Shown here piece by piece: positions 1 through 64,000 of a stretch of DNA of 64,000 nt. Position numbers and translations under genes: made by a program. Below the pieces are notes generated by a model, which saw only the letters and a list, made by a program, of their open reading frames with translations, ran no database searches and was not told where the DNA came from. Origin of the DNA: Planctomycetota bacterium. GTDB lineage: Bacteria > Planctomycetota > Phycisphaerae > UBA1845. Within the stretch, counting starts at the first letter, position 1. Each line of letters opens with the position of its first letter. Where the stretch lies: assembly GCA_038043285.1 (NCBI GenBank), contig JBBTCJ010000022.1, positions 15,539 to 79,538 on the forward strand, in the 5' to 3' direction.

Positions 1-480
1 TGGCTGTTCGACCTGCGCCCCGAACAAATCGAGGTGGTGATCCATCCGGAGTCGATCATTCATTCGATGGTCGAGTTCTGCGACGGTTCGATCATCGCCC
101 AGATGAGCGTGCCGGACATGCGCACGCCGATTCAATATGCGTTGACCTATCCGCATCGCCTGCCGTGTCCTTCCGCGGCGTTGGACTTTCAGGCCATGCG
201 ACGGCTTTCCTTCGAGATCCCGGACGCAGACCGCTTCCCGGCCGTCCGACTGGGGCACGAGGTCGCGCGACGCGGGGGAACATGCGGGGCGGTCTTTAAC
301 GCGGCCAACGAAGCCGCGGTCCGGTTGTTCCGCGACGGAGCCATCGGGTTCCTGGAGATTTCGCGCCACGTCGAACGAGTACTCCACGAACATGAGTTTC
401 ACGAAGCGCCCACCTTGGGGGGGCTGTGGGAGGCGGACGATTGGGCCAGGCAGGAGGTGTTGCGTTGCACAACGTGTTGA
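1..480 (+). CDS. dxr: 1-deoxy-D-xylulose-5-phosphate reductoisomerase, C-terminal part (5' end lies outside the window)
   Basis: The frame is open from nt 1. It contains 'HPESIIHSMVEFCDGSIIAQMSVPDMRTPIQYALTYPHRL', which is typical of the Dxr C-terminal domain. The dxr-rseP synteny is conserved. Confidence 0.9.
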   Translation, partial: WLFDLRPEQIEVVIHPESIIHSMVEFCDGSIIAQMSVPDMRTPIQYALTYPHRLPCPSAALDFQAMRRLSFEIPDADRFPAVRLGHEVARRGGTCGAVFNAANEAAVRLFRDGAIGFLEISRHVERVLHEHEFHEAPTLGGLWEADDWARQEVLRCTTC

Positions 481-485
481 CGGGA

Positions 486-2963
486 ATGGCAGGATCGGTT
501 CCGGCGGAACTTGCGGTCGGCGGGTTGTTCGGCCTCTGGGACACCGTGTGGCCGTATCTGATGATGCTCGCGGGATTCTCGCTGATCGTTTTTGTGCACG
601 AGCTGGGGCACTTCGCCATCGCCAAGTGGGCGGGCGTTCGCGTGGAGCGCTTCGCGGTCGGTTTCGGGCGTGAGCTGTTCGGCTTCACAAGGGGGGAAAC
701 GCGCTATTCGTTCAACGCCCTGCCGCTGGGCGGATACGTCAAGATGCTGGGGCAGGAGGACTTCGACGACAAGACCAACGAGCTTCGCTTCAAGGAGGAT
801 CCGCGCTCGTTCGCCAACAAGCCCGTGGGCCATCGCATGGCCATCGTCTCCGGCGGGGTCATCATGAACATCCTGTTCGCCATCCTGCTGTTCATGATCG
901 TGTTCATGGTGGGCATTCAATCCGAAGCCCCGCGCCTCGCGGAAATCGAACCGGACAGCCCCGCGGAGAAGGCGGGGCTTCAGCCCGGGGACATCGTTCG
1001 CAAGATCAACGGCGACCGGATTCTGGAGTTCAAGGAGGTTCGCTACGCGGTGATGCTCGCCGCGCCGCACGAACCGCTGGAGTTCATCGTCGAGCGCGAC
1101 GGGCGGCTCCTGCCTCCCTTTTACCTCACGCCCGAATACCAGGCCCCCGAGGGGCGGCACGACGTGCAACGCCAGATCGTCGGCATCAAGTCCGGCTTCA
1201 CCCGGAAGATCGTCATCCTCGGTCCGGAGATCGACGTCTCGCGCGAGGATCAACCCCACGTCGGTGACCTTCTCGTCGAGGTCGATGGGATGGCCGTCAC
1301 CAACGAGAACGCCAGCCAGGTCTTCAGCACCCTGACCTCCGCCAAGGGAGACATCTTCGTGGAGCGGAAGGATCCGAAAGACCCCGATGCCCCTCCGCGG
1401 CGAGTGCGCGTGGACATTCCGCCGGTGTTGTCGTTACAGCCCAGCGAACCGGGCGATCCGCGGACGGTCAGCGTTCTGGGGCTTACGCCGCTGGCGAAGT
1501 TCGCCGGCGTGGACGACCGAGGCCGGGCGTATTACGCGGGACTGCGCGTCGGCGACACGGTGCTCTCCTGGGACGACAAGACCTGCCCCAGCGCAGCCGA
1601 CATCGCCCTGTCGGTGATCGACAACGCCGAACGCGACATTCCCTTTTCGGCGCGCCGCGCCAACGGGGAAAGGTTCATGGGCTTTGTCCGCCCGCGAACC
1701 CACGAGCGCGGGCCGGCGACGATCCAGGCCGTCCAGCGCCCCATCGAGGGCGTGGCCGACGCGGACCGCGCCCCCCGGGCGCGGCTCGAATACGTCCGAC
1801 CGGGAGGGATTGCCGCGCGGGCGGGGATTGCCGCGGGCGACGTCATCGTCTCCGTGGAGGGCAAGGAGTTCCCCACCAGCGTCGAGGTCAACACGGCGCT
1901 GCGCAACGGCCTCGCCCACCCCGTGTCGATCACCGTTCGGAAGGCTGACGGTTCGGTCGCGCAGGCCGTTGTCGTGCCCCAGACGTCAGGCTCCATTGAT
2001 GCGAACTTCAGTTTGGTCGCTGACGACGTGCTGGTCGTCGGTGACGCGGTCGAGATGATCAACGGCCGGCGCAGCCCGGCCTCCGAGGCGGGGATTCCGT
2101 CGGGCGTGAGGATCACCTCGCTCAACGGTCAAGCCGTCACCAAGTGGCGAGAGTTGATCGACCGCTTCCGTGAATTCGCCGGAACCACCGTGCAGATGTC
2201 GTTCAAGGATCCGTCAGGCGCGTCGCGGACCGTTCCCTTCCGCGTTCCGGGTTCGCTTCACACGCTGCTGGGCGTCGGACCGGAGGCGCGGATTCTGACC
2301 ATCGACGGACGGGATTCCATCACCGTCACCGAAGGTGACCGCACCGCGACCCTGTCGCTGCTCTACCGCGAGGGGATCCGGGAAGTCCTCAAAACCCTCG
2401 TCGGCAGAAAGCAGGTTCCCGTCGAGTACCGGGCCAATTCGTTTGCCGAGAAAAAAACCGCCCACGTCGACGTCACCGAGGACATGGTTGATCCCTGGCT
2501 CACGCGGGTCGCGTTCCTGCCCAACGTGCAGCCGGGGGCCGAGACCGTCCTGCTGCGCGGGAAAAACGTGATCGACGCGATGTGGATCGGCCTGCACAAA
2601 ACCTACTATTTCATGTACCAGATTTACACCATCCTCGACCGCATGATCTTTACCCGCAGCATGGGCCTCGAGACCATGTCCGGACCGCTGGGGATTTTCG
2701 GCTTCGGCGGACAGGTCGCCCGCGCCGACTTTCTGCAGTTCATCTTCTTTCTGGCGATGATTTCCGCGAATCTCGCGGTCATCAACTTCCTGCCCCTGCC
2801 GATCGTGGACGGCGGGTTGATGGTCTTCCTGATCATCGAGAAGATCAAGGGAAGCCCCGTCAGCCTCCGCGTGCAAATCGCCACCCAGACCATTGGACTG
2901 GTCCTCATCGTCAGCACCTTCGTGTTCGTGACCTATCAAGACGCCCTGCGGCTGTTCGGCTGA
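486..2963 (+). CDS. rseP: RseP-type site-2 zinc metalloprotease (M50) with an expanded PDZ region
   Basis: It has the HELGHF (HExxH) motif in TM1 and a C-terminal 'NLAVINFLPLPIVDGG' motif. The long central region contains several PDZ-like segments (e.g. 'PAEKAGLQPGDIV', 'GLRVGDTVLS', 'AARAGIAAGDVIVSVEG', 'ASEAGIPSGVRITSLNG'). I chose the ATG at 486, 5 nt after the dxr stop, over the upstream TTG at 426. Confidence 0.9.
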   Translation: MAGSVPAELAVGGLFGLWDTVWPYLMMLAGFSLIVFVHELGHFAIAKWAGVRVERFAVGFGRELFGFTRGETRYSFNALPLGGYVKMLGQEDFDDKTNELRFKEDPRSFANKPVGHRMAIVSGGVIMNILFAILLFMIVFMVGIQSEAPRLAEIEPDSPAEKAGLQPGDIVRKINGDRILEFKEVRYAVMLAAPHEPLEFIVERDGRLLPPFYLTPEYQAPEGRHDVQRQIVGIKSGFTRKIVILGPEIDVSREDQPHVGDLLVEVDGMAVTNENASQVFSTLTSAKGDIFVERKDPKDPDAPPRRVRVDIPPVLSLQPSEPGDPRTVSVLGLTPLAKFAGVDDRGRAYYAGLRVGDTVLSWDDKTCPSAADIALSVIDNAERDIPFSARRANGERFMGFVRPRTHERGPATIQAVQRPIEGVADADRAPRARLEYVRPGGIAARAGIAAGDVIVSVEGKEFPTSVEVNTALRNGLAHPVSITVRKADGSVAQAVVVPQTSGSIDANFSLVADDVLVVGDAVEMINGRRSPASEAGIPSGVRITSLNGQAVTKWRELIDRFREFAGTTVQMSFKDPSGASRTVPFRVPGSLHTLLGVGPEARILTIDGRDSITVTEGDRTATLSLLYREGIREVLKTLVGRKQVPVEYRANSFAEKKTAHVDVTEDMVDPWLTRVAFLPNVQPGAETVLLRGKNVIDAMWIGLHKTYYFMYQIYTILDRMIFTRSMGLETMSGPLGIFGFGGQVARADFLQFIFFLAMISANLAVINFLPLPIVDGGLMVFLIIEKIKGSPVSLRVQIATQTIGLVLIVSTFVFVTYQDALRLFG

Positions 2964-2973
2964 CGGGAGCGAC

Positions 2974-3699
2974 ATGATCTCCTTCGTCGTCCCCGCGCAC
3001 AATGAAGAAGCGCTGCTTGCGCGCACGCTGCGAAGCATTCAAGACCCCGCCCGGCGCGTCGAGATCCCCTTCGAGCTGATCGTCGTGGACGACAACTCCA
3101 CCGATCGCACCTCCGAAATCGCGCTGCAGGCCGGTGCGCGCGTGGTAAGCGTATCCCTGCGGAAGATCTCCGCCGTCCGCAACGCCGGGGCGACGTCCGC
3201 GGCGGGAGATGTGCTCATCTTTGTCGATGCCGACACGGTTCTTCCGGAAAAGACGCTCCGCTCGGCGCTGACGGCGCTGCGGCGCGGAGCCGTTGGCGGG
3301 GGGGCCGTGGTTCGCTTCGACGAAACCTTGCCTCTTTGGTCGCGTGGAATGCTCTTCTCGTGGAACCTCACCTCGAGAATCCTGCGCTGGGCCGCCGGGT
3401 GCTTCATTTTTGTCCGCAAGGAGGCCTTCGAAGCCGCCGGCGGATTCGACGAGCGATACTTCGCGGGCGAAGAAATCGTGCTCAGCGAAGCCATGAAACG
3501 CCGCGGGCGGTTCGTCATCCTCGGCGATTCCGTCCTCACTTCCGGTCGCAAACCCAAGCTCTACGGGTTCCGCGAGACCGTTCGCATTCTGGGCGGGCTT
3601 GCCCTGCGTGGATCAAACGCCTGGCAACGCCGGGACGGGCTCGACCTCTGGTACAACCGCCGAGCCTCTCCCCAGTCCCCAGGGGAGAAGGCCGAATGA
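2974..3699 (+). CDS. Family 2 glycosyltransferase
   Basis: The N-terminus 'ISFVVPAHNEEALLARTL...LIVVDDNSTDRT...FVDADT' is a GT2 signature (DxD). Confidence 0.85.
   Translation: MISFVVPAHNEEALLARTLRSIQDPARRVEIPFELIVVDDNSTDRTSEIALQAGARVVSVSLRKISAVRNAGATSAAGDVLIFVDADTVLPEKTLRSALTALRRGAVGGGAVVRFDETLPLWSRGMLFSWNLTSRILRWAAGCFIFVRKEAFEAAGGFDERYFAGEEIVLSEAMKRRGRFVILGDSVLTSGRKPKLYGFRETVRILGGLALRGSNAWQRRDGLDLWYNRRASPQSPGEKAE
3664..3692. repeat. GC-rich palindromic element (CCTCTCCCC...GGGGAGAAGG) overlapping the GT2 3' end and stop
   Basis: The inverted repeat is gcctctcccc/ggggagaaggc. It belongs to the same family as the copies at 4367-4458, 21589-21630 and 39375-39403. Confidence 0.6.
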
Positions 3700-3983
3700 G
3701 GCGACCGTTTGTGCCACGGCCCTTGAGCAGCCGGAGCTTCTCGCAGGTCAGGTGCTCGCACCTGCCTTGACTATCCTCGCGCCGGGGTGCCGGTGCCCCA
3801 TCCTCGCGCAGCGAGCGTGGCGGACGCCTTCCATCGGCAATTGCCAACCGTCAATCCGCCTGGATGCGTCGTATCGTATGCTTCAGGATTGAACCGCGCC
3901 GGCTGTGGGCCGAGCGGCGAAACGCCTGGCCATCGCCCGATAATCGAATCGTTCCTCGGCGATCGCCGACCGGGAGGAAGATC

Positions 3984-4352
3984 ATGGAAGCCGTGGACAT
4001 CTGCCCGCTGACCAAGGAAGCCATTGAAAATCTGATCGCGTCGCGCGGGGCTTGTACGTCAGCCAACGTCAAGCCCTGTCGCCGCCGCACCGAACGCTGG
4101 GCCTTCCCCGGCACCGTCGAGCTGTGGCTGCCCGATGGAAACGGTCGGGAGTGCTACGCGCTGGCCACGTCCATCAATCTCAGCACCCGCGGCATCGGCA
4201 TTCGCGCGGACGAAGCGCTGACGCCGGGAGTGCAACTGGGCATCGCCGTCCATGAGCCGGAGGCCAGTTTCCACGGTCGGGCGGTCGTACGGCACTGCAC
4301 CGACACCGGACAGGGATACCACATCGTCGGATTGGAGTTTCTCTTCGGCTAG
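3984..4352 (+). CDS. PilZ-domain protein (putative c-di-GMP receptor)
   Basis: It carries 'CRRRTERW' (RxxxR) and 'NLSTRGIGI' (D/NxSxxG) motifs. The ATG at 3984 is preceded by a gggaggaag SD. Confidence 0.75.
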   Translation: MEAVDICPLTKEAIENLIASRGACTSANVKPCRRRTERWAFPGTVELWLPDGNGRECYALATSINLSTRGIGIRADEALTPGVQLGIAVHEPEASFHGRAVVRHCTDTGQGYHIVGLEFLFG

Positions 4353-4366
4353 GTTCGGTCTTTAAA

Positions 4367-4458
4367 CCCCCTCTCCCTGGCAGGAAGAGGGGAAGGGGTA
4401 AGGGTCGAATAGGCGTGAATCACGCTACGTCGGACCTCTCCACTCGAGGGGAGAGGGA
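4367..4458. terminator. Two tandem GC-rich hairpins between convergent genes (putative bidirectional terminator or REP-like elements)
   Basis: The hairpins are cccctctccctg/caggaagagggg at 4367-4392 and cctctcc/ggagagg at 4433-4458. They lie between the PilZ stop (4352) and the FG-GAP gene stop (4502). Confidence 0.5.
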
Positions 4459-4501
4459 ACCTCAAACACGGTGCCGGCGTCGCAGCCGACCGCGTGGCCG
4501 G

Positions 4502-6046
4502 TCAACGGAGTCGATTGCGGAACCAGACCAGTGCATCGTTGGTCAATCCGCTCAGTCCGCTGCGGTCGAAGGTGGCGATCACGTCATTGGCTCCATCCGC
4601 GTCCAGGTCGACCACCAGCAGCGCATTGACTTGAGTGCCTCCCGAAACTTCGGATGGAGAAACGCTGGGATCCGTCGTGGACGGACTTGGGCCGGGACGT
4701 CCGGGGGCGTCGTCGTCAATCACCAAAGCCGTGCCCCACTGGTCGTACAGGCTGGACGCGCCGTCCGCGTTCAAGAGTACCACGGCCCCGCCCGCGGAGG
4801 CGATGATGTCGACCTGTCCGTCGAGCGTCACGTCGCCCAATGCGATGGCCCTGGGGAATCGTCCGGTGAACTCGGCGATGGTGTAGACGCGCCACGGAAG
4901 GTTCGGCAGCGGCGCCGTGGTGGCTTCCGGCCCCGGACCCTTGAACCACTGAAGCAGCCCGCCGGTGGTCGATCGGATCAACACGTCCGCCGCTCCGTCG
5001 GCGTCGATATCCGCGACGCGGGCGACGTCCGCTTGGGTGGCCAATTGTCCCACCGCGCCCACCTGCCAGTCGCTGCTGGTGAAGTGAAAATCATCCGGGA
5101 CGTCGATCGTGGGGTTCCGGAACCATCGGATATTCATGCTTCCGGCGGCCGGAAACGTCGCCACGATATCCAGATCCCCGTCGGCGTCGATGTCCCCCAG
5201 GGCGACGTCCTTGACCGAGGTTCCGCTGGGGATCGGATTGGGAACCACGCTCACCTCCCAGCTTCGATCGCGGACCGCCGCGAACCCGCCGTTGGTGAAC
5301 TGCAAGACGGTCGCGGAGGCTTCGTCCTCAGCGCAGCCCGAGTTCCAGGCCACTACGAGGTCGGTGTCCCCGTCGCCGTCGGCGTCGCCGGCCGTCATGC
5401 CAGTGAATCCTCCCAGTTCCGGATCCCCGGCGCTTCCCGCGCCCGCGAGGCGCGAGGCCTCGATCGGCGCTTCCACCCATGCCAGCGCCTGAGCAACCTG
5501 GCCACCATCCGCAGGTCCGAGGTATACCAGAATCAAGCCCGCGAGTTCGACGGAGTCCGGCACGTCGCTGTCCAGGCAGGTCGCCCCGGCTTCCATGGTG
5601 TCTTTCAGTAACACCGCGATGTCCGGCGCGCCGTCCTGATCGAAGTCAGCGATGGTCAGCCCGGCCACGGACACCACCGGGATGTTTCCCGCCAGGGTGA
5701 CGGTTTCAAACGAAATGTTGCCGATCGTATCTCGGCGCTGCAGATGAATCTGTACCGGCTGCGACTGGTTCCATGCCGACACCAGGTCGATGAAGCCGTC
5801 GCTGTCGAGATCCGCGGCGGCGACGAACTGCGGACCGGCGGAGTCTTCGCTTTGGGGATCGACCTGGATGGCGGTGAAAAAGCTCAGCGTTCGTCCGGTT
5901 CCCAGGAAGTCGTCGGAATTGCCGCTCGGGGCGACGGAAGCCCCGTAGTTCCCCCGACATCCGATGAACAAGCCGATCGCGGAGACCGCGACGATCGCGG
6001 AACCCAGACCCCACCAACCCCACGCGTTGTGCTTGCGAACCATCAT
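4502..6046 (-). CDS. Secreted or membrane-anchored FG-GAP/VCBS-repeat (integrin-alpha-like beta-propeller) protein
   Basis: There are about seven repeats of 'DxDxDGxxDhh' (DLDSDGFIDLV, DFDQDGAPDIAV, GDADGDGDTDLVV, DIDADGDLDIV, DIDADGAADVL, VTLDGQVDII, DLDADGANDVI). The start was moved to the ATGATG at 6046, which gives a hydrophobic N-terminus 'WGWWGLGSAIVAVSAIGLFIGC'. Confidence 0.8.
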   Translation of the reverse strand: MMVRKHNAWGWWGLGSAIVAVSAIGLFIGCRGNYGASVAPSGNSDDFLGTGRTLSFFTAIQVDPQSEDSAGPQFVAAADLDSDGFIDLVSAWNQSQPVQIHLQRRDTIGNISFETVTLAGNIPVVSVAGLTIADFDQDGAPDIAVLLKDTMEAGATCLDSDVPDSVELAGLILVYLGPADGGQVAQALAWVEAPIEASRLAGAGSAGDPELGGFTGMTAGDADGDGDTDLVVAWNSGCAEDEASATVLQFTNGGFAAVRDRSWEVSVVPNPIPSGTSVKDVALGDIDADGDLDIVATFPAAGSMNIRWFRNPTIDVPDDFHFTSSDWQVGAVGQLATQADVARVADIDADGAADVLIRSTTGGLLQWFKGPGPEATTAPLPNLPWRVYTIAEFTGRFPRAIALGDVTLDGQVDIIASAGGAVVLLNADGASSLYDQWGTALVIDDDAPGRPGPSPSTTDPSVSPSEVSGGTQVNALLVVDLDADGANDVIATFDRSGLSGLTNDALVWFRNRLR

Positions 6047-6234
6047 GACGTTCCCTTTTGCTTGGAGAGGATTCGCCTCACCCTCGGCAGGCCGAAGGAC
6101 CGGCGCCCCCGAAACGCTGGACCGCGAACGACGCGCACGTCGCCCACGTCGCGCTATGGGGTATCGGCGCGGCGTCGTTTCCCCTTTTGGTATCGCCCCG
6201 GGTTTGGAAGCCTGTCCGATAACGTCGGTTGGGA

Positions 6235-7848
6235 TTACTTGACCAGCACGGCGAGCATGGTGATGTCGTCGCTCTGCTCGGCGCCGGCGGCGAACTCGGT
6301 CACCTTGCGGCGAACGTGTTTGACCAGCGCGGATGGAGTCAGTTCGGCGCCCTCGCGCAACGAGGCCTCCAACTGGGCCATGCCGAAGGGTTCCTGTTCG
6401 GGATTCATGGCCTCGATCACCCCGTCGGTGTAACAAAACAGCGTCGTCGGCGCCGACCCCAGCTCGATGGTCGCGGACAGGTATTCACCGTCCGCGGTTA
6501 CTCCGAGCGGGAAACCCGGTTCGGCGTGGTCCGGCGTCGCCGAAATGGTCTTACCCCGCAGGAACATGGGGCACCAGTGACCCGCATTGGCCAGGCAAAC
6601 GGTGCGCTGCGCCGGGTCGATGAGGGCGGCCAGGCAGGTGATGAACTTGGACTGGGCCGCGTTGCGGCTGACCAGACGGTTCCACCGGCGCATCAGGTCG
6701 CCGGGATCGTCGCAGTCGACGATGGTGACCCGGACCGCGGCCTGCAAGTTGGCCATCAGCAGGGCGGCGGCTACGCCCTCGCCGGACACGTCGGCGATGA
6801 TAATCCAGAACTTTCCGTCGGGGCGCTCGATGACGTCATAGTAGTCGCCGCTGACGCGCCGACCCGGATCGTTGAGGGCCGCAATGACGACACGGTCATT
6901 CTCCGGAAGATCATTGGGAAAGAGACTGTTCTGAATGCCCCGGGCCACGTCGAGGTCCTGGTTGAGCCGGGCAAGTTCCCGCTGCTCGTCGAGCAATCGA
7001 CCGTTGACCAGTCCGATGCTGATTTGGCGTCCGATCGCCGCCAGAAAGTCGATGTCCTCGTCGGAGTACTTTGTCGACGTGCTGGTCCGGTCTCCATAGA
7101 TGACGCCGAGGATTTCCTCGCTGTGGATCAGCGGAACGCACATCGCGGAGCGGATGCCGTGCTGCACCATGCTCACCGTCGGATCGATCTTGCCGCCCCC
7201 GTCGTCGCTGTAGATGGCCCGTTCACCGTGCTCCATCGCCCGACTGAGCAGGCTTCGGCTGATGGTCAGCTCGCCCTCGGCGCCGCGAAGGTTGCGGACG
7301 ACAGGCCAATCCACGGCCCGCTTCCCTTTCCGCCGAATGCCGATCGCGCCGCGCTCGAAGTGCAGCATCTCGAAGCAGATGTCCATGGCTTCTTCCAGCA
7401 GTTTCGGCTGATCCTGCAACGTCGTGAGTCGTTCCGAAAGCTCGTAGATGGTTTCCAGCCGTCGTTGCGAAAGGGCCAGCCGCCGATCGCGCGGGACGTA
7501 GTTTGTCGCGTGACCCGTCGGGGGCTCGTCTGCGACGATGACCGAGGTCGCCGACGCCCGATGGGCGGACCGGAAGACGCCAACCGCTGCTCCCACCGTA
7601 ATTCGATCACCGTCCCTGAGCACGGTGTGGGCGGCCGGCGTGTCGTTGACCAGCGTGCCGTTGCGGCTGCCGAGATCCTCCACGACGTACCCGCGCTCCG
7701 TCGGCGTGATGCGCGCGTGACGGCGCGAGGTGCTTGGGTCGTCGATGGGAACCTCGCATGTGGCGTCGCGGCCCAGTACGACCGGACCGGGCTTGAGCCG
7801 GTGGTGGGCCGTCCGACCGTCTGGAAGGGTGATGTAAAGTTCAGCCAT
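6235..7848 (-). CDS. FHA-GAF-PP2C(SpoIIE) serine phosphatase
   Basis: The N-terminal FHA domain is 'VVLGRDATCEVPIDDPSTSRRHARI...GSRNGTLVN'. A central GAF-like region follows. The C-terminus has 'SGDYYDV...IADVSGEGVAAALLMA...DDITMLAV', typical of PP2C/SpoIIE. Confidence 0.9.
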   Translation of the reverse strand: MAELYITLPDGRTAHHRLKPGPVVLGRDATCEVPIDDPSTSRRHARITPTERGYVVEDLGSRNGTLVNDTPAAHTVLRDGDRITVGAAVGVFRSAHRASATSVIVADEPPTGHATNYVPRDRRLALSQRRLETIYELSERLTTLQDQPKLLEEAMDICFEMLHFERGAIGIRRKGKRAVDWPVVRNLRGAEGELTISRSLLSRAMEHGERAIYSDDGGGKIDPTVSMVQHGIRSAMCVPLIHSEEILGVIYGDRTSTSTKYSDEDIDFLAAIGRQISIGLVNGRLLDEQRELARLNQDLDVARGIQNSLFPNDLPENDRVVIAALNDPGRRVSGDYYDVIERPDGKFWIIIADVSGEGVAAALLMANLQAAVRVTIVDCDDPGDLMRRWNRLVSRNAAQSKFITCLAALIDPAQRTVCLANAGHWCPMFLRGKTISATPDHAEPGFPLGVTADGEYLSATIELGSAPTTLFCYTDGVIEAMNPEQEPFGMAQLEASLREGAELTPSALVKHVRRKVTEFAAGAEQSDDITMLAVLVK

Positions 7849-7991
7849 GCGCGGTCATTCCCGACGCCGCGGGACGCCCTCGAATCGTCCCCTGCGGCAC
7901 CGCTCCCAGTATACCGCGAACACCCGGTCGCGGACAGGAAACGGTGGTTGGACGGCAAGGTTGCAGCACCCGAAAACCACCTACAAAGCCC

Positions 7992-8747
7992 TTACGCTCG
8001 CCGCGTCCATTCTATTCCGGCGTACTTCGCGGTAAGCTGCCCGGCGAGTTCCAGCTCTCGGGCGGACCAGCTCCCCGGCTCTAGGTCGATGCCCGCGACG
8101 CGAGCCAACGCGTCGGGAAGCGACTGTTGCACGGTGTCCAGAGCGGTCGAAGCATCGGTCGCCGTCGCGGCGGTCGCCTGCTGAGCGAAACGATTCCCGA
8201 TGATGATCGAGCCGTGCTGAAGAATACCGTGCGGCGTGCGGCGTTGAGCGCTGCCGGCGATTTTTCCGCCGGCCGCAAGCAGGTCGTACCGATGCCTGCG
8301 TTCAAAGCAGAAGAACGGACCGCGGGCGGCGCCGGAGTCATCACCGCAGCCTGACGCGCTGGCGACAACTCCGAGCACATCCAGAACATCGAGGACGCCT
8401 GCGTGGACCATTTCGTACAGCTGACTGGGGCCTCGCGCGGTCACCAGCGGATGCGTCGCCGGCAGCGCAAGGGAATAGGTCACTTCGAGATCGTGCAGGA
8501 TCGCCCCGCCCCCCGTCTGGCGACGGACGACGGGCAGATTCCCCGCCGGCGGCGGAAGGCGCTCGTAGTCGGCGTAATGCTGAAAATAACCCAGCGAGAT
8601 CGTCGGAGTTGCCCAGCGATAAAGCCGGAATGTCGGCGGCGACGCCCCCTCCCCGACGCAAACGAGCAATGCTTCGTCGCGGGCCATGTTCGTCGGCCCG
8701 GAAAGCGGAGCATCGTGCAGGACTCGGATTCCCGAAGAACAGCTCAC
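7992..8747 (-). CDS. Lipoate-protein ligase / octanoyltransferase family protein (BPL/LPL catalytic domain)
   Basis: Motifs are 'NMARDEALL', 'LYRWATPTISLGYFQ', 'RRQTGGGAILHD.EVTYSL' and 'GKIAGSAQRR'. Confidence 0.85.
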   Translation of the reverse strand: MSCSSGIRVLHDAPLSGPTNMARDEALLVCVGEGASPPTFRLYRWATPTISLGYFQHYADYERLPPPAGNLPVVRRQTGGGAILHDLEVTYSLALPATHPLVTARGPSQLYEMVHAGVLDVLDVLGVVASASGCGDDSGAARGPFFCFERRHRYDLLAAGGKIAGSAQRRTPHGILQHGSIIIGNRFAQQATAATATDASTALDTVQQSLPDALARVAGIDLEPGSWSARELELAGQLTAKYAGIEWTRRA

Positions 8748-8849
8748 CGCAAAGTTCTACTCGAAGCGGCGAACTCGGCGAAGCGCCGGCCTGCGACGCC
8801 CGGCGCAAAGGATGAATCCGGTAACGCTCGTCAGCGGCGTAGGGACGAG

Positions 8850-9140
8850 TTATCTGCCTAAGTTATCGTGGTTCCAGCACCCCGTGCCCCAATCCACGAC
8901 CAGCGCGACTACCCCTGGGACCACTCCGGCCAACAACCACGCACAGTCGGCCGCGACCCACGGGCAGACCCCGTTTGCCCCGTCGCACTTCTCGGTCCGG
9001 CGGGCGTGCAGACCGGACGCATCGGTCTTGTGGGCCAGCGTCGCACAGCCGGAAAGACCCGGCATCGCGGCGGCAACGACCAGTGGGATGCATCGAACCG
9101 AGTTCCAAAACGACGAATCCGGCACGGAGTTCCCCTCCAT
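8850..9140 (-). CDS. Small lipoprotein, function unknown
   Basis: An AAGGAGG SD lies 8 nt upstream of the ATG. The signal peptide ends in the lipobox 'MPGLSGC'. The mature part contains 4 further Cys. Confidence 0.55.
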   Translation of the reverse strand: MEGNSVPDSSFWNSVRCIPLVVAAAMPGLSGCATLAHKTDASGLHARRTEKCDGANGVCPWVAADCAWLLAGVVPGVVALVVDWGTGCWNHDNLGR

Positions 9141-9215
9141 CTTTAATCCTCCTTGATTCTTCGATTCTCGGCGATGGTTTTCCGCAAGCTGGTCGCGCCA
9201 CTGCGCCGCGTATGG

Positions 9216-9455
9216 CTATTTCTTGTTGGGTTCCACCACCGGTTCGCCCGGAGCGACCATCTCGCCGGGGGAAACCATGTGCGGCTGCGACTCGTCCTGC
9301 GGCTCTTCCGCCGGTTGCGCCCTTTGCTCCCCATGCGGATCATTGTTGTAATCGTAGGTCCGAACCGATTTGTGCGAGGAGGTTGCGCATCCCGCCAACG
9401 CGGCCATCGACGCGGCCGCACCCAAGACTTCCAAAGCCCATTTCATCCGACGCAT
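9216..9455 (-). CDS. Small acidic, Pro-rich lipoprotein
   Basis: The ATG at 9455 has an aaggaaa SD. The N-terminus 'MRRMKWALEVLGAAASMAALAGC' contains a lipobox. Confidence 0.55.
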   Translation of the reverse strand: MRRMKWALEVLGAAASMAALAGCATSSHKSVRTYDYNNDPHGEQRAQPAEEPQDESQPHMVSPGEMVAPGEPVVEPNKK

Positions 9456-9486
9456 GTTATTTTCCTTGTGATCGAACTTGGTGATC

Positions 9487-9521
9487 CGAAAAAACACTGG
9501 ACCGGGTTTGACCCGGTCCAG
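9487..9521 (-). terminator. Rho-independent terminator after the LPP20-like gene
   Basis: The minus strand reads ctggaccggg-tcaaa-cccggtccag followed by TGTTTTTTCGG. Confidence 0.7.
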
Positions 9522-9590
9522 GCTGCGGCGTTTCTCAAGGTTCCCTGTAAAGCGCCGGGCGGCCGTCCCGCCGCGTTCTTGGACGGCGCC

Positions 9591-10916
9591 TTATCCGCGG
9601 CGTTGCACGATGACCATGTGCTGATGGACCACGCGCCAGACGTCGGCCGCCGGAAGCGTAACCGTCACCCGCGCGGTGCCCTGCTCGAAGATCGCCGGAG
9701 CCGTAACCGCGCCGTCGATGATCGCTTCCACCTGGGTGGTGATTTCGTCGTGCTGGGTCACGAAATCGCGAACCACGGTGCCCGACCGAATCTCCAGACC
9801 GTACACCTGCTCGGTGAGCTTGCGCATCCCGTCCAGCGCCGCGGCGCGGGCGGCCTTCAGCTTGCCCTGAGCGGTGTCCATGCCCGGATCCGTGCCCTCG
9901 CCGGTGGCTTCAATGGTCCGGTCCATCCACTGCGGCATTTCGACGCCCGAACTTTGCACCTGGCTGATGATCTGCCGGCGCGGCACTCCGGACCCCGTCG
10001 CCTGGATGTACTGCCGGTCGACCGTCTGCTTGATGTTCTGAATGTCCGTCGTGGTCACCTTGTTGCCGTGATAATGCTCGCTGTGAAGCTCTTTGATCTT
10101 GGTGACCACCTGCTCGACGGGGACTTCCATGGTCACCTCGGCGATCAGCTCATCCTCGTGGAGGTACTTGCCGACGCGGCGCGCGCCGATGACGATCCCC
10201 TGAGCCTGCGTGCTGATCTCGTCGGACTCGGTGATGAAGTCGCGGACCAGCGTGTCGGAGGTCAGCCGCAGCCCCTTGATCTGCTCCAGCAGCTTGCGCA
10301 TCGCGTCGACCTCGCCGGCGCGTTCGGCCATCAGGCGCTCGTTGGGCGGAACGGACTTCCAGATGCCGGGCACGGGCATGACGGCCGGGGGCTTGTATTC
10401 AGGTGGCAGCGGCGTGATCGCCTGCTCGACGCCCTGCGGAAGATTCGGCGGAAGGTCCGGACGCGGCGCGCCGGAACCCGTGACCTTGATCACGTCGGTC
10501 TTGATGCTTTCCTTGATCTGCTCGAAGTCCGTGGTCTTGACGGTGTTGCCCTTGTAATGGGCGGTGTGGACTTCCTTCAGCGTCGAGATGAGCTTGGCGA
10601 CGGTGACCTCGGCTTCCACCTCGCAGGCGCCGTCTTCGTAGTAGCGCGGTTGACCCAGGCGCACGCCGCGGATGAACGTATCCACGCCCGCCCGAATCTC
10701 GTCGCTCTCGGTGATGAAGTCCCGAACGTGCGTCTCGGAATTGATCTTCACCCCGTACACCGTCTCCGCCAACTTGCGGTAGCAGTCGGCCTCGGCGGCC
10801 CGACGCGCCAGTAGTTTGTTCTGTGCATCCCTGGCTGGATCCTGCGCCACGACGATGCCGACGACGGCCAGCGTCGCCCCGGTCGTCAGCCACGCCCAAC
10901 GTTTTCCGGTGAACAT
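9591..10916 (-). CDS. Secreted protein with three tandem LPP20/FlgP-like repeats
   Basis: The ATG at 10916 has an aaggag SD and is followed by a signal-like N-terminus. There are three repeats of 'A.RAA..D..RKL.E...G..I.S.T.VRDF.TESDEI'. Repeats 1 and 2 (~120 aa) also share 'HY.GN.V.TTD...IK......TGSG.PR'. Confidence 0.7.
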   Translation of the reverse strand: MFTGKRWAWLTTGATLAVVGIVVAQDPARDAQNKLLARRAAEADCYRKLAETVYGVKINSETHVRDFITESDEIRAGVDTFIRGVRLGQPRYYEDGACEVEAEVTVAKLISTLKEVHTAHYKGNTVKTTDFEQIKESIKTDVIKVTGSGAPRPDLPPNLPQGVEQAITPLPPEYKPPAVMPVPGIWKSVPPNERLMAERAGEVDAMRKLLEQIKGLRLTSDTLVRDFITESDEISTQAQGIVIGARRVGKYLHEDELIAEVTMEVPVEQVVTKIKELHSEHYHGNKVTTTDIQNIKQTVDRQYIQATGSGVPRRQIISQVQSSGVEMPQWMDRTIEATGEGTDPGMDTAQGKLKAARAAALDGMRKLTEQVYGLEIRSGTVVRDFVTQHDEITTQVEAIIDGAVTAPAIFEQGTARVTVTLPAADVWRVVHQHMVIVQRRG

Positions 10917-11113
10917 ATGGTTGCATCTCCTTGTTGAAACGGTCCGTCGGCCAACACGGATAAGCCCGCGCAGGTCCACGTTTCGATTGCGTATTCTCGT
11001 TGACACTTACAACCGCCGAAGGTTAGCCGTCCGTCTAAAGCCCCGTGCACGGGGGTCCGGAACATCTTTCCACCCCCGAAATGCCGGCGTCGTATCACCA
11101 TCGACCGGACGTC

Positions 11114-12160
11114 TTAGCCGCCCTTCCGTACGCGGCTGCCGTACGTCTTCACTCGATCGCGAGCCTCGGCATAGACCGGGTCGTCCGCCCCCGCACAGGC
11201 TGTCTTGTAGTTGTGCATGGCGCTTTCAAGGTTGCCCATCGCCTCGCCAGCGAGGCCCGCTCCGTACGCCGCCTGATGGTCGTTGGGGTTCTCCGCCAAC
11301 GCCGCCTGGAACGCACCGAGGGCCTCTCGATAGGACTCCGCGCGAAGGTAGCGCACGCCCTGGGCGCAGTTGGCGTTCCCGCTGGATTCGATCTCCGCCT
11401 CGACGTCGATGCGACAGGGCATCAACATGCTGACGAATTCGCGGGCCCCGCGCTCCACCAGCGATCCGATGATTTTGTCGGCGGGGGTGAGGTCGGCCTC
11501 CGTCGAGCTGGAACCGAAGATCGGGCTGGCCTTGGTCTTCTCCGTGGCGCTGTAGGTCCGCGGGCTGAAGTACTCCCACACCTTACCGTTGCCGGAATCG
11601 ACAAGCTTGAACGACACCTTCACGGTCATGTTGCGGGTGACGGTTTCGACCTCTTCGGTCTGGGCGCTGACGCTACCGCCGCCGCGCCGCCCGCCGCCCC
11701 AACCGGAGAGATCAAGTCCCGCCAGCGTGCGCTGTTTGCCCACGTGCTTTTCGACCTTCACCTCGATGTTGCTAAGCAGGTACCCCTCCGCGCCGATGAG
11801 TTGCCCGCCGCCGCCGCCCTTCTTGGTGGACAGCCCCGCGGCTGCGAGGTCTGCTTCGTCGAACACCGCCTGTGTGTCACGGCGCTCGGTAACGGTGATC
11901 TTCGCGCCGAACTTGCCGCGCGATTCGTTGATCAACGACTGAAGAATCGTGACCGAGATTTCCGACCACTTGGGATCCGTGGTCTCGCCGACCTTGGCCG
12001 GCATCACCGCAATCGTCTCCATGCCCGGCGGCAGCCCCTTGGCCGGCTCCACCGCATAGGCGAAGTTCACCACCGCCCGCTCCCTCGACGCGCACCCGAC
12101 CAACAGAGGCGACGCCGTCATCCCAATCCACAACAGTCTTTGCACCTTAGGCCCTAACAT
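11114..12160 (-). CDS. CsgG/LpoB-like lipoprotein with a C-terminal TPR-like tail
   Basis: The ATG at 12160 is preceded by a GGAGGTG SD. The lipobox is 'LLVGCAS'. The CsgG-like pattern is 'IAVMP...VTERRDTQAVFDEADLAAAGL...IGAEGYLLSNIEV...VKVSFKLVDSGNGKVW'. The TPR-like C-terminus is 'YREALGAFQAALAENPNDHQAAYGAGLA'. Confidence 0.65.
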   Translation of the reverse strand: MLGPKVQRLLWIGMTASPLLVGCASRERAVVNFAYAVEPAKGLPPGMETIAVMPAKVGETTDPKWSEISVTILQSLINESRGKFGAKITVTERRDTQAVFDEADLAAAGLSTKKGGGGGQLIGAEGYLLSNIEVKVEKHVGKQRTLAGLDLSGWGGGRRGGGSVSAQTEEVETVTRNMTVKVSFKLVDSGNGKVWEYFSPRTYSATEKTKASPIFGSSSTEADLTPADKIIGSLVERGAREFVSMLMPCRIDVEAEIESSGNANCAQGVRYLRAESYREALGAFQAALAENPNDHQAAYGAGLAGEAMGNLESAMHNYKTACAGADDPVYAEARDRVKTYGSRVRKGG

Positions 12161-12574
12161 CCGCACACCTCCCATGTCTAGAGTATCTGCTTGGCATCGT
12201 CACCTGCCGCGACCGCGCGTGGCAGCGGATGACCGACGGCCCAAACGAACGCGAGCCTTGCGTGACTCGCTTTGAATATCTGTGTAGCGACTGACCGCCA
12301 CACCCGCGTTGGGTGGGCGCCTTCGTCCGATAAGCATCCTATCCGGGAACGCCCGGGACGGCGAGCCATGCCGCCGACCCAGGGGCCGCAAACTGCCTTG
12401 AGGAGTCCAGGACGCGCAGATAGCACACCACCGCCCGCCCGCGACGTCAAGAAGCAGGCCGCGGGAAGCTGAGACCGTTCCGCCCGGCCCGGTTTTCTGT
12501 TCCGTTGCCCGTACCTACAATCGACGACCCGACGCGAAGGCGCGGACCCTGGCGACCTAGGAGCTTAAATACCC

Positions 12575-13786
12575 TTGACCCCCCGTCGGACAACGCGAAA
12601 GGTTATGGTCGGCGGCGTGCCCGTTGGCGGGGGTGCACCGGTGGCCATCCAGTCCATGACCAGCACTTACACCCATGACGTGGACGCCACCGTGCGGCAG
12701 ATCCGACAGTTGGCCGAGGCGGGTTGTGATATCGTACGGGTTGCGGTTCCGGACCGGAAGGACACCGAAGCCCTTCCGGCGATCCTCGATCAGTCACCCG
12801 TCCCGATCGTCGCGGACGTGCATTTCCACTATGAACGGGCGCTCGAGGCGATCGAGGCCGGCGTGCACAAGATTCGCTTGAACCCGGGCAACATCAAGGA
12901 CCGCGGGGAAGTCGACCGCGTCATCCGTGCGTGCCGCGAGCGCCGCATCCCCATCCGCGTCGGTGTCAACGAGGGCAGCGTCGTCGAACGCCGGGACAAG
13001 GAACTTCGCGGAGCGCAGATGGCCGACCTGGCGGTCGATCGCCGTGCGAGCCTGGTCCGGTTGATGGTCCAGACGCTGGAGCACTACCTGCGCATCTTCG
13101 ACGAGAACGACTTCCACGACGTCGTCCTGGCCGCCAAGAGCATCGACGCGGGACTGGTGATCGACGCCTACCGCGCGATCAGCGAGCGGTTTGATTTTCC
13201 CTTGCACCTGGGCGTGACCCACGCCGGTCCGCCGGAGACGGGGCGCATCCGCTCGATCGCCGCGCTGGGTGCGCTGCTGGCGAGCGGGATCGGCGACACC
13301 ATCCGCATCTCCTACGCCGCCGATCCCATTTTCGAGGTCGAGGACGCCAAGGAACTCCTCTGTTCGTTGGGGCTTCGCAACCGCGTCGAACCGGAATTGA
13401 TCGCCTGCCCCACCTGCGGGCGAATCGAAATCGATCTCATCAAACTGGTGGCCGAGGTGCGACAAAAACTCGCCACGATCAAGACGCCGGTGAAGGTCGC
13501 GGTGATGGGCTGCGTGGTCAACGGTCCGGGCGAAGCCGAAGGCGCCGACGTGGCCGTCTTCGCCGGCAAGGGGCGGGGGATCATCTACGTTCGGGGCGAG
13601 CAGAAGCGGACCGTGACCGAGGCGGAGATGCTCGACGCCCTGTACGAGGAAGCGGTGGCCTTTGCCGCCCGCGTCGAACGCGGTGAGGTCGCGCTCTCGG
13701 CGGGGCGAGTGAACATCGTGCCGCCGGATCCGTTGCCGAGGAGGGATGGGACGATCCCGTTGACGGTTGGCGTCCGACGGCGATAG
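12575..13786 (+). CDS. ispG: 4-hydroxy-3-methylbut-2-enyl diphosphate synthase
   Basis: Motifs are 'VGGGAPVAIQSMTSTYTHDVDATVRQIRQLAEAGCDIVRVAVP' and the cluster cysteines 'CPTCGR...GCVVNGPGEA'. Confidence 0.95.
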   Translation: MTPRRTTRKVMVGGVPVGGGAPVAIQSMTSTYTHDVDATVRQIRQLAEAGCDIVRVAVPDRKDTEALPAILDQSPVPIVADVHFHYERALEAIEAGVHKIRLNPGNIKDRGEVDRVIRACRERRIPIRVGVNEGSVVERRDKELRGAQMADLAVDRRASLVRLMVQTLEHYLRIFDENDFHDVVLAAKSIDAGLVIDAYRAISERFDFPLHLGVTHAGPPETGRIRSIAALGALLASGIGDTIRISYAADPIFEVEDAKELLCSLGLRNRVEPELIACPTCGRIEIDLIKLVAEVRQKLATIKTPVKVAVMGCVVNGPGEAEGADVAVFAGKGRGIIYVRGEQKRTVTEAEMLDALYEEAVAFAARVERGEVALSAGRVNIVPPDPLPRRDGTIPLTVGVRRR

Positions 13787-13797
13787 TCTCCACGCAT

Positions 13798-14991
13798 ATG
13801 TTTCTGTCCGATGATGAGCTGAGGCAGTTCGCGCACGGGCAGGAAAGCGGTCGCGTCGAACGCAAGGGATCGCTGAGTGACCGTGAACAGATCAAAAAAA
13901 CCATCTGTGCATTCGCAAACGATTTGGCCGACTGCCGGAAGCCCGGCATCCTGCTCATCGGTCTCGACGATGGCGGGTCTTGCGCTGGGTTGAAGCCGTC
14001 GGAAGCGTCCATACGCACAATCGTGGATTTCCGTGGCGAGGGGAACCTTCTCCCGCTCCCGACGTTCTGCGTCGAGTGGCGCCGGATTGACTCATGCGAC
14101 GTACTCGTCGTTCAGGTTGAACCATCCGCGGTTCCGCCGGTGCGCCTACGGGGCCGGGTTTGGGTTCGGATTGGTCCGACGGTTCGTGCAGCGACGCCCG
14201 AGGAGGAAAAACGACTTTCTGAAAGGCGCCGATGGCACGACTTGCCGTTTGACCATCAACCGATCGATGCGGCATCACCGTCCGATCTTGATATCCGTTT
14301 GTTCGAGGGGGTTTATTTGCCCGGTGCGATTGACCGAGAGGTGCTCGAGGCGAACCAGCGATCGTCCGTCGAGCAGCTCGCATCGCTACGGTTTTTGACC
14401 TCCAACGGGAGGCCCACGGTTGCGGGAATTCTTGTACTCGGAAAGGATCCGAGGCAATGGGTGCCTGCCGCATACGTGCAGTTTGCTAGATTCGCCGGAA
14501 CGGAGATTTCCGACGACGTACAAGACCAGAAGGAACTCTTTGGACCTATCCCTACGTTGATGCAAATGATGGAGGAGACCCTGGCGGTCAACATACGGAT
14601 TGCGACGCAGATCGGCGGAGGAGTCGTCGAAAGTCGGAACCCGGATTATCCGGTGGACGCGTTACGTCAGTTGGTGAGGAACGCCGTCATGCACCGCGCC
14701 TACGAGGGTACGCATGCGCCAGTGCGCGTTCACTGGTTCGCTGATCGAATCGAGATCTACAATCCAGGAGGACCGTTCGGGATCGTAAACCGCGGCAACT
14801 TCGGGCAACCCGGCGTGACGGACTACCGGAATCCGGTTCTTGCCGAGGCGATGAAGGTTCTGGGGTACGTCCAGCGTTTCGGCGCGGGGATTCCGATCGC
14901 AAGGAGGGAACTGGAGAGAAACCGGAACCCAGCGCCTGAGTTCTTCGTGGAAGCTGAACACGTCCTGGTCACGGTTCGCAAACAGCCATGA
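13798..14991 (+). CDS. Schlafen/AlbA_2-domain protein with a C-terminal HATPase_c_4/wHTH ('divergent AAA / RecG-like' family)
   Basis: The N-terminus is 'ESGRVERKGSL...ICAFANDLA...GILLIGLDDGG' (AlbA_2-like). The C-terminus is 'LRQLVRNAVMHRAY...IEIYNPGG...YRNPVLAEAMKVLGYVQRFGAGI'. It starts 11 nt after ispG, and the local sequence is AT-richer than the flanks. Confidence 0.8.
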   Translation: MFLSDDELRQFAHGQESGRVERKGSLSDREQIKKTICAFANDLADCRKPGILLIGLDDGGSCAGLKPSEASIRTIVDFRGEGNLLPLPTFCVEWRRIDSCDVLVVQVEPSAVPPVRLRGRVWVRIGPTVRAATPEEEKRLSERRRWHDLPFDHQPIDAASPSDLDIRLFEGVYLPGAIDREVLEANQRSSVEQLASLRFLTSNGRPTVAGILVLGKDPRQWVPAAYVQFARFAGTEISDDVQDQKELFGPIPTLMQMMEETLAVNIRIATQIGGGVVESRNPDYPVDALRQLVRNAVMHRAYEGTHAPVRVHWFADRIEIYNPGGPFGIVNRGNFGQPGVTDYRNPVLAEAMKVLGYVQRFGAGIPIARRELERNRNPAPEFFVEAEHVLVTVRKQP

Positions 14992-15995
14992 AAGCGATCG
15001 CCTTCTTTAACAACAAAGGTGGAGTGGGAAAGACCTCGCTTGTTTACCATCTGGCGTGGATGTTCTCGGATTTGGGCGTGCGAATTGTCGCCGCCGACCT
15101 TGATCCACAGGCCAACCTCACCTCGATGTTCCTCAATGAAGACAAATTGGAGAAGCTTTGGCCGGATTCCGACCACGACTTTACGGCGCTCGGTTCGGTT
15201 GCTCCGATTCTCAAGGGGACCGGGGACATAGCGGATCCACATGTCGAGGAAATCACGGAGAACCTTGGACTCATCGTCGGCGACCTGGGGCTCGCACGGT
15301 TCGAAGCAAAGTTGTCGGAGGCGTGGCCGAAATGCGTTGACCAAGACGAGTCGGCTTTCCGTGCCGTCTCTTCTTTCTATCGGATTCTCGTTTCCGCTTG
15401 CAAGAAACGCGATGCGGAGTGGGCGCTGATCGACGTGGGGCCGAACTTGGGCGCGCTCAATCGCTCAGCTGTTCTCGCCGCAGATTCGGTCGTCGTCCCC
15501 ATTGCCGCGGACTTGTACTCCTTACAGGGCTTGAAGAACCTCGGACCCACTCTGCGTGACTGGCGGAAGCAATGGAAGGACCGGCTCGAAAGGGTGCCGA
15601 AAGCCGACTCGCTGCCTCTTCCCCAAGGAGCGATGGAACCCGCAGGGTACATCGTCATGCAACACGCCGTTCGTCTGGATCGTCCGGTCAAAGCCTACGA
15701 GCGTTGGACACGGCGCATTCCAGAAACATATCGGCAGGAAATGCTTGAGGATCCTACGGAAGGAAGCCTTGACCCCAAGGACGACCCGGCCTGCCTTGCA
15801 TCGTTGAAGCACTATAGAAGCCTTATGCCGTTGGCCCAGGACGCGCTGAAGCCGATGTTTCAACTCAAGGCCGCGGATGGGGCTTTGGGAGCCCACGTAT
15901 CGGCGGTCCAGAGTTGCTACAATGATTTTAAATCGCTCGCCCTCAGGATAGCTAAGGTATGCGGGATTGAGGTACCGCGCTTCCACTCGCCCTAA
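14988..15995 (+). CDS. Orphan ParA/MinD-family ATPase with a ~120-aa C-terminal extension
   Basis: It has the deviant Walker A 'FNNKGGVGKTS' and 'DLDPQANLT'. Its start overlaps the upstream stop by 4 nt (ATGA). There is no parB-like gene nearby. Confidence 0.85.
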   Translation: MKAIAFFNNKGGVGKTSLVYHLAWMFSDLGVRIVAADLDPQANLTSMFLNEDKLEKLWPDSDHDFTALGSVAPILKGTGDIADPHVEEITENLGLIVGDLGLARFEAKLSEAWPKCVDQDESAFRAVSSFYRILVSACKKRDAEWALIDVGPNLGALNRSAVLAADSVVVPIAADLYSLQGLKNLGPTLRDWRKQWKDRLERVPKADSLPLPQGAMEPAGYIVMQHAVRLDRPVKAYERWTRRIPETYRQEMLEDPTEGSLDPKDDPACLASLKHYRSLMPLAQDALKPMFQLKAADGALGAHVSAVQSCYNDFKSLALRIAKVCGIEVPRFHSP

Positions 15996-16232
15996 GTCCC
16001 GTTGCCCGTTCATGTTGTCCGAGCGTGGTGCGCGACGGGTCTGGGCCGGAGTCGGCATGGTGCCCCGGAACCGATTTTCACCTGCTGGCGTGGTATTGAA
16101 CTTGCCTGTAAGGTGAGGGTCGAAGGCGGTTCGGTGGGGCGTGGTCAGCACCAAACCGCCGGACGGAAGCGCGCGATCCGCGCCCCAAGCGAGGCTCCGC
16201 GCCGTGGGCCGAGTTACCCATAGGTAAAACGC

Positions 16233-17387
16233 ATGATACTAGCCGTTCCGAAAGAGGTCGTTGACGGTGAACGACGCGTCGCGTTGGTCCCGGAATCGGT
16301 CAAGAAGCTGGTGAAGGCCGGGGCGGACGTGGTTCTGGAAGCCGGCGCGGGCGTCGCCTCCTATTTCTCCGACGACGACTACCAGGGCGCCGGAGCGACG
16401 ATCGAACCCGACGTGGTCAAGCTTCTGTCGGCCGCGGACTTCATCGCCAAAGTTCAACCTCCCGTGCACCATCCGGTCGCCGGTCGGCATGAAGTCGATC
16501 TGTTCCGCGAGGGGGCGGCGTTTCTGACGACCCTCTATCCGACCCGCAACCTCGACGCGGTCCGCCGGCTGGCGGCCCGCCGGATCACCAGTTTCGCAGC
16601 CGACTGCATCCCGCGAACGACGCGGGCCCAGACCATGGACGTGCTGTCGTCGATGGCCAACATCGCCGGGTACAAGGGCGTCATCCTCGCCGCCGATCAG
16701 CTCGCCAAATACTTCCCCATGTTCATGACCGCTGCCGGAACGGTTTTTCAGGCCAAGGTGTTCGTCATCGGGGCGGGGGTCGCGGGGTTGCAGGCGATCG
16801 CCACCGCCAAGCGCCTCGGCGCGACGGTGACGGCCACCGACACCCGACCGGTCGTCAGGGAACAGGTGGAAAGCGTCGGCGGGAAGTTCGTTGGGGTAGA
16901 TGCATCGGAGAGTGCTCAAGACGCGGGCGGATACGCGAAGGAACTCTCCAAGGATTTCTATGATAAACAAGCGAAGTTGATTTCCGACCAGTGCGCAATC
17001 AACGACGTGGTGGTGACCACGGCGCTCATCGGCGGGGTGAAGGCGCCGAAACTGATCACCGAGGAGATGGTTCGGCGCATGAAGCCGGGATCGGTGCTCA
17101 TCGACCTGGCCGCCGAGGGCGGCGGCAACTGCGTGCTCAGCGAGCCGGGCAAGATGGTCGAGAAGCACAACGTCAAGATCTGCGCGCCGCTGAACCTCCC
17201 GTCGCAAATGCCGCTGCACGCCAGCACCCTGTACTCGCGCAACGTGACGTCGTTTCTGACCGCGTTTCTGAAGGACAAGGCCTTCAACCTCGATTGGAAC
17301 GACGAGATTCTCAAAGGCGCCGTCATTACCCATTTTGGAGAGGTCATGCACGGTCCGACGAAGGACGCGTTGTCGAAGGCGACCTGA
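16233..17387 (+). CDS. pntAA: NAD(P) transhydrogenase alpha subunit, part 1
   Basis: It has the AlaDH/PNT fold, with 'VFVIGAGVAGLQAIATAKRLGA' and 'DLAAEGGGNC'. Confidence 0.95.
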   Translation: MILAVPKEVVDGERRVALVPESVKKLVKAGADVVLEAGAGVASYFSDDDYQGAGATIEPDVVKLLSAADFIAKVQPPVHHPVAGRHEVDLFREGAAFLTTLYPTRNLDAVRRLAARRITSFAADCIPRTTRAQTMDVLSSMANIAGYKGVILAADQLAKYFPMFMTAAGTVFQAKVFVIGAGVAGLQAIATAKRLGATVTATDTRPVVREQVESVGGKFVGVDASESAQDAGGYAKELSKDFYDKQAKLISDQCAINDVVVTTALIGGVKAPKLITEEMVRRMKPGSVLIDLAAEGGGNCVLSEPGKMVEKHNVKICAPLNLPSQMPLHASTLYSRNVTSFLTAFLKDKAFNLDWNDEILKGAVITHFGEVMHGPTKDALSKAT

Positions 17388-17477
17388 GCCGCGGGCTTAA
17401 CGCCCGCGCCAACGATCGCCCACGACCCTTCGCCGCCGGTTCAACCGGAAGGAAACCGCACACACGGGAACAACGCC

Positions 17478-17771
17478 ATGCAGCAGTTGGATTTGTGGTC
17501 GATGCTGTTCGTGTTCATGCTCGCAACCTTCATCGGGTTCGAGGTGATCCGCAACGTTTCACGGCTGCTTCACACGCCGTTGATGTCCCTGACCAACGCG
17601 ATTTCCGCGATTGCCGTGGTCGGTTCGATCATCATCGCCGGCGAGCAGAAGGGCACCTTTGCCACCGTGCTGGGAACCGTCGCGGTGGCCGCCTCGATGA
17701 CCAACATCGTCAGCGGATTCCTCATCACCGACCGGATGCTCAAGATGTTCAAGAAGCCGGGGGCGAAGTGA
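17478..17771 (+). CDS. pntAB: NAD(P) transhydrogenase alpha subunit, part 2 (membrane)
   Basis: It is a ~97-aa 3-TM protein ('GFEVI..V...LHTPLMS.TNAISAI') lying between pntAA and pntB. Confidence 0.9.
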   Translation: MQQLDLWSMLFVFMLATFIGFEVIRNVSRLLHTPLMSLTNAISAIAVVGSIIIAGEQKGTFATVLGTVAVAASMTNIVSGFLITDRMLKMFKKPGAK

Positions 17772-17773
17772 TC

Positions 17774-19177
17774 ATGGGCGCGACCGCGATCGACAACCTG
17801 ACGCAACTCACCTACCTGGCCGCCACGGCGTTGTTCGTCTTTTCACTGAAATGGCTCAGCTCTCCCAAGACCGCCCGGCGCGGCGTCGTGGCCGGAGCTT
17901 TGGCGATGACCGCGGCCATCCTCGGCACCCTGCTGCACCATGAGATCATCACCTTCAAGTGGATCGGCATTGCTTTTGTGATCGGAACGGTCATCGGCGT
18001 GCCGCTCTCCTGGGTGCCGCTGACGGCGGTGCCGCAACGGACCGCGCTGTCGCACTCGTTCGGCGGGCTGGCGGCGGGGCTGGTTGGAACGGCCAAGTAC
18101 TTCATCTGGCTTCACGAGGACGGCGCCCTCACCACATTCCGCACCACGGCCATCATCATCGAGGTGATCCTGGGATTCGTGACCTTTACCGGAAGCCTGA
18201 TGGCTTGCGGAAAACTGCAGGAATGGATTCCCACGCGACCGATCACCTATAAGAACCAGAACTTCATCAACCTTGCGCTGTTGCTGATCGCCGCCGTGGT
18301 CGGCGTGATTCTGATCCTCAATCCGCAAACGTGGGGGCTGTTCCCGCTCGTGATTCTTTTGTCGCTGGCGTTCGGTGTGCTGCTTATCATTCCCATCGGC
18401 GGCGCCGACATGCCCACGGTCATCTCGCTGCTGAATGCCTACGCCGGTCTTTCGGCCGTGGCCATGGGCTTCGTCCTCGAAAACAAACTGCTCATCACCG
18501 CGGGCGCGCTGGACGGATCGTCGGGCTTCATCCTCTCGGTCATCATGTGCCGGGCGATGAACCGCTCGTTCACCAACGTCCTCTTCGGCGCCTTCGGACA
18601 GGTGCAGACGTCCGCCGCTGCGGCCGAGCAGAAGTCCTACAAATCCGCCACGCCGCAGGACGCGGCCCAAATGCTGGAGACCGCCGGCAGCGTGGTGGTC
18701 ATCCCCGGTTACGGGATGGCCGTCGCCCAGGCGCAACATCGCGTGCGGGAATTGTATGACCAACTCACCAAACGCGGGGTCAACGTCAAGTTCGCTATTC
18801 ATCCCGTAGCCGGCCGCATGCCCGGGCACATGAACGTGCTGCTCGCCGAAGCGGAGATCCCCTACGACAAGCTGGTGGAGATGGACGACATCAACGGCGA
18901 AATGGTCCAGGTGGACGTGGCCCTGGTGCTGGGCGCCAACGACGTGGTCAACCCGGCCGCCCGGCACGACAAAAACAGCCCGATCTACGGCATGCCGATC
19001 ATCGACGCGGACAAGGCCAAAACGTGCCTGGCCGTCAAACGCACCATGAACCCCGGCTTCGCGGGAATCGAAAACGAACTCTACTACGCCGACAACACCC
19101 TGATGGTCTTCGGCGACGCGAAGGCCGTCGTCGGCGACGTGGTCAAGGAACTCTCCGGCCAAACTGGGATTCACTGA
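17774..19177 (+). CDS. pntB: NAD(P) transhydrogenase beta subunit
   Basis: The ATG at 17774 lies 2 nt after the pntAB stop. Motifs are 'GGADMPTVISLLN', 'VIPGYGMAVAQAQ', 'IHPVAGRMPGHMNVLLAEA' and 'VLGANDVVNPAA'. Confidence 0.95.
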   Translation: MGATAIDNLTQLTYLAATALFVFSLKWLSSPKTARRGVVAGALAMTAAILGTLLHHEIITFKWIGIAFVIGTVIGVPLSWVPLTAVPQRTALSHSFGGLAAGLVGTAKYFIWLHEDGALTTFRTTAIIIEVILGFVTFTGSLMACGKLQEWIPTRPITYKNQNFINLALLLIAAVVGVILILNPQTWGLFPLVILLSLAFGVLLIIPIGGADMPTVISLLNAYAGLSAVAMGFVLENKLLITAGALDGSSGFILSVIMCRAMNRSFTNVLFGAFGQVQTSAAAAEQKSYKSATPQDAAQMLETAGSVVVIPGYGMAVAQAQHRVRELYDQLTKRGVNVKFAIHPVAGRMPGHMNVLLAEAEIPYDKLVEMDDINGEMVQVDVALVLGANDVVNPAARHDKNSPIYGMPIIDADKAKTCLAVKRTMNPGFAGIENELYYADNTLMVFGDAKAVVGDVVKELSGQTGIH

Positions 19178-19335
19178 CCTCATACCAGGCACAGGTCGGA
19201 AGTGTCCACTGGGACTGTCGACGTACCAGGGTCTTTCAGTTTTCTATTCGCGGGATATTGCCGTGAATCGGCGGGACTCGTTGGCCGATCCCCGTCCGCC
19301 GGCATGGTCTATCAAAAGCCCAATATGGGGGGGGA

Positions 19336-19355
19336 CCGCTCCCTTGCGGTCGCGG
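19336..19355 (-). repeat. REP-like motif CCGCGAC-N6-GGAGCGG (single copy)
   Basis: The minus strand reads ccgcgaccgcaagggagcgg. The core is the same as in the RAYT-flanking repeats. Confidence 0.55.
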
Positions 19356-19650
19356 TACTGATAGGCTTGACTCCGACAAAAGACCTTGGGGGGTGACATC
19401 ATTTCGGCGTTTCGCTGTTTGGAGTTTCCAACGCTCCCGCCTTTCCCGTCGTGGCTTCGTCACTGCGCGGCTTCGACCGTCCCCGTTCGTCGAGCGTCGC
19501 ACGCCACTCGGCGGCCTTCTCGGCATAGCCCTGGCCCGGCTCGGCGGCGTCCCATAGGACCCGTTGCCCACGAATTGTTATTCCGCCGCCCACAATTCAG
19601 ACGTCTGAACCGGGCACGGTTGAGCACCCAGGTACGTTCAATGTGACCTC

Positions 19651-22221
19651 CTATGGCTTCTGCGAAGGTGATTTCGGCGCCCGGGATTGCTCCTTGGCGA
19701 CAAGTTCCCTGTAATTGGCCAATCGCGTGACGAACTCATGGTTGTGCGGAAAGAGCGCCACGGCAAGTTCTTGAGACTCCACCGCCTTTTCGTTGTTGCC
19801 GCTGAGGTGATACGCCGCGGCAAGCGTGTCGAGCAGGGGTCCGTTTTTCCCCTTGGAAATTTCGAGCGCCTTTTGGGCGAACGTAAGCGCGGTGCCCACC
19901 GAGGACGGGTCTTGCGAAGCGCAGTCCAGCAGGCACTGCGCGTACCACGCCATAGCGTACTCACTAGCGTTCGGACGTTTCACAGCCTCTCGCCGAATCT
20001 CCAGGGCCTCGTCACACGCGACCCGGGCTGCCTCGTGCTGCCCCGTGCCCTGCAGCACCAGCGCCAGTTCGACAAGACTCGAACCCAACTGCAGGGAACC
20101 GCCTCCGTCTTTCTTCCGACTGCACGCAACGGCTTCATGGGCCAAGCGTTCGGCGGACTTCAAGTCACCTTTGGCGCGACAGAGTCTGGTCATGACCCTC
20201 AACGTAACAGGCGCCCATGGGTGCTCATTGCGGTACACGTTTCTCCAAAACTCGAGTGCTTCACGAAGGAGCGGTTCGGCTTTGTCGTAATCACCTTTTT
20301 CGAAAAGCAGCAGCCCATAGAAGTGCAGGGACATGGTGAAATCTAGTAGACGGTCTCCCGGCAGCCTACGGTAAATCGCACACCCTTCTTCATACAACGG
20401 TTCCGCGTTGCGGTAGTCGCCACTAAGGTACAGCGATTGAGCCAGGGTAATCAGGGCATCGGCAACGTCGTGGTGTTCCCTTCCGTGCAATTTAAGCCGG
20501 ATGTCCAGCACCTCGCGGGCGGCTTGGAGCATGGCAGCATGGTCTTGGCTAATCATGACATTACCGATGCCCATCAGACTGTTTGCAACGTCGGCATGCA
20601 CGTTCCCATACAGCTTTCGGCGAACGTCGAGCGATTCCCTGAGGAGCGCTTCAGCGCCCTTTTGATCGCCCTTGTCTTGGGTAAGGAACCATCCCAAGTG
20701 ATAAAGGCTATCCGCGCGCTCGGGGTGGTCGCTCGGGAGCTCGCGATTGCGGATTTCCAGGCCCGCGCGGAGATGTCGCTCGGCATTGTCGATTTGGCCC
20801 ATAGACTGATAGGTGGTTCCAATCGTCGTATGTAGCGCAGCCTCTACGAGTGGTTGATCCTTGAACACCGTGGAGACCTCCGCCGCCACTTTGTCGATCA
20901 TTTCTCGGACGGTGATGTTCGGGCCGGGGCCTTGGTTGGGGTCGGCCGAGCGGAGCATGGTGCTGAGGTATGCGGTCACGGCCCGAGCGGTATCGCGTTC
21001 ACGGGCTTTCTCATCTCTAGCACGTTCGGCGCGGACGTACAGCGACGTGCTGACGATGATTCCCGCGATAAGAACCACAAACACCGCCGCCAGGGAGGCG
21101 ACGACGGCCTTGTTGCGGCGAGCGAAGACGCGAAGTTGGTAAATGATGCTCGCCCGGCGGGCGAGGATGGCTTCGCCCGTCAGATAGCGATGGATGTCGT
21201 GGGCGAACTCGCCGGCTGATTGGTAGCGGCGATCGCGATCCTTCTCCAGGGCCTTGAAGACAATGGTCTCCACGTCGCCGCGCAGGGACTTGTCCACGGT
21301 GCTCAGCTTGGAGGGCTGCTGCTCACGAATCATCCGCGTCCCGTCGAAGATTTTCGAGCGGCTCACCTCGTAGGGCAGCTTGCCGGAGAGCATTTCGTAC
21401 AAAACCACGCCCAGGGCGTAGACGTCGCTGCGGGTGTCGATGTCCTGCGGGTCGCCCTCGCACTGTTCCGGACTCATGTATTGCAGCGTGCCCACGAGTT
21501 GCCCGACGTCGGTTTGCAGGGTGGTCACGGCCAAGTCCGAGTCCGTGCCGCGAGCCACCCCGAAGTCGATGATCTTCACCTGCCCGAGACCCCCGCTTCC
21601 CCCCCTGCTAAGGGGGAGTGGGGAGGGGTCGGCGGTCACCAGAACGTTCCCCGGTTTGAGGTCTCGATGGATGATGCCCTTCTGGTGGCCGTGGTGGACG
21701 GCGTCGCAGACCTGGGTGAACAGCTCCAACCGCGGCCGCATGCCGAGCTTCTTCTCGTCCGCGTACGAGGTGATGGACTTGGCGTTGGGAATGTACTCCA
21801 TGGCGAAGTAGGGCACGGCTTCGGGGACAAATGCGGCATTGCTGGGGGCGTCCGCTCGCTTTGCACTCGCGGCTCGTGCTTCGCGCTCGCGGGTCGGATC
21901 GGGAACATATGTCCCGGCTTCGTAGATCTGGGCGATGCCCGGATGACGCAAGCGGGCGAGGATCTGGGCCTCGTATTCAAAGCGCCGCAGGGCCGATTTC
22001 GACGCGATGCCCTGCTTCATGACCTTGACCGCCACGACGCGACGGGGGTTGTCCTGCGTGGCTTCGTAGACCGTACCCATTCCCCCCGAGGCGATGACCC
22101 GCTTGACGTGATACCGTCCGATCCGTTCCGGAATGCGCGAGGAAATGGGGACAGGTGGCGGAGCGACGGTTTCGGCGAGGCGCGGGTCGGGAGGGTGTTG
22201 ATCCAGACTCTGATCGGTCAT
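19651..22221 (-). CDS. Ser/Thr protein kinase with a TM segment and a long C-terminal TPR array
   Basis: Hanks motifs are 'GGMGTVYEA', 'AVKV', 'HRDLKPGNVLV', 'DFG' and 'SPEQ'. The TM segment is 'VVASLAAVFVVLIAGIIV', followed by multiple TPR-like repeats. Confidence 0.9.
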   Translation of the reverse strand: MTDQSLDQHPPDPRLAETVAPPPVPISSRIPERIGRYHVKRVIASGGMGTVYEATQDNPRRVVAVKVMKQGIASKSALRRFEYEAQILARLRHPGIAQIYEAGTYVPDPTREREARAASAKRADAPSNAAFVPEAVPYFAMEYIPNAKSITSYADEKKLGMRPRLELFTQVCDAVHHGHQKGIIHRDLKPGNVLVTADPSPLPLSRGGSGGLGQVKIIDFGVARGTDSDLAVTTLQTDVGQLVGTLQYMSPEQCEGDPQDIDTRSDVYALGVVLYEMLSGKLPYEVSRSKIFDGTRMIREQQPSKLSTVDKSLRGDVETIVFKALEKDRDRRYQSAGEFAHDIHRYLTGEAILARRASIIYQLRVFARRNKAVVASLAAVFVVLIAGIIVSTSLYVRAERARDEKARERDTARAVTAYLSTMLRSADPNQGPGPNITVREMIDKVAAEVSTVFKDQPLVEAALHTTIGTTYQSMGQIDNAERHLRAGLEIRNRELPSDHPERADSLYHLGWFLTQDKGDQKGAEALLRESLDVRRKLYGNVHADVANSLMGIGNVMISQDHAAMLQAAREVLDIRLKLHGREHHDVADALITLAQSLYLSGDYRNAEPLYEEGCAIYRRLPGDRLLDFTMSLHFYGLLLFEKGDYDKAEPLLREALEFWRNVYRNEHPWAPVTLRVMTRLCRAKGDLKSAERLAHEAVACSRKKDGGGSLQLGSSLVELALVLQGTGQHEAARVACDEALEIRREAVKRPNASEYAMAWYAQCLLDCASQDPSSVGTALTFAQKALEISKGKNGPLLDTLAAAYHLSGNNEKAVESQELAVALFPHNHEFVTRLANYRELVAKEQSRAPKSPSQKP
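21589..21630. repeat. GC-rich palindromic element inserted in-frame in the kinase catalytic domain
   Basis: The sequence ccccgcttccccccctgctaagggggagtggggaggggtc encodes 'PSPLPLSRGGSGGL', located between HRDLKPGN and DFG. Confidence 0.55.
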
Positions 22222-22514
22222 CTCCGGCGGCTCCGCACGCTGCCCGTCGATCGAAAGTGCGTGGGAATCATCCCCGACCGCGGCGGGTCGTGCAAGGCGG
22301 GCAGAGCGCGGGACGGGGCCTTTTCAATGGTCCCCGCGATTCATCGTGCCGCCCGCTCGGAACGGCGTTTCGGACCAGCGTGCGGCAGTCGTCCGACGCA
22401 GTCCCTGAGGATTGAAAGGCCCTGGTCGACGTACGAGGGTGAATCCCCGTTGCCACGACTACGCGAGCGTGAGCGAGCGGAGTTCGTTTCGACCATCAAA
22501 TCGAGGGCGATGAA

Positions 22515-23390
22515 TCATCGCCCGTCGCCCTGCACGTACGAAATCGTTTTGTACGCCAGTCTCGCCGCGAGAAACTCCGTCACCGCCTGACCGGGGATGG
22601 GCATGACTTCGACAATGTCGGCGGCCACGATGGTCTTCTCCGCCGCGACGCAGCGAAGAAGATCGGTCACGTCGTACCAGTCGAGTCCGCCCGGCTCCGG
22701 CGTGCCGCTTCCCGGGGCGTAGGCGGGGTCGAACCCGTCGACGTCGATGGTGACGTAGACCGTCGGACCAAGGCGATTGAGAACCTGGTCCATCCAGGTG
22801 TCATCGCTGAGGCACTTCCTCGCCGTGATCGGCTCGATCTTGGCTTTCTTGCAGAAGCGATGCTCCTCCAGCGAAACGTTGCGGATTCCCACCGGCACGA
22901 CGGTTGCGCCCAGGTCAATCGCCCGGCGCATCACGCAGGCGTGCGAATGGGGCGAACCCTCCCACGAATCGCGGAGGTCTAGGTGGGCGTCGATCTGCAA
23001 CACCGACAGTTTCTTGTGCCGGGTCATCACCGCGCGAATCAATCCCGAGGTGATGCCGTGTTCGCCGCCGAGACCGATGAGAAACTTCCCGTCCTTCACG
23101 ACCTTCCGTGCGGCGGCGAAGACGTCCTCGTGCATCGCCTTCGGACCGGCCATGTTCGGAAGCAACGGTTCCAGCGTGGTCACGCCGACCTTGTACGCCT
23201 CCGTGCCCAGTTCCTCGTCGAAGAGTTCGACCTGCTGCGACGCGCGGATGATCGCCCCGGGGCCTTCGCGCGTGCCCGCCTGGAAACTGGTCGTCGAATC
23301 GTACGGAACCGGAAGCACGGCGAACTTGGCCTTGCGATAGTCGCTGTATTCCGCCGGCAAACCGAGAAAGTTGTTGGGCAATGTGTTCAT
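22515..23390 (-). CDS. speB: Agmatinase (arginase/ureohydrolase family)
   Basis: Motifs are 'GGEHGIT', 'QIDAHLDLRD', 'SHACVMRR' and 'VTIDVDGFDPAYAPGSGTPEPGGL'. Confidence 0.9.
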   Translation of the reverse strand: MNTLPNNFLGLPAEYSDYRKAKFAVLPVPYDSTTSFQAGTREGPGAIIRASQQVELFDEELGTEAYKVGVTTLEPLLPNMAGPKAMHEDVFAAARKVVKDGKFLIGLGGEHGITSGLIRAVMTRHKKLSVLQIDAHLDLRDSWEGSPHSHACVMRRAIDLGATVVPVGIRNVSLEEHRFCKKAKIEPITARKCLSDDTWMDQVLNRLGPTVYVTIDVDGFDPAYAPGSGTPEPGGLDWYDVTDLLRCVAAEKTIVAADIVEVMPIPGQAVTEFLAARLAYKTISYVQGDGR

Positions 23391-23634
23391 ACGTTACGCC
23401 AGTCACATCGGGCGGGCTTCGCCCACCGCCGACCGTCGTGTCAGGCAGCGCCCGACCTACACCCGACCCATCGACGAATGTGAAGCCTACTCGGTTGGAG
23501 CCGTGTCCGGCAACGCCGTTGCCACCAGCCGGCCGCGTGGAGACAATCCGCGGCGTCACCGGCGGGCGGCAAACCGCCCGTGACGCCCAACTCCCGGTAC
23601 GCCGGTGGCTTGGGGATCCGTAGAACAGCCTCGT

Positions 23635-23721
23635 GGAGGAGTGGCCGAGCGGCTGAAGGCGACGGTCTTGAAAACCGTTGTGCGGGCAACCGTACCGGGG
23701 GTTCGAATCCCTCCTCCTCCG
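23635..23721 (+). tRNA. tRNA-Ser (anticodon TGA)
   Basis: The acceptor stem GGAGGAG/CTCCTCC is perfect. The anticodon stem is ACGGT/ACCGT with loop CTTGAAA. There is a long variable arm (type II) and a GTTCGAATC T-loop. Confidence 0.9.
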
Positions 23722-23767
23722 ATCACGTGACGCATCCGGCTGCACGTCGTCGTGCCGGGCCGGCGAG

Positions 23768-24376
23768 CTACGAACTCACGGGGGTATTCGCTTGGACGGC
23801 GGATTTCGCCCGACGTAGCGAAAGGATCAATTCGACCTCGCCAATGGGGCGGCCGATGGTCGCGGCGATCTGAACGGCTGGTTTCCCTTCGTCGGCAAGC
23901 TGATGAATGGTCCGGACCGCGGCTGAGGCTGCCGTCGTCTTGTCGGAGGTCGACGCGCTCACGCGCGGTGACGGCGCCTCTGAGTCAAGGAGCGGGGCGG
24001 GTGTGTGCGGGGCGTCGCCGACGGTGATGTCCAGGGCCGGACCTCCCTCGGCTTCGCGCAGGAGCCGCGCGAGTTGGTCGATGCGTTCATCGGCGTCGCG
24101 AATGACTCTTTCCAGCTTGGCGAAGCGGGTGTCGATGCGGCCGTGGATGTCCCGGGCGAGGCGATCCAGCTCGATCATGACCTGCTCGACGTCGCGCGTC
24201 GTCTGCGATGATCGGTGCAAGTCCGCGGAGCGGCGCTGCACGGAGTCCACGCGGTCGGCCTGCGACCGTCGAATGCGCCGGCGCGTTGCGGCGATGACCA
24301 GGGTCGTGGCCACCACAACCAGACCCAGAACGAACAGATGTTGCGGCTCAATGCGGTCCATCGCCGAATGTTGCAT
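23768..24376 (-). CDS. Membrane-anchored coiled-coil protein with a C-terminal HTH-like tail (DUF2802-like)
   Basis: Starting at the ATG at 24376, it has a TM segment 'LFVLGLVVVATTLVIAA', a coiled coil, and a C-terminus 'IHQLADEGKPAVQIAATIGRPIGEVELILSL'. Confidence 0.5.
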   Translation of the reverse strand: MQHSAMDRIEPQHLFVLGLVVVATTLVIAATRRRIRRSQADRVDSVQRRSADLHRSSQTTRDVEQVMIELDRLARDIHGRIDTRFAKLERVIRDADERIDQLARLLREAEGGPALDITVGDAPHTPAPLLDSEAPSPRVSASTSDKTTAASAAVRTIHQLADEGKPAVQIAATIGRPIGEVELILSLRRAKSAVQANTPVSS

Positions 24377-24485
24377 CCTGCCGCTCGGGAAAACCGGCGG
24401 AGCGTTGCCACGCCTTGCCTGGACGCTGCCCCAACGCCGCGTCGGCCACGCGCTGCCGCACGGACTTATTTGGCCCAAGCGTAGC

Positions 24486-25685
24486 CTACGATTCTCGCCG
24501 ACTTTCGCCTTGGCGTCGATTCCAGGCATCCCTGGCCGCGTCCAGCACGTCTCGCAGCGGCACGCCGCGTTGGATCGCCGCCTGGCGACAATCGTCAAAC
24601 TCCGGCGAGGCGGAGGTTGCCGGGCCGAACGTTGCGACCTTCACGCGAATCGACCCGTACGCGGTCTCGACAGCTTCGATTCGCCGGGGAAGGACGTGCC
24701 GCGCCGTCTCCCGCCGACGGATGCCGAGCGTCGGCGTTTCGGCGAAGATGATCCGTTCCATCGCTTCCGCGTCCGCCGGGCGGCAGAGGACGCTGAGCAT
24801 CGTGCCCAGCCTTCCCTTCTTCATGTGTATCGGCACGGCGAAGACATCCAGCGCACCCGCGGCGAGGAGTCGCTCCATCGCGTGAGCGATTACCTGCGGC
24901 GCGGCGTCGTCGAGGTTGGTTTGTAGTTCAACCACGCTGTCGGCGTCGAGCATCGAGGCGCCTTCCGACTCGCCGACAAAGACGCGAAGCAAGTTCGGGC
25001 GGGTCTTGCCCTCTCGCGTTCCCGCGCCATAGCCGATCGTGGAGACGCACATCGCGGGCATGGGTCCAAACTCCGCGGCCAGCGTCGTCAGCAGGGCCGC
25101 CCCGGTCGGAGTCGTCAGCTCGCCGGGTTCCGGGCAAGCGGCGATCGGCACGCCTTGCAATAGTCTTGCGGTCGCGGGGGCGGGAATCGGTAGGACTCCG
25201 TGGGCGCACTCGATCGTGCCCGATCCCACCGGGATCGCCGAGCAGACGACGCGCTCGACGCCGAGAAACGCAAGGCAAACCACCGCGCCGACCACGTCGA
25301 TGATCGCGTCGAGGGCGCCGACTTCGTGAAAGTGGACGTTCTCGACAGTGGTTCCGTGGACGGCTGCCTCGGCCTCCGCCAATCGTTCAAATACACGGAT
25401 GGCTCGATCGCGCGCGACCGCCGAAAGCTTCCCCTTGCGGATCATCTCCACAATAGGGTGCAGGTGTCGATGCGGCTGCGGACTCGACGGATCGAGACGA
25501 ACGTCGAACCTGACCGCCGCCAAACCCTGCTTCTGCGTTCGCTCGACCGAAAGGGCAAAGCCCGATAACCCCAGCGACCTCACGGCCTCGCGCAGTGCTT
25601 CTTCGCTCGCCCCGGCGTCGAGCAACGAGGCGACGATCATGTCGCCCGCAGCTCCGCTGAAACAGTCGAAATACGCGATTCGCAA
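24486..25685 (-). CDS. larC: Nickel-pincer cofactor biosynthesis / nickel insertion protein LarC (DUF111)
   Basis: Motifs are 'MRIAYFDCFSGAAGDMIVASLLDAG' and 'VHFHEVGALDAIIDVVG'. Confidence 0.9.
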   Translation of the reverse strand: MRIAYFDCFSGAAGDMIVASLLDAGASEEALREAVRSLGLSGFALSVERTQKQGLAAVRFDVRLDPSSPQPHRHLHPIVEMIRKGKLSAVARDRAIRVFERLAEAEAAVHGTTVENVHFHEVGALDAIIDVVGAVVCLAFLGVERVVCSAIPVGSGTIECAHGVLPIPAPATARLLQGVPIAACPEPGELTTPTGAALLTTLAAEFGPMPAMCVSTIGYGAGTREGKTRPNLLRVFVGESEGASMLDADSVVELQTNLDDAAPQVIAHAMERLLAAGALDVFAVPIHMKKGRLGTMLSVLCRPADAEAMERIIFAETPTLGIRRRETARHVLPRRIEAVETAYGSIRVKVATFGPATSASPEFDDCRQAAIQRGVPLRDVLDAARDAWNRRQGESRRES

Positions 25686-25858
25686 GCTCGACGCTCCCGG
25701 TTCCTGCTGCTTGGAAACCCGATCATGCTACCCCGAACATGGAGAATCGGCGACCCGTGGAATCGCGCCGATTCGAAGAATCGTCCGGACAGTTTTCCCC
25801 CAATCACGGTTCGAGTAGACTGTCCGCAGCCGGTCGGGAGGCTAGGGGTCGCGGGGGT

Positions 25859-26578
25859 ATGGACGCATCACAAACGCACGTGGGGGAGCAGTCGCTGGGG
25901 TGGACCGCCGTCACCTGGCGCATCGTTCGTGGGCTGGCGTGGGGCGTCGTGGCGACCTGCGTCATCGGGGTCGTACTGTTCGTCGCCGGCGGCACGTTGG
26001 ACCGTTCCGCATGGCAGGTCTACTGCGCGGTCTACGGCCTGCTCGGGTTTTTCTTCGGTCTTACCGCCGACCCAGGGCTAATCAAGGAACGGAAGCGACC
26101 CGGACCGGGGGGCATCGACCGTGGGTTTGTACCGATCATCAAACTGGTCGCGTGGACGGTTCCGATCGTGGCGGCGATGGACGTTGGACGGTTCCACTGG
26201 TCGGACACTGTGGCTCCGGCATTGCAGGCCGCGGGCTTGATCGGGTTCGCCGTCCCAGTGTCGATGGTGATCTGGGCCATCGCCACGAACCGTTTTTTTT
26301 CGCCGGTCGTTCGGATTCAAAAAGAGCGAGGCCATCACCTCGTCAGGTCGGGACCGTACCGCTTCGTGCGCCATCCCGGCTACCTGGGTCTCATCGTCGG
26401 GATGCTCAGCAGTCCTCCCGCCCTGGGGTCGTGGGTCTCGATGATCCCGGCCATCGTCTTCGTCGGCGTCATCCTGCACCGTACGGTCACGGAAGACCGC
26501 TTTCTTCAGGCCAACCTTCCGGGATACTCCGAATATTCCGCCAGCGTCCGATTCCGCCTGCTGCCGGGCGTTTGGTAG
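25859..26578 (+). CDS. Isoprenylcysteine carboxyl methyltransferase (ICMT/PEMT) family membrane protein
   Basis: It is a multi-TM protein with 'LVRSGPYRFVRHPGYLG' and 'TEDRFLQANLPGYSEYSASVRFRLLPGVW'. The start was set to the ATG at 25859. Confidence 0.8.
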   Translation: MDASQTHVGEQSLGWTAVTWRIVRGLAWGVVATCVIGVVLFVAGGTLDRSAWQVYCAVYGLLGFFFGLTADPGLIKERKRPGPGGIDRGFVPIIKLVAWTVPIVAAMDVGRFHWSDTVAPALQAAGLIGFAVPVSMVIWAIATNRFFSPVVRIQKERGHHLVRSGPYRFVRHPGYLGLIVGMLSSPPALGSWVSMIPAIVFVGVILHRTVTEDRFLQANLPGYSEYSASVRFRLLPGVW

Positions 26579-26702
26579 CGATTCGACGTCGGCCCTGCGA
26601 TGCTCCTGCGGGAATCGGCGGGCGGATCGCGGGCGATATGCCGTCAGCCTGAATCGCGCGGCCCAGGAAAGAAACCCCGCCCGGTCCGAGTATGATGCCC
26701 GC

Positions 26703-27206
26703 ATGGATGCGGTCGTCTGCGGCATTGATCCGGGCCTCGGAATCACCGGTTACGGCGTGATCCGCACGTCGGGCGTTTCGACGCCGGCGCTGATGGATGC
26801 CGGCGTGTGTCGTTTCGAGGCTCGCGGTTCCCTCCCCGGACGGCTCGTGGCGGTCGAACAGGACCTCTCCGCGATCCTCGCCGAGCACCAGCCCGACATC
26901 GTCGCCGTGGAAGAACTGTACGCCCATTACAAACATCCGCGGACCGCGATTCTGATGGGCCACGCCCGCGGAGTCATCCTTCTGACCGCTGCCCGGCGCG
27001 GCATCGAGGTGCGAAGCTACTCCGCCACCCGCGTCAAACGGTACCTCACGGGCAACGGGCGGGCGACGAAGGGACAGGTGCAGCGAGCCATTCAGATGAC
27101 GCTCGGATTGCCGTCGCTGCCCGAACCGGCGGATGTGGCCGACGCGCTGGCGATCGCGCTGTGCTGTGCATCCGACGCCGGGCAAGAGCGAAGGCCCTCG
27201 TCGTGA
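26703..27206 (+). CDS. ruvC: Holliday junction resolvase RuvC
   Basis: Motifs are 'GIDPGLGITGYGVI', 'VAVEELY' and 'ADVADALAIALC'. Confidence 0.95.
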   Translation: MDAVVCGIDPGLGITGYGVIRTSGVSTPALMDAGVCRFEARGSLPGRLVAVEQDLSAILAEHQPDIVAVEELYAHYKHPRTAILMGHARGVILLTAARRGIEVRSYSATRVKRYLTGNGRATKGQVQRAIQMTLGLPSLPEPADVADALAIALCCASDAGQERRPSS

Positions 27207-28162
27207 GCGCCTTCACCCCCGCGCGTCGCGCTCTCGCCTGGCTGCAACTCGTTCGCCTTCCCAATGTCTTTACCGCCGCCGCGGACGCCTGGGCGGGATA
27301 CCTCTACGCGCGATCCACCGACAGTTTCACCCCAGCCGCGGGCTTCAGCCCGCGCGACCTCTGGACCGTTGACTCGCCGGCCATCCTCTCCGCGCTCGCC
27401 ATCGCCTCGATGTGCCTCTACGCCGGCGGCGTCGCCCTCAACGACGTGTGTGATGCACGGCTGGACACGCTCGAACGCCCCGAACGACCGATTCCATCCG
27501 GTCGAATCACACGACGCCGGGCGTTGATCGTCGCGCTGACACTGTCGGGGATCGGTTGGGCGGCCGCGACGACCGTCTCCGGGGCGTGCGCCGTGGTGGC
27601 GGCCGGACTGCTCGCCTCGATCGTCTTGTACGACTTGGCCGCCAAGCCAACGCCTGCGGGACCATCCGTCATGGGTTTCTGCCGCGCGCTCAACTTTGTC
27701 CTGGGCGCCGTCGCAGTTTCCAGCCGACCGTTAGCACTGACCCTCGCCCCGGCGGGTTTGATCTGGCTCTACGTCGCCTCCGTAACGTGGTTCGCGCGGG
27801 ACGAGGCCGCCCCGCCCCTCCGTCCAGGCAAAACGCTACGCGCCCGCGCGACCGTGGGAACGCTTGGAATCGCGGTGTCCGTGCTGTGCTGGCCGATCGT
27901 CGCGCCCGCGTTGGGTCACTCCGTCTCGACGGTGACCTGGGCGATCAGCGCCGTCTTGGCGGTGTTCCTTTTGGTCATCGGGCTGCGGGCCTCCGCTTGC
28001 CCTGACCCTTGCGCCATGCAAGCCGCCGTCGGATGGTTCATCGTCGGACTTGTCCTGTTCGACGCCGTCATCGCCTCGACCGCGGCCGGCGCGACGGGTT
28101 TGCTTGTGGCGCTGTGGCTTATTCCGACGCTGCTTGTCAGAAGTCGTCTCCCGATGTCGTAG
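27203..28162 (+). CDS. UbiA-family prenyltransferase
   Basis: The GTG start overlaps the ruvC stop (GTGA). Motifs are 'LVRLPNVFTAAAD' and 'ALNDVCDARLDTLERPERPIPSGRI' (NDxxDxxxD). It is polytopic. Confidence 0.8.
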   Translation: MSAFTPARRALAWLQLVRLPNVFTAAADAWAGYLYARSTDSFTPAAGFSPRDLWTVDSPAILSALAIASMCLYAGGVALNDVCDARLDTLERPERPIPSGRITRRRALIVALTLSGIGWAAATTVSGACAVVAAGLLASIVLYDLAAKPTPAGPSVMGFCRALNFVLGAVAVSSRPLALTLAPAGLIWLYVASVTWFARDEAAPPLRPGKTLRARATVGTLGIAVSVLCWPIVAPALGHSVSTVTWAISAVLAVFLLVIGLRASACPDPCAMQAAVGWFIVGLVLFDAVIASTAAGATGLLVALWLIPTLLVRSRLPMS

Positions 28163-28238
28163 CCCTGGATTGGTGCCGGAGAGGCTGCCTTTTCACCTCG
28201 CGTTGGTGCGACTGTCGTCGCTCTCTATACTGCCGCGG

Positions 28239-29144
28239 ATGCCCACGACCTACCTGGGGGAGACGTGCGCCCTGGCGGCTGCGTTCACCTGGGCGACCGC
28301 CCTGGTGCTTTTCAAACGCAGCGGAGAACACGTTCCCCCGCTGACGTTAAACCTGTTCAAGAACTACGTCGCCATCTTTCTGCTCAGCGCGACGCTGCTC
28401 CCGATGTGGCTGCTGCAATCTCCAGACCCGTCCGATGGACCCTTGTCGTGGGGCGACCATTTGCTCCTGCTGATCTCCGGCGCCTTGGGCATCACGCTTG
28501 CCGACACGATGTTGCTTTACGCCCTCAATTTGGTCGGCGTCGGATTGGTGACCGTCGCGGAATGCACCTATTCGCCGCTGGTGTTCCTGTTTGCCTTCTT
28601 GATGCACGCCGAACCCATCACTCGGACGGACCTGATTGGAGGCGGATTGGTCCTCTCCGGAGTGTTCCTGTCTTCGACGCACAAGCCTCCCGCGAACCGC
28701 ACGCGCGGGCAGATTCTGCTGGGATCGGGGTTGGCCGTCGCGGCGATCGCCCTGGTCAGCTTCGCCATTCTGCTGGCCAAACCGGTGCTGGTGCACACCT
28801 CCCTTCTCAGCGCCACCCTGGTTCGGCTTCTCGGCGGGACGGTGCTGTTGACGCTCTTCCTGCTTGCCAGCCCCAACCGCCGGCAGCACTTCGCCGTCTT
28901 CAAACCCTCGCGGACCTGGTGGACGACGGTTCCGGCGGCTGTGACCGGGACGTACCTCTCGATGGTCTTCTGGATCGGCGGCTTCAAGTGGGCCAAGGCG
29001 TCGGTGGCGGCCATCCTCAACCAGAGCTCGACCATCATCGCCCTGATCCTCGCGTCGGTGATTCTGAAGGAGTCGTTCACCCGGCGTAAGGTCGTCGCCG
29101 CCGTCCTGGCGATCACCGGCGTGGTCGTCGTGGCCAGGGGGTGA
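28239..29144 (+). CDS. EamA/DMT-family transporter
   Basis: It is a ~10-TM protein with two EamA-like halves. The ATG at 28239 was chosen. Confidence 0.8.
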   Translation: MPTTYLGETCALAAAFTWATALVLFKRSGEHVPPLTLNLFKNYVAIFLLSATLLPMWLLQSPDPSDGPLSWGDHLLLLISGALGITLADTMLLYALNLVGVGLVTVAECTYSPLVFLFAFLMHAEPITRTDLIGGGLVLSGVFLSSTHKPPANRTRGQILLGSGLAVAAIALVSFAILLAKPVLVHTSLLSATLVRLLGGTVLLTLFLLASPNRRQHFAVFKPSRTWWTTVPAAVTGTYLSMVFWIGGFKWAKASVAAILNQSSTIIALILASVILKESFTRRKVVAAVLAITGVVVVARG

Positions 29145-29263
29145 CGCGGCGCTCGACCGCGGGTCCGCGATTGAAGTTCTCGGCGCTTGTTCGTCGATGA
29201 TCCATTCGATAGGCTTCCGCACCTTGTTTCTTCCGGGTCATCCATGACCGCGAGGGGGAGTTT

Positions 29264-31018
29264 GTGTCTCGTTTCGTGCCCAAGCTCGTCGTCTGCCTCA
29301 AGGAAGGCTACGACGCGAAGAAGTTCGTGCATGACTTGCTGGCTGGTCTGACGGTCGGCGTCATCGCCCTGCCGTTGGCAATGGCCTTCGGCATCGCCTC
29401 GATCCCGGAGAGCGTCGCGACCGAAGCGGGCCTCTCGCCTCCGGCCATGGGGCTGTTCACCGCCGTCGTCGCCGGCTTCCTGATCTCGGCCCTCGGCGGC
29501 AGCCGCGTGCAGATCGGCGGACCCACCGGGGCCTTCATCGTCATCGTCTACGACATCGCCAGTCGCCACGGTTACGGCGGACTGGCGACCGCGACGCTGA
29601 TGGCCGGCGTCATCATCGCCATCATGGGCGTCAGCGGCCTGGGCGGGATGATCAAGTTTATCCCCTATCCCGTCACCACGGGATTCACGTCCGGTATCGC
29701 GGTCATCATCGCCTCGTCGCAGGTCAAAGACTTCTTCGGGTTGGAAATGGGAAGCGTTCCGGCTGACTTCTTTGAGAAATGGCTGGCCTACGCCGAACAC
29801 GCCGCGACGTGGAATCCTGCTACGGTCGGCGTCGGTCTGGGGTCGCTCCTGGTGTTGATCCTTCTGCGAAGGTTCGTTCCGCGCCTGCCGTGGGGCGTCC
29901 TCGGCGTCATCGTCGGAACCGCGGTCGTGGCTGTCCTTCGCCTCGACGTCGAAACCATCGGCAGCCGGTTCGGAAGCATCCCTCGGACGCTCCCGATGCC
30001 CCACTTGCCGCCGATCACCCTCGACCTCGCCCGCAACTTGATCCCGGAGGCCACCACGATCGCCATCCTCGCCTCGATCGAATCCCTCCTGTCGGCCGTC
30101 GTCGCCGACGGAATGATCGGGGCGCGGCACAAGGCCGACTGCGAACTCGTCGCCCTGGGCGTCGTTAACGTCGGATCGGTCCTCTTCGGCGGCATTCCCG
30201 CCACCGGCGCCATCGCCCGCACCACCGCCAACGTCAAGAGTGGGGCAAAAACGCCCGTCGCCGGCATCATCCACGCCCTCACGTTGCTCGTGGTCATGCT
30301 CGCCCTCGCGCCGCTCGCCGGCGCGATTCCCTTGGCGACGCTGGCCGCCGTGCTCGTCATGGTCGCCTGGAACATGAGCGAGATCGACCACTTTCGCTAT
30401 CTTCTTCGCGCTCCCAAAAGTGACATCGCGGTGTTGCTGACCACCTTCGGTCTGACCGTGTTCACCGATCTGACTATCGCCGTCGGCGTGGGCATGGTGC
30501 TCGCGTCGATGCTCTTCATTCAGCGGATGGCCAACGTGGTCAACGTCAGCGCCATCACCGGCGAACTCGCCAACGGCGCGGATGAGCTGGAGGCCGCCGG
30601 CGACCCCAACGCCACCTCGCGGCGTGACATTCCTCCCGGCGTGGAGGTCTACGAAATCAACGGACCGTTCTTCTTCGGGGTGGCCGACCGACTGCAAGAC
30701 ACCCTGCGCGGCCTGGAGAAGCCGCCCAGGATATTCATTCTCCGCATGCGCCGGGTACCCGCCATCGACGCCACGGGCCTGCACGCCCTCCGCGAGTTTC
30801 TGATTAAATGTCGGAAGCAGGGCACCACGCTGCTGCTTTCCGGCGTGCACGCCCAGCCGCTCTACGCCTTCATCAACATCGGATTCGATCACGAGGTCGG
30901 CGTCGAGAACCTCTTCGGCAGCCTCGACGCGGCCCTGAGTCGGGCGCGCAGCCTCCTCGGCCTGCCCGCGATCCCCACCCCGCCCGGTGCGCTCTCCGAA
31001 GTCGCCCGCGAACGATGA
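29264..31018 (+). CDS. SulP-family anion permease with a C-terminal STAS domain
   Basis: Motifs are 'DLLAGLTVGVIALPLAMAFGIASG'-like, 'GGPTGAFIVIV' and the STAS segment 'YEINGPFFFGVADRL...LRMRRVPAIDATGL'. Confidence 0.9.
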   Translation: MSRFVPKLVVCLKEGYDAKKFVHDLLAGLTVGVIALPLAMAFGIASIPESVATEAGLSPPAMGLFTAVVAGFLISALGGSRVQIGGPTGAFIVIVYDIASRHGYGGLATATLMAGVIIAIMGVSGLGGMIKFIPYPVTTGFTSGIAVIIASSQVKDFFGLEMGSVPADFFEKWLAYAEHAATWNPATVGVGLGSLLVLILLRRFVPRLPWGVLGVIVGTAVVAVLRLDVETIGSRFGSIPRTLPMPHLPPITLDLARNLIPEATTIAILASIESLLSAVVADGMIGARHKADCELVALGVVNVGSVLFGGIPATGAIARTTANVKSGAKTPVAGIIHALTLLVVMLALAPLAGAIPLATLAAVLVMVAWNMSEIDHFRYLLRAPKSDIAVLLTTFGLTVFTDLTIAVGVGMVLASMLFIQRMANVVNVSAITGELANGADELEAAGDPNATSRRDIPPGVEVYEINGPFFFGVADRLQDTLRGLEKPPRIFILRMRRVPAIDATGLHALREFLIKCRKQGTTLLLSGVHAQPLYAFINIGFDHEVGVENLFGSLDAALSRARSLLGLPAIPTPPGALSEVARER

Positions 31019-31071
31019 CCGGCGAGTTCGTGGAAGATGAGCGAGCGGCTCATCGACGGTATACTCCTTCC

Positions 31072-32493
31072 ATGGAACAGCGGTCATCGCTTCCCCGGAT
31101 CATTCAAGGCGGCATGGGTGCCGCTGTCTCCAACTGGCGCCTGGCCAACGCCGTGGCACGATCGGGCCAACTGGGGGTCGTCTCCGGCACCGGCATCGAT
31201 ACGGTGTTCGTGCGTCGCCTGCAGGATGGCGATCGCGGCGGGCACATGCGGCGCGGTATGGAGCAGTTCCCGATCCGTCGTGCGGCGGACGAGGCCATGC
31301 GCGGCTACTTTCGCCCCGAGGGCCGGGCGCCGGGCGAGCCGTACAAGCTGCTCCCCCTGTACTGCCAGGTGGTCGCTCCCGCTCGGCGGGAGCTCACCAT
31401 GCTGGCCGCGTTTGTCGAAGTGTTCCTCGCCAAGGCGGGACACGATGCACCGGTGGGCATCAACCTTCTTACCAAGACTCAGTTGCTCACCCTGCCGACG
31501 CTCTACGGCGCGTTGCTTGCTGGGGTCGATTACGTCCTGATGGGCGCCGGCATCCCGCAAGAGATCCCCGGGGTGCTCGACCTGCTCGTTGGGCACCACC
31601 CGGCCCGGCTCCGATTCGACGTGGAGGGACTCGCCTCCGGCGCCGCCGAATACATCGCGTTCGACCCCGGCGCACATTGGGAGACGCTGCCGGAACCACT
31701 GGCGCGGCCGAAGTTCTTCCCGATCGTCGCAAGCAGCTCCCTGGCGATGATGCTTGCCCGCAAGGCGACCGGCCGGGTGGACGGATTCGTGATCGAAGGC
31801 CCCACCGCCGGCGGCCACAACGCCCCGCCCCGCGGGGAGCCGCGGTTCAACGAGCGCGGCGAGCCGATCTACGGCGAACGCGACGAGGTGGACCTCGAGA
31901 AAATTCGTGAGCTGGGACTGCCGTTCTGGGTGGCGGGTGGGGCCGGACACCCCGAGCGACTGATTGCGGCGCGTGAGGCGGGAGCCGCCGGACTCCAGGT
32001 TGGGACTCTCTTCGCCTTCTGCGACGAATCGGGATTCGCCGAGCCGCTCAAGCGCTCGGTGCTTGCCCACGCGGCCCGCGGGGAGGTGGACGTTCGCACG
32101 GAGCCTCGCGCATCGCCCACCGGCTATCCGTTCAAGGTCGTGAATTGGGCCGAGAATCCCGCCCTGGGCGTAACGCGGGAGCGAATCTGCGATATGGGGT
32201 ATTTGCGCGTCGCCTTCCAGGCGGCGGATGGGAAAGTGGATTACCGGTGTCCCGGTGAGCCTGAGGCCGCCTATGTGAAGAAGGGCGGGAAAGTGGAGGA
32301 CACGATCGGCTGCCAATGCCTGTGCAATGCACTGCTCTCCGTCATCGGTCATCCGCAGACCCGTGCCAACGGCACAGTGGAGCCGCCGATCGTTACCAGC
32401 GGCGATGACCTGGCGATCATCGGTGGCTTCCTGCGCGGCCGGACGAGCTACACCGCCGCGGACGTCGTCGCCTATCTGTTGTCGCCCGCGTAG
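31072..32493 (+). CDS. Nitronate monooxygenase / NPD-like FMN oxidoreductase
   Basis: Motifs are 'IIQGGMGAAVSNWRLANAVARSGQLGVVSGTG' and 'FVIEGPTAGGHN'. Confidence 0.8.
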   Translation: MEQRSSLPRIIQGGMGAAVSNWRLANAVARSGQLGVVSGTGIDTVFVRRLQDGDRGGHMRRGMEQFPIRRAADEAMRGYFRPEGRAPGEPYKLLPLYCQVVAPARRELTMLAAFVEVFLAKAGHDAPVGINLLTKTQLLTLPTLYGALLAGVDYVLMGAGIPQEIPGVLDLLVGHHPARLRFDVEGLASGAAEYIAFDPGAHWETLPEPLARPKFFPIVASSSLAMMLARKATGRVDGFVIEGPTAGGHNAPPRGEPRFNERGEPIYGERDEVDLEKIRELGLPFWVAGGAGHPERLIAAREAGAAGLQVGTLFAFCDESGFAEPLKRSVLAHAARGEVDVRTEPRASPTGYPFKVVNWAENPALGVTRERICDMGYLRVAFQAADGKVDYRCPGEPEAAYVKKGGKVEDTIGCQCLCNALLSVIGHPQTRANGTVEPPIVTSGDDLAIIGGFLRGRTSYTAADVVAYLLSPA

Positions 32494-32725
32494 CGTCCCG
32501 TACAGGGTAGGTTCGAGGGGTTCGGGGGGGATTCTGCGCGGGTGGTCACGGAAGGCGCAAGCACCAGCCCTTCCGGGCTTGACGCCGACGACGCCGAACG
32601 AGTGCAAAAAGTCGCACGAAAGGCGTAAACCCCCTCTTATTGATCCGATCCCTCCGTTTTGACATACTATGCCGTGGTGCTGAAGGTACGCTCCGGCGCA
32701 TCCACTTCCTTGAGGAGGGAAAGTT

Positions 32726-35700
32726 ATGTTTTCTCCAATCCGCCTTTTCGCGTTGTTGGCAATTCTCGCCACTCTTGCGGGCGACAGTGTACTTGCTCAA
32801 CCCGAGGGCGGAGAACCCATGAGCCTCGAAACCGCCCGGGCGTGGGTCGAGGCGCAACCCAGGACGTTCGAGAACCAAGTGCTGTTTACGGTGAAGGATG
32901 GTCAGATCGTTCGGTCCGGCCGCTTCACGACGGCCAGCGCGATCTTCGGCGACTTCGACGGCGATAGCGACGTCGATCTTTACGATTACATCGCGATGCA
33001 GATTTGCCTGAGCTTTTCCGGACCCGGAAGCGTCGCCCCTCCCGCTTGCAACGTGTTCGACGTCGAGGGGGACCAGGATACTGATCTGCATGACTTCGCC
33101 GCCTTCGCGGCAGCACACACGGGATCAACAAGCGTCGTGATGGTCGAGGCCGGAAACTTAGTCCCCGTTCGTGCCTCGGCCGATGGGTATTACAGCGGTG
33201 AGCCCGGTACCTCCGGCAATAACGCGCTTAACGGCAACGCTCAGCAGATGGGCTACGATCAAGACGACCTCTGGTACACGTGGTCGGTACAGTCGCAGAT
33301 GGCAGGAAGCGGCGAGATTGTCATTGGAAACACATCGCGTCCACGATCGGCGTTTACTGTTCTTCCGCCGCTTCCGGCAGGGCTCTACGTTTTTCATTTG
33401 TCGGTGGTGAATCTCGTGACGGGGGAATCAGGAGTCGATACGACTATCCTACGCGTAAACGATTGCCTCGCCGCCGAGGATTGCGACGATGGCGATCTCT
33501 GTACGACTGATACCTGTCAGGGTGGCGTTTGTCAGTTTACTGCCCTGACTTGCAATGACGAACTGGCCTGCACGAGCGACAGTTGCAACGAGGTAACGGG
33601 AACCTGCCTGCATGTTGACCTTTGTCCTTCCGGGCAGATTTGCGACTCGAATCTACGGACATGCGTCAGCTCGCCGGAATGCGAATTGACATTAGAAGCC
33701 GACGACATCGTCGGAACGGTCGGTGACGACGTTTGTGACGCGCCTTTGATCTTCTTTACGGGGACCGGAACCCTCATCGCCTCATTACAGACGGCGGATC
33801 GCGTGGATGCGCGCGGTGGCATGGACAGATTGGATGCAGAGCTTAACGGCGGGGTTGTGGCTCCGTCGTTGACGAGCATCGAAACCATCAACATTAGGGC
33901 GCTTACCGCCACGACGCTCAACGCCTCCAACTTCATGGGTGTCAATGCAATCAACTCCGTCGAAAGCCTGGGGACGTTAACCGTCGCTTCGATGCAGGAA
34001 CACACCGACATCGGCCTGTCGGAGATTACCGACGGCACGTCGGGTGTGAGCATCACCTTCGCCACCGCGGTGACCACCGGCTCGGCGGATGCGATTACCA
34101 CCACGCTGACCGGCGCCAATGCCGGCACGGTGACGGTCACCACCGGGGCGACCAACGGGTTTGAGACGTTGAACGTCGCCGGCACGGGCAGCACGGCCAA
34201 CACCCTGACCGCGATTACGCAGGGCACCGGCACCACGATGGTGACGGCCAACCTCGCCGGCGATCAGGCAACCCAGTTGAAGGCCCTGCCCTCGACGATC
34301 CGGTCCTACGATGCGTCGAGCATGACCGGCACTTTGACGCTGGGCAGCGGAACGCGGGCCGACGCCACTGACACCTATGCCTCGTTCGCCACGGTGGATA
34401 TCGCCAACATGACCGGCGGCACGGGCAACGACGTGTTCGTCTTCGGCGCCACGCTGGATGGCAGCGACGCGGATCAAGAGGATGAATGGATCGACGGCGG
34501 TGCGGGACACGATATCCTACAAATGACGATTTCGAGTAGCCGGGGTGGGCTGTTGCCCATCAGAAACATCGAGGAGCTTCGGGTCAACGCCTCGGCGAGC
34601 AGCTCGTCGTTCAGCCTGCTCAATGTCAGCGGCGTCAGCACCGTCACCGTCGAGTCGGACGACACGGCCAACACCATGACCGTGGACAACGTCCCGGTGA
34701 CCAGCACGGCGCAGACCTGGCCGACGCTGGCCTTCCGCGGCGACGGAACCCAGGCTGCCCAGACGTACGACACCATCACCTTCAACGGCTTCGGCGCCTC
34801 GGCTTCGGCCGGGGACAGTATGGCTGTGAACTTCGCCAACCGCGGCACGCCCCTCAACAGCTCGGGCACGACCAACGCCCACACCGTCACCTCGATGACC
34901 GTCGGAAGCAGTTCGTCGACGGGTATGGAAACCTTGACGATCACCGCGGCCGACGGCCCGTTGAGCGTGACCTCGACCACCACCTGCTTCTCCTGCATGG
35001 GCATCACCGTGACGGGTAGCTCGAACGTGGGTCTGGGCACGATGACCGGAACCGCCGACAGCGTCACGTCGCTGACCGCGACGGGCGTGACCGGCAACTT
35101 CACCGCCACCATCGACAACATGAACGGTGGAACGATCCAGCTCGGCACGGGCAACGACACGGTCGACACGACCGGTTCGGCGGCGTCGGCCATGGTCATT
35201 CAGGGAGGCGCAGGCAACGATACCCTCACCGGTGCGGGAGGTTCCGACAATATTCTGGGAGGTCGGGGCACCGACACCCTCGTGGGTGCGGCGGGCGCCG
35301 ATATGCTTAGCGGTGGTGACGACAACGACACCATCCAGGGCGATGGAAGCTCGGACACGATTACCACCGGAAACGGCGCGGATACGGTGGTTCTGACAAC
35401 CGTGGCTGCGGATTCAGCCAACGCGGATACCATCAGCGACTTCACCGCCGGCTCCGGCGGTGACCAGCTCGATATGGACATCTCGGCCCTCGAAACCAGC
35501 GGCGCGACGGACGCCAACGAGGCGGTCAACTTCGTCGAGCTTCAGGACGGTTCGGCGGTGGTGGATACCAATTCGATCGTGATCCAGGAGCTGACGCTTG
35601 ACGCCGCCGCAGGTGCGGTGGCGACGGTTGCGAACACCAACGTGTTCGTGGTGATTGGGACAGTCGCCAGCACGTCAGTGCTGGAGACGGCGCTCGAGGC

Positions 35701-35941
35701 CGGCGGTGACGTCGAGCTGACGATCGCGGCGGCCGGCGGCGACATCACCAGTTGTTTCCCGGTTGTCTACAGCAACGCGACGGACGCCTTCCTGGCGATC
35801 TGCTTCGCGGAAACCGAGGGCGTGGACGACACGAACTTCGAGGCGGCTGACCTCGTGTGCATCAACATCGCCAAGATGTCGAGCAACGCGGCCATCACCG
35901 CCAGCGAGTTCGTGGCGGCCAACTTCGACTTCGTGCCGTAA
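32726..35941 (+). CDS. Large secreted protein: signal peptide, dockerin-like Ca motifs, Cys-rich module, Thr/Gly/Ser-rich beta-rich region and RTX (GGxGxD) repeats
   Basis: A gaggaggga SD precedes the ATG. Dockerin-like motifs are 'GDFDGDSDVDLYDY' and 'DVEGDQDTDLHDF'. The Cys-rich module is 'CDDGDLCTTDTCQGGVCQF..CNDELACTSDSCNEVTGTC'. The RTX block is 'GGAGNDTLTGAGGSDNILGGRGTDTLVGAAGADMLSGGDDNDTIQG'. Confidence 0.8.
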   Translation: MFSPIRLFALLAILATLAGDSVLAQPEGGEPMSLETARAWVEAQPRTFENQVLFTVKDGQIVRSGRFTTASAIFGDFDGDSDVDLYDYIAMQICLSFSGPGSVAPPACNVFDVEGDQDTDLHDFAAFAAAHTGSTSVVMVEAGNLVPVRASADGYYSGEPGTSGNNALNGNAQQMGYDQDDLWYTWSVQSQMAGSGEIVIGNTSRPRSAFTVLPPLPAGLYVFHLSVVNLVTGESGVDTTILRVNDCLAAEDCDDGDLCTTDTCQGGVCQFTALTCNDELACTSDSCNEVTGTCLHVDLCPSGQICDSNLRTCVSSPECELTLEADDIVGTVGDDVCDAPLIFFTGTGTLIASLQTADRVDARGGMDRLDAELNGGVVAPSLTSIETINIRALTATTLNASNFMGVNAINSVESLGTLTVASMQEHTDIGLSEITDGTSGVSITFATAVTTGSADAITTTLTGANAGTVTVTTGATNGFETLNVAGTGSTANTLTAITQGTGTTMVTANLAGDQATQLKALPSTIRSYDASSMTGTLTLGSGTRADATDTYASFATVDIANMTGGTGNDVFVFGATLDGSDADQEDEWIDGGAGHDILQMTISSSRGGLLPIRNIEELRVNASASSSSFSLLNVSGVSTVTVESDDTANTMTVDNVPVTSTAQTWPTLAFRGDGTQAAQTYDTITFNGFGASASAGDSMAVNFANRGTPLNSSGTTNAHTVTSMTVGSSSSTGMETLTITAADGPLSVTSTTTCFSCMGITVTGSSNVGLGTMTGTADSVTSLTATGVTGNFTATIDNMNGGTIQLGTGNDTVDTTGSAASAMVIQGGAGNDTLTGAGGSDNILGGRGTDTLVGAAGADMLSGGDDNDTIQGDGSSDTITTGNGADTVVLTTVAADSANADTISDFTAGSGGDQLDMDISALETSGATDANEAVNFVELQDGSAVVDTNSIVIQELTLDAAAGAVATVANTNVFVVIGTVASTSVLETALEAGGDVELTIAAAGGDITSCFPVVYSNATDAFLAICFAETEGVDDTNFEAADLVCINIAKMSSNAAITASEFVAANFDFVP

Positions 35942-35971
35942 TGACGTATGGTGCATCTTGATGCACCAAGC

Positions 35972-35993
35972 GTAGGGTGGGCATCGCCCACCA
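35972..35993 (+). terminator. Post-stop hairpin (AGCGTAGGGTGGGCA family)
   Basis: The hairpin is ggtgggc-atc-gcccacc, ~30 nt after the stop. It is preceded by a second hairpin, ggtgcat/atgcacc, at 35950-35967. Confidence 0.45.
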
Positions 35994-36168
35994 CGGAGCG
36001 ACCCAAAGATTGACCTGCTTCTCTGCTTGACTCCGGTTCGTAAGTTTTGTATTTGTTAGGTTTTGCGTGTTTCAAGGAAGGAGACGCGAGATGCCTGGCG
36101 ATCGAAGCAAACGGCCGATTCCGGGGGCAATGGACGTGGGCACGTTGCAGCTGAAAATCGGGGCGTGC

Positions 36169-39100
36169 ATGAGCAGTCCCGGCTCAGTGTGGCGGCAAAC
36201 TGCGTTTCTCTTGGCCCTGTTGAGCCGGTCGGCGCTTCCGTCGCCGGCGAGCGTGGAGGATGTGGATCGGCTGATGAACCTCGCCAAGGCCCATTTGGAG
36301 AATCGGGAGTCCGCCAAGGCCGTCGAAGTTCTGGCGGAGTTGTTGAAAGCCGACCCCACTTCGACAGCAGCCTTGCGTAACCTGGCGCGCGCGCACTTGA
36401 TCGCCCGGCGGTACGAGGCCGCCGTCGAGGCGCTCGCCCAAGCAGAGAAGATGGAGCCGAACTCACCGGCGACGGCGTACCTGAAGGGGTTGGCGCTGCT
36501 TCGCCTATCGCGGTTCGATCAGGCGATCGGTCCGCTCGAAACCGCCGTCCGCGGCGACCCGAATACGGGGGCGCTACGCTATCAATTGGCCTGCGCCTAC
36601 GAAGGAGTCGGCGGCGACGAGAAAGCGGGTCAACAATTTCACGAGACCCTGCGCCTGGATCCGCTCCACGCCGGCGCGTATTTCAAGCTTTCGGCACAGG
36701 CGCGGAAGGCGAATCAACCGGAAGAGGCCCAGAAGTATCAGAACGAGTTCGTCCGCTTGCGACGGTTGCTTGGTGAGGCCGCCCGGTCCGCGGAGGCCTT
36801 CGAGCAGTGCGGTCATACGCGTCCCGAGGGAGCGGCGATCCCGGCGCGGCGGGGCGATCGGGGAGCGACGAAGGCGGCGCTGGAAGTGCGTTTTGAAGAC
36901 GCGACCGAGGCCGTATTTCCAGCGGGCGTCGCGCGAGGCGCTGCCACCGCGGCTGTCGTCGAGGTTGACGCGGAAGGGGGCTGCGCGATCTTCGCCGCCG
37001 ATGGCGACGGCGGGCTGAGTGTCCTGCGGCTGACCGGGCTCGTCGCCGGCGCTCCGGGTTCGGACGAAAAAGCCGCCGGGGGGGTTTTCGAGCGGAAGGT
37101 GATGGAGAGTCCCGGCGCGCCGGGATTGAAGGATCGCGTGCGGGCGTTCGCCGCGGATTATCATGACGACGTTCCGCCCGGCGTGCGATACGACGCCAAG
37201 CTTCATGCGCTCACGGACGTTCTTCTTGTCGGGTCGGAGCGGTTGTATCTCTTGAAGCAGACGGCGCCGGGCGTATTCAGCGACGTGACCGGACAATCCG
37301 GCCTGCCCGAAGGCGGGGCGAACGCGGCCCGATGGTTGGACTACGAACACGACGGCGACGTGGACCTGATGCTCGCTGGGCACGACGGTTTGCAGTTGTG
37401 GCAGAACAACGGCGATGGTCGGTTTGAGAATGCGACGGAGCGCGTCGGCATTCAGCCCACGGGGCCGGCGGTGGACGCGGCCATCGGGGATCTCGACGGA
37501 AACGAAGCCGTCGATTTCGTGGTGGCCCGGGGGAAGGCCCCCACGCTGGTCTATCTCAATCAGCGCGCCGGCCGGTTGGCGCTGATGAGCGAGCCGCCCG
37601 GCCCTTGGCCGCCTGCAAGTCGGGCGATCATCAACGACTTCGACAACGACGGTCTTCTGGACACCGTTCTCCTTGGCCGGAAGGAGGCCACGCTGCGGTT
37701 CGGCGGCGCGGGGGAGACGATTCGGATGGACCTCGGCAGTTTAGATGCCACAGCCGTGGCACCGATAGATCACGACAACGACGGTTGGCTCGATCTCTGT
37801 TTTGCCGGCGGCTTCGAGACCCCTGCGGAGTCGCGGGGCGCCGGGATCCGACTGTTTCGGAATCCGGGGTTCCATGCATCGCCGCCGCCCGAGTGGCGCG
37901 ACGTATCGGAGCCGACGAAGCTCGCCGATCTGAACTTGCCGCCCATCCGCGACGCCATCGCCGCGGACATCGACGGCGACGGCGACTCTGATCTGTTGCT
38001 CACCGATGCGGGCGACCGACTGCACTTTCTGCGGAACGCGGGCGCTCACGCGAATGGTCAGTTGAAGATCCGCCTGCTGACCGTCAAGACAAACCCCACG
38101 GGCATCGGCACGCACATCGAACTGCGGAAAAACGATTTTCGGATCGTTCGACAGGTGAACGAGCTGCCCATCGAGATCGGAGTCGGCGGGCGAAAGACCC
38201 TCGATTCGCTTCAGACCATTTGGACGAACGGCGTGGTTGACAATCAGATCGACGCGACGGTCGGCAACGCTCCACAGACGGTCATCGAAAAAAACGTGGC
38301 CACCGGCTCGTGCCCGTTCCTCTATGCCTGGGACGGCAAACGCTTCCGGTTCGTGACCGACGTCCTGGGGAATTCTCCACTGGGGCTTTCGCTACGGCGA
38401 GACGTGATGCTGCCCGCGGATCCGGACGAGCTTGCGCTCATCGGCCCCGCCGACGGCTTCCCGCCGCAGGACGGCGCGTACACTGTTGCGGTGACCTCGG
38501 AGTTCTGCGAGGTGCTCTACCTTGATTTCGTGCGGCTTCTGGCCGTCGATCATCCTGCGGACGTGGAAGTGCATTCGACGGACAAGATCATGCCGCCGCC
38601 GTTCGCGCCTTCGGAGGTGTGGGCTTTGGGGAACCCGCGGAGGCTGATTCGCGCGGAAGGCAGCGACGGGCAAGATCGAACCGAGGCCCTCCGCGCCGCG
38701 GACGGAGTTTTTGCCCCGCCGGGCCTGGCCCTGCCGCCCCCTTTCCGCGGAATGTGCCACCATCTGTCACTGACGCTCGATTTCGGCCCGCTCGATACCG
38801 ATCGACCGCTGGTGCTGGCGCTGACCGGCTGGCTCCAGTACGGGCAGGCCAGCACCAACATCGCCTTGTCGCAGAGTTCGCGGGTCGAGGTCATTCCTCC
38901 GGTCCTGGAAGTGGAAGCGGCGGACGTCGCCTGGGTTCCCCTGGATGTCACCGTCGGCATACCGGCGGGGAAGACGAAGACGATTCTCTGCGATCTTTCC
39001 GGCAAACTTCCATCCGGCGCGCGTCGGCTCCGATTGACCAATACGTTTGAAATCCGGTGGGATCGTGCGGCTCTGTTCGAGCGGCGAACGCTTTCGCCTG

Positions 39101-39615
39101 AATGGGTCATCGAGCTTCCACTCGCCGCGGCGGACCTACGGTGGCGGGGGTTCTCGGAAATCAAATCACGCGCCGAAGGACATCCCACGACGCCGGATCA
39201 CGATGTCGTGTTTGCCAACCCGCCGTGGCGCGGCACGCTCGAGGGGTGGTGCACCCGATACGGCGACGTGCTCGAACTGGTGGCCGCACGCGATGGTCGG
39301 CTGGCCATCGTGAACGGCGGCGACTCCATGACGCTGCGATTCGCCGATCCCGGCGTGCCGGGTCGGACCCCCCCAAGCCCCCCCTTTGCAAGGGGGGAGG
39401 CTTCTCCGCCGAAGGGTTTTGTACGCACTTTCTTTTTCTACTCCGTCGGTTGGGACAAGGACGCGGACGCGAACGTGGTCGATGGGAACACCGTGGAGCC
39501 GCTACCTTCCGAGGGGCCGCCCGGGCCGGCGGATTTCGAGGCCGATCCCGCGGACTGGCGACTCCGTTACAACACGCGATGGGTTCCGAGAGACCGTTTT
39601 CATCCGTCGGAGTGA
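36169..39615 (+). CDS. TPR + FG-GAP/VCBS + ASPIC/UnbV (CRTAC1-family) protein with a large C-terminal extension
   Basis: The signal-like N-terminus starts at the ATG at 36169. It has TPR repeats, 'YEHDGDVDLML', 'DLDGNEAVDFVV', 'DIDGDGDSDLLL', and the UnbV segment 'GIGTHIELR...LDSLQTIWTNG'. Confidence 0.85.
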   Translation: MSSPGSVWRQTAFLLALLSRSALPSPASVEDVDRLMNLAKAHLENRESAKAVEVLAELLKADPTSTAALRNLARAHLIARRYEAAVEALAQAEKMEPNSPATAYLKGLALLRLSRFDQAIGPLETAVRGDPNTGALRYQLACAYEGVGGDEKAGQQFHETLRLDPLHAGAYFKLSAQARKANQPEEAQKYQNEFVRLRRLLGEAARSAEAFEQCGHTRPEGAAIPARRGDRGATKAALEVRFEDATEAVFPAGVARGAATAAVVEVDAEGGCAIFAADGDGGLSVLRLTGLVAGAPGSDEKAAGGVFERKVMESPGAPGLKDRVRAFAADYHDDVPPGVRYDAKLHALTDVLLVGSERLYLLKQTAPGVFSDVTGQSGLPEGGANAARWLDYEHDGDVDLMLAGHDGLQLWQNNGDGRFENATERVGIQPTGPAVDAAIGDLDGNEAVDFVVARGKAPTLVYLNQRAGRLALMSEPPGPWPPASRAIINDFDNDGLLDTVLLGRKEATLRFGGAGETIRMDLGSLDATAVAPIDHDNDGWLDLCFAGGFETPAESRGAGIRLFRNPGFHASPPPEWRDVSEPTKLADLNLPPIRDAIAADIDGDGDSDLLLTDAGDRLHFLRNAGAHANGQLKIRLLTVKTNPTGIGTHIELRKNDFRIVRQVNELPIEIGVGGRKTLDSLQTIWTNGVVDNQIDATVGNAPQTVIEKNVATGSCPFLYAWDGKRFRFVTDVLGNSPLGLSLRRDVMLPADPDELALIGPADGFPPQDGAYTVAVTSEFCEVLYLDFVRLLAVDHPADVEVHSTDKIMPPPFAPSEVWALGNPRRLIRAEGSDGQDRTEALRAADGVFAPPGLALPPPFRGMCHHLSLTLDFGPLDTDRPLVLALTGWLQYGQASTNIALSQSSRVEVIPPVLEVEAADVAWVPLDVTVGIPAGKTKTILCDLSGKLPSGARRLRLTNTFEIRWDRAALFERRTLSPEWVIELPLAAADLRWRGFSEIKSRAEGHPTTPDHDVVFANPPWRGTLEGWCTRYGDVLELVAARDGRLAIVNGGDSMTLRFADPGVPGRTPPSPPFARGEASPPKGFVRTFFFYSVGWDKDADANVVDGNTVEPLPSEGPPGPADFEADPADWRLRYNTRWVPRDRFHPSE
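39375..39403. repeat. GC-rich palindromic element, in-frame inside the CRTAC1-family gene
   Basis: The sequence aagccccccctt-tgc-aaggggggaggctt encodes 'PSPPFARGEASP'. Confidence 0.5.
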
Positions 39616-39838
39616 ACCTGAATCGCCCGTTGAAGCTCCCAACCCGTCTGTTGCCGCACACGGTCCGTCCGCAGGCGCCTCCGGCCCGTCCGGGGAACCC
39701 CCCGCAACGCCTCCGACTCCGCGCGAAACGAACCGAAAACAATGGAGGAGTCTTCAAGCCCCGCCGGGATAGCCGGATGCAACGTGATCTGTGTTACTCC
39801 CGCTTCTTCCCGCTCAGACCGAGCAGTGCGCAGGTCAG

Positions 39839-40003
39839 TCAGTAACCCGTTCCGCCGGCCGCCATCGCCAACACGCCGCAGACGGGGGCTACGATGCCAA
39901 GAACGTCGCCCACGTCGACGATCAGTGGGCCGACGGCCAATACGACTCCAAGCGCCGCATAGCCGATCCGCATTCCACGACCAAGATTGGGTTGAAGCGG
40001 CAT
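39839..40003 (-). CDS. Small hydrophobic protein (possible DUF2892-like), uncertain
   Basis: The ATG at 40003 has an aaagggagag SD. The sequence is 'MPLQPNLGRGMRIGYAALGVVLAVGPL...GVLAMAAGGTGY'. The support is weak. Confidence 0.3.
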   Translation of the reverse strand: MPLQPNLGRGMRIGYAALGVVLAVGPLIVDVGDVLGIVAPVCGVLAMAAGGTGY

Positions 40004-40203
40004 CCCTCGGCTCTCCCTTTCATTGTTGAACCCCTCGTGACCATGATCGTACCAGTCGCTCAAGATTTCCGCCCGTCGGGTGCTCCTCGCCGCATGGAAC
40101 CTCCGCCTGACGGCATCCACCGTGGTGATCTTCCCCAAGGCATCATATACTAGGTTATCGGGCGGCGACGGTTGATCGCCCGTTCCTCTTCGGCGGATCG
40201 ACG

Positions 40204-41160
40204 GTGGGGCGCGACTACTACGAAATCCTGGGCGTCAAGCAAAACGCAACGGAGGACGAAATCCGCCGCGCCTACCGCAAGCTGGCCAAACAGCACCACC
40301 CCGACCGCAACCCCGACGATCCCGCGGCGGAGACCAAGTTCAAGGAGGTCCAGCAAGCCTATGCGACTTTGAGCGACGCCCGGAAGCGCGCCGAATATGA
40401 TCGGTTCGGGGCCGCCGGCGTCGGGCAGTGGAGCACCGATCCGCGTGGTCAGCGCGTCTACCAATGGGGGGGCGGATCCGCCGTCCGCGGCGAGGATCTT
40501 GAGGATCTCTTTTCCGCCTTCGGGGGCGGACGACACGCCAGCATTTTCGACCAATTCTTCGGCTCAGGCGGCGGTCGGCATCCAGCGCGTCCTCCCCAAC
40601 CGGTCGCGGATCAGGACCACGACGTGACCGTGTCGTTTGAGCAGGCCGCCCTCGGCACGACGCTCGCGCTCGATCTCTCCACCGCCGGCAATGGCCGGCG
40701 CGAACGACTCGAAGTCAAGATTCCCGCGGGCATCGACGACGGTCAGAAACTGCGTCTCCGCGGCAAGGTTCCCAACCCCGGCGGCGGACCGCCCGGCGAC
40801 CTGCGACTTTGCATCCACGTTCAGCCGCACGCCTTCTTCGAGCGCCAGGACGCCGATCTGTTCGTCGACGTGCCGATTTCGATTTCCGAGGCGGTCCTCG
40901 GTGCCAAGATCGAGGTTCCCACGCTGGAAGGCCGCGCAACGCTCACCATTCCTCCAGGCACGCCGAGCGGTTCCAAGCTTCGCTTGGCCGGCCGCGGATT
41001 GCGCCGCCGCGGCGGCGGCTGCGGCGACCAATACGTCGCCGTCAAGATCGTTCCGCCCAAGACCATCACCGACGATCAGCGGCGGTTATTTGAATCGCTG
41101 CACGAGGGAAGTCCCGGCGATCCTCGCGCGAACTGTCCCTGGAACAGGAGAGGCACTTGA
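40204..41160 (+). CDS. J-domain co-chaperone lacking the zinc-finger region (CbpA-like DnaJ)
   Basis: The J domain is 'DYYEILGV...EIRRAYRKLAKQHHPDRNP'. It has a G/F region and DnaJ C-terminal domains, but no CxxCxGxG repeats. Confidence 0.9.
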   Translation: MGRDYYEILGVKQNATEDEIRRAYRKLAKQHHPDRNPDDPAAETKFKEVQQAYATLSDARKRAEYDRFGAAGVGQWSTDPRGQRVYQWGGGSAVRGEDLEDLFSAFGGGRHASIFDQFFGSGGGRHPARPPQPVADQDHDVTVSFEQAALGTTLALDLSTAGNGRRERLEVKIPAGIDDGQKLRLRGKVPNPGGGPPGDLRLCIHVQPHAFFERQDADLFVDVPISISEAVLGAKIEVPTLEGRATLTIPPGTPSGSKLRLAGRGLRRRGGGCGDQYVAVKIVPPKTITDDQRRLFESLHEGSPGDPRANCPWNRRGT

Positions 41161-41579
41161 TGATTCTCGGCCAACCGGGAACGGATCGATACCGCTACCG
41201 ACTCGGGCTGGCGTTCCTCTGTGCCGGGGTGCTGTTTCTGCTCTGGGCGTGGGGAAGCTGGTTGTTCCGCGCGTCCGCCCAGGCACAGGATCATGCACCG
41301 CGTCTGGCGCTCGAGTCGCGCTCCGACGGCGCTTTGTCGAAAGAACCGCCGCACGGCGCCGCCGGCGGAAACCGCGCGAAGTTCCTTCGCGCAAGCCCGC
41401 TCTTCTTGCTCGTCGGGCTGCTCTTGGTGTTGACCTTCCTGCTGGGCAGCCTGGCCGCCGTGCGGCTCATCCGGCGCTATCGCCTGCGCGTGGAGGCGAC
41501 ACGCCGTGGCCCATCCGCCTACGAAGACGTCTGGTCCATGCACAAGATTCCCCCGCGCGACGAAGAACTCGACGACTAG
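41160..41579 (+). CDS. Hypothetical two-TM membrane protein coupled to the J-protein gene
   Basis: Its start overlaps the upstream stop. It has two hydrophobic segments ('LGLAFLCAGVLFLLWAW', 'LFLLVGLLLVLTFLLGSLAAV'). Confidence 0.45.
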   Translation: MILGQPGTDRYRYRLGLAFLCAGVLFLLWAWGSWLFRASAQAQDHAPRLALESRSDGALSKEPPHGAAGGNRAKFLRASPLFLLVGLLLVLTFLLGSLAAVRLIRRYRLRVEATRRGPSAYEDVWSMHKIPPRDEELDD

Positions 41580-41620
41580 ACCAAGCGATCCGACTCACCT
41601 TCATCTTCGGCTTCGACGGT

Positions 41621-41738
41621 TCGCTCCCTCACGGTCGCAGCTCTGATGAGAAGCGGCTGGCCGTTTGAACAGCGCCGCGACCGTGAGGGAGCGGAGCCGT
41701 TTCTGTTTCTGTTCCGTACCGCGACCGTCAGGGAGCGG
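41621..41738. repeat. Cluster of three REP-like motifs (CCGCGAC-N6-GGAGCGG), one inverted and two direct
   Basis: Copies are 41621-41640 (minus, degenerate), 41675-41694 (ccgcgaccgtgagggagcgg) and 41719-41738 (ccgcgaccgtcagggagcgg). Confidence 0.65.
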
Positions 41739-41882
41739 CGTCTGCTGACCCGACAAATAAGGTGCCTACGATCACTACCGCGCCCGGCCGTCCGGCAAGC
41801 TGGGATCAAGTCGCGTGACGCGCGCCGGCGAACAAGCGCCATCGCCGGAAACCTGGAGGGCTTCGCGCTAACTGTCGCGCCC

Positions 41883-41932
41883 CAAAACACCGCGGGCGTC
41901 GAAGTCGCCTTCGACGCCCGCGGTCTTTTGTT
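41883..41932. terminator. Bidirectional intrinsic terminator between convergent units
   Basis: The stem is accgcgggcgtcgaag / cttcgacgcccgcggt. It is flanked by CAAAACA on the left and TCTTTTGTT on the right. It lies 17 nt from the csp stop. Confidence 0.75.
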
Positions 41933-41948
41933 CAACGATGGTCTCGAC

Positions 41949-42152
41949 CTAGTTGGCCATGCGGACTTTGCAGGCCTTGGGGCCCTTCGCTCCTTGCGTC
42001 ACCTCGAACTGGACGCGGGAGCCTTCCTGCAGGCTACGGAACCCGTCCATCTGGATCTCGCTCTGGTGGACGAAGACATCGCCTCCGTCATCCGACTGAA
42101 TGAACCCATAGCCCTTTGCGTCGTTGAACCACTTCACTGTACCTTGCGGCAT
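41949..42152 (-). CDS. Cold-shock protein (CspA family)
   Basis: The sequence '[30 protein letters not shown]' contains the RNP1/RNP2 motifs. Confidence 0.95.
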
Positions 42153-42257
42153 GACAACTTACCTCTACTGCTTACGCGCGTCTCCGGTCGGTCGCCCGCG
42201 AAACAACATCTGCTTCTGTCAAAGGACGCCCGCGCTTGCGAAAACGCTCGATACAGT

Positions 42258-42286
42258 ATTGTCGCCCACCTCGGCCTCCCTGTCAA
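42258..42286 (-). promoter_or_regulatory. Putative sigma-70 promoter of the csp gene with a ~100-nt leader
   Basis: The minus strand reads TTGACA-17 nt-GACAAT. Confidence 0.4.
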
Positions 42287-42542
42287 AGGCTTTCTTGTCG
42301 ATCGCACCTCCCTCCGCCCGCCGCACCCCGGAACGCCTCGCCAAAATAGCCTTAACTCATTGTTTTATAGTGACTTACGCCTCAGGTGGCGAATCGACGT
42401 CCGGTCTCGACGGGTTGTTGCGAATCCGCCGCCAAGCTAGATTCCCAGCGACGCCGCAGCGTGCACGGTCACCCGATTCGCGGTTTCCACGGGGGCCGGT
42501 TTTCCACGATGGGACGCCGAACGCCTCCCCGGAAACGATCGC

Positions 42543-43547
42543 ATGAGCAAGATCGACCTCCACACCCACGTGCTCCCGAAGTCCTGGCCGAACCTCAAGG
42601 AGCGCTTCGGCTACGGCGGCTTCGTCAACCTCGAACATCACGCGCCGGGTTGCGCGCGGATGTCCATCGACGGCAAGCACTTCCGCGACGTCCAGGAGAA
42701 CTGCTGGTCCTCCGCGCGGCGCATCGAGGACTGCGATCGACAAGGCGTCACCATGCAGGTGCTCTCGACCGTCCCGGTCATGTTCAGCTACTGGGCCAAG
42801 CCCGCTGATACGCTCGAACTTTCGCGCATCCTCAACGATCATCTCGCCGGCGTGGTCGCGGAACGCCCGACGCGCTTCGCCGCCCTCGGGACGTTGCCGA
42901 TGCAAGCCGCCGACCTGGCCATCCGAGAGCTGGAGCGCTGCGTCCGCACGCTCAAGATGCCCGGCGTACAGATCGGCTCGCAGGTCAACGGAATGAACCT
43001 CGATCACTCCTCGTTGTTTCCAATCTTCGAGGCCGCCCAGGCGCTCAACGCAGCCGTCTTCGTCCATCCCTGGGACATGCTCGGCAAGGAACGGATGAGC
43101 AAGTTCTGGCTCTCGTGGTTGGTGGGCATGCCCACCGAAACGGCGATCGCCATTTGCTCGGTCATCTTCGGCGGAGTTCTGGAGCGCCTGCCGCGGCTGC
43201 GCATCGGCTTCGCCCACGGCGGCGGATCGTTCCCCGGAACCCTCGGACGCATCGAAGCCGGCTTCCACGCCCGACCCGACCTCTGCGCCGTGGACAACAG
43301 TGTCAGCCCGCGGCACTACCTGGGCCGCTTCTACGTCGATTCGCTCACCCACGATGCCGACGCCTTGCGACAGCTCATCAAGCTGGTCGGCGCCAATCGC
43401 GTCGCCTTGGGTTCCGATTACCCCTTCCCTCTCGGCGAGGCCGAACCGGGAAAGATGATCGAAGCCATGCCCGACCTCTCCCGCGAGACCAACGGCCGAC
43501 TCCTCCACAAGACCGCCGAAGAGTTCCTGGGAATGTCGTGTGGGTGA
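42543..43547 (+). CDS. 2-amino-3-carboxymuconate-6-semialdehyde decarboxylase-like amidohydrolase (ACMSD family)
   Basis: Motifs are '[23 protein letters not shown]', '[14 protein letters not shown]', 'FVHPWDM', '[13 protein letters not shown]', 'FAHGGGSFP' and 'DYPFPLGE'. Confidence 0.88.
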
Positions 43548-43660
43548 CCGTTGCGACCGAGTTGAGCTTTGTGATCCGAACCCCAAGCGCGAGCGCGGTC
43601 AGAGTATGTTTGTACAACCGTTGTTTGCTCCGAGCCGCGACGGCGGGGACGCTGCGGAAA

Positions 43661-43840
43661 ATGCTGCTTGCAGCCGCACGTGATTACGACGCGATTCCAC
43701 GGGAACATGATGGATTCGGCCGCCGTTTTGTGGTAGAATTCCCGATGAACGGCCCCAAGGGCGCCGCGATGATTCGTAGCCTGTGGATCGTCCGAGAAAA
43801 TGAGGACTTCGCACGACTTTCGAGTTGCTACGTCGTTTGA
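43661..43840 (+). CDS. DUF6883-like C-terminal fragment (possibly truncated)
   Basis: The C-terminus 'GRRFVVEFPMNGPKGAAMIRSLWIVRENEDFARLSSCYVV' resembles the DUF6883 C-terminal pattern. The expected N-terminal part is not evident. Confidence 0.35.
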   Translation: MLLAAARDYDAIPREHDGFGRRFVVEFPMNGPKGAAMIRSLWIVRENEDFARLSSCYVV

Positions 43841-43854
43841 ACCGGAGCACTGAC

Positions 43855-44073
43855 ATGTCGAACTCGCCCAAGCTTCTTGACGTCGTGGCTCTGACCGTGG
43901 ACCTGCCCGAGCGGCAACTCGTCCGCGGCCAAGTCGGCACGATCGTCGAACTGCTCGACGGCGGGGCCTACGAAGTCGAGTTCAGCGACGACGACGGACG
44001 GACCTACGCCGCCTTCGCGCTGTTCCCGGCCCAATTCATGATCCTGCACCATCGTCCCATGATGGTCGCATAG
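43855..44073 (+). CDS. DUF4926-like small protein
   Basis: The sequence 'LLDVVALTVDLPERQLVRGQVGTIVELLDGGAYEVEFSDDDGRTYA' matches the DUF4926-type pattern. Confidence 0.55.
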   Translation: MSNSPKLLDVVALTVDLPERQLVRGQVGTIVELLDGGAYEVEFSDDDGRTYAAFALFPAQFMILHHRPMMVA

Positions 44074-44091
44074 AGAAAACTCGGTAATCCT

Positions 44092-44117
44092 GTAGCGTCG
44101 CCCTTCATGGGCGGCGC
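44092..44117 (+). terminator. Post-stop hairpin (GTAGCGTCRCCC family)
   Basis: The hairpin is gcgtcgccc-ttcat-gggcggcgc, ~20 nt after the stop. Confidence 0.45.
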
Positions 44118-44616
44118 AGCTCTTCGGCACAAGAACCCGCGCCGCGGATGAACCGCCACGCGACACAAACGCCGAGCTTTCTCCATTGCGGCACACTACG
44201 ATGGGTCCACGCCGCGAGGCGGTCGGTGGGCCTTGGGTACCCCGACCGATCGGAGCCGCAGGCACCAGTTTGCGGACACGCTCGCCAGGCTTGTCACCCC
44301 TCGCCGCTTCGCCTGAACTCCCGACGGTTATCGGGACGTAACCCCCACTTCGCCGAAACGCGACACATTATCGGCGCTGCCTCCACAGCCGCCCCCGCGG
44401 GATTAAGTGCGTCGGTCGCGGGACCGAAATGACTACAGCCGAGTGTACGCGCGCCGCGCGCGGCGAGTTGCTCCCCTGGACGCGAAGTGTCAAGGGTCAG
44501 CTCGCGTGGAAGATCGAAGGTCGGTCGAGCTTCCGGCGTCCGCGCGGACCTTGGGATCTCAATAAGGGCGGGAGTCGCCGCGTATCACCGCGGGACTCGT
44601 TGATGGAGAACGCAGG

Positions 44617-45045
44617 GTGGCCGGCGAGCGTCAAGTCAAACCAACGAGGAGGAGCACGGCATCGGCCGCCGTCAGCGAGCGTCGTCGAACCCCGCGCCGA
44701 CGTTTGGAGGCCGCCGTCGAGGTCCGCCTGTGCGGTCTCGAATTCTCGCCAACCGACGCCGTGCACGGCTCGTTGCTCAACGCCAGCCACCTCGGTCTCG
44801 CCTGTCGCGTGACCGGCGAGCAACTCGATCGGGTGATGCGCTTCGGCAAGGTGCTGCGGGTGGCCTTTCAGCTCGCCGGCGACAGTTGGGGGTTCAACCT
44901 CCTGGGGCGACTGGCCAACATGACCCCCGCGTCCTCGCCCGATGAGATCGTGCTGGGTCTGGAGTTCCTCGAGGAGGGCAATCCTCCCGCCGAGGTCGAG
45001 CGGTTCCGCAAGGCCCTCGAGCAGGCGGGCACGGAGGAAGGATGA
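44617..45045 (+). CDS. PilZ-domain protein
   Basis: Motifs are 'ERRRTPRRR' (RxxxR) and 'LLNASHLGLA' (NxSxxG). The GTG start has a ggagaa SD. Confidence 0.7.
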   Translation: MAGERQVKPTRRSTASAAVSERRRTPRRRLEAAVEVRLCGLEFSPTDAVHGSLLNASHLGLACRVTGEQLDRVMRFGKVLRVAFQLAGDSWGFNLLGRLANMTPASSPDEIVLGLEFLEEGNPPAEVERFRKALEQAGTEEG

Positions 45046-45055
45046 CCGTACAAAC

Positions 45056-45835
45056 ATGAGCGCGACACCAACGATCCTGCAAGAACCTCAGCAGACCGTT
45101 CTCACCGACTGCATCCGTCAGCAGCGCCAACTCGTCCTCACCCACAACACCCCCAAGGGCTGGCTCACGTTCCGCGGCGCCTGGCTGCAAGGCTCGCGCG
45201 AATCGGGGCGAATGACCGTACAGGTCGCGCTTCCCCCCGAAGCGGACGACGACATCGTCCCGCGCCCGGGCGTCAGACTTGGCGGAACGTTCCGACTGGG
45301 GCATAAAAAGTGTATGTTCTGTTCCGAGGTCCGCGGGGCGGAACGCAACGGCGATTCCGCCAGGATCGAACTGAGCTGGCCCAACGAACTGCAACAACTT
45401 CAACGCCGCGTCTTCGAGCGCGCCGTCCCCCCTCAAGGAACGGTCATCGCCGTGCGCTATTGGCCGGAAAACTCGGCGAACACGGGGCCGTCGGAAGCCA
45501 GGACCGTCCGTCACGGACAACTCGAGGATCTGTCCTGCGGCGGAATGAGACTTCAGGCGGCCGACCCGGCCGACCTCGCCCTCGGATGCACCTACCGATG
45601 CTCGTTCGCGCCGCGCCCGGGCAAGCCGGCCATCGTCGTCGATGCCATCCTGCGGCATCGACAAGCCGCTGACTCCGGAAGGGGACGCGTCTCGCTGGGC
45701 TTCCAGTTCGTCGGACTGGAAACCGAACCCGGCGGTCTGCGGACGCTCGAACGGCTGGCGCGCCTCGTCAGCCACCTGCACCGCGCCCACAGTCGTCACC
45801 CCAGGCGCTCTGCCCAGGGAGCCGAATCGACCTGA
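45056..45835 (+). CDS. YcgR-like protein (PilZN-like N-domain + PilZ domain)
   Basis: Motifs are 'LQRRVFERA' (RxxxR) and 'LEDLSCGGMRL' (DxSxxG), preceded by a ~110-aa N-domain. Confidence 0.7.
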   Translation: MSATPTILQEPQQTVLTDCIRQQRQLVLTHNTPKGWLTFRGAWLQGSRESGRMTVQVALPPEADDDIVPRPGVRLGGTFRLGHKKCMFCSEVRGAERNGDSARIELSWPNELQQLQRRVFERAVPPQGTVIAVRYWPENSANTGPSEARTVRHGQLEDLSCGGMRLQAADPADLALGCTYRCSFAPRPGKPAIVVDAILRHRQAADSGRGRVSLGFQFVGLETEPGGLRTLERLARLVSHLHRAHSRHPRRSAQGAEST

Positions 45836-45878
45836 CCCCAGGGAACCCACCGCGCGGGTGCAATGGTTGGAAATCGTG

Positions 45879-45904
45879 GTAGCGTCACCCCTCGTGGGTG
45901 GCGC
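45879..45904 (+). terminator. Post-stop hairpin (GTAGCGTCRCCC family)
   Basis: The hairpin is gcgtcaccc-ctcgt-gggtggcgc, ~45 nt after the stop. Confidence 0.45.
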
Positions 45905-46004
45905 ATGGTAGCGAGAAAGCGCCGGGACAAGCCCCTGACGCTATGGACGGCCATCCCGCGCGACATCGGAGGGCACGAACGACGCGCGCCCCGACCTCCT
46001 CGCC

Positions 46005-47027
46005 CTACTTGCTTTCCGACCCCCGCAGCCAGGGCATCAACGAACGCACGAACGCCCCCGCTCGCTCGTAGGCCGTGCCCACGTCAGCCTGGTGCAATCG
46101 CCGAAAGGTAGGCGCCCCCGCGCGATGTTCCGCGATCCACTCGCGGGCGAACGATCCGCTGCGGACTTCTTCCAAAATCCGCCGCATCTCCTGTTTGCAC
46201 TGTTCGGAGATCAACCTCGGTCCGCGGGTCAGGTCGCCGTACGCAGCCGTGTTGGAGATCGCGTCGCGCATCCCCGATAGTCCGCGGGCGTACAGCAAGT
46301 CCACCACCTGTTTGAGTTCGTGGACGCACTCCAGGTAGGCAAACTCGGGCGGGTATCCGGCTTCCACGAGCGTCTCGAAGGCCGCCTTGGTCAGCGCCGT
46401 CATGCCGCCGCACAGAACCACTTGCTCGCCGAACAGGTCGGTCTCCGTCTCGGTGGCGAAGGTCGTCTCCACGACGCCCGCGCGCGTGGATCCGATCCCG
46501 GCCGCCCATGATAGCCCCGTCGCCTGCGCACTCCCGCTAACGTCCTGATGCACGGCCAACAACGCGGGAAGCCCCTTGCCCTCGACGTAGAGCGATCGCA
46601 GCAGCGTCCCCGGCCCCTTCGGCGCGACCATGACCACGTCGGCCTGCTCCGGCGGGCGGATGAATCCGAACCGAATGTTGAACCCGTGCACCAAGCCCAA
46701 CGTGACGTGCTCGCCGCGCGCGATGCGGTCCCGCAGCAGGGGCGCGATCCGCTCCTCGTAGACTTCGGCCGCGGACTCGTCGGGAAGGGTGAGGATGACC
46801 AAGTGCGCATCCCGAACCGCCTCGGCGACCGATTGCAGAGCGAAGCCGTCCTCGCGGGCGCGCTCGGCGCTTTTTCCCTCGCGCTGCCCGACGACGACGG
46901 TCACGCCGGAGTCGCGCAGGTTCAGCGCGTGCGCCCGGCCCTGGTTCCCGTAGCCGATGACCGCCATTCGCAGCTTACGCAGCAGGGTCACGTCGGCGTC
47001 AGCTTCCGTATATACCTTTGGATTCAT
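46005..47027 (-). CDS. ilvC: Ketol-acid reductoisomerase (class I)
   Basis: Motifs are 'VIGYGNQGRAHALNLRDSG', 'LVHGFNI' and 'FGEQVVLCGG'. Confidence 0.95.
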   Translation of the reverse strand: MNPKVYTEADADVTLLRKLRMAVIGYGNQGRAHALNLRDSGVTVVVGQREGKSAERAREDGFALQSVAEAVRDAHLVILTLPDESAAEVYEERIAPLLRDRIARGEHVTLGLVHGFNIRFGFIRPPEQADVVMVAPKGPGTLLRSLYVEGKGLPALLAVHQDVSGSAQATGLSWAAGIGSTRAGVVETTFATETETDLFGEQVVLCGGMTALTKAAFETLVEAGYPPEFAYLECVHELKQVVDLLYARGLSGMRDAISNTAAYGDLTRGPRLISEQCKQEMRRILEEVRSGSFAREWIAEHRAGAPTFRRLHQADVGTAYERAGAFVRSLMPWLRGSESK

Positions 47028-47258
47028 GCCCGTATCCTATCGCTTCGCATTCCCATCGGAGCGGGTGCGCGGCTTCCGAAGCAATCTGGGAAATCGGAAA
47101 ACGTACCCTGCGTGAGCGCGGTAAGGGTTCAGGTTCAAGGACTTCGTGCCGCGGAAGAACCGAGTCCCGAACGGAAAGGCCGGGCAAGACCGGCAGGCTG
47201 GGGACGATTCGTCACCGCAAAACAAATCACAACCTATTTTCACAGCACGATTTCCGGT

Positions 47259-47287
47259 TTGACGGTCCGAGAAAAATGTAGTATATT
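47259..47287 (+). promoter_or_regulatory. Near-consensus sigma-70 promoter upstream of dnaG-rpoD
   Basis: It reads TTGACG-17 nt-TATATT in an AT-rich intergenic region, ~90 nt upstream of the dnaG ATG. Confidence 0.55.
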
Positions 47288-47378
47288 GGCAGTACTGGGA
47301 GCAATGCCGTTCTGGGATTCTAATTGAACAATTTGAAGTATTAATTTCCAGTCCCATCGCCAAGTCGGTGGGTGCGGT

Positions 47379-49316
47379 ATGTCTCCGGGCCGTGGGCGCG
47401 TTCGGGGTCGGGTAGGCGGTCTTGCTTTGAACAATCTGGAACTGAAAAAACGCCAAATTCTCGATCGGGTCGACTTGTACGAGGTCGTCGCGGAGCAGGT
47501 CGCGTTGAAGCGATCGGGGCGGCGGTGGCTTGGCTTATGCCCGTTCCATTCGGAAAAGTCGCCTTCGTTCACCGTTTCTCCGGAGTTGGGTTTGTTCAAG
47601 TGCTTCGGCTGCGGACGCGGGGGCGACGTGTTCAGTTTTGTTCAGCTCCGCGAAAACGTTCCGTTTATGGAGGCGTTTCGGATACTGGCGGACCGGGCGG
47701 GCATCAGCCTCGACGAACCGAAAGCAACCTCCAGCGGCGTCGACGAACCCGGCCGGGGCGACATCGCCAAGGTCAACGAGTGGGCGGCGCGTTTTTTTCG
47801 GGCGAAGCTGCGCGATGAGACGATTGGTCGGTCGGCTCGGGAGTACGTCGCCGGCCGGGCGTTATCGGATGCGGTGGTCGATGGTTTTGGTCTTGGGTTG
47901 GCCGTGCCGGGCGGACCATCGCTTCGGACGTCAGCCGCGAAGGCCGGATTCAGTGATGCGATACTCCTCGCGGCGGACCTCATTCGTCGCGGCGAGTCGG
48001 GCGACTCGTACGACACCTTCCGCGATCGGCTGATGTTCCCGATCCGCGACGCCGGCGGCCGGGTGCTGGGTTTCGGCGGGCGGACGCTCATTGACGATCG
48101 CGCGAAGTATCTCAATACGTCGCAGAACGTCTTATTCGACAAGGGCTCGACGTTGTACGGCATCGACGTCGCCCGGAAAGCGATGACCGATCGTCGCCGC
48201 GCGGTGGTGGTCGAGGGGTACACGGATTGCCTGGCTTGTCATCAGTGTGACGTGGGCGAGGCGGTGGCGACGTTGGGGACGGCCCTGACTGAGTCGCACG
48301 TCAACGTGCTTCGTCGCTTCTGCGAGGAAGTGATCCTGCTGTTCGATTCGGACCAGGCGGGCGAAGCGGCTGCCGAGCGCGCGGTGCGCGTCGCGGTTCC
48401 GATGTCGTTGCGGGTTCGCCTGGCTCGAATACCGGACGGGAAGGATCCTTGCGATTACCTCGGGCATGGTTCGGGGGCCTTCTCGGACGTGTTGAATCAT
48501 GCGGTCGACGCGCTAGAATTGGCGTGGCTGACGACATTGCGCCGCTTCGGGGGTGGGAGCTCCGACGGGAAGCGGCGGGAAGCTGTCCTCGATTTTCTAC
48601 GTCTGGTGGCCGACGCGTCCTCCACGCGGGCGGTCGATCCCATCCAGCGGGGGCTGCTGATCAACCAGGTTGCGCACCTCTTGCGGATGGACCGCGACGA
48701 GGTGCGTCGAATGGTGACCCGGACGGGGCAACGTCCGCCGAGGCCATCGACCGCCACGGCGGTATCAACCGGGGCCGCGCGGAGTTCGCCGCGTGACTCT
48801 GAGCAGTCCGCCTGGGCGACGGTGTTGGAGATCGGACTCAACGAGCCGGCGCTGTTGATGTCGTCGTTCACGGAGCTTGACCCCTCGCGGATCACGGATC
48901 CGCGGGACCGCCGAATCGCCGCGGCGTTGCTCGGCGCGTCGGAGGAGCTGGGCGCGATCAGCCTGGCGGACATGCTGGCGCGGTGCGGCGTCGAGGGGGA
49001 CGCGGCCCGCGTGGAGGAGTTGGCTCGACGGGGAGCGGAGCGAGGTCGATTCGCGGAGACGCTGGCGATCGCGCTGGAGCGTATCGCGCAGCGGCGTACG
49101 GCCAACGAGGCGGAGGAGGACCGCGAGCTCATGCTCTCGCCAAGTATGAACTTGAACACCGACGAGCGACTGGCCGAGCAGACCCTGCGGTTTGCGGCGA
49201 GCGTAAGTCAAAACCGGCATTTTGCTCCGCGGCGGGCGATCCGCCAGGCGATCGCGGCTGCGGAGATGAAGACCATCGAGAAGGGCGTGGAAGGACGCAC
49301 GACGGAGACGCCATGA
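47379..49316 (+). CDS. dnaG: DNA primase
   Basis: The zinc ribbon is '[34 protein letters not shown]', and TOPRIM is '[10 protein letters not shown]...[13 protein letters not shown]'. Confidence 0.95.
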
Positions 49317-51130
49317 ACACAACCGCGACGGAACACAACACGCAAGCAATCCAGACCGCCACCGACGAGCTCCTTCGGCGGGGGAAGGAGCGGGGGTTCG
49401 TCACCTGGGAGGAGATGAACTCGATTCTCCCCGACGACGCCGTGGACCCCAACGAGCTGGAATCGATCCTCCTTCGGCTGGAAGCGGAAAAGATCGAGAC
49501 GCTCGACGAGTTGGACGCGGCCAGAGTGGATCGGAAGCGCCGGCCCTCGAACGGTCCCAACGGATCATCGGCGCCGGTTCCACCAACCCGCGCCGCCTCT
49601 CGCGCATCGTCTTCGGCACGTGCGGGCAGCGCGCTGCGGCGTCCGGCCGCGCCGGCGCCCTCGGAGTCCTCCGGGGACGACGACACCGGTCAGGACACGG
49701 ACATCGAGACGATCGTGGTCGAGGTCGGCCCCAAGCGGATCGATGACCCGGTGCGCATGTACCTGACGCAAATGGGCGAAATCCCCCTGCTGACCCGCGA
49801 GGAGGAGATTCGACTCGCCAAGAAAATCGAACTGACGCGAATGGCCTTCCGGCAGAAGGTGCTGGAAAGCGACTACTGCGCCGGGCTGGCGGTCGACATT
49901 TTGCAGCAGGTGCATGACGGGGCCCTGCCCTTCGATCGGACAATGAAGATTTCGACGTCGGAACATGCGGCCAAGACGCGGATCAGCACGCGGATCCCCG
50001 GCAACCTGGTGACCGTGCGGGCGATCCTGGCGCGGAACGCGGAGGTTTGGGAGCAGTTCCAGGCGCCGCGCCTGGCCGCCGGGACGAGGCGGACCCTCGA
50101 AACCGACCTCCGCGAGCGTCGGCGGAAGGTTTCGCGGCTGCTGGAGGAGCTTTCGCTTCGCACCAGCCGGATCACGCCGCTGATGCGCAAGCTCCGCGGG
50201 CTGCACCGCAAGATGGTCGAGCTTCAGAAGCGGCTGGCGTCCCAGGAGAAACGGCGAACGCTTCCCGACGACGAGATCCAGGGAATGACCGAGGAACTTT
50301 CGGGCATCAAGTCGTTGTGCCTGGAGGAGCCGGAACAACTTGAACGCCGGTTGACCTGCATTCATCGCGTGTTCAGCGAGTACGAGGACGCGAAGCGAAA
50401 GCTTTCCGGCGGCAACCTTCGGCTGGTGGTGAGCATCGCCAAGAAGTACCGCAACCGGGGTTTGAGCTTCCTGGACATCATTCAAGAGGGCAACACCGGT
50501 CTGATGCGCGCCGTGGACAAGTACGAGTACAAGCGCGGGTACAAGTTCAGCACCTACGCGACGTGGTGGATTCGCCAGGCGATCACCCGGGCGATCGCCG
50601 ATCACGCACGGACCATCCGCATTCCGGTGCACATGATCGAGACCATGAGCCGGCTTCGGAACATCAGCAAAGAACTTCTGCAAGACCTTGGACGCGAACC
50701 GACGATCGAGGAGATCGCGCGACGCGCGAAGATGCCGATCGTGGAATGTCGGCGGGTGTTGAAGATTTCGCGGCATCCGATCTCGCTGGACCGTCCGGTG
50801 GGCGAGAGCGAGGATTCGTACTTTGGCGATTTCATCGAGGACGAGCGGGTCGAGTCTCCGGTGGGGACGGCCGGCGGCGGCATGTTGAAGGACCGCGTCG
50901 AAGAAGTCCTCAAGACGCTGACCTACCGCGAACGGGAAATCATCAAGCTGCGCTACGGCATCGGCGACGGGTACACCTACACCCTTGAAGAAGTCGGGAA
51001 GATCTTCAAGGTTACCCGCGAGCGCGTGCGGCAGGTGGAGGCGAAGGCCATCCGCAAGCTGCAACACCCGGTCCGCGCCCGGAAGCTCGAAGGCTTCCTG
51101 GACCAGATGAAGTCCCAGTCGTCGGCGTGA
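49313..51130 (+). CDS. rpoD: Primary sigma factor (sigma-70)
   Basis: The ATG overlaps the dnaG stop (ATGA). Motifs are '[11 protein letters not shown]', '[12 protein letters not shown]', '[38 protein letters not shown]' and '[22 protein letters not shown]'. Confidence 0.95.
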
Positions 51131-51235
51131 GGCGATTCACGTGATGTTCATTCTCCTTTCGCAATGTGAATCTCTCCGCGTGGACCGTAACGTCGCGGAT
51201 CTGCCGGCGCCCCGGCAATTCAAATCACCTTGGGT

Positions 51236-51844
51236 ATGAAACCGCACCAGGCGTGGATTGCTCGGATTCGGCCCCCGTTCGCCGCCTGCGCGACGTCGTG
51301 CGCGATCTTCTCCATCAGCGGCTGCGGATCGCGTGTGCCCGCCAGCGCGGCGTTGGCCGACGTCGAGGAAGTGCGGCTGTCCGAAGGCGAATCGGCTGAG
51401 GTCGCCCTGGGAGCCGGCGCGTTAAGTTTGGCGGATTCGGTCTGGGGACTTTACAAATCAGAGGACGACTCGCTGCTGTTCCGGGTTCGCTTCGGAGGCA
51501 GCGGCGAGATTGTCGAGGTATTCGACAGCTTCGTGCTCGGTCAGCCGTGGCTGGGGTCGAGCGTCACGCCCGACGGTCAACCGCATGCAACGGAGTTTGC
51601 CGGCGGGAGGTACGTCGCGGGCGGCTACTGCGCCGAGCAATCCGGGCGAATCGGCGTGGTTGGGGTGATTCATGGGCTTCTTTCAGGCGCGCACCTTGGA
51701 ACAGCCCGCGTGGCCTTTTACGGTCCGCTCGCGGACGATCCCATCGATGGAACGTTCGAGCGCCGGGTGACGATTCTCGGCGAGACCCCCTTCACGCCGC
51801 CGGGCGACGCGACGTTCGCCGCTTACGCGGTGCTGGAGGAGTAA
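51236..51844 (+). CDS. Hypothetical lipoprotein
   Basis: The N-terminus 'FAACATSCAIFSISGCGS' contains a lipobox. I recognise no family. Confidence 0.45.
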   Translation: MKPHQAWIARIRPPFAACATSCAIFSISGCGSRVPASAALADVEEVRLSEGESAEVALGAGALSLADSVWGLYKSEDDSLLFRVRFGGSGEIVEVFDSFVLGQPWLGSSVTPDGQPHATEFAGGRYVAGGYCAEQSGRIGVVGVIHGLLSGAHLGTARVAFYGPLADDPIDGTFERRVTILGETPFTPPGDATFAAYAVLEE

Positions 51845-52192
51845 TCCGCCAAGCCGGGAGGCTCAGCCGGTTCGATGCCTTGCCGCGTATGCAGGCCGCG
51901 GCCTTCAGCACATGCCGAGGTGCGAACGCCCGTCATTTCCAAACGTCGGTCGACTTTCTCGTCACCGCGCAGACCGCTTACCCTTCACGAACATCAGCGA
52001 GGCCTGTGAAATTCGCCGGGCTGACCGCGGACGGGGTGGCCTTGATGCGCTCCCTTGCGCCGCCGTCGAGCAGGCCGTGCAACGCACGCGCATGGCGGGC
52101 TTCGCGGTGATGATTGACGCGTGGGTCGAGCGATTCGCCTTCGGGGTTCAAGCGGTTCGTGGTCTTTGGTTGGGACGGAGGGTGCCAGGAGG

Positions 52193-52241
52193 ATAAAAAC
52201 CGGGCGGACGGTGCCGCCGTGGCGTCAAGCACCATCCGCCC
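52193..52241 (-). terminator. Rho-independent terminator downstream of the tiny Lys-rich ORF
   Basis: The minus strand reads gggcggatggtg...caccgtccgccc followed by GGTTTTTAT. Confidence 0.65.
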
Positions 52242-52348
52242 ATGATTCGGTGTGCCGTGCCCGCTTCCATCACCGTCGCGATGCTTGACCGGCTGCCGTG
52301 GCGAGAGTCGGCCGAAAACGATCGCGTCAAGGCGACGCGGGCATAAGC

Positions 52349-52411
52349 TTACTTCTTCTTCTTGCCCTTCTTCACGGTCTTCTTTGCAGCCTTCTTGCGT
52401 TTCTTAGCCAT
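52349..52411 (-). CDS. 20-aa lysine-rich micro-ORF (MAKKRKKAAKKTVKKGKKKK)
   Basis: An AAGGGGG SD lies 8 nt upstream of the ATG. A consensus promoter lies ~25 nt upstream and a terminator ~110 nt downstream. A longer in-frame ORF (up to 52759) exists but looks non-coding. Confidence 0.4.
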   Translation of the reverse strand: MAKKRKKAAKKTVKKGKKKK

Positions 52412-52436
52412 TGGCGTCACCCCCTTTCTGGACGAA

Positions 52437-52464
52437 ATACTACACAATGACTGGACGCTGTCAA
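52437..52464 (-). promoter_or_regulatory. Consensus-like sigma-70 promoter driving the micro-ORF
   Basis: The minus strand reads TTGACA-16 nt-TAGTAT, with TG upstream of the -10 element. Confidence 0.55.
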
Positions 52465-53258
52465 AGGGTTTTTCGTCCGCCAACGCAATTTTGCCTCGTC
52501 TGGATGGTCCGATGACAAGTCGTCGGCGCGTCCTTCGATCGATCCCATCGACGACCGCGCGGCGCATTCGCGCGGTGATCACGCGGGCGATGGGATCCTC
52601 GCGCGACGGCGCTTCCAGCGCGCGCGAAACGATCCGGCAGCGCGCGTGGAGCGGCTCGTTGCGTGGTCGATTCAGAGGTCGGGCGGCCGCCGACGGGAAT
52701 CGCGCAGGCGGGTTTGTCGGTCCCGCGGCGGGGCCTGCCGCGGTCCACAAAACATGCAAATTCTCCGGTAAACTCTGGGTTTTCCGTCATCCCGCAACGC
52801 CCGTCGCGCTCCGTTCCGGATCATCGCTGCGCGCGGAGGCGGCGTGGTCGTCCGCGGACTGGAGGGCCCGCGCCGCGCCGCCCGCCGAGTTCCATTCGGC
52901 GCAGAGAACGATAATCCAACGACGGTTCTGTTGGAGTGGATCACAGCGCCGTGGTTATCGGTCGCGCGGCGTGCGAACGCACGCCGTGGTGGATGGCGCG
53001 GGCCTGCGCACGGCGCGAAAATCGGCGCAAAAAATTTTGTAAAATTTTTGATCGAAGGCGTTGAATCGCCTTGACGCGATCGCGCCGTAGCGCATTTTGA
53101 ACGATCGCCGTACCCCCGACGCGCGGTCCGCGCGAGCATCCCACACGGAACATGGATGCTTGCAGTTGCCGGCGACGTTCGCGGAAACCATCACCGCGAG
53201 AGCGCCGCAAGTGAACCGCTTCGTTGGGGGTTTGTCCGTGAGGCGACGGTGCGATGGG

Positions 53259-53954
53259 CTACGACGCGGCGCCGACAGGGCAGGAAGGCCGCGTGAACGC
53301 CGCCGCGGTAATCTCGGAGTGAAACCGGAGCACCGCGTTCATCCCGATCAGTTCCAATCCCGCCGCCCTGGCTGAGCGGACAAGCTCGCCGCGCGGAATC
53401 GGATAGCGTTTGCTCCTGCGTCCGGTCCGCCGTTCCTTCCGTAAACGCTTCCAGGCGAAGAACGAGTGCGCGTCGAAGAACGTCACCACCACGCCGCACC
53501 GAGCCACGCGGGCCAATTCGCGCAGGAGCTGGTCGCGTTGCCCCGGGTCGCAGACGTGATGGATCAAGCGGCTGCACAGCACCAGATCGACGGCCCCGTC
53601 CCGCAATGGAATCTCCAACGCCGACCCGACGGCGACTCGGGGAGGCCTGGAGAAAAGGTCGTGCATCGGGCGACCTTCGTGGAGCATGGCCGCCGAGGCG
53701 TCCATGGCCGTCGCCCGCAATCCCTCGCGGGCCAACAGCGGGAGAAATCGCCCGGTTCCGCTGGGCAGATCGAGAACCGTAGCGCAGTCCGTCCGCGAAC
53801 GGATGCGTCGGATCGCGCGGGCCACGACGCGCTGCTCGCGGAGGTCCGCCAGCCGCTTCCCCAGCGAACGATCGTGCTTCTTCGCGTAATTCTTGGCGTG
53901 CTCGGGGTTTTGATAGCTTAGGGAAACCAGATCCACGCGACGGCTCCATGGCAC
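53259..53954 (-). CDS. Class I SAM-dependent methyltransferase
   Basis: The sequence 'VLDLPSGTGRFLPLLAREGLRATAMDASAAML' is motif I of this class. Confidence 0.8.
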   Translation of the reverse strand: MPWSRRVDLVSLSYQNPEHAKNYAKKHDRSLGKRLADLREQRVVARAIRRIRSRTDCATVLDLPSGTGRFLPLLAREGLRATAMDASAAMLHEGRPMHDLFSRPPRVAVGSALEIPLRDGAVDLVLCSRLIHHVCDPGQRDQLLRELARVARCGVVVTFFDAHSFFAWKRLRKERRTGRRSKRYPIPRGELVRSARAAGLELIGMNAVLRFHSEITAAAFTRPSCPVGAAS

Positions 53955-54124
53955 CCCGTGCCTGACCTGGGCCTTGTGGGACGGGGACGGCTATCCTAGC
54001 CGACGGACCATTGTAGCGGCCATGCTTCCAACCGGCGAATGCACGCGGCGGCCTCGGTCGATATCCTTCCCTGCGACGGCAGGCAACGAGGCTATGATAG
54101 GGGCGGCGCAGGGGAGCTTTGCCA

Positions 54125-54601
54125 ATGGCCCAGGAACGTCCCAAACGATTCGTGGAATGGCTGACGATCCTGCGGCAGCGCTGGCCTATGGTGCGGCAAC
54201 AGGCGGTCGAGTGGTGGTCGCAGGTGCGCGAGGAGCCGCGCCTGCTTGGGGAAGCGCCCGTCGTCCGTTACGCGGCGTATGGTCTGGGCGGTCTGATCGC
54301 CGTCTGGACCCTTCAGACCATCGTGCAAACAATCACCCCGCCGCCACCCGCATCCGCGCAGGCACGGACGACAACGGCTGACTACTACGTCGTGTGCACG
54401 AGTCCGGCGTGCGCGGAGCACTTCATCGTCCATCGCGCGTTCGGCTTCGATGGTTTCCCGGTCAAGTGTCCGAAATGCGGAGGTAAGACCGGTTTCTCCG
54501 CCCGCCCTTGCGCTTCCGCCGAGTGCCAGGGACGATGGGTCGTGCCCCAGGAGGTTGACGGCGTGCGCCAGTGCCCACACTGCGGGTCGCGCTTGAATTG
54601 A
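54125..54601 (+). CDS. Membrane-anchored double zinc-ribbon protein
   Basis: It has one TM segment ('YAAYGLGGLIAVWTL') followed by two Cx4C...CxxC units ('CTSPAC...CPKCGG', 'CASAEC...CPHCGS'). Confidence 0.5.
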   Translation: MAQERPKRFVEWLTILRQRWPMVRQQAVEWWSQVREEPRLLGEAPVVRYAAYGLGGLIAVWTLQTIVQTITPPPPASAQARTTTADYYVVCTSPACAEHFIVHRAFGFDGFPVKCPKCGGKTGFSARPCASAECQGRWVVPQEVDGVRQCPHCGSRLN

Positions 54602-54636
54602 GGATTCGGGAGTCGCGCCGCCCGCACGTCACGCGG

Positions 54637-56393
54637 TCAAGGTCGCGGAGGGCTGAAGGCTTCGGCGAACGCGGCGACGTCACGCAAGTCCGTCGCCCGA
54701 GCACAACGGAGGCTGTTTCGATCGGCCTGGGGTCCGCCGAGGCATTCGTAGAGGAGGAGCCAATCGTCGGCATCCACATCGCCGTCGGCGTCAAAGTCCC
54801 CTCGCCGCGGCTCGTGGACGATCAGACGCTGGCTGCCCGGCAAGCCGCGGATCGTCTGCACGATCGCGCTGGCCGGCCACTCGACCTGCACGCGATGAAC
54901 CGAACCCGGCGCGGAGCCTAGTCCGAAATGCGCGAAGGTTTCGTCCTGCGACATGAAGTTGCTGTTGGCGGCGATCTGGCGAGTCTGCGTCGGTCCACCC
55001 GCCTCGGCCTGAACGCGTACGAGCCGCCCAACCCCAAGCGGTTGGTGGTTGAGCCGCGCAGCTCGACTTGCAGCCAGCGGTTCTCGCTGCCGCGATGGTT
55101 CCGGTACAAGACCGGATACCCGGCGTGGTTGACGATAAACATGTCCATGTCGCCGTCGCGGTCGAAGTCGAAGACCAGGAAGCCTTTACCCGATCCGGTA
55201 TCGTTGAACCCGCGTGAGGCGCCGACCTCGGCCATGACGCCGGCACCGTCGTTGTCCCACAACCACTTGGGCTGATTGTGGAACTTGTCCTCCGCCGTGG
55301 TCCAGGGAAAGTTCTGGCCGTTGGTCATCCCCAAATCCAGGTCGCCGTCGTTGTCGTAGTCGAAGAAGGCCGCCCCCCATCCCCATGCGCCATCGCGAAC
55401 GCCGGCGGCGGCGGTCGCGTCAGCGAAATGCCCGGTCCCGTCGTTTTCGTACAGGCGATTCCCCGATCCTCCCCACCCGACGTTGCAAACGGTCGGAGTG
55501 CAGACCAAGTTAGGGTCGTAGATCGCGGAGACGAACCAGTCGAAATCGCCGTCGTTGTCGTAATCCGCGATCGACGACCCCATGCCGTTCTCATCCGTGC
55601 CGACACCCACCTCGCGGGTCACGTCGGCGAAGGTTCCATTCCGAAGATTGCGGAACAGGCGGCTGGTCTTGAAATCGGCGGCGACCAGCAGGTCGGGCCA
55701 TCCATCATCGTCGAGGTCCGCAAAGCCGCCGGCGAAGCCCATCATTCCGGGCGCAGCCAGACCTGATGCGTCCGTTGCGTCGATGAAGCGCCCGTCACCC
55801 GCGTTGACGTACAGCCGGTTGAGCCGCCCGGACTCGTGCCAACCGACGACGTGCAGGTCGAGGTCGCCGTCCAGATCGAAGTCGCCGAAGGCGGCGCTGG
55901 TCCAATTCTTCGGCGTGAACGCCTGCATGGTCAATCCCGCGGCGAGCGATCCGTCGAGAAACGTCCCGTCGCCTTGATTGACGAAGAGATAGTTTTGCTG
56001 GGTGAGGGTGAGCACGAGCAAATCAAGATCGCGGTCGTTGTCCACGTCGCCCCAGGCGCATCCGGAACTGAAGGCGTCGAGACCCACGCCGGCCGCGGCG
56101 GCGACTTCCTCGAACGTCCCATCGCCGCGATTGTGGAAAAGAAGGTTGGAAGCTTCCAGTCGCGTAACGTACAGATCCACCCACCCGTCGCCATCGAAGT
56201 CGCCGGCAGCCGCCCCGCCGACCATGGCGGTCATTCCAAGGCACATCTGCCGGCATTGATCCCAATCCCAGTGAAGGAAGCTCACCCCTGCGGATTCGGC
56301 GACGTTCTCGAACCACGGAGGCCCGGCCAGCGCCCCCTTCGGCAAGATCAACGCGGCGCAGGCGAACACGGTTCGCGAAGATGCGATTCGCAT
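54637..56393 (-). pseudogene. FG-GAP/VCBS + ASPIC/UnbV + dockerin-like protein interrupted by a -1 frameshift (or a sequencing error) in a G-run
   Basis: The 491-aa ORF (54918-56393) loses family-like sequence after 'NRLGLGG'. The UnbV continuation 'VRVQAEAGGPTQTRQIAANSNFMSQDETFAHFGLG...VQVEWP' is in another frame (ORF 54637-54954). The shift maps to the cccc run at 55032-55035. Confidence 0.65.
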
Positions 56394-56850
56394 TCTTTTC
56401 CCCCTGGCGGTTCGATACGCGGTAGTTCCGCTTAAGCGCCCCTTGTGAATGCCTCATGCTACCAAAAAAGGCAGATCCGCGGAAGGTCGATTGGAGTTAT
56501 CAGAACGCGCCGCTGGATGTAGACCGTATTGATGACGATGGCGTTGGTGCCCCATTCATCGCGCAGCGATGGGTGGGGAAGGACCACCGGCCGGCAAGCC
56601 CAATGTCCAAGCCGACGGAGATAGTCTCCCACTCTTGCCGTGCGGCTAGGATGGGGGACCCAGCGTCCAGAATCGGAAAGCCCTGACGATTATCAGGACG
56701 TGCGGGTGCGCATCGCCCTCCGTCTCCTGCGGAAGTTGACCGTCAGGGACGAACCATGCCAAGATAGGCGTCCATGCGGAGACGCTCGGCAGGCACGGCC
56801 AACGTTGCCGGAAGCCCCGCCCCGTTTGTTCACCCGCTTGGAGAAACCCA

Positions 56851-57870
56851 ATGCCCACCCCGATCGACCCGGCCGTTCAAAAAGCCACCGACGAACTTCG
56901 CCGTAAGTACCAGGCCGTCCGCGACGAGATCGCCAAAGCGATCGTGGGCCATGATGACATCGTCGACGGCGTGCTGACGGCCCTGTTCGTCGGCGGACAC
57001 GTGCTCATCGAAGGCGTGCCCGGTTTGGGCAAGACCTACCTGGTCCGCACGCTGGCGCAGGCCGTCGATTTGAAGTTCTCGCGCATCCAGTTCACGCCCG
57101 ACCTGATGCCCGCGGACATCATCGGTACGACCATCATTAACGAGGATCCCGGCACCGGCCGGCGGACCTTTCAGTTCCAGCGCGGTCCGCTGTTCGCGCA
57201 AATCATCCTGGCGGACGAAATCAACCGGGCCACGCCCAAGACGCAGTCGGCCCTCCTGGAGGCCATGCAGGAACATACCGTGACCGTGGGGGGAACTCGG
57301 CATGCGCTCGAAGAGCCATTCTTCGTGATGGCCACCCAGAACCCCATCGAGCAGGAGGGAACGTACCCGCTTCCCGAAGCCCAGCTCGACCGCTTCATGT
57401 TCAAACTGGTGGTCAGCTATTCCAACCGCGAGGAGCTGAAGACGATCATGGACCGCACGACGACGGGCTACAAAGCCGACGTGAAGGCGGTCATGAGCGG
57501 GGCAGAGATCGTGGGGACGCAGAACCTCGTGCGGCGGGTGGTGATGGCCCCGCACGTGCAGGACTACGCGATTCGTTTGTCGATGGCCTCCCATCCGGGC
57601 GGGCCTTTCGCCGTCGAAGTCACCAACAAATACGTCCGCTGGGGCGTCAGCCCGCGAGCGGTGCAGACGCTGACGCTGGGGGCCAAGCTCAACGCGCTGC
57701 TCGACGGGCGGTTCAACACGGCCTTCGCCGACGTGCAGAAGGTGTTCCTGCCCGCAATGCGGCACCGCATGTTGCTGAACTTCGAGGCCGAAGCCGAGGG
57801 CATCCAGGTCGACGACCTGCTCCGCGACATGCTCACGAACACGCCGACGATGGTGGAGGCGGCAGCGTAG
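56851..57870 (+). CDS. moxR: MoxR-family AAA+ ATPase
   Basis: Motifs are 'GHVLIEGVPGLGKT' and 'ILADEINRATPKTQSALLEAMQE..VT'. A GGAGAA SD precedes the start. Confidence 0.9.
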   Translation: MPTPIDPAVQKATDELRRKYQAVRDEIAKAIVGHDDIVDGVLTALFVGGHVLIEGVPGLGKTYLVRTLAQAVDLKFSRIQFTPDLMPADIIGTTIINEDPGTGRRTFQFQRGPLFAQIILADEINRATPKTQSALLEAMQEHTVTVGGTRHALEEPFFVMATQNPIEQEGTYPLPEAQLDRFMFKLVVSYSNREELKTIMDRTTTGYKADVKAVMSGAEIVGTQNLVRRVVMAPHVQDYAIRLSMASHPGGPFAVEVTNKYVRWGVSPRAVQTLTLGAKLNALLDGRFNTAFADVQKVFLPAMRHRMLLNFEAEAEGIQVDDLLRDMLTNTPTMVEAAA

Positions 57871-57908
57871 GGTGGGCAATGCCCATGAGAGAATGCGGAA
57901 TGCGGAAT

Positions 57909-58056
57909 TGAACCGCGACCGTTCTGGACCGCTCTCCGTCCTGGACGGCCCTCCGATCTGAACCGCGACAGATATGGAGCGGTCCGTCTGTTCCCTGGAT
58001 CGCCGACCGATGACTGCGTGCACGGCTGACCGCTTATTGCATGCGCGGTTCTGATC
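57909..58056 (+). repeat. Left copy of a ~130-150 bp direct repeat flanking the RAYT gene
   Basis: It is near-identical to 58640-58770 apart from a ~19-nt indel and a few substitutions. It contains two CCGCGAC cores and ends in 'ttattgcatgcgcggttctgatc'. Confidence 0.85.
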
Positions 58057-58072
58057 AAGAAATGACCGTTCG

Positions 58073-58609
58073 TTGCGTGCACGGCTCCATTTCGCATGGT
58101 ATCGTGCATCCACCGTGTCCGAGCCACTCGCGTTTCTTATCACCTTTCGCACCTACGGCTCTTGGCTCCATGGCGATCCACGAGGGTCGGTGGACAACGA
58201 CCACAACATCTTCGACACTCCCATGCTCGATCCCAAATCGTCTTTGTCGGTTGCGGAGAGCAACCGGCTCCGACACCCGCCTGTCGCCCTGACCGAAGCC
58301 CATCGTTCGGTGGTCGCGGACGCGATTCGTCGAGTCTGTGACGAGCGTCATTGGACGCTCTCGGCTCTGAATGTCCGAAGCAACCACATCCACGCGGTAG
58401 TCTCCGCCCCCGACTCTCCGGAACGCGTCATGCACGCCCTGAAGTCGTTTGCCACGCGCGCCCTGCGTGAATCAGGCCTGGCCGCTGCGGGCACTCGTCT
58501 CTGGTCGCGGCATGGGAGTACACGCTATCTATGGGAACCCCGCGAGCTGGAAGGAGCCAACTTCTACGTCGTAGAAAGCCAAGGCCCGGACCGCAGGGGC
58601 GAACTCTGA
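58073..58609 (+). mobile_element. REP-associated tyrosine transposase (RAYT; IS200/IS605-like Y1 HUH transposase)
   Basis: The sequence 'FLITFRTYGSWLHGD', the HUH motif 'SNHIHAVV' and the candidate catalytic-Tyr segment 'GSTRYLW' (its assignment as the catalytic Tyr is an inference) support the call. The start is uncertain (TTG at 58073 or GTG at 58115). Confidence 0.8.
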
Positions 58610-58639
58610 GTTGCGACCTTTCTCGACCGCTCCCCGATC

Positions 58640-58770
58640 TGAACCGCGACCGTTCTGGGATGCCCTCCGATCTGAACCGCGACAGATATGGAGCGGTCCG
58701 CCTGTTCCCTGGATCGCCGACCGATGACTGCGTGCGCGTCTGACCGCTTATTGCATGCGCGGTTCTGATC
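58640..58770 (+). repeat. Right copy of the RAYT-flanking direct repeat
   Basis: See the left copy at 57909-58056. The orientation is the same. Confidence 0.85.
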
Positions 58771-58849
58771 GGCACTCGATGCCCGCCGGTCGATGACCGG
58801 ATCCCAGCAAGGGTTTCAGTCAGCAACGTCAAACTGTGGGGTACCGCGG

Positions 58850-60814
58850 TCACGTTCTTTTGAACTGCCGGTTGAGGTCGGCCTTGGTGAGTCGCAGCAT
58901 CGTGGGTCGGCCATGCGGGCAGGCGCTGGGCTTGTCGAGCAGGTGCCGCTTGGCCATCAGCGATTCGATCTCCTCCGGGCGGAGCACGTCGCCGGCCTTG
59001 ACCGCCGCCTTGCAGGCCATCATGTCCAGCACCTTGTGAATGACGACCTCCGGCTGAGCGGGACGACCGGGCGAAGGCAGCGTCGCGCCGTGTTCCGGTT
59101 GCTGCGCAAGCAGGTCCAGCAAGTCACCCATGAATGCGGCGACGTCCGTATCGCGGACCACGGAGGGGAAGGTGTGGACGGCGATCGAATCCGCGCCGAA
59201 CGGCGTGGCCTCGATGCCCAGCCGGGCGAGCAGGTCGGCATGGGCGTCGAGCAAACCCAGTTGCGCCGGCGTCACGCGAAGGCTCTCCGGAAGGAGCAGC
59301 CGTTGAGACTCCAGCGGGCCTTTCGTGATGCGGTCGCGGAGTTGCTCGTACATCACCCGCTCGTGAAGGGCATGTTGGTCGATGATGATGATCCCCTCGT
59401 CGGTCTCGGCCACGAGATAGAGGTTGTGCATCTGGACGGCCGTCGAGCGAAGAGCATCCGCCGTCGCGGTCAAGGCTTCCAAGCCCAACGGGGCCGCATC
59501 GAACCGCCCGGGCGGCGGCGATGACGCGGCGGAAAGCAAGGACGGCTCGGCGTGCCGTGGTTCATCGGGCGGTGCGTAGAGCGGCCGCCAGGCTTCGCCG
59601 ATTCCCAGCGGAGTCGAGGTCGACGATCGAGGCTCGCCGAAGCGCGGGTGATCCGACTGCCCATACCCGCCCCCCCGACCTTCCACCGGTGGCGCGGTGG
59701 CGAGGCGTCCGACGGGATGGGCGTCCATGACCGACGCGGCGAACTCCCGCCGCATCCGGTCGCGCTCCTCCTCGCTGACGATCGGGGGAGAAGCGCCGGT
59801 CCGTAATCTCGGCGTCAGATCGCAGCGCTGGAAGGTCTCACGCAGGGCGCTGAGCACTTGCGAGTGGATCAGGCCCGAATCGGCCCAGCGGACCTCGACC
59901 TTGGTCGGATGGACGTTGACGTCCACCTCCGCGGGATCAATCGAAATAAACACGAAGACCACGCCGTGCCGGGAAGGCTCGACCAGCCCGCGATAGGCCT
60001 CGCGGATGGCGTGTTGGATGAAGCGATCGCGCACGAATCGCCCGTTGACGAAGGCGTATTGCCACTGGGTCGTGGCGCGAGACTGAGCGGGCGGGGCCGC
60101 GAAAATGTCCAGCTCCACGCCGCGTTCGTTTCGTTGCACGTGCAGCAGGGCGGAGGCGAGTTCGACGCCGAAAAACTTCCCCAGTCGTTCGATGCGCTGC
60201 GCGCACGCGGGCAGGTTCTGGCTGACGCGCCCGTTGTTGTGGAGTTCAAAGGCGATTCGCGGGTGGGCCAGCGCGATCCGGGAGAATTGTTCGCTGACGT
60301 GACCCATTTCAGTGGGTCCGCCGCGGAGAAACTTTCGCCGAGCCGGAACGTTGAAGAACAGTTCGCGGACTTCGACGGCCGTTCCTTCCGGACAACCGGC
60401 CGCCTGCGCGGATTCGAGCTGGTCGCCGGCGATGCGAATCTCCTGACCCTCTACCGTGCCGCGCGGGCGGGAGACCATCCGCAGGTGGGAGACCGCCGCG
60501 ATGCTGGCCAATGCCTCCCCGCGAAAGCCCATCGTCGAGATGCGGTAGAGATCGTCCTCGCAGGCAAGCTTGCTGGTGGCGTGGGGAGTGACCGCCAATC
60601 GCAGGTCCTCGGCCGACATTCCCAGCCCGTCGTCGGTGACGCGGATCAATCGACGTCCGCCTTCCTCCACGGCCAGGACGATGCGCCCGGCCCCGGCGTC
60701 GAGGGAGTTTTCCAGGAGTTCCTTGACCACGCTGGCGGGGCGTTCGATGACCTCGCCCGCGGCGATCTTGTTGACCAGCAGGTCGGGCAGGATTCGGATT
60801 CGCGGCTGAGTCAT
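58850..60814 (-). CDS. mutL: DNA mismatch repair protein MutL
   Basis: Starting at the ATG at 60814: 'IRILPDLLVNKIAAGEVIERPASVVKELLENSLDAG', 'DDGLGM' and the C-terminal 'CPHGRPT'. Confidence 0.95.
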   Translation of the reverse strand: MTQPRIRILPDLLVNKIAAGEVIERPASVVKELLENSLDAGAGRIVLAVEEGGRRLIRVTDDGLGMSAEDLRLAVTPHATSKLACEDDLYRISTMGFRGEALASIAAVSHLRMVSRPRGTVEGQEIRIAGDQLESAQAAGCPEGTAVEVRELFFNVPARRKFLRGGPTEMGHVSEQFSRIALAHPRIAFELHNNGRVSQNLPACAQRIERLGKFFGVELASALLHVQRNERGVELDIFAAPPAQSRATTQWQYAFVNGRFVRDRFIQHAIREAYRGLVEPSRHGVVFVFISIDPAEVDVNVHPTKVEVRWADSGLIHSQVLSALRETFQRCDLTPRLRTGASPPIVSEEERDRMRREFAASVMDAHPVGRLATAPPVEGRGGGYGQSDHPRFGEPRSSTSTPLGIGEAWRPLYAPPDEPRHAEPSLLSAASSPPPGRFDAAPLGLEALTATADALRSTAVQMHNLYLVAETDEGIIIIDQHALHERVMYEQLRDRITKGPLESQRLLLPESLRVTPAQLGLLDAHADLLARLGIEATPFGADSIAVHTFPSVVRDTDVAAFMGDLLDLLAQQPEHGATLPSPGRPAQPEVVIHKVLDMMACKAAVKAGDVLRPEEIESLMAKRHLLDKPSACPHGRPTMLRLTKADLNRQFKRT

Positions 60815-61151
60815 GGATCGGTTACGAATCGTTTCGCAAGCCCAAGGCGACCGACCCCGAGCCGCAGGCTTTACCCCCGCGCGACTTCCCGGCATGCGGT
60901 ATTCTTGGGAACCATCGGTCGTGGCCGCGCGAGCCTCGTCCGCGCCGCCGGCGGACCGAGTATAGTCCGCGCCGTAGCGAGGGGCAAAGCGTGCGGCCTT
61001 CCCGACGGATCCATGGCCATCCTCCCCACCCAGCCGTCACCCACAATGGCCCGAAAAACCGGCTCCCCTTGCATCCCGACGAAGGGACATGCAAGGGGAG
61101 CGGTGAATCCTGGTCAAGGTGATGGCAGCGGATCTTTCCGCGCCGCGGCGG

Positions 61152-62495
61152 TCATCCGCCGCTCAGCGCGGCGATGACGGACTCGGCCACCGAGAGCGCG
61201 GCGTCGGCGTACTCCGCGTTGTGCACCCCGCGCGACCCGTCGGCGTTGACGAACTGATAGTCAAACTTGGCGGTCGCCAGGCTCGCCTGATCGGCCTCGC
61301 TCAACGTGGTCGCGTCGATGTACGACGCATTCGTCGAATCGAAGTAGGGCGCCAGGGCCGCCAGCCGGGCGTCCATGTCGGCTTGCACCTCCGTCCGCTT
61401 TCCGTCGGCAACGTCTTCCGTTCCGTGGCATTGCAGGCAGCCGGTGTATTGGGAGGCCTGGTGCTCGGAGGCGATCGACTCGTCGAACGGGTTGAAGGTG
61501 TGCCCGGTGACGTTGGGCGTCGCCTCCGTGGGATCGTCGAACTCGTGCTGCACCACGTGGCACTGAGCGCAGGCCTGTCCACCCTCGGCCGCCAGTGACG
61601 AGTGCGGGCTGAACGGAACCGTCAAGGGCGAGGCGTCGGCGGCGAACGCGCCGGCGCCGGTCAGCATTTCGATCTGCGGATGGTGCGGCGAGTCGCCGAT
61701 GGTCGCTTCCTCCTGGGTATGGCATTCACCGCAGAGGTCGGCGATCGGCGCGTTCAACTGTGCTTCCTGACCCGTTCCTCCGTGAGGATCATGGCAGGTC
61801 GCGCATTCGATGGACAGGGTCGCGGTCAGAATGGTTGGCACTACGATGTCATCATCGCCGTCCTCCTGCTCCTCAACGGCGAAGCGATAATCCTGCGAAT
61901 GGCACTCCAGACATGAATCCTGCGCAAACGCACTGGACTGCAGCCCCGCAAGCGCCGTGCCATGCTTGGACAACTGCCATTCGTCATAAGTCGGATGATG
62001 CACGTCGGTGTGGCACGAGCCGCACTTGGCCGCCGACATGTCGATCGTCGGGCGCACCAACTCGTCGCCCGGATTACGCGAATGGTCGCCCGCGGGTCCG
62101 TGGCAGTTCTCGCATTGCACGCCGGCAAGCTCCGGCGTCGTCACCTCATCGACGAAGCCGTCGGTCTCGCCAAACCCTACGGTGTGGCAAGGCAGGCACG
62201 CGGCGTTTTCGCCCTGACCGATGGCCTTCAGCGCCTCGAGCGCCTCGGCGTGGGCAGTCGTCACCCAATCGGTGTGCGTGCCGCCATGACAGTCGCTGCA
62301 CGTCTCCGCGCCGACGTACGCCTTCTCCGCGGTTCCGCCGCCATCGTCACCGCCGCCGCCGTCGCCGCCTCCACCGTCACCGTCTCCGGACGACGGCGCC
62401 GGCGTACAGCTCGGGACAGAGAGAATCGTCGTGGCACCCCAGACCAGGGTCAGACACGCGCAAACCAACACCGAGACGTTGTAACGCGATCTCAT
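61152..62495 (-). CDS. Multihaem (9 x CXXCH) c-type cytochrome, probable lipoprotein
   Basis: The ATG at 62495 has a gaggagg SD. The haem motifs are CSDCH, CLPCH, CENCH, CGSCH, CLECH, CATCH, CGECH, CAQCH and CLQCH. A Gly/Asp linker follows 'SVPSC'. Confidence 0.9.
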   Translation of the reverse strand: MRSRYNVSVLVCACLTLVWGATTILSVPSCTPAPSSGDGDGGGGDGGGGDDGGGTAEKAYVGAETCSDCHGGTHTDWVTTAHAEALEALKAIGQGENAACLPCHTVGFGETDGFVDEVTTPELAGVQCENCHGPAGDHSRNPGDELVRPTIDMSAAKCGSCHTDVHHPTYDEWQLSKHGTALAGLQSSAFAQDSCLECHSQDYRFAVEEQEDGDDDIVVPTILTATLSIECATCHDPHGGTGQEAQLNAPIADLCGECHTQEEATIGDSPHHPQIEMLTGAGAFAADASPLTVPFSPHSSLAAEGGQACAQCHVVQHEFDDPTEATPNVTGHTFNPFDESIASEHQASQYTGCLQCHGTEDVADGKRTEVQADMDARLAALAPYFDSTNASYIDATTLSEADQASLATAKFDYQFVNADGSRGVHNAEYADAALSVAESVIAALSGG

Positions 62496-62882
62496 CAGTT
62501 CAACCTCCTCGTTTTCTTGCGAAACCTGGACATGACGTGGACATCGTGTCGTCCGATACGTGCGTGGACACCCATGCGGCAAGCAACGCACCGTGGCCTT
62601 GCCGCGCCAACGGAGACCACCTCTTCCCCACCCGAACATCGGCAGTTCGCCCTGCGAAAATCAAGGCCCACCACCGACGCTTGGGCGGCGTCCGATCGAC
62701 GGACGATGCAAGCTCGACCCATGCGACTTCTCATTCCTTAGAATTGGGAATGCGCGTCGCGTCCGTGCGTCAACAACGCACCGGGATCGCTCCAACTCGG
62801 ATTGGATCAGGTGACGAACGGGTGCCGCATCGAGTGATGGATCCGGCGCGCCATCGCAGAGAACCTTGACGTTTCCGCGCGA

Positions 62883-63674
62883 ATGGATACGGTGATCCGC
62901 GTCACGCTCTGCGGATCATTTCTTTCGGGCTTGGATCACGTGAGGAGAGCAGGTGCGGTCGGATCCGTGAGCCCGGATTGTGGGCGCCACGACCCTTCCT
63001 GGCGCGGGGTTGTCGGTCGCTGCAGGATGCCTCCCATGATCAGCGGGGACGGACTTTGCGGCGTCGACCGCGAGCAGCGGATCGTACTCTGGAACGCCGC
63101 CGCCCAGGCGCTACTGGGGTACTCGTTTCGCGAAGTTCGCGGACGCTTTTGCTACGAAATCCTCGGCGGCGCGGACGAGACCGGTTGTCGAGTCTGCCGT
63201 TACCGATGCGCCAACTTCTCCCACGCCCAGCGAAACGAGCCGATTCGGACAAAAGACCTGTTGGTGCGGGCCAAGTCGGGCAAGGCGCTGTGGTTGGCCG
63301 TCAGCACCATGCTGCCCCCCGACCCGCTCAACGGGAAGGCCGTCCTCATTCACCTGCTCCGTGACATCGACCGGCTCAAGACCTTCCAATTGGGCGTGGA
63401 ACACCTCGTGGAATGCGCCGGCTCCTCAGCGTGGAAGTCGTCGCAACCCCAAGGAGCGGAAGGCGACGGATCCGGTTCGACGGACGCGCTGACCCGGCGG
63501 GAGCGAGAAATCCTCGGTCTCCTGGCCTCGGGAACCTCGACGCGGCAGATCGCAGCCACCCTGGTCGTCAGCCCCGCGACGGTGCGCAACCACGTCAACA
63601 ACATCCTTGGGAAAATGCAGGTGCACAGCCGACTTGAAGCGGTCTCCATCGCGCTTCGCAACGGGTTGCTCTAG
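62883..63674 (+). CDS. PAS-LuxR transcriptional regulator with a 4-Cys motif in the PAS domain
   Basis: The C-terminus 'LTRREREILGLLASGTSTRQIAATLVVSPATVRNHVNNILGKM' is a LuxR HTH. The PAS-like N-terminus contains 'CYEILGGADETGCRVCRYRC'. The start could instead be the ATG at 63027. Confidence 0.8.
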   Translation: MDTVIRVTLCGSFLSGLDHVRRAGAVGSVSPDCGRHDPSWRGVVGRCRMPPMISGDGLCGVDREQRIVLWNAAAQALLGYSFREVRGRFCYEILGGADETGCRVCRYRCANFSHAQRNEPIRTKDLLVRAKSGKALWLAVSTMLPPDPLNGKAVLIHLLRDIDRLKTFQLGVEHLVECAGSSAWKSSQPQGAEGDGSGSTDALTRREREILGLLASGTSTRQIAATLVVSPATVRNHVNNILGKMQVHSRLEAVSIALRNGLL

Positions 63675-64000
63675 CTGATGCGCGCTCCACCGCGTCCTGG
63701 CGGCGCTCGCTTCGCGTGGGCCGATGCGGGCATGGCTTGAGTTCGCGCTGATCGATGCGTCCGAGCATCGGTCGGCTCCCCTTTACGCGAAGCGTCAATG
63801 GCAAGCCCAGGAGCCGGTCCGCGGGGGGGCCGTGGGGCTTTCCCCCCGCGGCCCTGAACAACACCCGGCGCCGTCCAAGGTACAGCAGATCAAGCCAGAA
63901 AATTAGACCAACTGACTCATGGTGCGGCCGATGGCCGCGACTACATTGCACCCCTTGCGCGAACCACGAAATTAGGCATCTCAACGCGGTTCGAGGGGGT

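Follow-up and report, generated by a model that had tools for sequence, protein, structure and literature searches.

bS22, bL37, bL38 and CLaSP are ribosome components that had escaped annotation and were each found by chance in cryo-EM density. Within this general kind of protein, bL37 (24 aa) occupies a 23S/5S rRNA pocket near the peptidyl transferase centre, bS22/mS38 forms a bent helix of about 30-33 aa, and eL41 is 25 aa long. Very short ORFs also occur in leader peptides and dual-function RNAs, examples of which are the his and trp leaders, Sinorhizobium peTrpL/rnTrpL, SgrS/SgrT and RNAIII/hld. The bS22 of Borrelia was missed by annotation and came to light only through cryo-EM density (10.1101/2023.04.16.537070), the Coxiella peptide CLaSP was likewise revealed only in this way (10.1101/2025.11.08.686982), and such small ribosomal peptides are anticipated in further bacteria (10.1101/2023.04.16.537070; 10.1101/2025.11.08.686982). 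The lysine-rich H1-like proteins bind polyanions, either DNA or, for AlgP, polyphosphate granules (PMC9239181), and one of them, Chlamydia Hc2, shows length polymorphism through gain or loss of short lysine-rich repeat units (PMC2848022).

The locus considered here lies on the minus strand of a 64,000-nt (64-kb) stretch of Planctomycetota DNA that is referred to as the window. A preliminary description had proposed that it is a self-contained unit for a poly-lysine micro-protein, and minus-strand reading and scans confirmed the positions of its promoter, Shine-Dalgarno (SD) sequence, ORF and terminator base for base. The promoter combines a perfect consensus -35 hexamer, TTGACA (52464-52459), with a -10 hexamer, TAGTAT (52442-52437), across a 16-nt spacer. 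It matches the consensus at 10 of 12 positions, and promoter-like sites of at least this quality number three in the 64 kb, both strands included (about 1.0 in block shuffles). Another such site in the window precedes dnaG, an expected promoter position. Transcription is predicted to start at about 52430-52429, given the usual 7-nt distance to the -10 hexamer. The SD, AAGGGGGUGA (10 nt, 52426-52417; AAGGGGGTGA), has its G-run 8 nt from the ATG and would pair with the canonical 3' tail of 16S rRNA (the window itself carries no 16S gene) over 10 consecutive positions, including one G-U. No other start region inspected in the window has an SD as long; rpoD, MoxR and the FG-GAP gene have ones of 4-7 nt.

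Downstream of the ORF, a small hairpin, CGCGUCGCCUUGACGCG, followed by AUCGUUUUCG (52339-52323), forms a weak terminator-like element directly after the stop codon, and folding predicts a long irregular hairpin in the 3' untranslated region (52343-52258). The unit closes with an intrinsic terminator, 108 nt past the stop, that has a G+C-rich stem (52241-52202; 13+3 pairs) and the T-run TTTTT (52199-52195). With a 10/12 promoter, a 10-nt SD and a strong terminator, the unit is strongly signalled, as had been claimed. Its ORF and promoter, together with about 600 nt upstream, are bracketed by the arms of a 17-nt perfect inverted repeat, TCGCCTTGACGCGATCG (53066-53082, partner 52319-52335), which has just these two perfect copies, 730 nt apart, within the window; one arm overlaps the post-stop hairpin.

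The ORF itself (52411-52349, minus strand) consists of 20 codons, beginning with ATG, and a TAA stop. Its product, MAKKRKKAAKKTVKKGKKKK, would contain 12 lysines (11 AAG, 1 AAA) and one arginine among 20 residues, for which the label "poly-lysine" is fair, and would have a net charge of about +13. Across the window's genes lysine makes up 2.8% of codons, with AAG and AAA in a ratio of 297:81, and the longest A-run in the micro-ORF is 3, despite its 12 lysine codons. The ORF carries AAKK and TVKK units. A microsatellite or simple tandem repeat origin was rejected, since TRF detects no repeat in the lysine tract. The exact peptides are absent from a collection of 15 billion proteins, motif strings of the MAKKRK and KRRKKK type retrieved nothing relevant in searchable full text, the literature on the topic led only to the analogues mentioned here, and tblastn and blastn searches against plasmids gave no match, for which the low-complexity filter is possibly responsible.

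The gene order of the window runs ilvC, PilZ, dnaG, rpoD and a gene for a 204-aa lipoprotein, followed by 1.4 kb without credible genes, inside which the unit lies. On the far side of this gap are genes for a class I methyltransferase, a Zn-ribbon protein, an FG-GAP protein, MoxR and an IS200-like transposase, and mutL. A stretch of about 350 nt with no credible ORF separates the terminator from the convergent lipoprotein gene (51230-51844, plus strand), whose 3' end faces the unit, so that the unit has no target in cis. Public copies of the locus (ENA and Logan contigs, Hainich groundwater) are all 100% identical, with zero variation. The RpoD of the window is at most 79% identical to those of Phycisphaerae metagenome-assembled genomes (MAGs). 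At 80 GTDB rpoD loci (best RpoD identity 79%) the dnaG-rpoD order is conserved, the region downstream of rpoD is not, and no K-rich micro-ORF is found there. Relatives of the 204-aa lipoprotein are only about 50% identical and stand in a different context, where no copy was found; orthologues of the methyltransferase are about 55% identical and have other neighbours, and no micro-ORF occurs at the three loci compared. These synteny negatives cover distant relatives in a sparsely sampled lineage and are too thin to mean absence. Another Phycisphaerae MAG (L028) encodes a 58-aa protein of the form MAKKKAKKK...KKKK.

Metagenomes were scanned with a degenerate DNA pattern that fixed M-A-K-K, a K/R-type register and K-K-stop. 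The final pattern gave 0 matches on the viral contigs used for calibration; looser lysine patterns were swamped on these contigs by the poly-K tails of AT-rich phages. Two matches were obtained, one of which (L213) was rejected as AT-rich junk of the same sort as the phage poly-K tails. The other, on a 1.66-Mb contig of Hyphomicrobiales with 63.5% G+C (L214), encodes MAKKRKKAAKKPAKKRRKKK, 20 aa followed by a stop, and starts 6 nt past an AGGAGG SD. The gene downstream of it encodes a yghU-like glutathione S-transferase (GST) whose close homologues are labelled Hyphomicrobiales. The contigs of six GST homologues provided ten loci (L215-L224), all of which share one layout: gatB is separated by about 600 nt from the micro-ORF, and after a further stretch of about 270 nt a terminator precedes the GST gene, behind which stands a DUF2147 gene. 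A micro-ORF of 20-24 aa is present at all ten. One version reads MAKKRKAKAKAKPAKKRRKKK, with a variant that has one extra AK pair (23 aa), and others read MAKKRKAKAKAAKKPAAKRRKKK, MAKKRKTKAAAKKTAKKTKRRKKK and MAKKRKAKAKKAKKTKRRKKK. One gene caller put its call on the opposite strand in one of these loci (L220).

Comparison of the Hyphomicrobiales copies reveals a coding-type pattern of substitution. The N-terminal MAKKRK and C-terminal KRRKKK blocks are invariant, as is the SD-to-ATG stretch AGGAGGGCAGCAATG, and the middle of the peptide varies in length: copies have different numbers of AK units (21 aa in L215 vs 23 aa in L218), PAKK and AAKK motifs are present, and every length difference is a multiple of 3 and hence an in-frame indel. 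Within the MAKKRK and KRRKKK-stop blocks all five variable nucleotide sites are synonymous (AGA/CGA, AAA/AAG twice, CGT/CGC and TAG/TAA), an outcome with a probability of about 1.5e-4 when 17% of the possible single changes are synonymous. Isolated lysines are mostly encoded by AAA and those in runs by AAG, so that A-runs stay at 5 or fewer. Judged from the sequences, synonymous-only change, in-frame indels and avoidance of A-runs are marks of a translated ORF, but would be seen in a leader ORF that senses codons too. The family can be summarised as MAKKRK, a K/A/T/P-rich spacer of variable length, K(R/G)(R/K)KKK and a stop codon.

The window ORF has the properties of this family, namely an ATG led by an SD, 20-24 codons, a MAKKRK start, a KKK-stop end and at least 60% Lys+Arg. 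With the ORF of L214 it shares its length (20 aa), its C-terminal KKK-stop and residues 1-11, the last being identical across six synonymous codon differences that include the Arg5 codon (CGC vs AGA); over the whole ORF the two differ by seven synonymous and four non-synonymous codons. When the window ORF is included in the family alignment, M1, A2, K3, K4, R5, K6 and the last KKK remain invariant. It differs from the family in its C-terminus, KGKKKK rather than KRRKKK, and in its synteny, since gatB and the GST gene are replaced by rpoD, the lipoprotein gene and the methyltransferase gene, and no gat gene among the window's neighbours provides a link to the Hyphomicrobiales. An nhmmer profile built from the Hyphomicrobiales loci has its sole significant match in the window at 52413-52312 (minus strand; E = 1.3e-6). 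A profile of the Hyphomicrobiales upstream regions has no significant match in the window, its one weak match (E = 0.07) falling in this intergenic region too, and the window flanks show no similarity to the conserved 5' untranslated region and 270-nt 3' RNA of the Hyphomicrobiales loci. The match at the ORF and not at the flanks indicates that the shared element is the ORF rather than the surrounding RNA. The preliminary description had proposed to separate a micro-protein from a functional RNA by asking which of the two is conserved, and it is the ORF that recurs elsewhere and the flanking RNA that does not. This cross-phylum likeness is one between short low-complexity peptides, and the search pattern itself imposed the K/R register; for the agreements between the window and L214 that the pattern did not force (R5, A8 and A9), our own estimate is p of about 0.01. 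Homology of the window ORF and the Hyphomicrobiales ORFs, as opposed to convergence, is on these sequence comparisons probable but unproven.

RNA structure was assessed in both lineages. In the window, the region 52345-52196 folds with -74.5 kcal/mol (z = -3.09; 1 of 200 shuffles is as good), the part of the transcript that contains the SD and ORF is unstructured (z = +0.24), and the fold of the whole transcript is unremarkable (z = -0.96). Of the post-stop hairpin and the long hairpin only one can form at a time, and no antiterminator pairing in competition with the terminator stem was detected. The Hyphomicrobiales ORF is embedded in a conserved unit of about 400 nt with a consensus fold supported by 14 compensatory pairs. 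Shuffles give 5.3 +/- 1.6 such pairs (14 or more in 0 of 500), and slid controls give 1-8. In this fold the start-codon region is paired to the sequence right behind the stop and the SD to a CCUC just ahead of the terminator, which ends about 46 nt upstream of the GST gene. The two helices that involve the SD and start codon (helices 1 and 2) are supported by conservation only, with zero compensatory change. Rfam covariance models gave no match in the window between 50000 and 55000, only a sub-threshold ssnA fragment elsewhere, and no match at the Hyphomicrobiales loci.

These structures bring up the possibility that the ORF is regulatory or part of a dual-function RNA, in which case the RNA would be the effector or a cis leader and translation of the ORF would remodel its structure or sense translation or Lys/Arg-tRNA. 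The structured 3' region of the window with its mutually exclusive hairpins is in keeping with this possibility, as are the conserved RNA around the Hyphomicrobiales ORF, the pairing of its SD and start codon, the short distance from its terminator to the GST gene, and the synonymous-only change, which codon sensing explains equally well. We nevertheless consider it unlikely, because the window unit is followed by non-coding DNA and a convergent gene end rather than by a target, the likeness between the two lineages is limited to the ORF while the flanking RNAs are dissimilar, the helices that involve the SD and start codon are without compensatory change, and a GST has no obvious connection to Lys/Arg supply. 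The alternative raised in the preliminary description, a structured sRNA with an incidental ORF, is weakened likewise: the structure is there, in the window 3' region and in the conserved Hyphomicrobiales RNA, but what recurs is the ORF. Less likely again is that the ORF has no peptide function at all and is a purine-rich spacer, in a small transcript or in non-functional DNA, that is open by chance, its likeness to the Hyphomicrobiales ORFs being low-complexity convergence. The ORF is a singleton in its own lineage within the synteny loci compared, the identity of all public copies leaves no population variation to judge it by, its three alanine codons (GCT, GCT, GCA) are rare ones in the genome, and low-complexity matches are easily over-read. 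Chance would however have to bring together one of the three best promoters of the window, a 10-nt SD, an ATG, 12 in-frame lysine codons, a stop and a terminator, and in addition a full match to the MAKKRK block that is invariant in the family and agreement with L214 in residues 1-11, length and C-terminal KKK-stop.

Two further readings place the gene differently on the same DNA. The coding strand could be the opposite one, which would then specify a hydrophobic, type I toxin-like peptide rich in Leu and Phe, with the minus-strand transcript as its antisense RNA. Open, hydrophobic antisense frames do occur, both in the window and in the relatives, and the opposite-strand call in L220 agrees with this arrangement; the idea was rejected, and we regard it as very improbable, because no start codon or SD is conserved on the opposite strand, the hydrophobic frame of the window starts right after a stop and has only TTG, and the lysine strand is the one with promoter, SD, ATG, stop and terminator, all of them conserved on it. 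Alternatively, the real gene could be a longer ORF in the same frame (136 aa from a TTG), of which the lysines would be a C-terminal tail. A 133-aa product of this ORF is called in the public assemblies, on the identical ENA and Logan contigs, and is present as a cluster representative (P0173). In the 116 codons that precede the internal ATG, its G+C content is flat across the three codon positions (0.66/0.62/0.68, compared with about 0.65/0.47/0.80 in the real genes of the window), it has no Pfam or NCBIfam match, and a HMMER search of 1.84 billion cluster representatives returned only itself and two low-complexity matches. In addition, it contains the promoter and SD right before the internal ATG. 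Given that it shows neither a coding signature nor homologues and has these signals inside it, the long ORF is effectively refuted as the gene, and the preference of the preliminary description for the short ORF is upheld.

The reading that we favour, with moderate confidence, is that the unit is a genuine, independently transcribed micro-gene whose polycationic peptide would act in trans on a polyanion. A sigma-70-type promoter would give rise to a transcript of about 235 nt, the 5' end of which would be unstructured and purine-rich and would carry the very strong SD and the 20-codon ORF, and the 3' two-thirds of which would form a stable hairpin domain and the intrinsic terminator. Translation would yield a 20-residue peptide, and this peptide, rather than the RNA, would be the element common with the Hyphomicrobiales family. 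As an unrelated order conserves mini-genes that are nearly identical and likewise lack annotation, the micro-protein is probably real and the window unit is probably an unannotated gene for it. Weighing against this conclusion are the zero copies at the syntenic sites compared in Planctomycetota (80 rpoD and three methyltransferase loci) and the fact that synonymous-only change is equally expected of a codon-sensing leader ORF. The ribosome or rRNA is the leading candidate for the polyanion since, to our knowledge, essentially all characterised bacterial peptides of such size and charge are ribosomal; DNA, the nucleoid and polyphosphate are alternatives, and the variable-length middle of the family, with its Pro and Gly, speaks against a snug rRNA pocket such as those of bS22 and eL41. 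A broader and more speculative proposal, which we hold to be doubtful, is that MAKKRK...KKK peptides are widespread among bacteria, form a micro-protein class of their own that spans two phyla or more, and would bind the ribosome or rRNA or serve nucleic acids as an encoded polyamine, with the Hyphomicrobiales gene being additionally a dual-function transcript. Such peptides would have been missed because they fall under the length limit of gene callers and are destroyed in tryptic proteomics.

The comparative data document an equivalent ORF of 20-24 codons that has been kept in frame across a bacterial order with synonymous-only change at its ends. The route of discovery is the reverse of the cryo-EM accidents, in that the candidate was pointed out by sequence signals alone. 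If the peptide is real, the small proteome of bacteria would gain a new family, the 133-aa mis-annotation in public assemblies would be corrected, and there would be a concrete target for the question of what a 20-residue peptide with a charge of +13 does in the cell. If the ORF were merely regulatory, the Hyphomicrobiales RNA would still be an undescribed conserved structured RNA.

The preliminary description had likened the peptide specifically to bL37, bS22 and eL41, and this analogy found no support in database comparisons. Neither the peptide nor a profile of seven family members matched any PDB entry at E <= 10 (phmmer and hmmsearch), whereas in the same search the control sequences, verified against PDB, were found easily, bL37 retrieving bL37 chains at 4e-11 and mycobacterial (Msm) bS22 retrieving bS22 at 1e-13 and mS38 at 0.1-1. 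BLASTP aligned the peptide with bL37 (24 aa, MAKRGRKKRDRKHSKANHGKRPNA) at no E value up to 100, and for bS22/mS38 (AURKAIP1-COX24_C, DUF1713) there was no Pfam or NCBIfam match at E <= 10 and no PDB match. The PDB-wide phmmer and hmmsearch runs, ribosome entries included, were likewise empty for eL41 and bTHX, at a sensitivity that is limited for short biased sequences. Searches of Pfam, NCBIfam and PDB were negative throughout, whether started from the peptide, from the family profile or from the 136-aa ORF.

In general properties, the micro-ORF family nevertheless resembles several known systems. Like bL37, bS22/mS38 (mycobacteria, Bacteroidota and Borrelia), eL41, bTHX and CLaSP, its product would fall in the range of 20-33 aa with 60-70% Lys/Arg, and as with these tiny ribosomal proteins the gene stands alone, has strong expression signals and is skipped by annotation; bL37 also starts with MAK, as does the window peptide. 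The tiny ribosomal proteins, in contrast, are of fixed length and form helices that contain Arg, His and Leu, whereas the family is nearly pure Lys/Ala, ranges from 20 to 24 aa owing to in-frame indels, and frequently contains a mid-peptide Pro or Gly. With leader-peptide attenuators and dual-function RNAs the locus has in common a very short ORF rich in one residue, with predicted alternative hairpins and an intrinsic terminator behind it, and in the Hyphomicrobiales only, also a terminator just ahead of a gene and a conserved, structured RNA; unlike an attenuator, the window unit has no downstream gene on the same strand, and only the ORF is common to both lineages. Finally, the AKK, PAKK and AKAK-type composition of the family is that of H1-like proteins such as Chlamydia Hc2 and Pseudomonas AlgP, as is the variation in repeat number among the Hyphomicrobiales copies. 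H1-like proteins range from 100 to more than 300 aa, many with a folded domain, compared with 20 aa for the window peptide, and the ends of the family (MAKKRK and KRRKKK) are conserved and non-repetitive. In size and charge the family is thus like the tiny ribosomal proteins, and its composition and plastic length recall the H1-like proteins. It belongs to neither group and represents a new, unannotated family within a known general kind, the tiny polybasic peptides of bacteria.

The micro-ORF (20 Lys-rich codons, 52411-52349, minus strand) is the sole credible protein gene in the 1.4 kb that separates two convergent or tandem genes (51845-53258), an unusually large gap for the host genome; the small ORFs of 85 aa and 76 aa that are called in the same region have no family matches. 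Within this gap lies a perfect 17-nt inverted repeat, TCGCCTTGACGCGATCG, whose arms (52319-52335 and 53066-53082) are spaced 730 nt apart; the whole window contains no further perfect copy. The arms enclose the micro-ORF, its promoter and approximately 600 nt upstream, and one of them forms the hairpin directly 3' of the micro-ORF stop codon. The sequence CTTGACGC occurs three times in an 860-nt stretch of this region, out of a window total of seven (3.6 expected). The inverted repeat could be an operator or could mark the two termini of a small mobile element; no target-site duplication was seen. An IS200-like Y1 transposase ORF is located approximately 5.6 kb from the micro-ORF unit (58073-58609, plus strand). 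Besides the promoter of the micro-ORF, the other best promoter-like site is TTGACG-17-TATATT (47259-47287, plus strand), which lies approximately 90 nt upstream of dnaG and is a plausible candidate promoter for the dnaG-rpoD pair.

Public gene calls mis-handle the micro-ORF locus both in the window and in Hyphomicrobiales. In the former, a 133-aa hypothetical protein is placed over the micro-ORF (52349-52759, minus strand; 1399-1800 in the public-assembly locus L081), and in the latter the micro-ORF is overlaid by a called 38-aa ORF on the opposite strand (L220, 2545-2661). In another Phycisphaerae MAG (L028), a 58-aa protein, MAKKKAKKKAAKKKVAKKKTKKKVAKKKCSAKTCKPKKKKAKKKVAKKKAKKKAKKKK, is encoded approximately 3 kb upstream of dnaG-rpoD (6889-7065, minus strand) behind an AGGAG SD. 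This protein has no Pfam or NCBIfam matches; in composition it belongs with the micro-ORF peptide, of which it may be a longer relative.

An AT-rich block in the window, caaaaattttacaaaattttttgcg (approximately 53020-53050, read on the minus strand), set in an intergenic region that is otherwise 65-70% G+C, resembles the repeated palindromic AAATTTTTTTGCG motifs 5' of the Hyphomicrobiales micro-ORF (L215, 3209-3403), with a profile match that was not significant (E = 0.07). The Hyphomicrobiales micro-ORF itself is contained in a conserved transcript of approximately 400 nt (L215, 3566-3965, with equivalent stretches in L214 and L216-L224), together with a terminator and a 270-nt structured RNA that features a long-range helix, GGGCGUCGGCG/CGCCGACGCCC, and 14 compensatory pairs. 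Directly 3' of this transcript is a yghU-like GST gene. The transcript has no Rfam family match and may represent a leader, or an RNA with a dual function, that has not been described before.

Follow-up and report, generated by a model that had tools for sequence, protein, structure and literature searches.

The interval between a moxR-type gene and mutL in a groundwater Planctomycetota genome most likely holds a class-3 TnpA_Y1 REPtron, that is, a single resident HUH/Y1 transposase gene flanked to the left and right by clusters of the REP hairpins that belong to it. These hairpins are probably the substrates of the transposase. Loci arranged in this way have been reported earlier, so that this one adds a rather ordinary case to a class that has received little study.

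Results

Throughout, the window denotes the whole stretch of DNA that was analysed (64,000 nt), and positions refer to it unless another locus is named. REP units fall into three types according to their inner 2-bp stem (A = CA/TG, B = GT/AC, C = CC/GG). With these types the locus reads as follows:

56851-57870, + strand, moxR-type AAA+ ATPase gene (Pfam AAA_3, 1.2e-65, and AAA_lid_2), the upstream neighbour, outside the element
57905-57935, + strand, degenerate REP unit of type C', with the foot and the 5' half (GAATTGAACCGCGACCG) kept and the 3' half lost (2-mismatch pattern match)
57955-57984, + strand, left intact REP hairpin of type A (nhmmer E = 3.8e-9; MFE fold (((((..((....))..))))), which matches the covarying family structure)
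57985-58027, left REPIN spacer of 43 nt, conserved between the flanks (23-nt sub-repeat family D3)
58028-58056, - strand, B-like degenerate inverted REP unit that closes the left REPIN; it reads GATCAGAACCGCGCATGCAATAAGCGGTC and keeps only the outer stem
58064-58086, - strand, further decayed B-like half unit between REPIN and gene (family D3, 83% identical to 58005-58027)
58115-58609, + strand, putative class-3 TnpA_Y1 (HUH/Y1) gene, 164 aa, GTG start (Pfam Y1_Tnp; product identical to the public protein P0001)
58607-58668, + strand, pair of decayed REP units that repeat every 33 nt (58607-58639 and 58636-58668; direct-repeat family D1), with an exact 15-mer at 58636
58669-58698, + strand, right intact REP hairpin of type A, identical in sequence to 57955-57984
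58699-58741, right REPIN spacer of 43 nt, with three substitutions relative to the left copy
58742-58770, - strand, B-like inverted REP unit that closes the right REPIN (long-hairpin centroid fold)
58850-60814, - strand, mutL (Pfam MutL_C, DNA_mis_repair, HATPase_c_3), the convergent downstream neighbour, outside the element

The unit directly adjoins moxR, as the earlier note on this DNA had said: moxR ends at 57870, and the convergent mutL ends at 58850. P0001, which carries the name of a Planctomycetota MAG ('MAG: transposase [Planctomycetota bacterium]'), is found on three contigs from three independent metagenome assemblies, in one context and with an interval that is 100% identical. The next-best protein among 5.8 billion sequences is only 68% identical to it. 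The third codon positions of the gene are less rich in G+C than those of its neighbours (GC3 of 69% versus 78-87%), which would also fit a more recent arrival. For the comparison with an empty moxR-mutL site, the nearest MutL relatives proved to be 65% identical and to have different neighbours; neither moxR nor mutL was found next to the transposase gene in any relative examined.

The transposase had been read as an ORF of 178 aa. This ORF exists (58073-58609, TTG start), but it starts too early: the GTG at 58115 is the start of the identical public protein P0001 and of nearly all homologues, and the true protein has 164 aa. The ORF is intact and keeps every residue that is invariant in the family. 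Indeed, the NHIHAVV motif and the C-terminal tyrosine (YVVESQ) noticed before are both present, and both motifs are invariant in an alignment of 23 homologues, down to H91 and H93 of the HUH motif and Y151 and Q156 of the Y-motif; the HUH motif itself reads NHIH in the window versus NHVH in the family consensus. The same alignment contains two invariant blocks that are specific for the family, TYGTWLHGD.RGS and W.RHGST.Y. Residues 73-146 of the 178-aa ORF match Pfam PF01797 (Y1_Tnp) with 33.9 bits versus a cut-off of 23, confirming the proposed HUH/Y1 homology. The AlphaFold (AF2) model, with a pLDDT of 83 and a pTM of 0.77, has the order beta-alpha-beta-beta-alpha-beta-alpha. A sequence-profile search of the PDB gave only weak IS200 matches (E about 0.01), so that a fold search was needed. 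When the AF2 model was compared with the PDB using Foldseek, the best 30 matches were without exception Y1 transposases, headed by 4er8, the structure of E. coli TnpA_REP in complex with a REP hairpin, and then by the TnpA proteins of IS608 and ISDra2. By Pfam threshold, by motifs and by fold order, the protein is a member of the HUH/Y1 superfamily.

The name RAYT, which the earlier note had given to the enzyme, holds in part. It is a REP-associated HUH/Y1 enzyme, but not a classical RAYT. The classical RAYT/TnpA_REP proteins (class 2) were rejected on the score against NCBIfam REP_Tyr_transpos (NF047646; 27.9 bits, below the cut-off of 80), on the motif Y----Q instead of YxxxNP and on the CnGA foot instead of GTAG. 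The IS200/IS605 TnpA proteins (class 1) were rejected on the score against NCBIfam IS200 (NF033573; 32 bits, below the cut-off of 55), on the glutamine at Y+5 and not Y+4, and on the one copy and one context that were seen. In the passages on class 3 TnpA_Y1 of Quentin et al. 2018 (BMC Genomics 19:475, PMC6006769), the class has the motifs NHVH, W[TA] and YV[VI][AENY]EQ (Y----Q), proteins of about 178 aa with an extended conserved N-terminus, and hosts mainly among the Planctomycetes, Acidobacteria and Proteobacteria. According to the same passages, its genes have on their flanks several atypical hairpins whose foot is CnGA and which can be present in many copies, its members 'resemble both IS and REPtrons', three related genes occur in Solibacter, and the class was built from only 24 proteins. 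The window protein reads NHIH, W130-S and YVVESQ at the three motifs, with conservative departures only (I for V, S for T/A and S for E), and the feet in the window are CTGA (57958, 58672) and CAGA (B-like units), in agreement with the CnGA foot of the class-3 flanking hairpins. Judged by the published motifs and description, the protein fits class 3 and would belong to neither class 1 nor class 2. A full phmmer scan of 1.84 billion representatives gave a family of 2,697 cluster representatives at E<=1e-3 and of 1,440 at E<=1e-10.

The flanks of the gene had been described as near-identical sequences in the same orientation, and this is what we find. The stretch 57936-58056 matches 58650-58770 over 121 nt without a gap at 94% identity, far beyond chance, and with one 17-nt indel the match grows to 57905-58056 versus 58636-58770, where 129 of 135 aligned positions are identical. 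The 15-mer GATCTGAACCGCGAC is present exactly at 57955, 58636 and 58669, and with two mismatches at 57905. Of the two sub-repeats claimed for each flank, both are exact on the right, while on the left one is exact and one imperfect. With up to three mismatches the 15-mer has 20 matches in the window versus 4.7 expected. Two more imperfect copies lie on the - strand at the 3' ends of the blocks (58042-58056, 58756-58770), showing that each block ends in an inverted repeat, and the inverted pair ggaccgctc/gagcggtcc is likewise present in the left flank.

The core of each flank is a unit of ~102 nt (57955-58056 and 58669-58770) that consists of a type-A unit on the + strand, 43 nt, and a B-like unit on the - strand. 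The intact type-A unit reads GAT-CTGA-ACCGC-GA-CA-GATA-TG-GA-GCGGT on both sides (57955-57984, 58669-58698), with the foot CTGA, the outer stem ACCGC/GCGGT, tandem GA/GA, the inner stem CA/TG and the loop GATA. REPINs, in the sense that Bertels and Rainey reportedly gave the term in 2011, are two inverted REPs with a short spacer that form a long hairpin, with many dispersed similar copies per genome. Both flank cores have this structure of inverted REPs, short spacer and long-hairpin fold; the 110-nt left REPIN sequence folds as a long hairpin with z = -2.59. Around each REPIN there are decayed half units, which give rise to the 23-nt and 33-nt sub-repeats. The 3' part of the left spacer (58005-58027) is such a decayed B-like half unit, and the decayed unit 58607-58639 overlaps the stop codon of the transposase gene. 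On folding, the units at 57905-57935 and 58607-58668 did not form the family hairpin. Because the B-like arms and the C' units are decayed, there is only one intact hairpin per flank.

What looks like a 'direct repeat' of 94-96% is one REP cluster that is present twice. The remark in the earlier note that long direct flanks are less usual for such genes goes back to a mis-parse: each flank is a cluster with an inverted REP pair of its own, so that inverted REPs bracket the gene as in classical REPtrons. The REPs nearest to the gene are mutually inverted, and so are the outermost ones. The two intact hairpins are both on the + strand, which is the layout of IS200/IS605 and not the commonest one in class 3. 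REPIN clusters beside RAYT genes and tandem near-identical REPINs have already been described in P. fluorescens, and in the passages of PMC6006769 the E. coli REPtron consists of three REPINs. We found no support for the idea that the flanks mark a duplication target. The repeat is much too long for a target-site duplication or att site, and its units are present elsewhere, so that both were rejected; a CRISPR-like or tandem array was rejected because the 23-nt and 33-nt periodicities are only partial and are made of decayed REP units. Rfam gave no match in 57000-59500 at E up to 1, and a promoter and terminator scan gave no promoter, and no terminator within the flanks.

In the REP unit, a C-n-G-A/T foot precedes an outer stem of 4 bp that is rich in G+C; tandem G-A/G-A mismatches separate this stem from an inner one of 2 bp, which is closed by a GNNA loop. 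A scan of the collection with GATCNGAACCGCGN{8,11}AGCGGTC gave at least 111 stretches, mostly from Planctomycetota and Phycisphaerae MAGs, and the REPINs of the scanned genomes typically consist of an A unit and an inverted B unit. Distant relatives among 80 metagenomic loci encoding homologues have the same hairpin architecture with other outer stems, e.g. GCCC/GGGC. When 1.29 Mb were searched with a skeleton pattern that does not require pairing, 378 units were detected, of which 263 form no fewer than 4/5 outer pairs together with 2/2 inner pairs; the inner pairs are CC/GG, GC/GC, CA/TG, GT/AC and CT/AG. Covariation was analysed with 104 distinct units that lie no more than 500 nt from a homologous gene. 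With the proposed structure, 85.7% of the cells are paired versus 60.6% in shuffles, and the covariation score is 0.574 versus 0.161 shuffled, a value reached by none of 500 shuffles; since the units were selected by pattern and are related, these shuffle statistics overstate the significance and are not probabilities. Slid registers pair 32-52%. The outermost of the five tested outer pairs (A-T) shows no covariation across the family, so that the supported outer stem is CCGC/GCGG with 4 bp. In MFE folds of the window units the structure is reproduced for the type-A and type-C copies, and the B-like units form the outer stem only. Covariation across the 104 units thus supports the hairpin.

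The hairpin accompanies the gene across the family. At least one such unit lies within 500 nt in 65 of 81 homologue loci, most commonly as one + unit 60-80 nt upstream and one - unit 30-55 nt downstream, and a repeat common to the upstream and downstream flanks is present in nearly all of them. The loci of the closest relatives (L116-L118, 61-63% identity) have direct flank repeats of 120-139 nt in which A units are combined with inverted B units. Each locus has spacers of its own, and within L116, within L117 and within the window the left and right spacers resemble each other. Copies without a transposase gene beside them are present too, in the window at two places:

19334-19363, - strand, solitary intact REP hairpin of type C (inner CC/GG, loop GCAA; nhmmer E = 1.9e-7; family fold)
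41621-41740, intergenic cluster of three type-C units, one on the - and two on the + strand (nhmmer matches)

The first sits between convergent ORFs with no transposase gene, and in the second, two units satisfy the skeleton test, forming 4/5 of the outer and 2/2 of the inner pairs. A compact 66-nt REPIN (z = -3.76) follows ~8 kb past the end of the window (L001 18125-18190). Hence about 72 kb of the source genome hold further copies of the flank motif as REP hairpins at 19334, at 41620-41740 and at L001 18125-18190, and at the level of the REP unit the flanks are not unique to the locus. A second copy of the full block with the 43-nt spacer was not found in these about 72 kb. Any genome-wide number of REPs in the source genome would be an extrapolation from them; in the related MAG JACPWG01 the REP hairpin occurs at 20 places or more.

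One may argue that the likeness of the flanks has no functional meaning, and that local duplication or gene conversion of REP clusters, by unequal recombination or slippage, produced two similar clusters with the gene merely in between. In P. fluorescens the higher-order arrangement seen most often consists of tandem near-identical REPINs together with their flanking sequence, spacers that are locus-specific yet matched between the flanks (L116, L117, window) look like concerted evolution, and the flanks are full of partial tandem units with the 23-nt and 33-nt periods. However, four divergent loci of the clade show this arrangement, with spacers that differ from locus to locus, and a process that is linked to the gene and acts repeatedly would explain this better than a single accident; in addition, the right end of the repeat falls exactly on the REP foot. 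We regard this explanation as possible but unlikely. It would account for the origin of the repeat only and is compatible with the REPtron reading.

Relatives of the window gene were also encountered inside other genes, outside the window. A homologue reached via a REP match (L080) lies inside an uninterrupted 884-codon frame of alanyl-tRNA synthetase. The same alaS site is used in L133 and in L161, where the complete AlaRS has 1,400 aa; L059 has only a REP-encoded peptide at this site, while L142 carries two inserted copies in one AlaRS of 1,556 aa. Other hosts are ValRS (L192, P0306, P0321), AddB (P0329), an HrpA-like helicase (P0354) and a methyltransferase-like protein (P0277). A translated REP marks either border of each insert, on the + strand upstream (…SRDRKGA…) and on the - strand downstream (…PLP[DHY]GRGS…), showing that the whole REPtron was inserted in frame. 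His-x-His and Y----Q are kept in all inserts, with NHVH in the alaS copies and KHVH in the valS copy of L192. About 30 of the 120 best relatives of the fusion P0246 have the insert, and insert-bearing AlaRS are interleaved with insert-free ones that reach up to 79% identity. A quick NJ tree groups the alaS copies in a single clade, apart from the valS copy. The JGI pipeline has given some of these proteins the name 'alanyl-tRNA synthetase/REP element-mobilizing transposase RayT'. REP insertions in frame have precedents, e.g. the Rickettsia RPEs and REPs inside tRNA synthetase genes; a limited literature search found nothing on whole RAYT genes inside aaRS genes, which may still have been reported. 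These aaRS-embedded relatives are more surprising than the window locus.

Since the in-frame cassettes indicate that class-3 cassettes moved as a unit at least a few times, they keep alive another reading of the locus, in which the whole unit (~57905-58770) would be an autonomous IS200/IS605-like transposon. The type-A hairpins would be its left and right ends, and it would excise precisely and reinsert from a single-stranded circle. The LE and RE hairpins of IS608 are on the same strand, as are the identical hairpins at 57955 and 58669. The occurrence of the gene and its REPs in frame inside alaS (at two sites), valS, addB and the hrpA-like gene is in line with such an element, the interleaved insert-free AlaRS would fit precise loss, and the absence of moxR/mutL synteny in relatives and the lower GC3 of the gene point the same way. 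So does the statement in the passages of PMC6006769 that class 3 'resemble both IS and REPtrons', with its three related Solibacter genes. Against it, only one copy was seen, with a next-best protein of 68% identity among 5.8 billion sequences, and its context is identical in the three independent metagenome assemblies. In addition, hairpins without a gene at several sites are unexplained by an IS alone, and the commonest flanking hairpins of class 3 are inverted, not direct. We consider this reading rather improbable. Doubtful, too, is a broader proposal for the class, in which its REPtrons would still be mobile as whole REP-gene-REP cassettes with seamless insertion and excision, the window copy, with its identical same-strand hairpins at both ends, being parked between moxR and mutL, and the relatives having settled in frame in loops of essential genes, where they would persist with intact catalytic motifs as co-opted or hitch-hiking domains.

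Elsewhere, REPs serve as terminators or mRNA stabilisers and are found mostly downstream of genes; here they occupy the intervals that separate moxR, the ORF and mutL, with the solo copy at 19334 lying between convergent ORFs. That the flanks are chiefly such RNA or transcriptional elements around an inactive relic is nevertheless very improbable given the lack of an Rfam match at E up to 1 and of a terminator-like site within the flanks, the intact ORF with all family-invariant residues, the conserved catalytic motifs across 1,440 cluster representatives (E<=1e-10) and a hairpin that tracks the gene across phyla.

Discussion

For the REPtron we propose the following course of events, by analogy with the TnpA proteins of IS608 and ISDra2 and with E. 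coli TnpA_REP. The transposase would bind hairpin and foot in single-stranded DNA, e.g. at a replication fork, and would cleave nearby with Y151, the metal being held by H91, H93 and Q156. It would then rejoin the strands, and as the outcome REP or REPIN units would be excised or copied and dispersed to intergenic sites. Binding and cleavage, and the REP or REPIN as the unit that moves, are thus taken over from the analogous systems. The likeness of the two flanks may be kept by REPIN copying or by gene conversion.

The locus is a clean, intact example from a groundwater Planctomycetota of a Y1 class that was defined from only 24 proteins. With about 2,700 cluster representatives, this class proves to be large. 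The definite, covariation-supported hairpin architecture offers a concrete substrate for binding and cleavage assays. Moreover, class 3 shows REPtron-like together with IS-like behaviour, and it bears on the origin of domesticated RAYT/REPIN systems from IS200-like elements.

Comparison with known systems

Classical REPtrons and REPINs, i.e. E. coli yafM with its BIMEs and the RAYTs of P. fluorescens SBW25, were reportedly described by Nunvar in 2010, Bertels and Rainey in 2011, and Ton-Hoang and Messing in 2012. The window locus shares with them a single-copy Y1 gene beside its own REP clusters, dispersed intergenic copies, and inverted REP pairs that form REPINs of ~100 nt, and the best fold match of its protein, 4er8, is a classical TnpA_REP. 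It differs in the Y-motif, which ends in Q and not in NP, in the CnGA foot in place of GTAG, and in the hairpin architecture.

With the IS200/IS605 TnpA proteins (IS608, ISDra2) the window protein has in common the HUH/Y1 fold and a glutamine after the tyrosine as third metal ligand, and with the IS608 and ISDra2 elements the locus shares same-strand hairpins in subterminal position on either side of the gene. In contrast to IS200/IS605, the glutamine is at Y+5 and not at Y+4, no tnpB and no multiple copies were seen, and the hairpins of the family are found on both strands and also without the gene.

The closest match is class 3 as it appears in the passages of Quentin et al. 2018. The protein agrees in NH[VI]H, in YV.E.Q with its Y----Q, and in the conserved N-terminal extension TYGTWLHGD.RGS; the locus agrees in a protein of about 160-180 aa, a Planctomycetes host, and hairpins with a CnGA foot both beside the gene and elsewhere in the genome. 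In those passages the class-3 hairpins are called only 'atypical', whereas the hairpins analysed here combine two stems, of 4 bp and 2 bp, with GA/GA between them and a GNNA loop. Unlike the class-3 loci in the same passages, the clade of the window carries a full REPIN in the same orientation on each flank, which produces the direct repeat of 135-150 nt.

Host genes with an embedded Y1 domain

We found that alanyl-tRNA synthetase genes contain in-frame homologues of the window's class-3 Y1 transposase gene together with the flanking REPs. The loci are listed below; the literature searched yielded no paper on such alaS-embedded homologues.

Stretches and proteins with class-3 Y1 or REP insertions in AlaRS
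L080, 1-2653, minus strand: alaS-embedded homologue
L161, 2930-7129: alaS-embedded homologue
L133, 2981-5458: alaS-embedded homologue
L142, 1607-6274: alaS-embedded homologues, two copies
L059, REP at 453-482, minus strand: alaS with only a REP-encoded peptide at the insertion site
P0246, P0389-P0393, P0397, P0405 and others: AlaRS proteins with an embedded homologue

The insertion site in AlaRS is a loop bounded by '..APAYTGLLE' and 'M.DV.YRVIADH', and the embedded homologues keep the NHVH and Y----Q motifs intact. Among the 120 best relatives of the AlaRS P0246, about 30 carry the insert, and these are interleaved with insert-free AlaRS at identities of up to 79%. Near the C-terminus of the L161 AlaRS frame, a third insertion contains no gene and is built from three translated REP units ('PDQSRDRKGADRIPNRDRKGADRIPNRDREGADRG'). 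REP arrays alone can occupy coding loops in genomes such as that of L161.

Further large nucleic-acid enzymes carry the class-3 Y1 domain, again embedded in-frame.

Other proteins with an embedded class-3 Y1 domain
L192, 2329-6108: ValRS
P0306 and P0321: ValRS
P0329, domain at 810-964: AddB
P0354, domain at 696-848: HrpA-like helicase
P0277: methyltransferase-like protein

In the two cases read residue by residue, the ValRS of L192 and the AddB P0329, the borders of the embedded domain are '..SRDRKGA..' and '..PLPDG[RH]GS..' peptides, encoded by REP(+) and REP(-), respectively. Because the valS copy branches apart from the alaS clade, the alaS and valS insertions are independent events.

REP variants and gene annotation

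In the groundwater Planctomycetota MAG JACPWG01, a longer element is repeated, with the type-C REP as its core and a consensus that continues for about 55 nt on the upstream side and about 40 nt on the downstream side. It occurs at at least 20 places (L009, L010, L018, L022, L023, L025, L026, L029, L033, L043, L044, L049, L057, L066, L067, L089, L099, L100, L112 and L113). Elsewhere, the foot-proximal part of the REP is tandemly repeated on its own, in L117 at 4713-4785 (..GCGGTACTGATC.. five times, with a period of 15 nt) and in L118 at 164-200 and about 886 (GATCAGAACCGCGACA repeated); these repeats could be scars left where the DNA was cleaved and rejoined again and again close to the foot.

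Homologue ORFs are often called too far upstream, through the REPs, giving spurious N-terminal extensions with 'NRDR' peptides, and database protein lengths for this family are therefore unreliable. Examples tied to such calls are the N-termini of P0008, P0065 and P0106 and the window ORF 58531-58743. A second, partial match to the Y1 protein adjoins the main gene in L182 (838-1116) and in L191 (1150-1257, minus strand); each is possibly a gene copy, tandem or inverted, that has decayed.

Finally, the GC3 of the window transposase gene (58115-58609) is 69%, compared with 78-87% in moxR, mutL, the FG-GAP gene and the cytochrome gene, indicating that its codon bias is weaker, that its expression is low or that it is of foreign origin.
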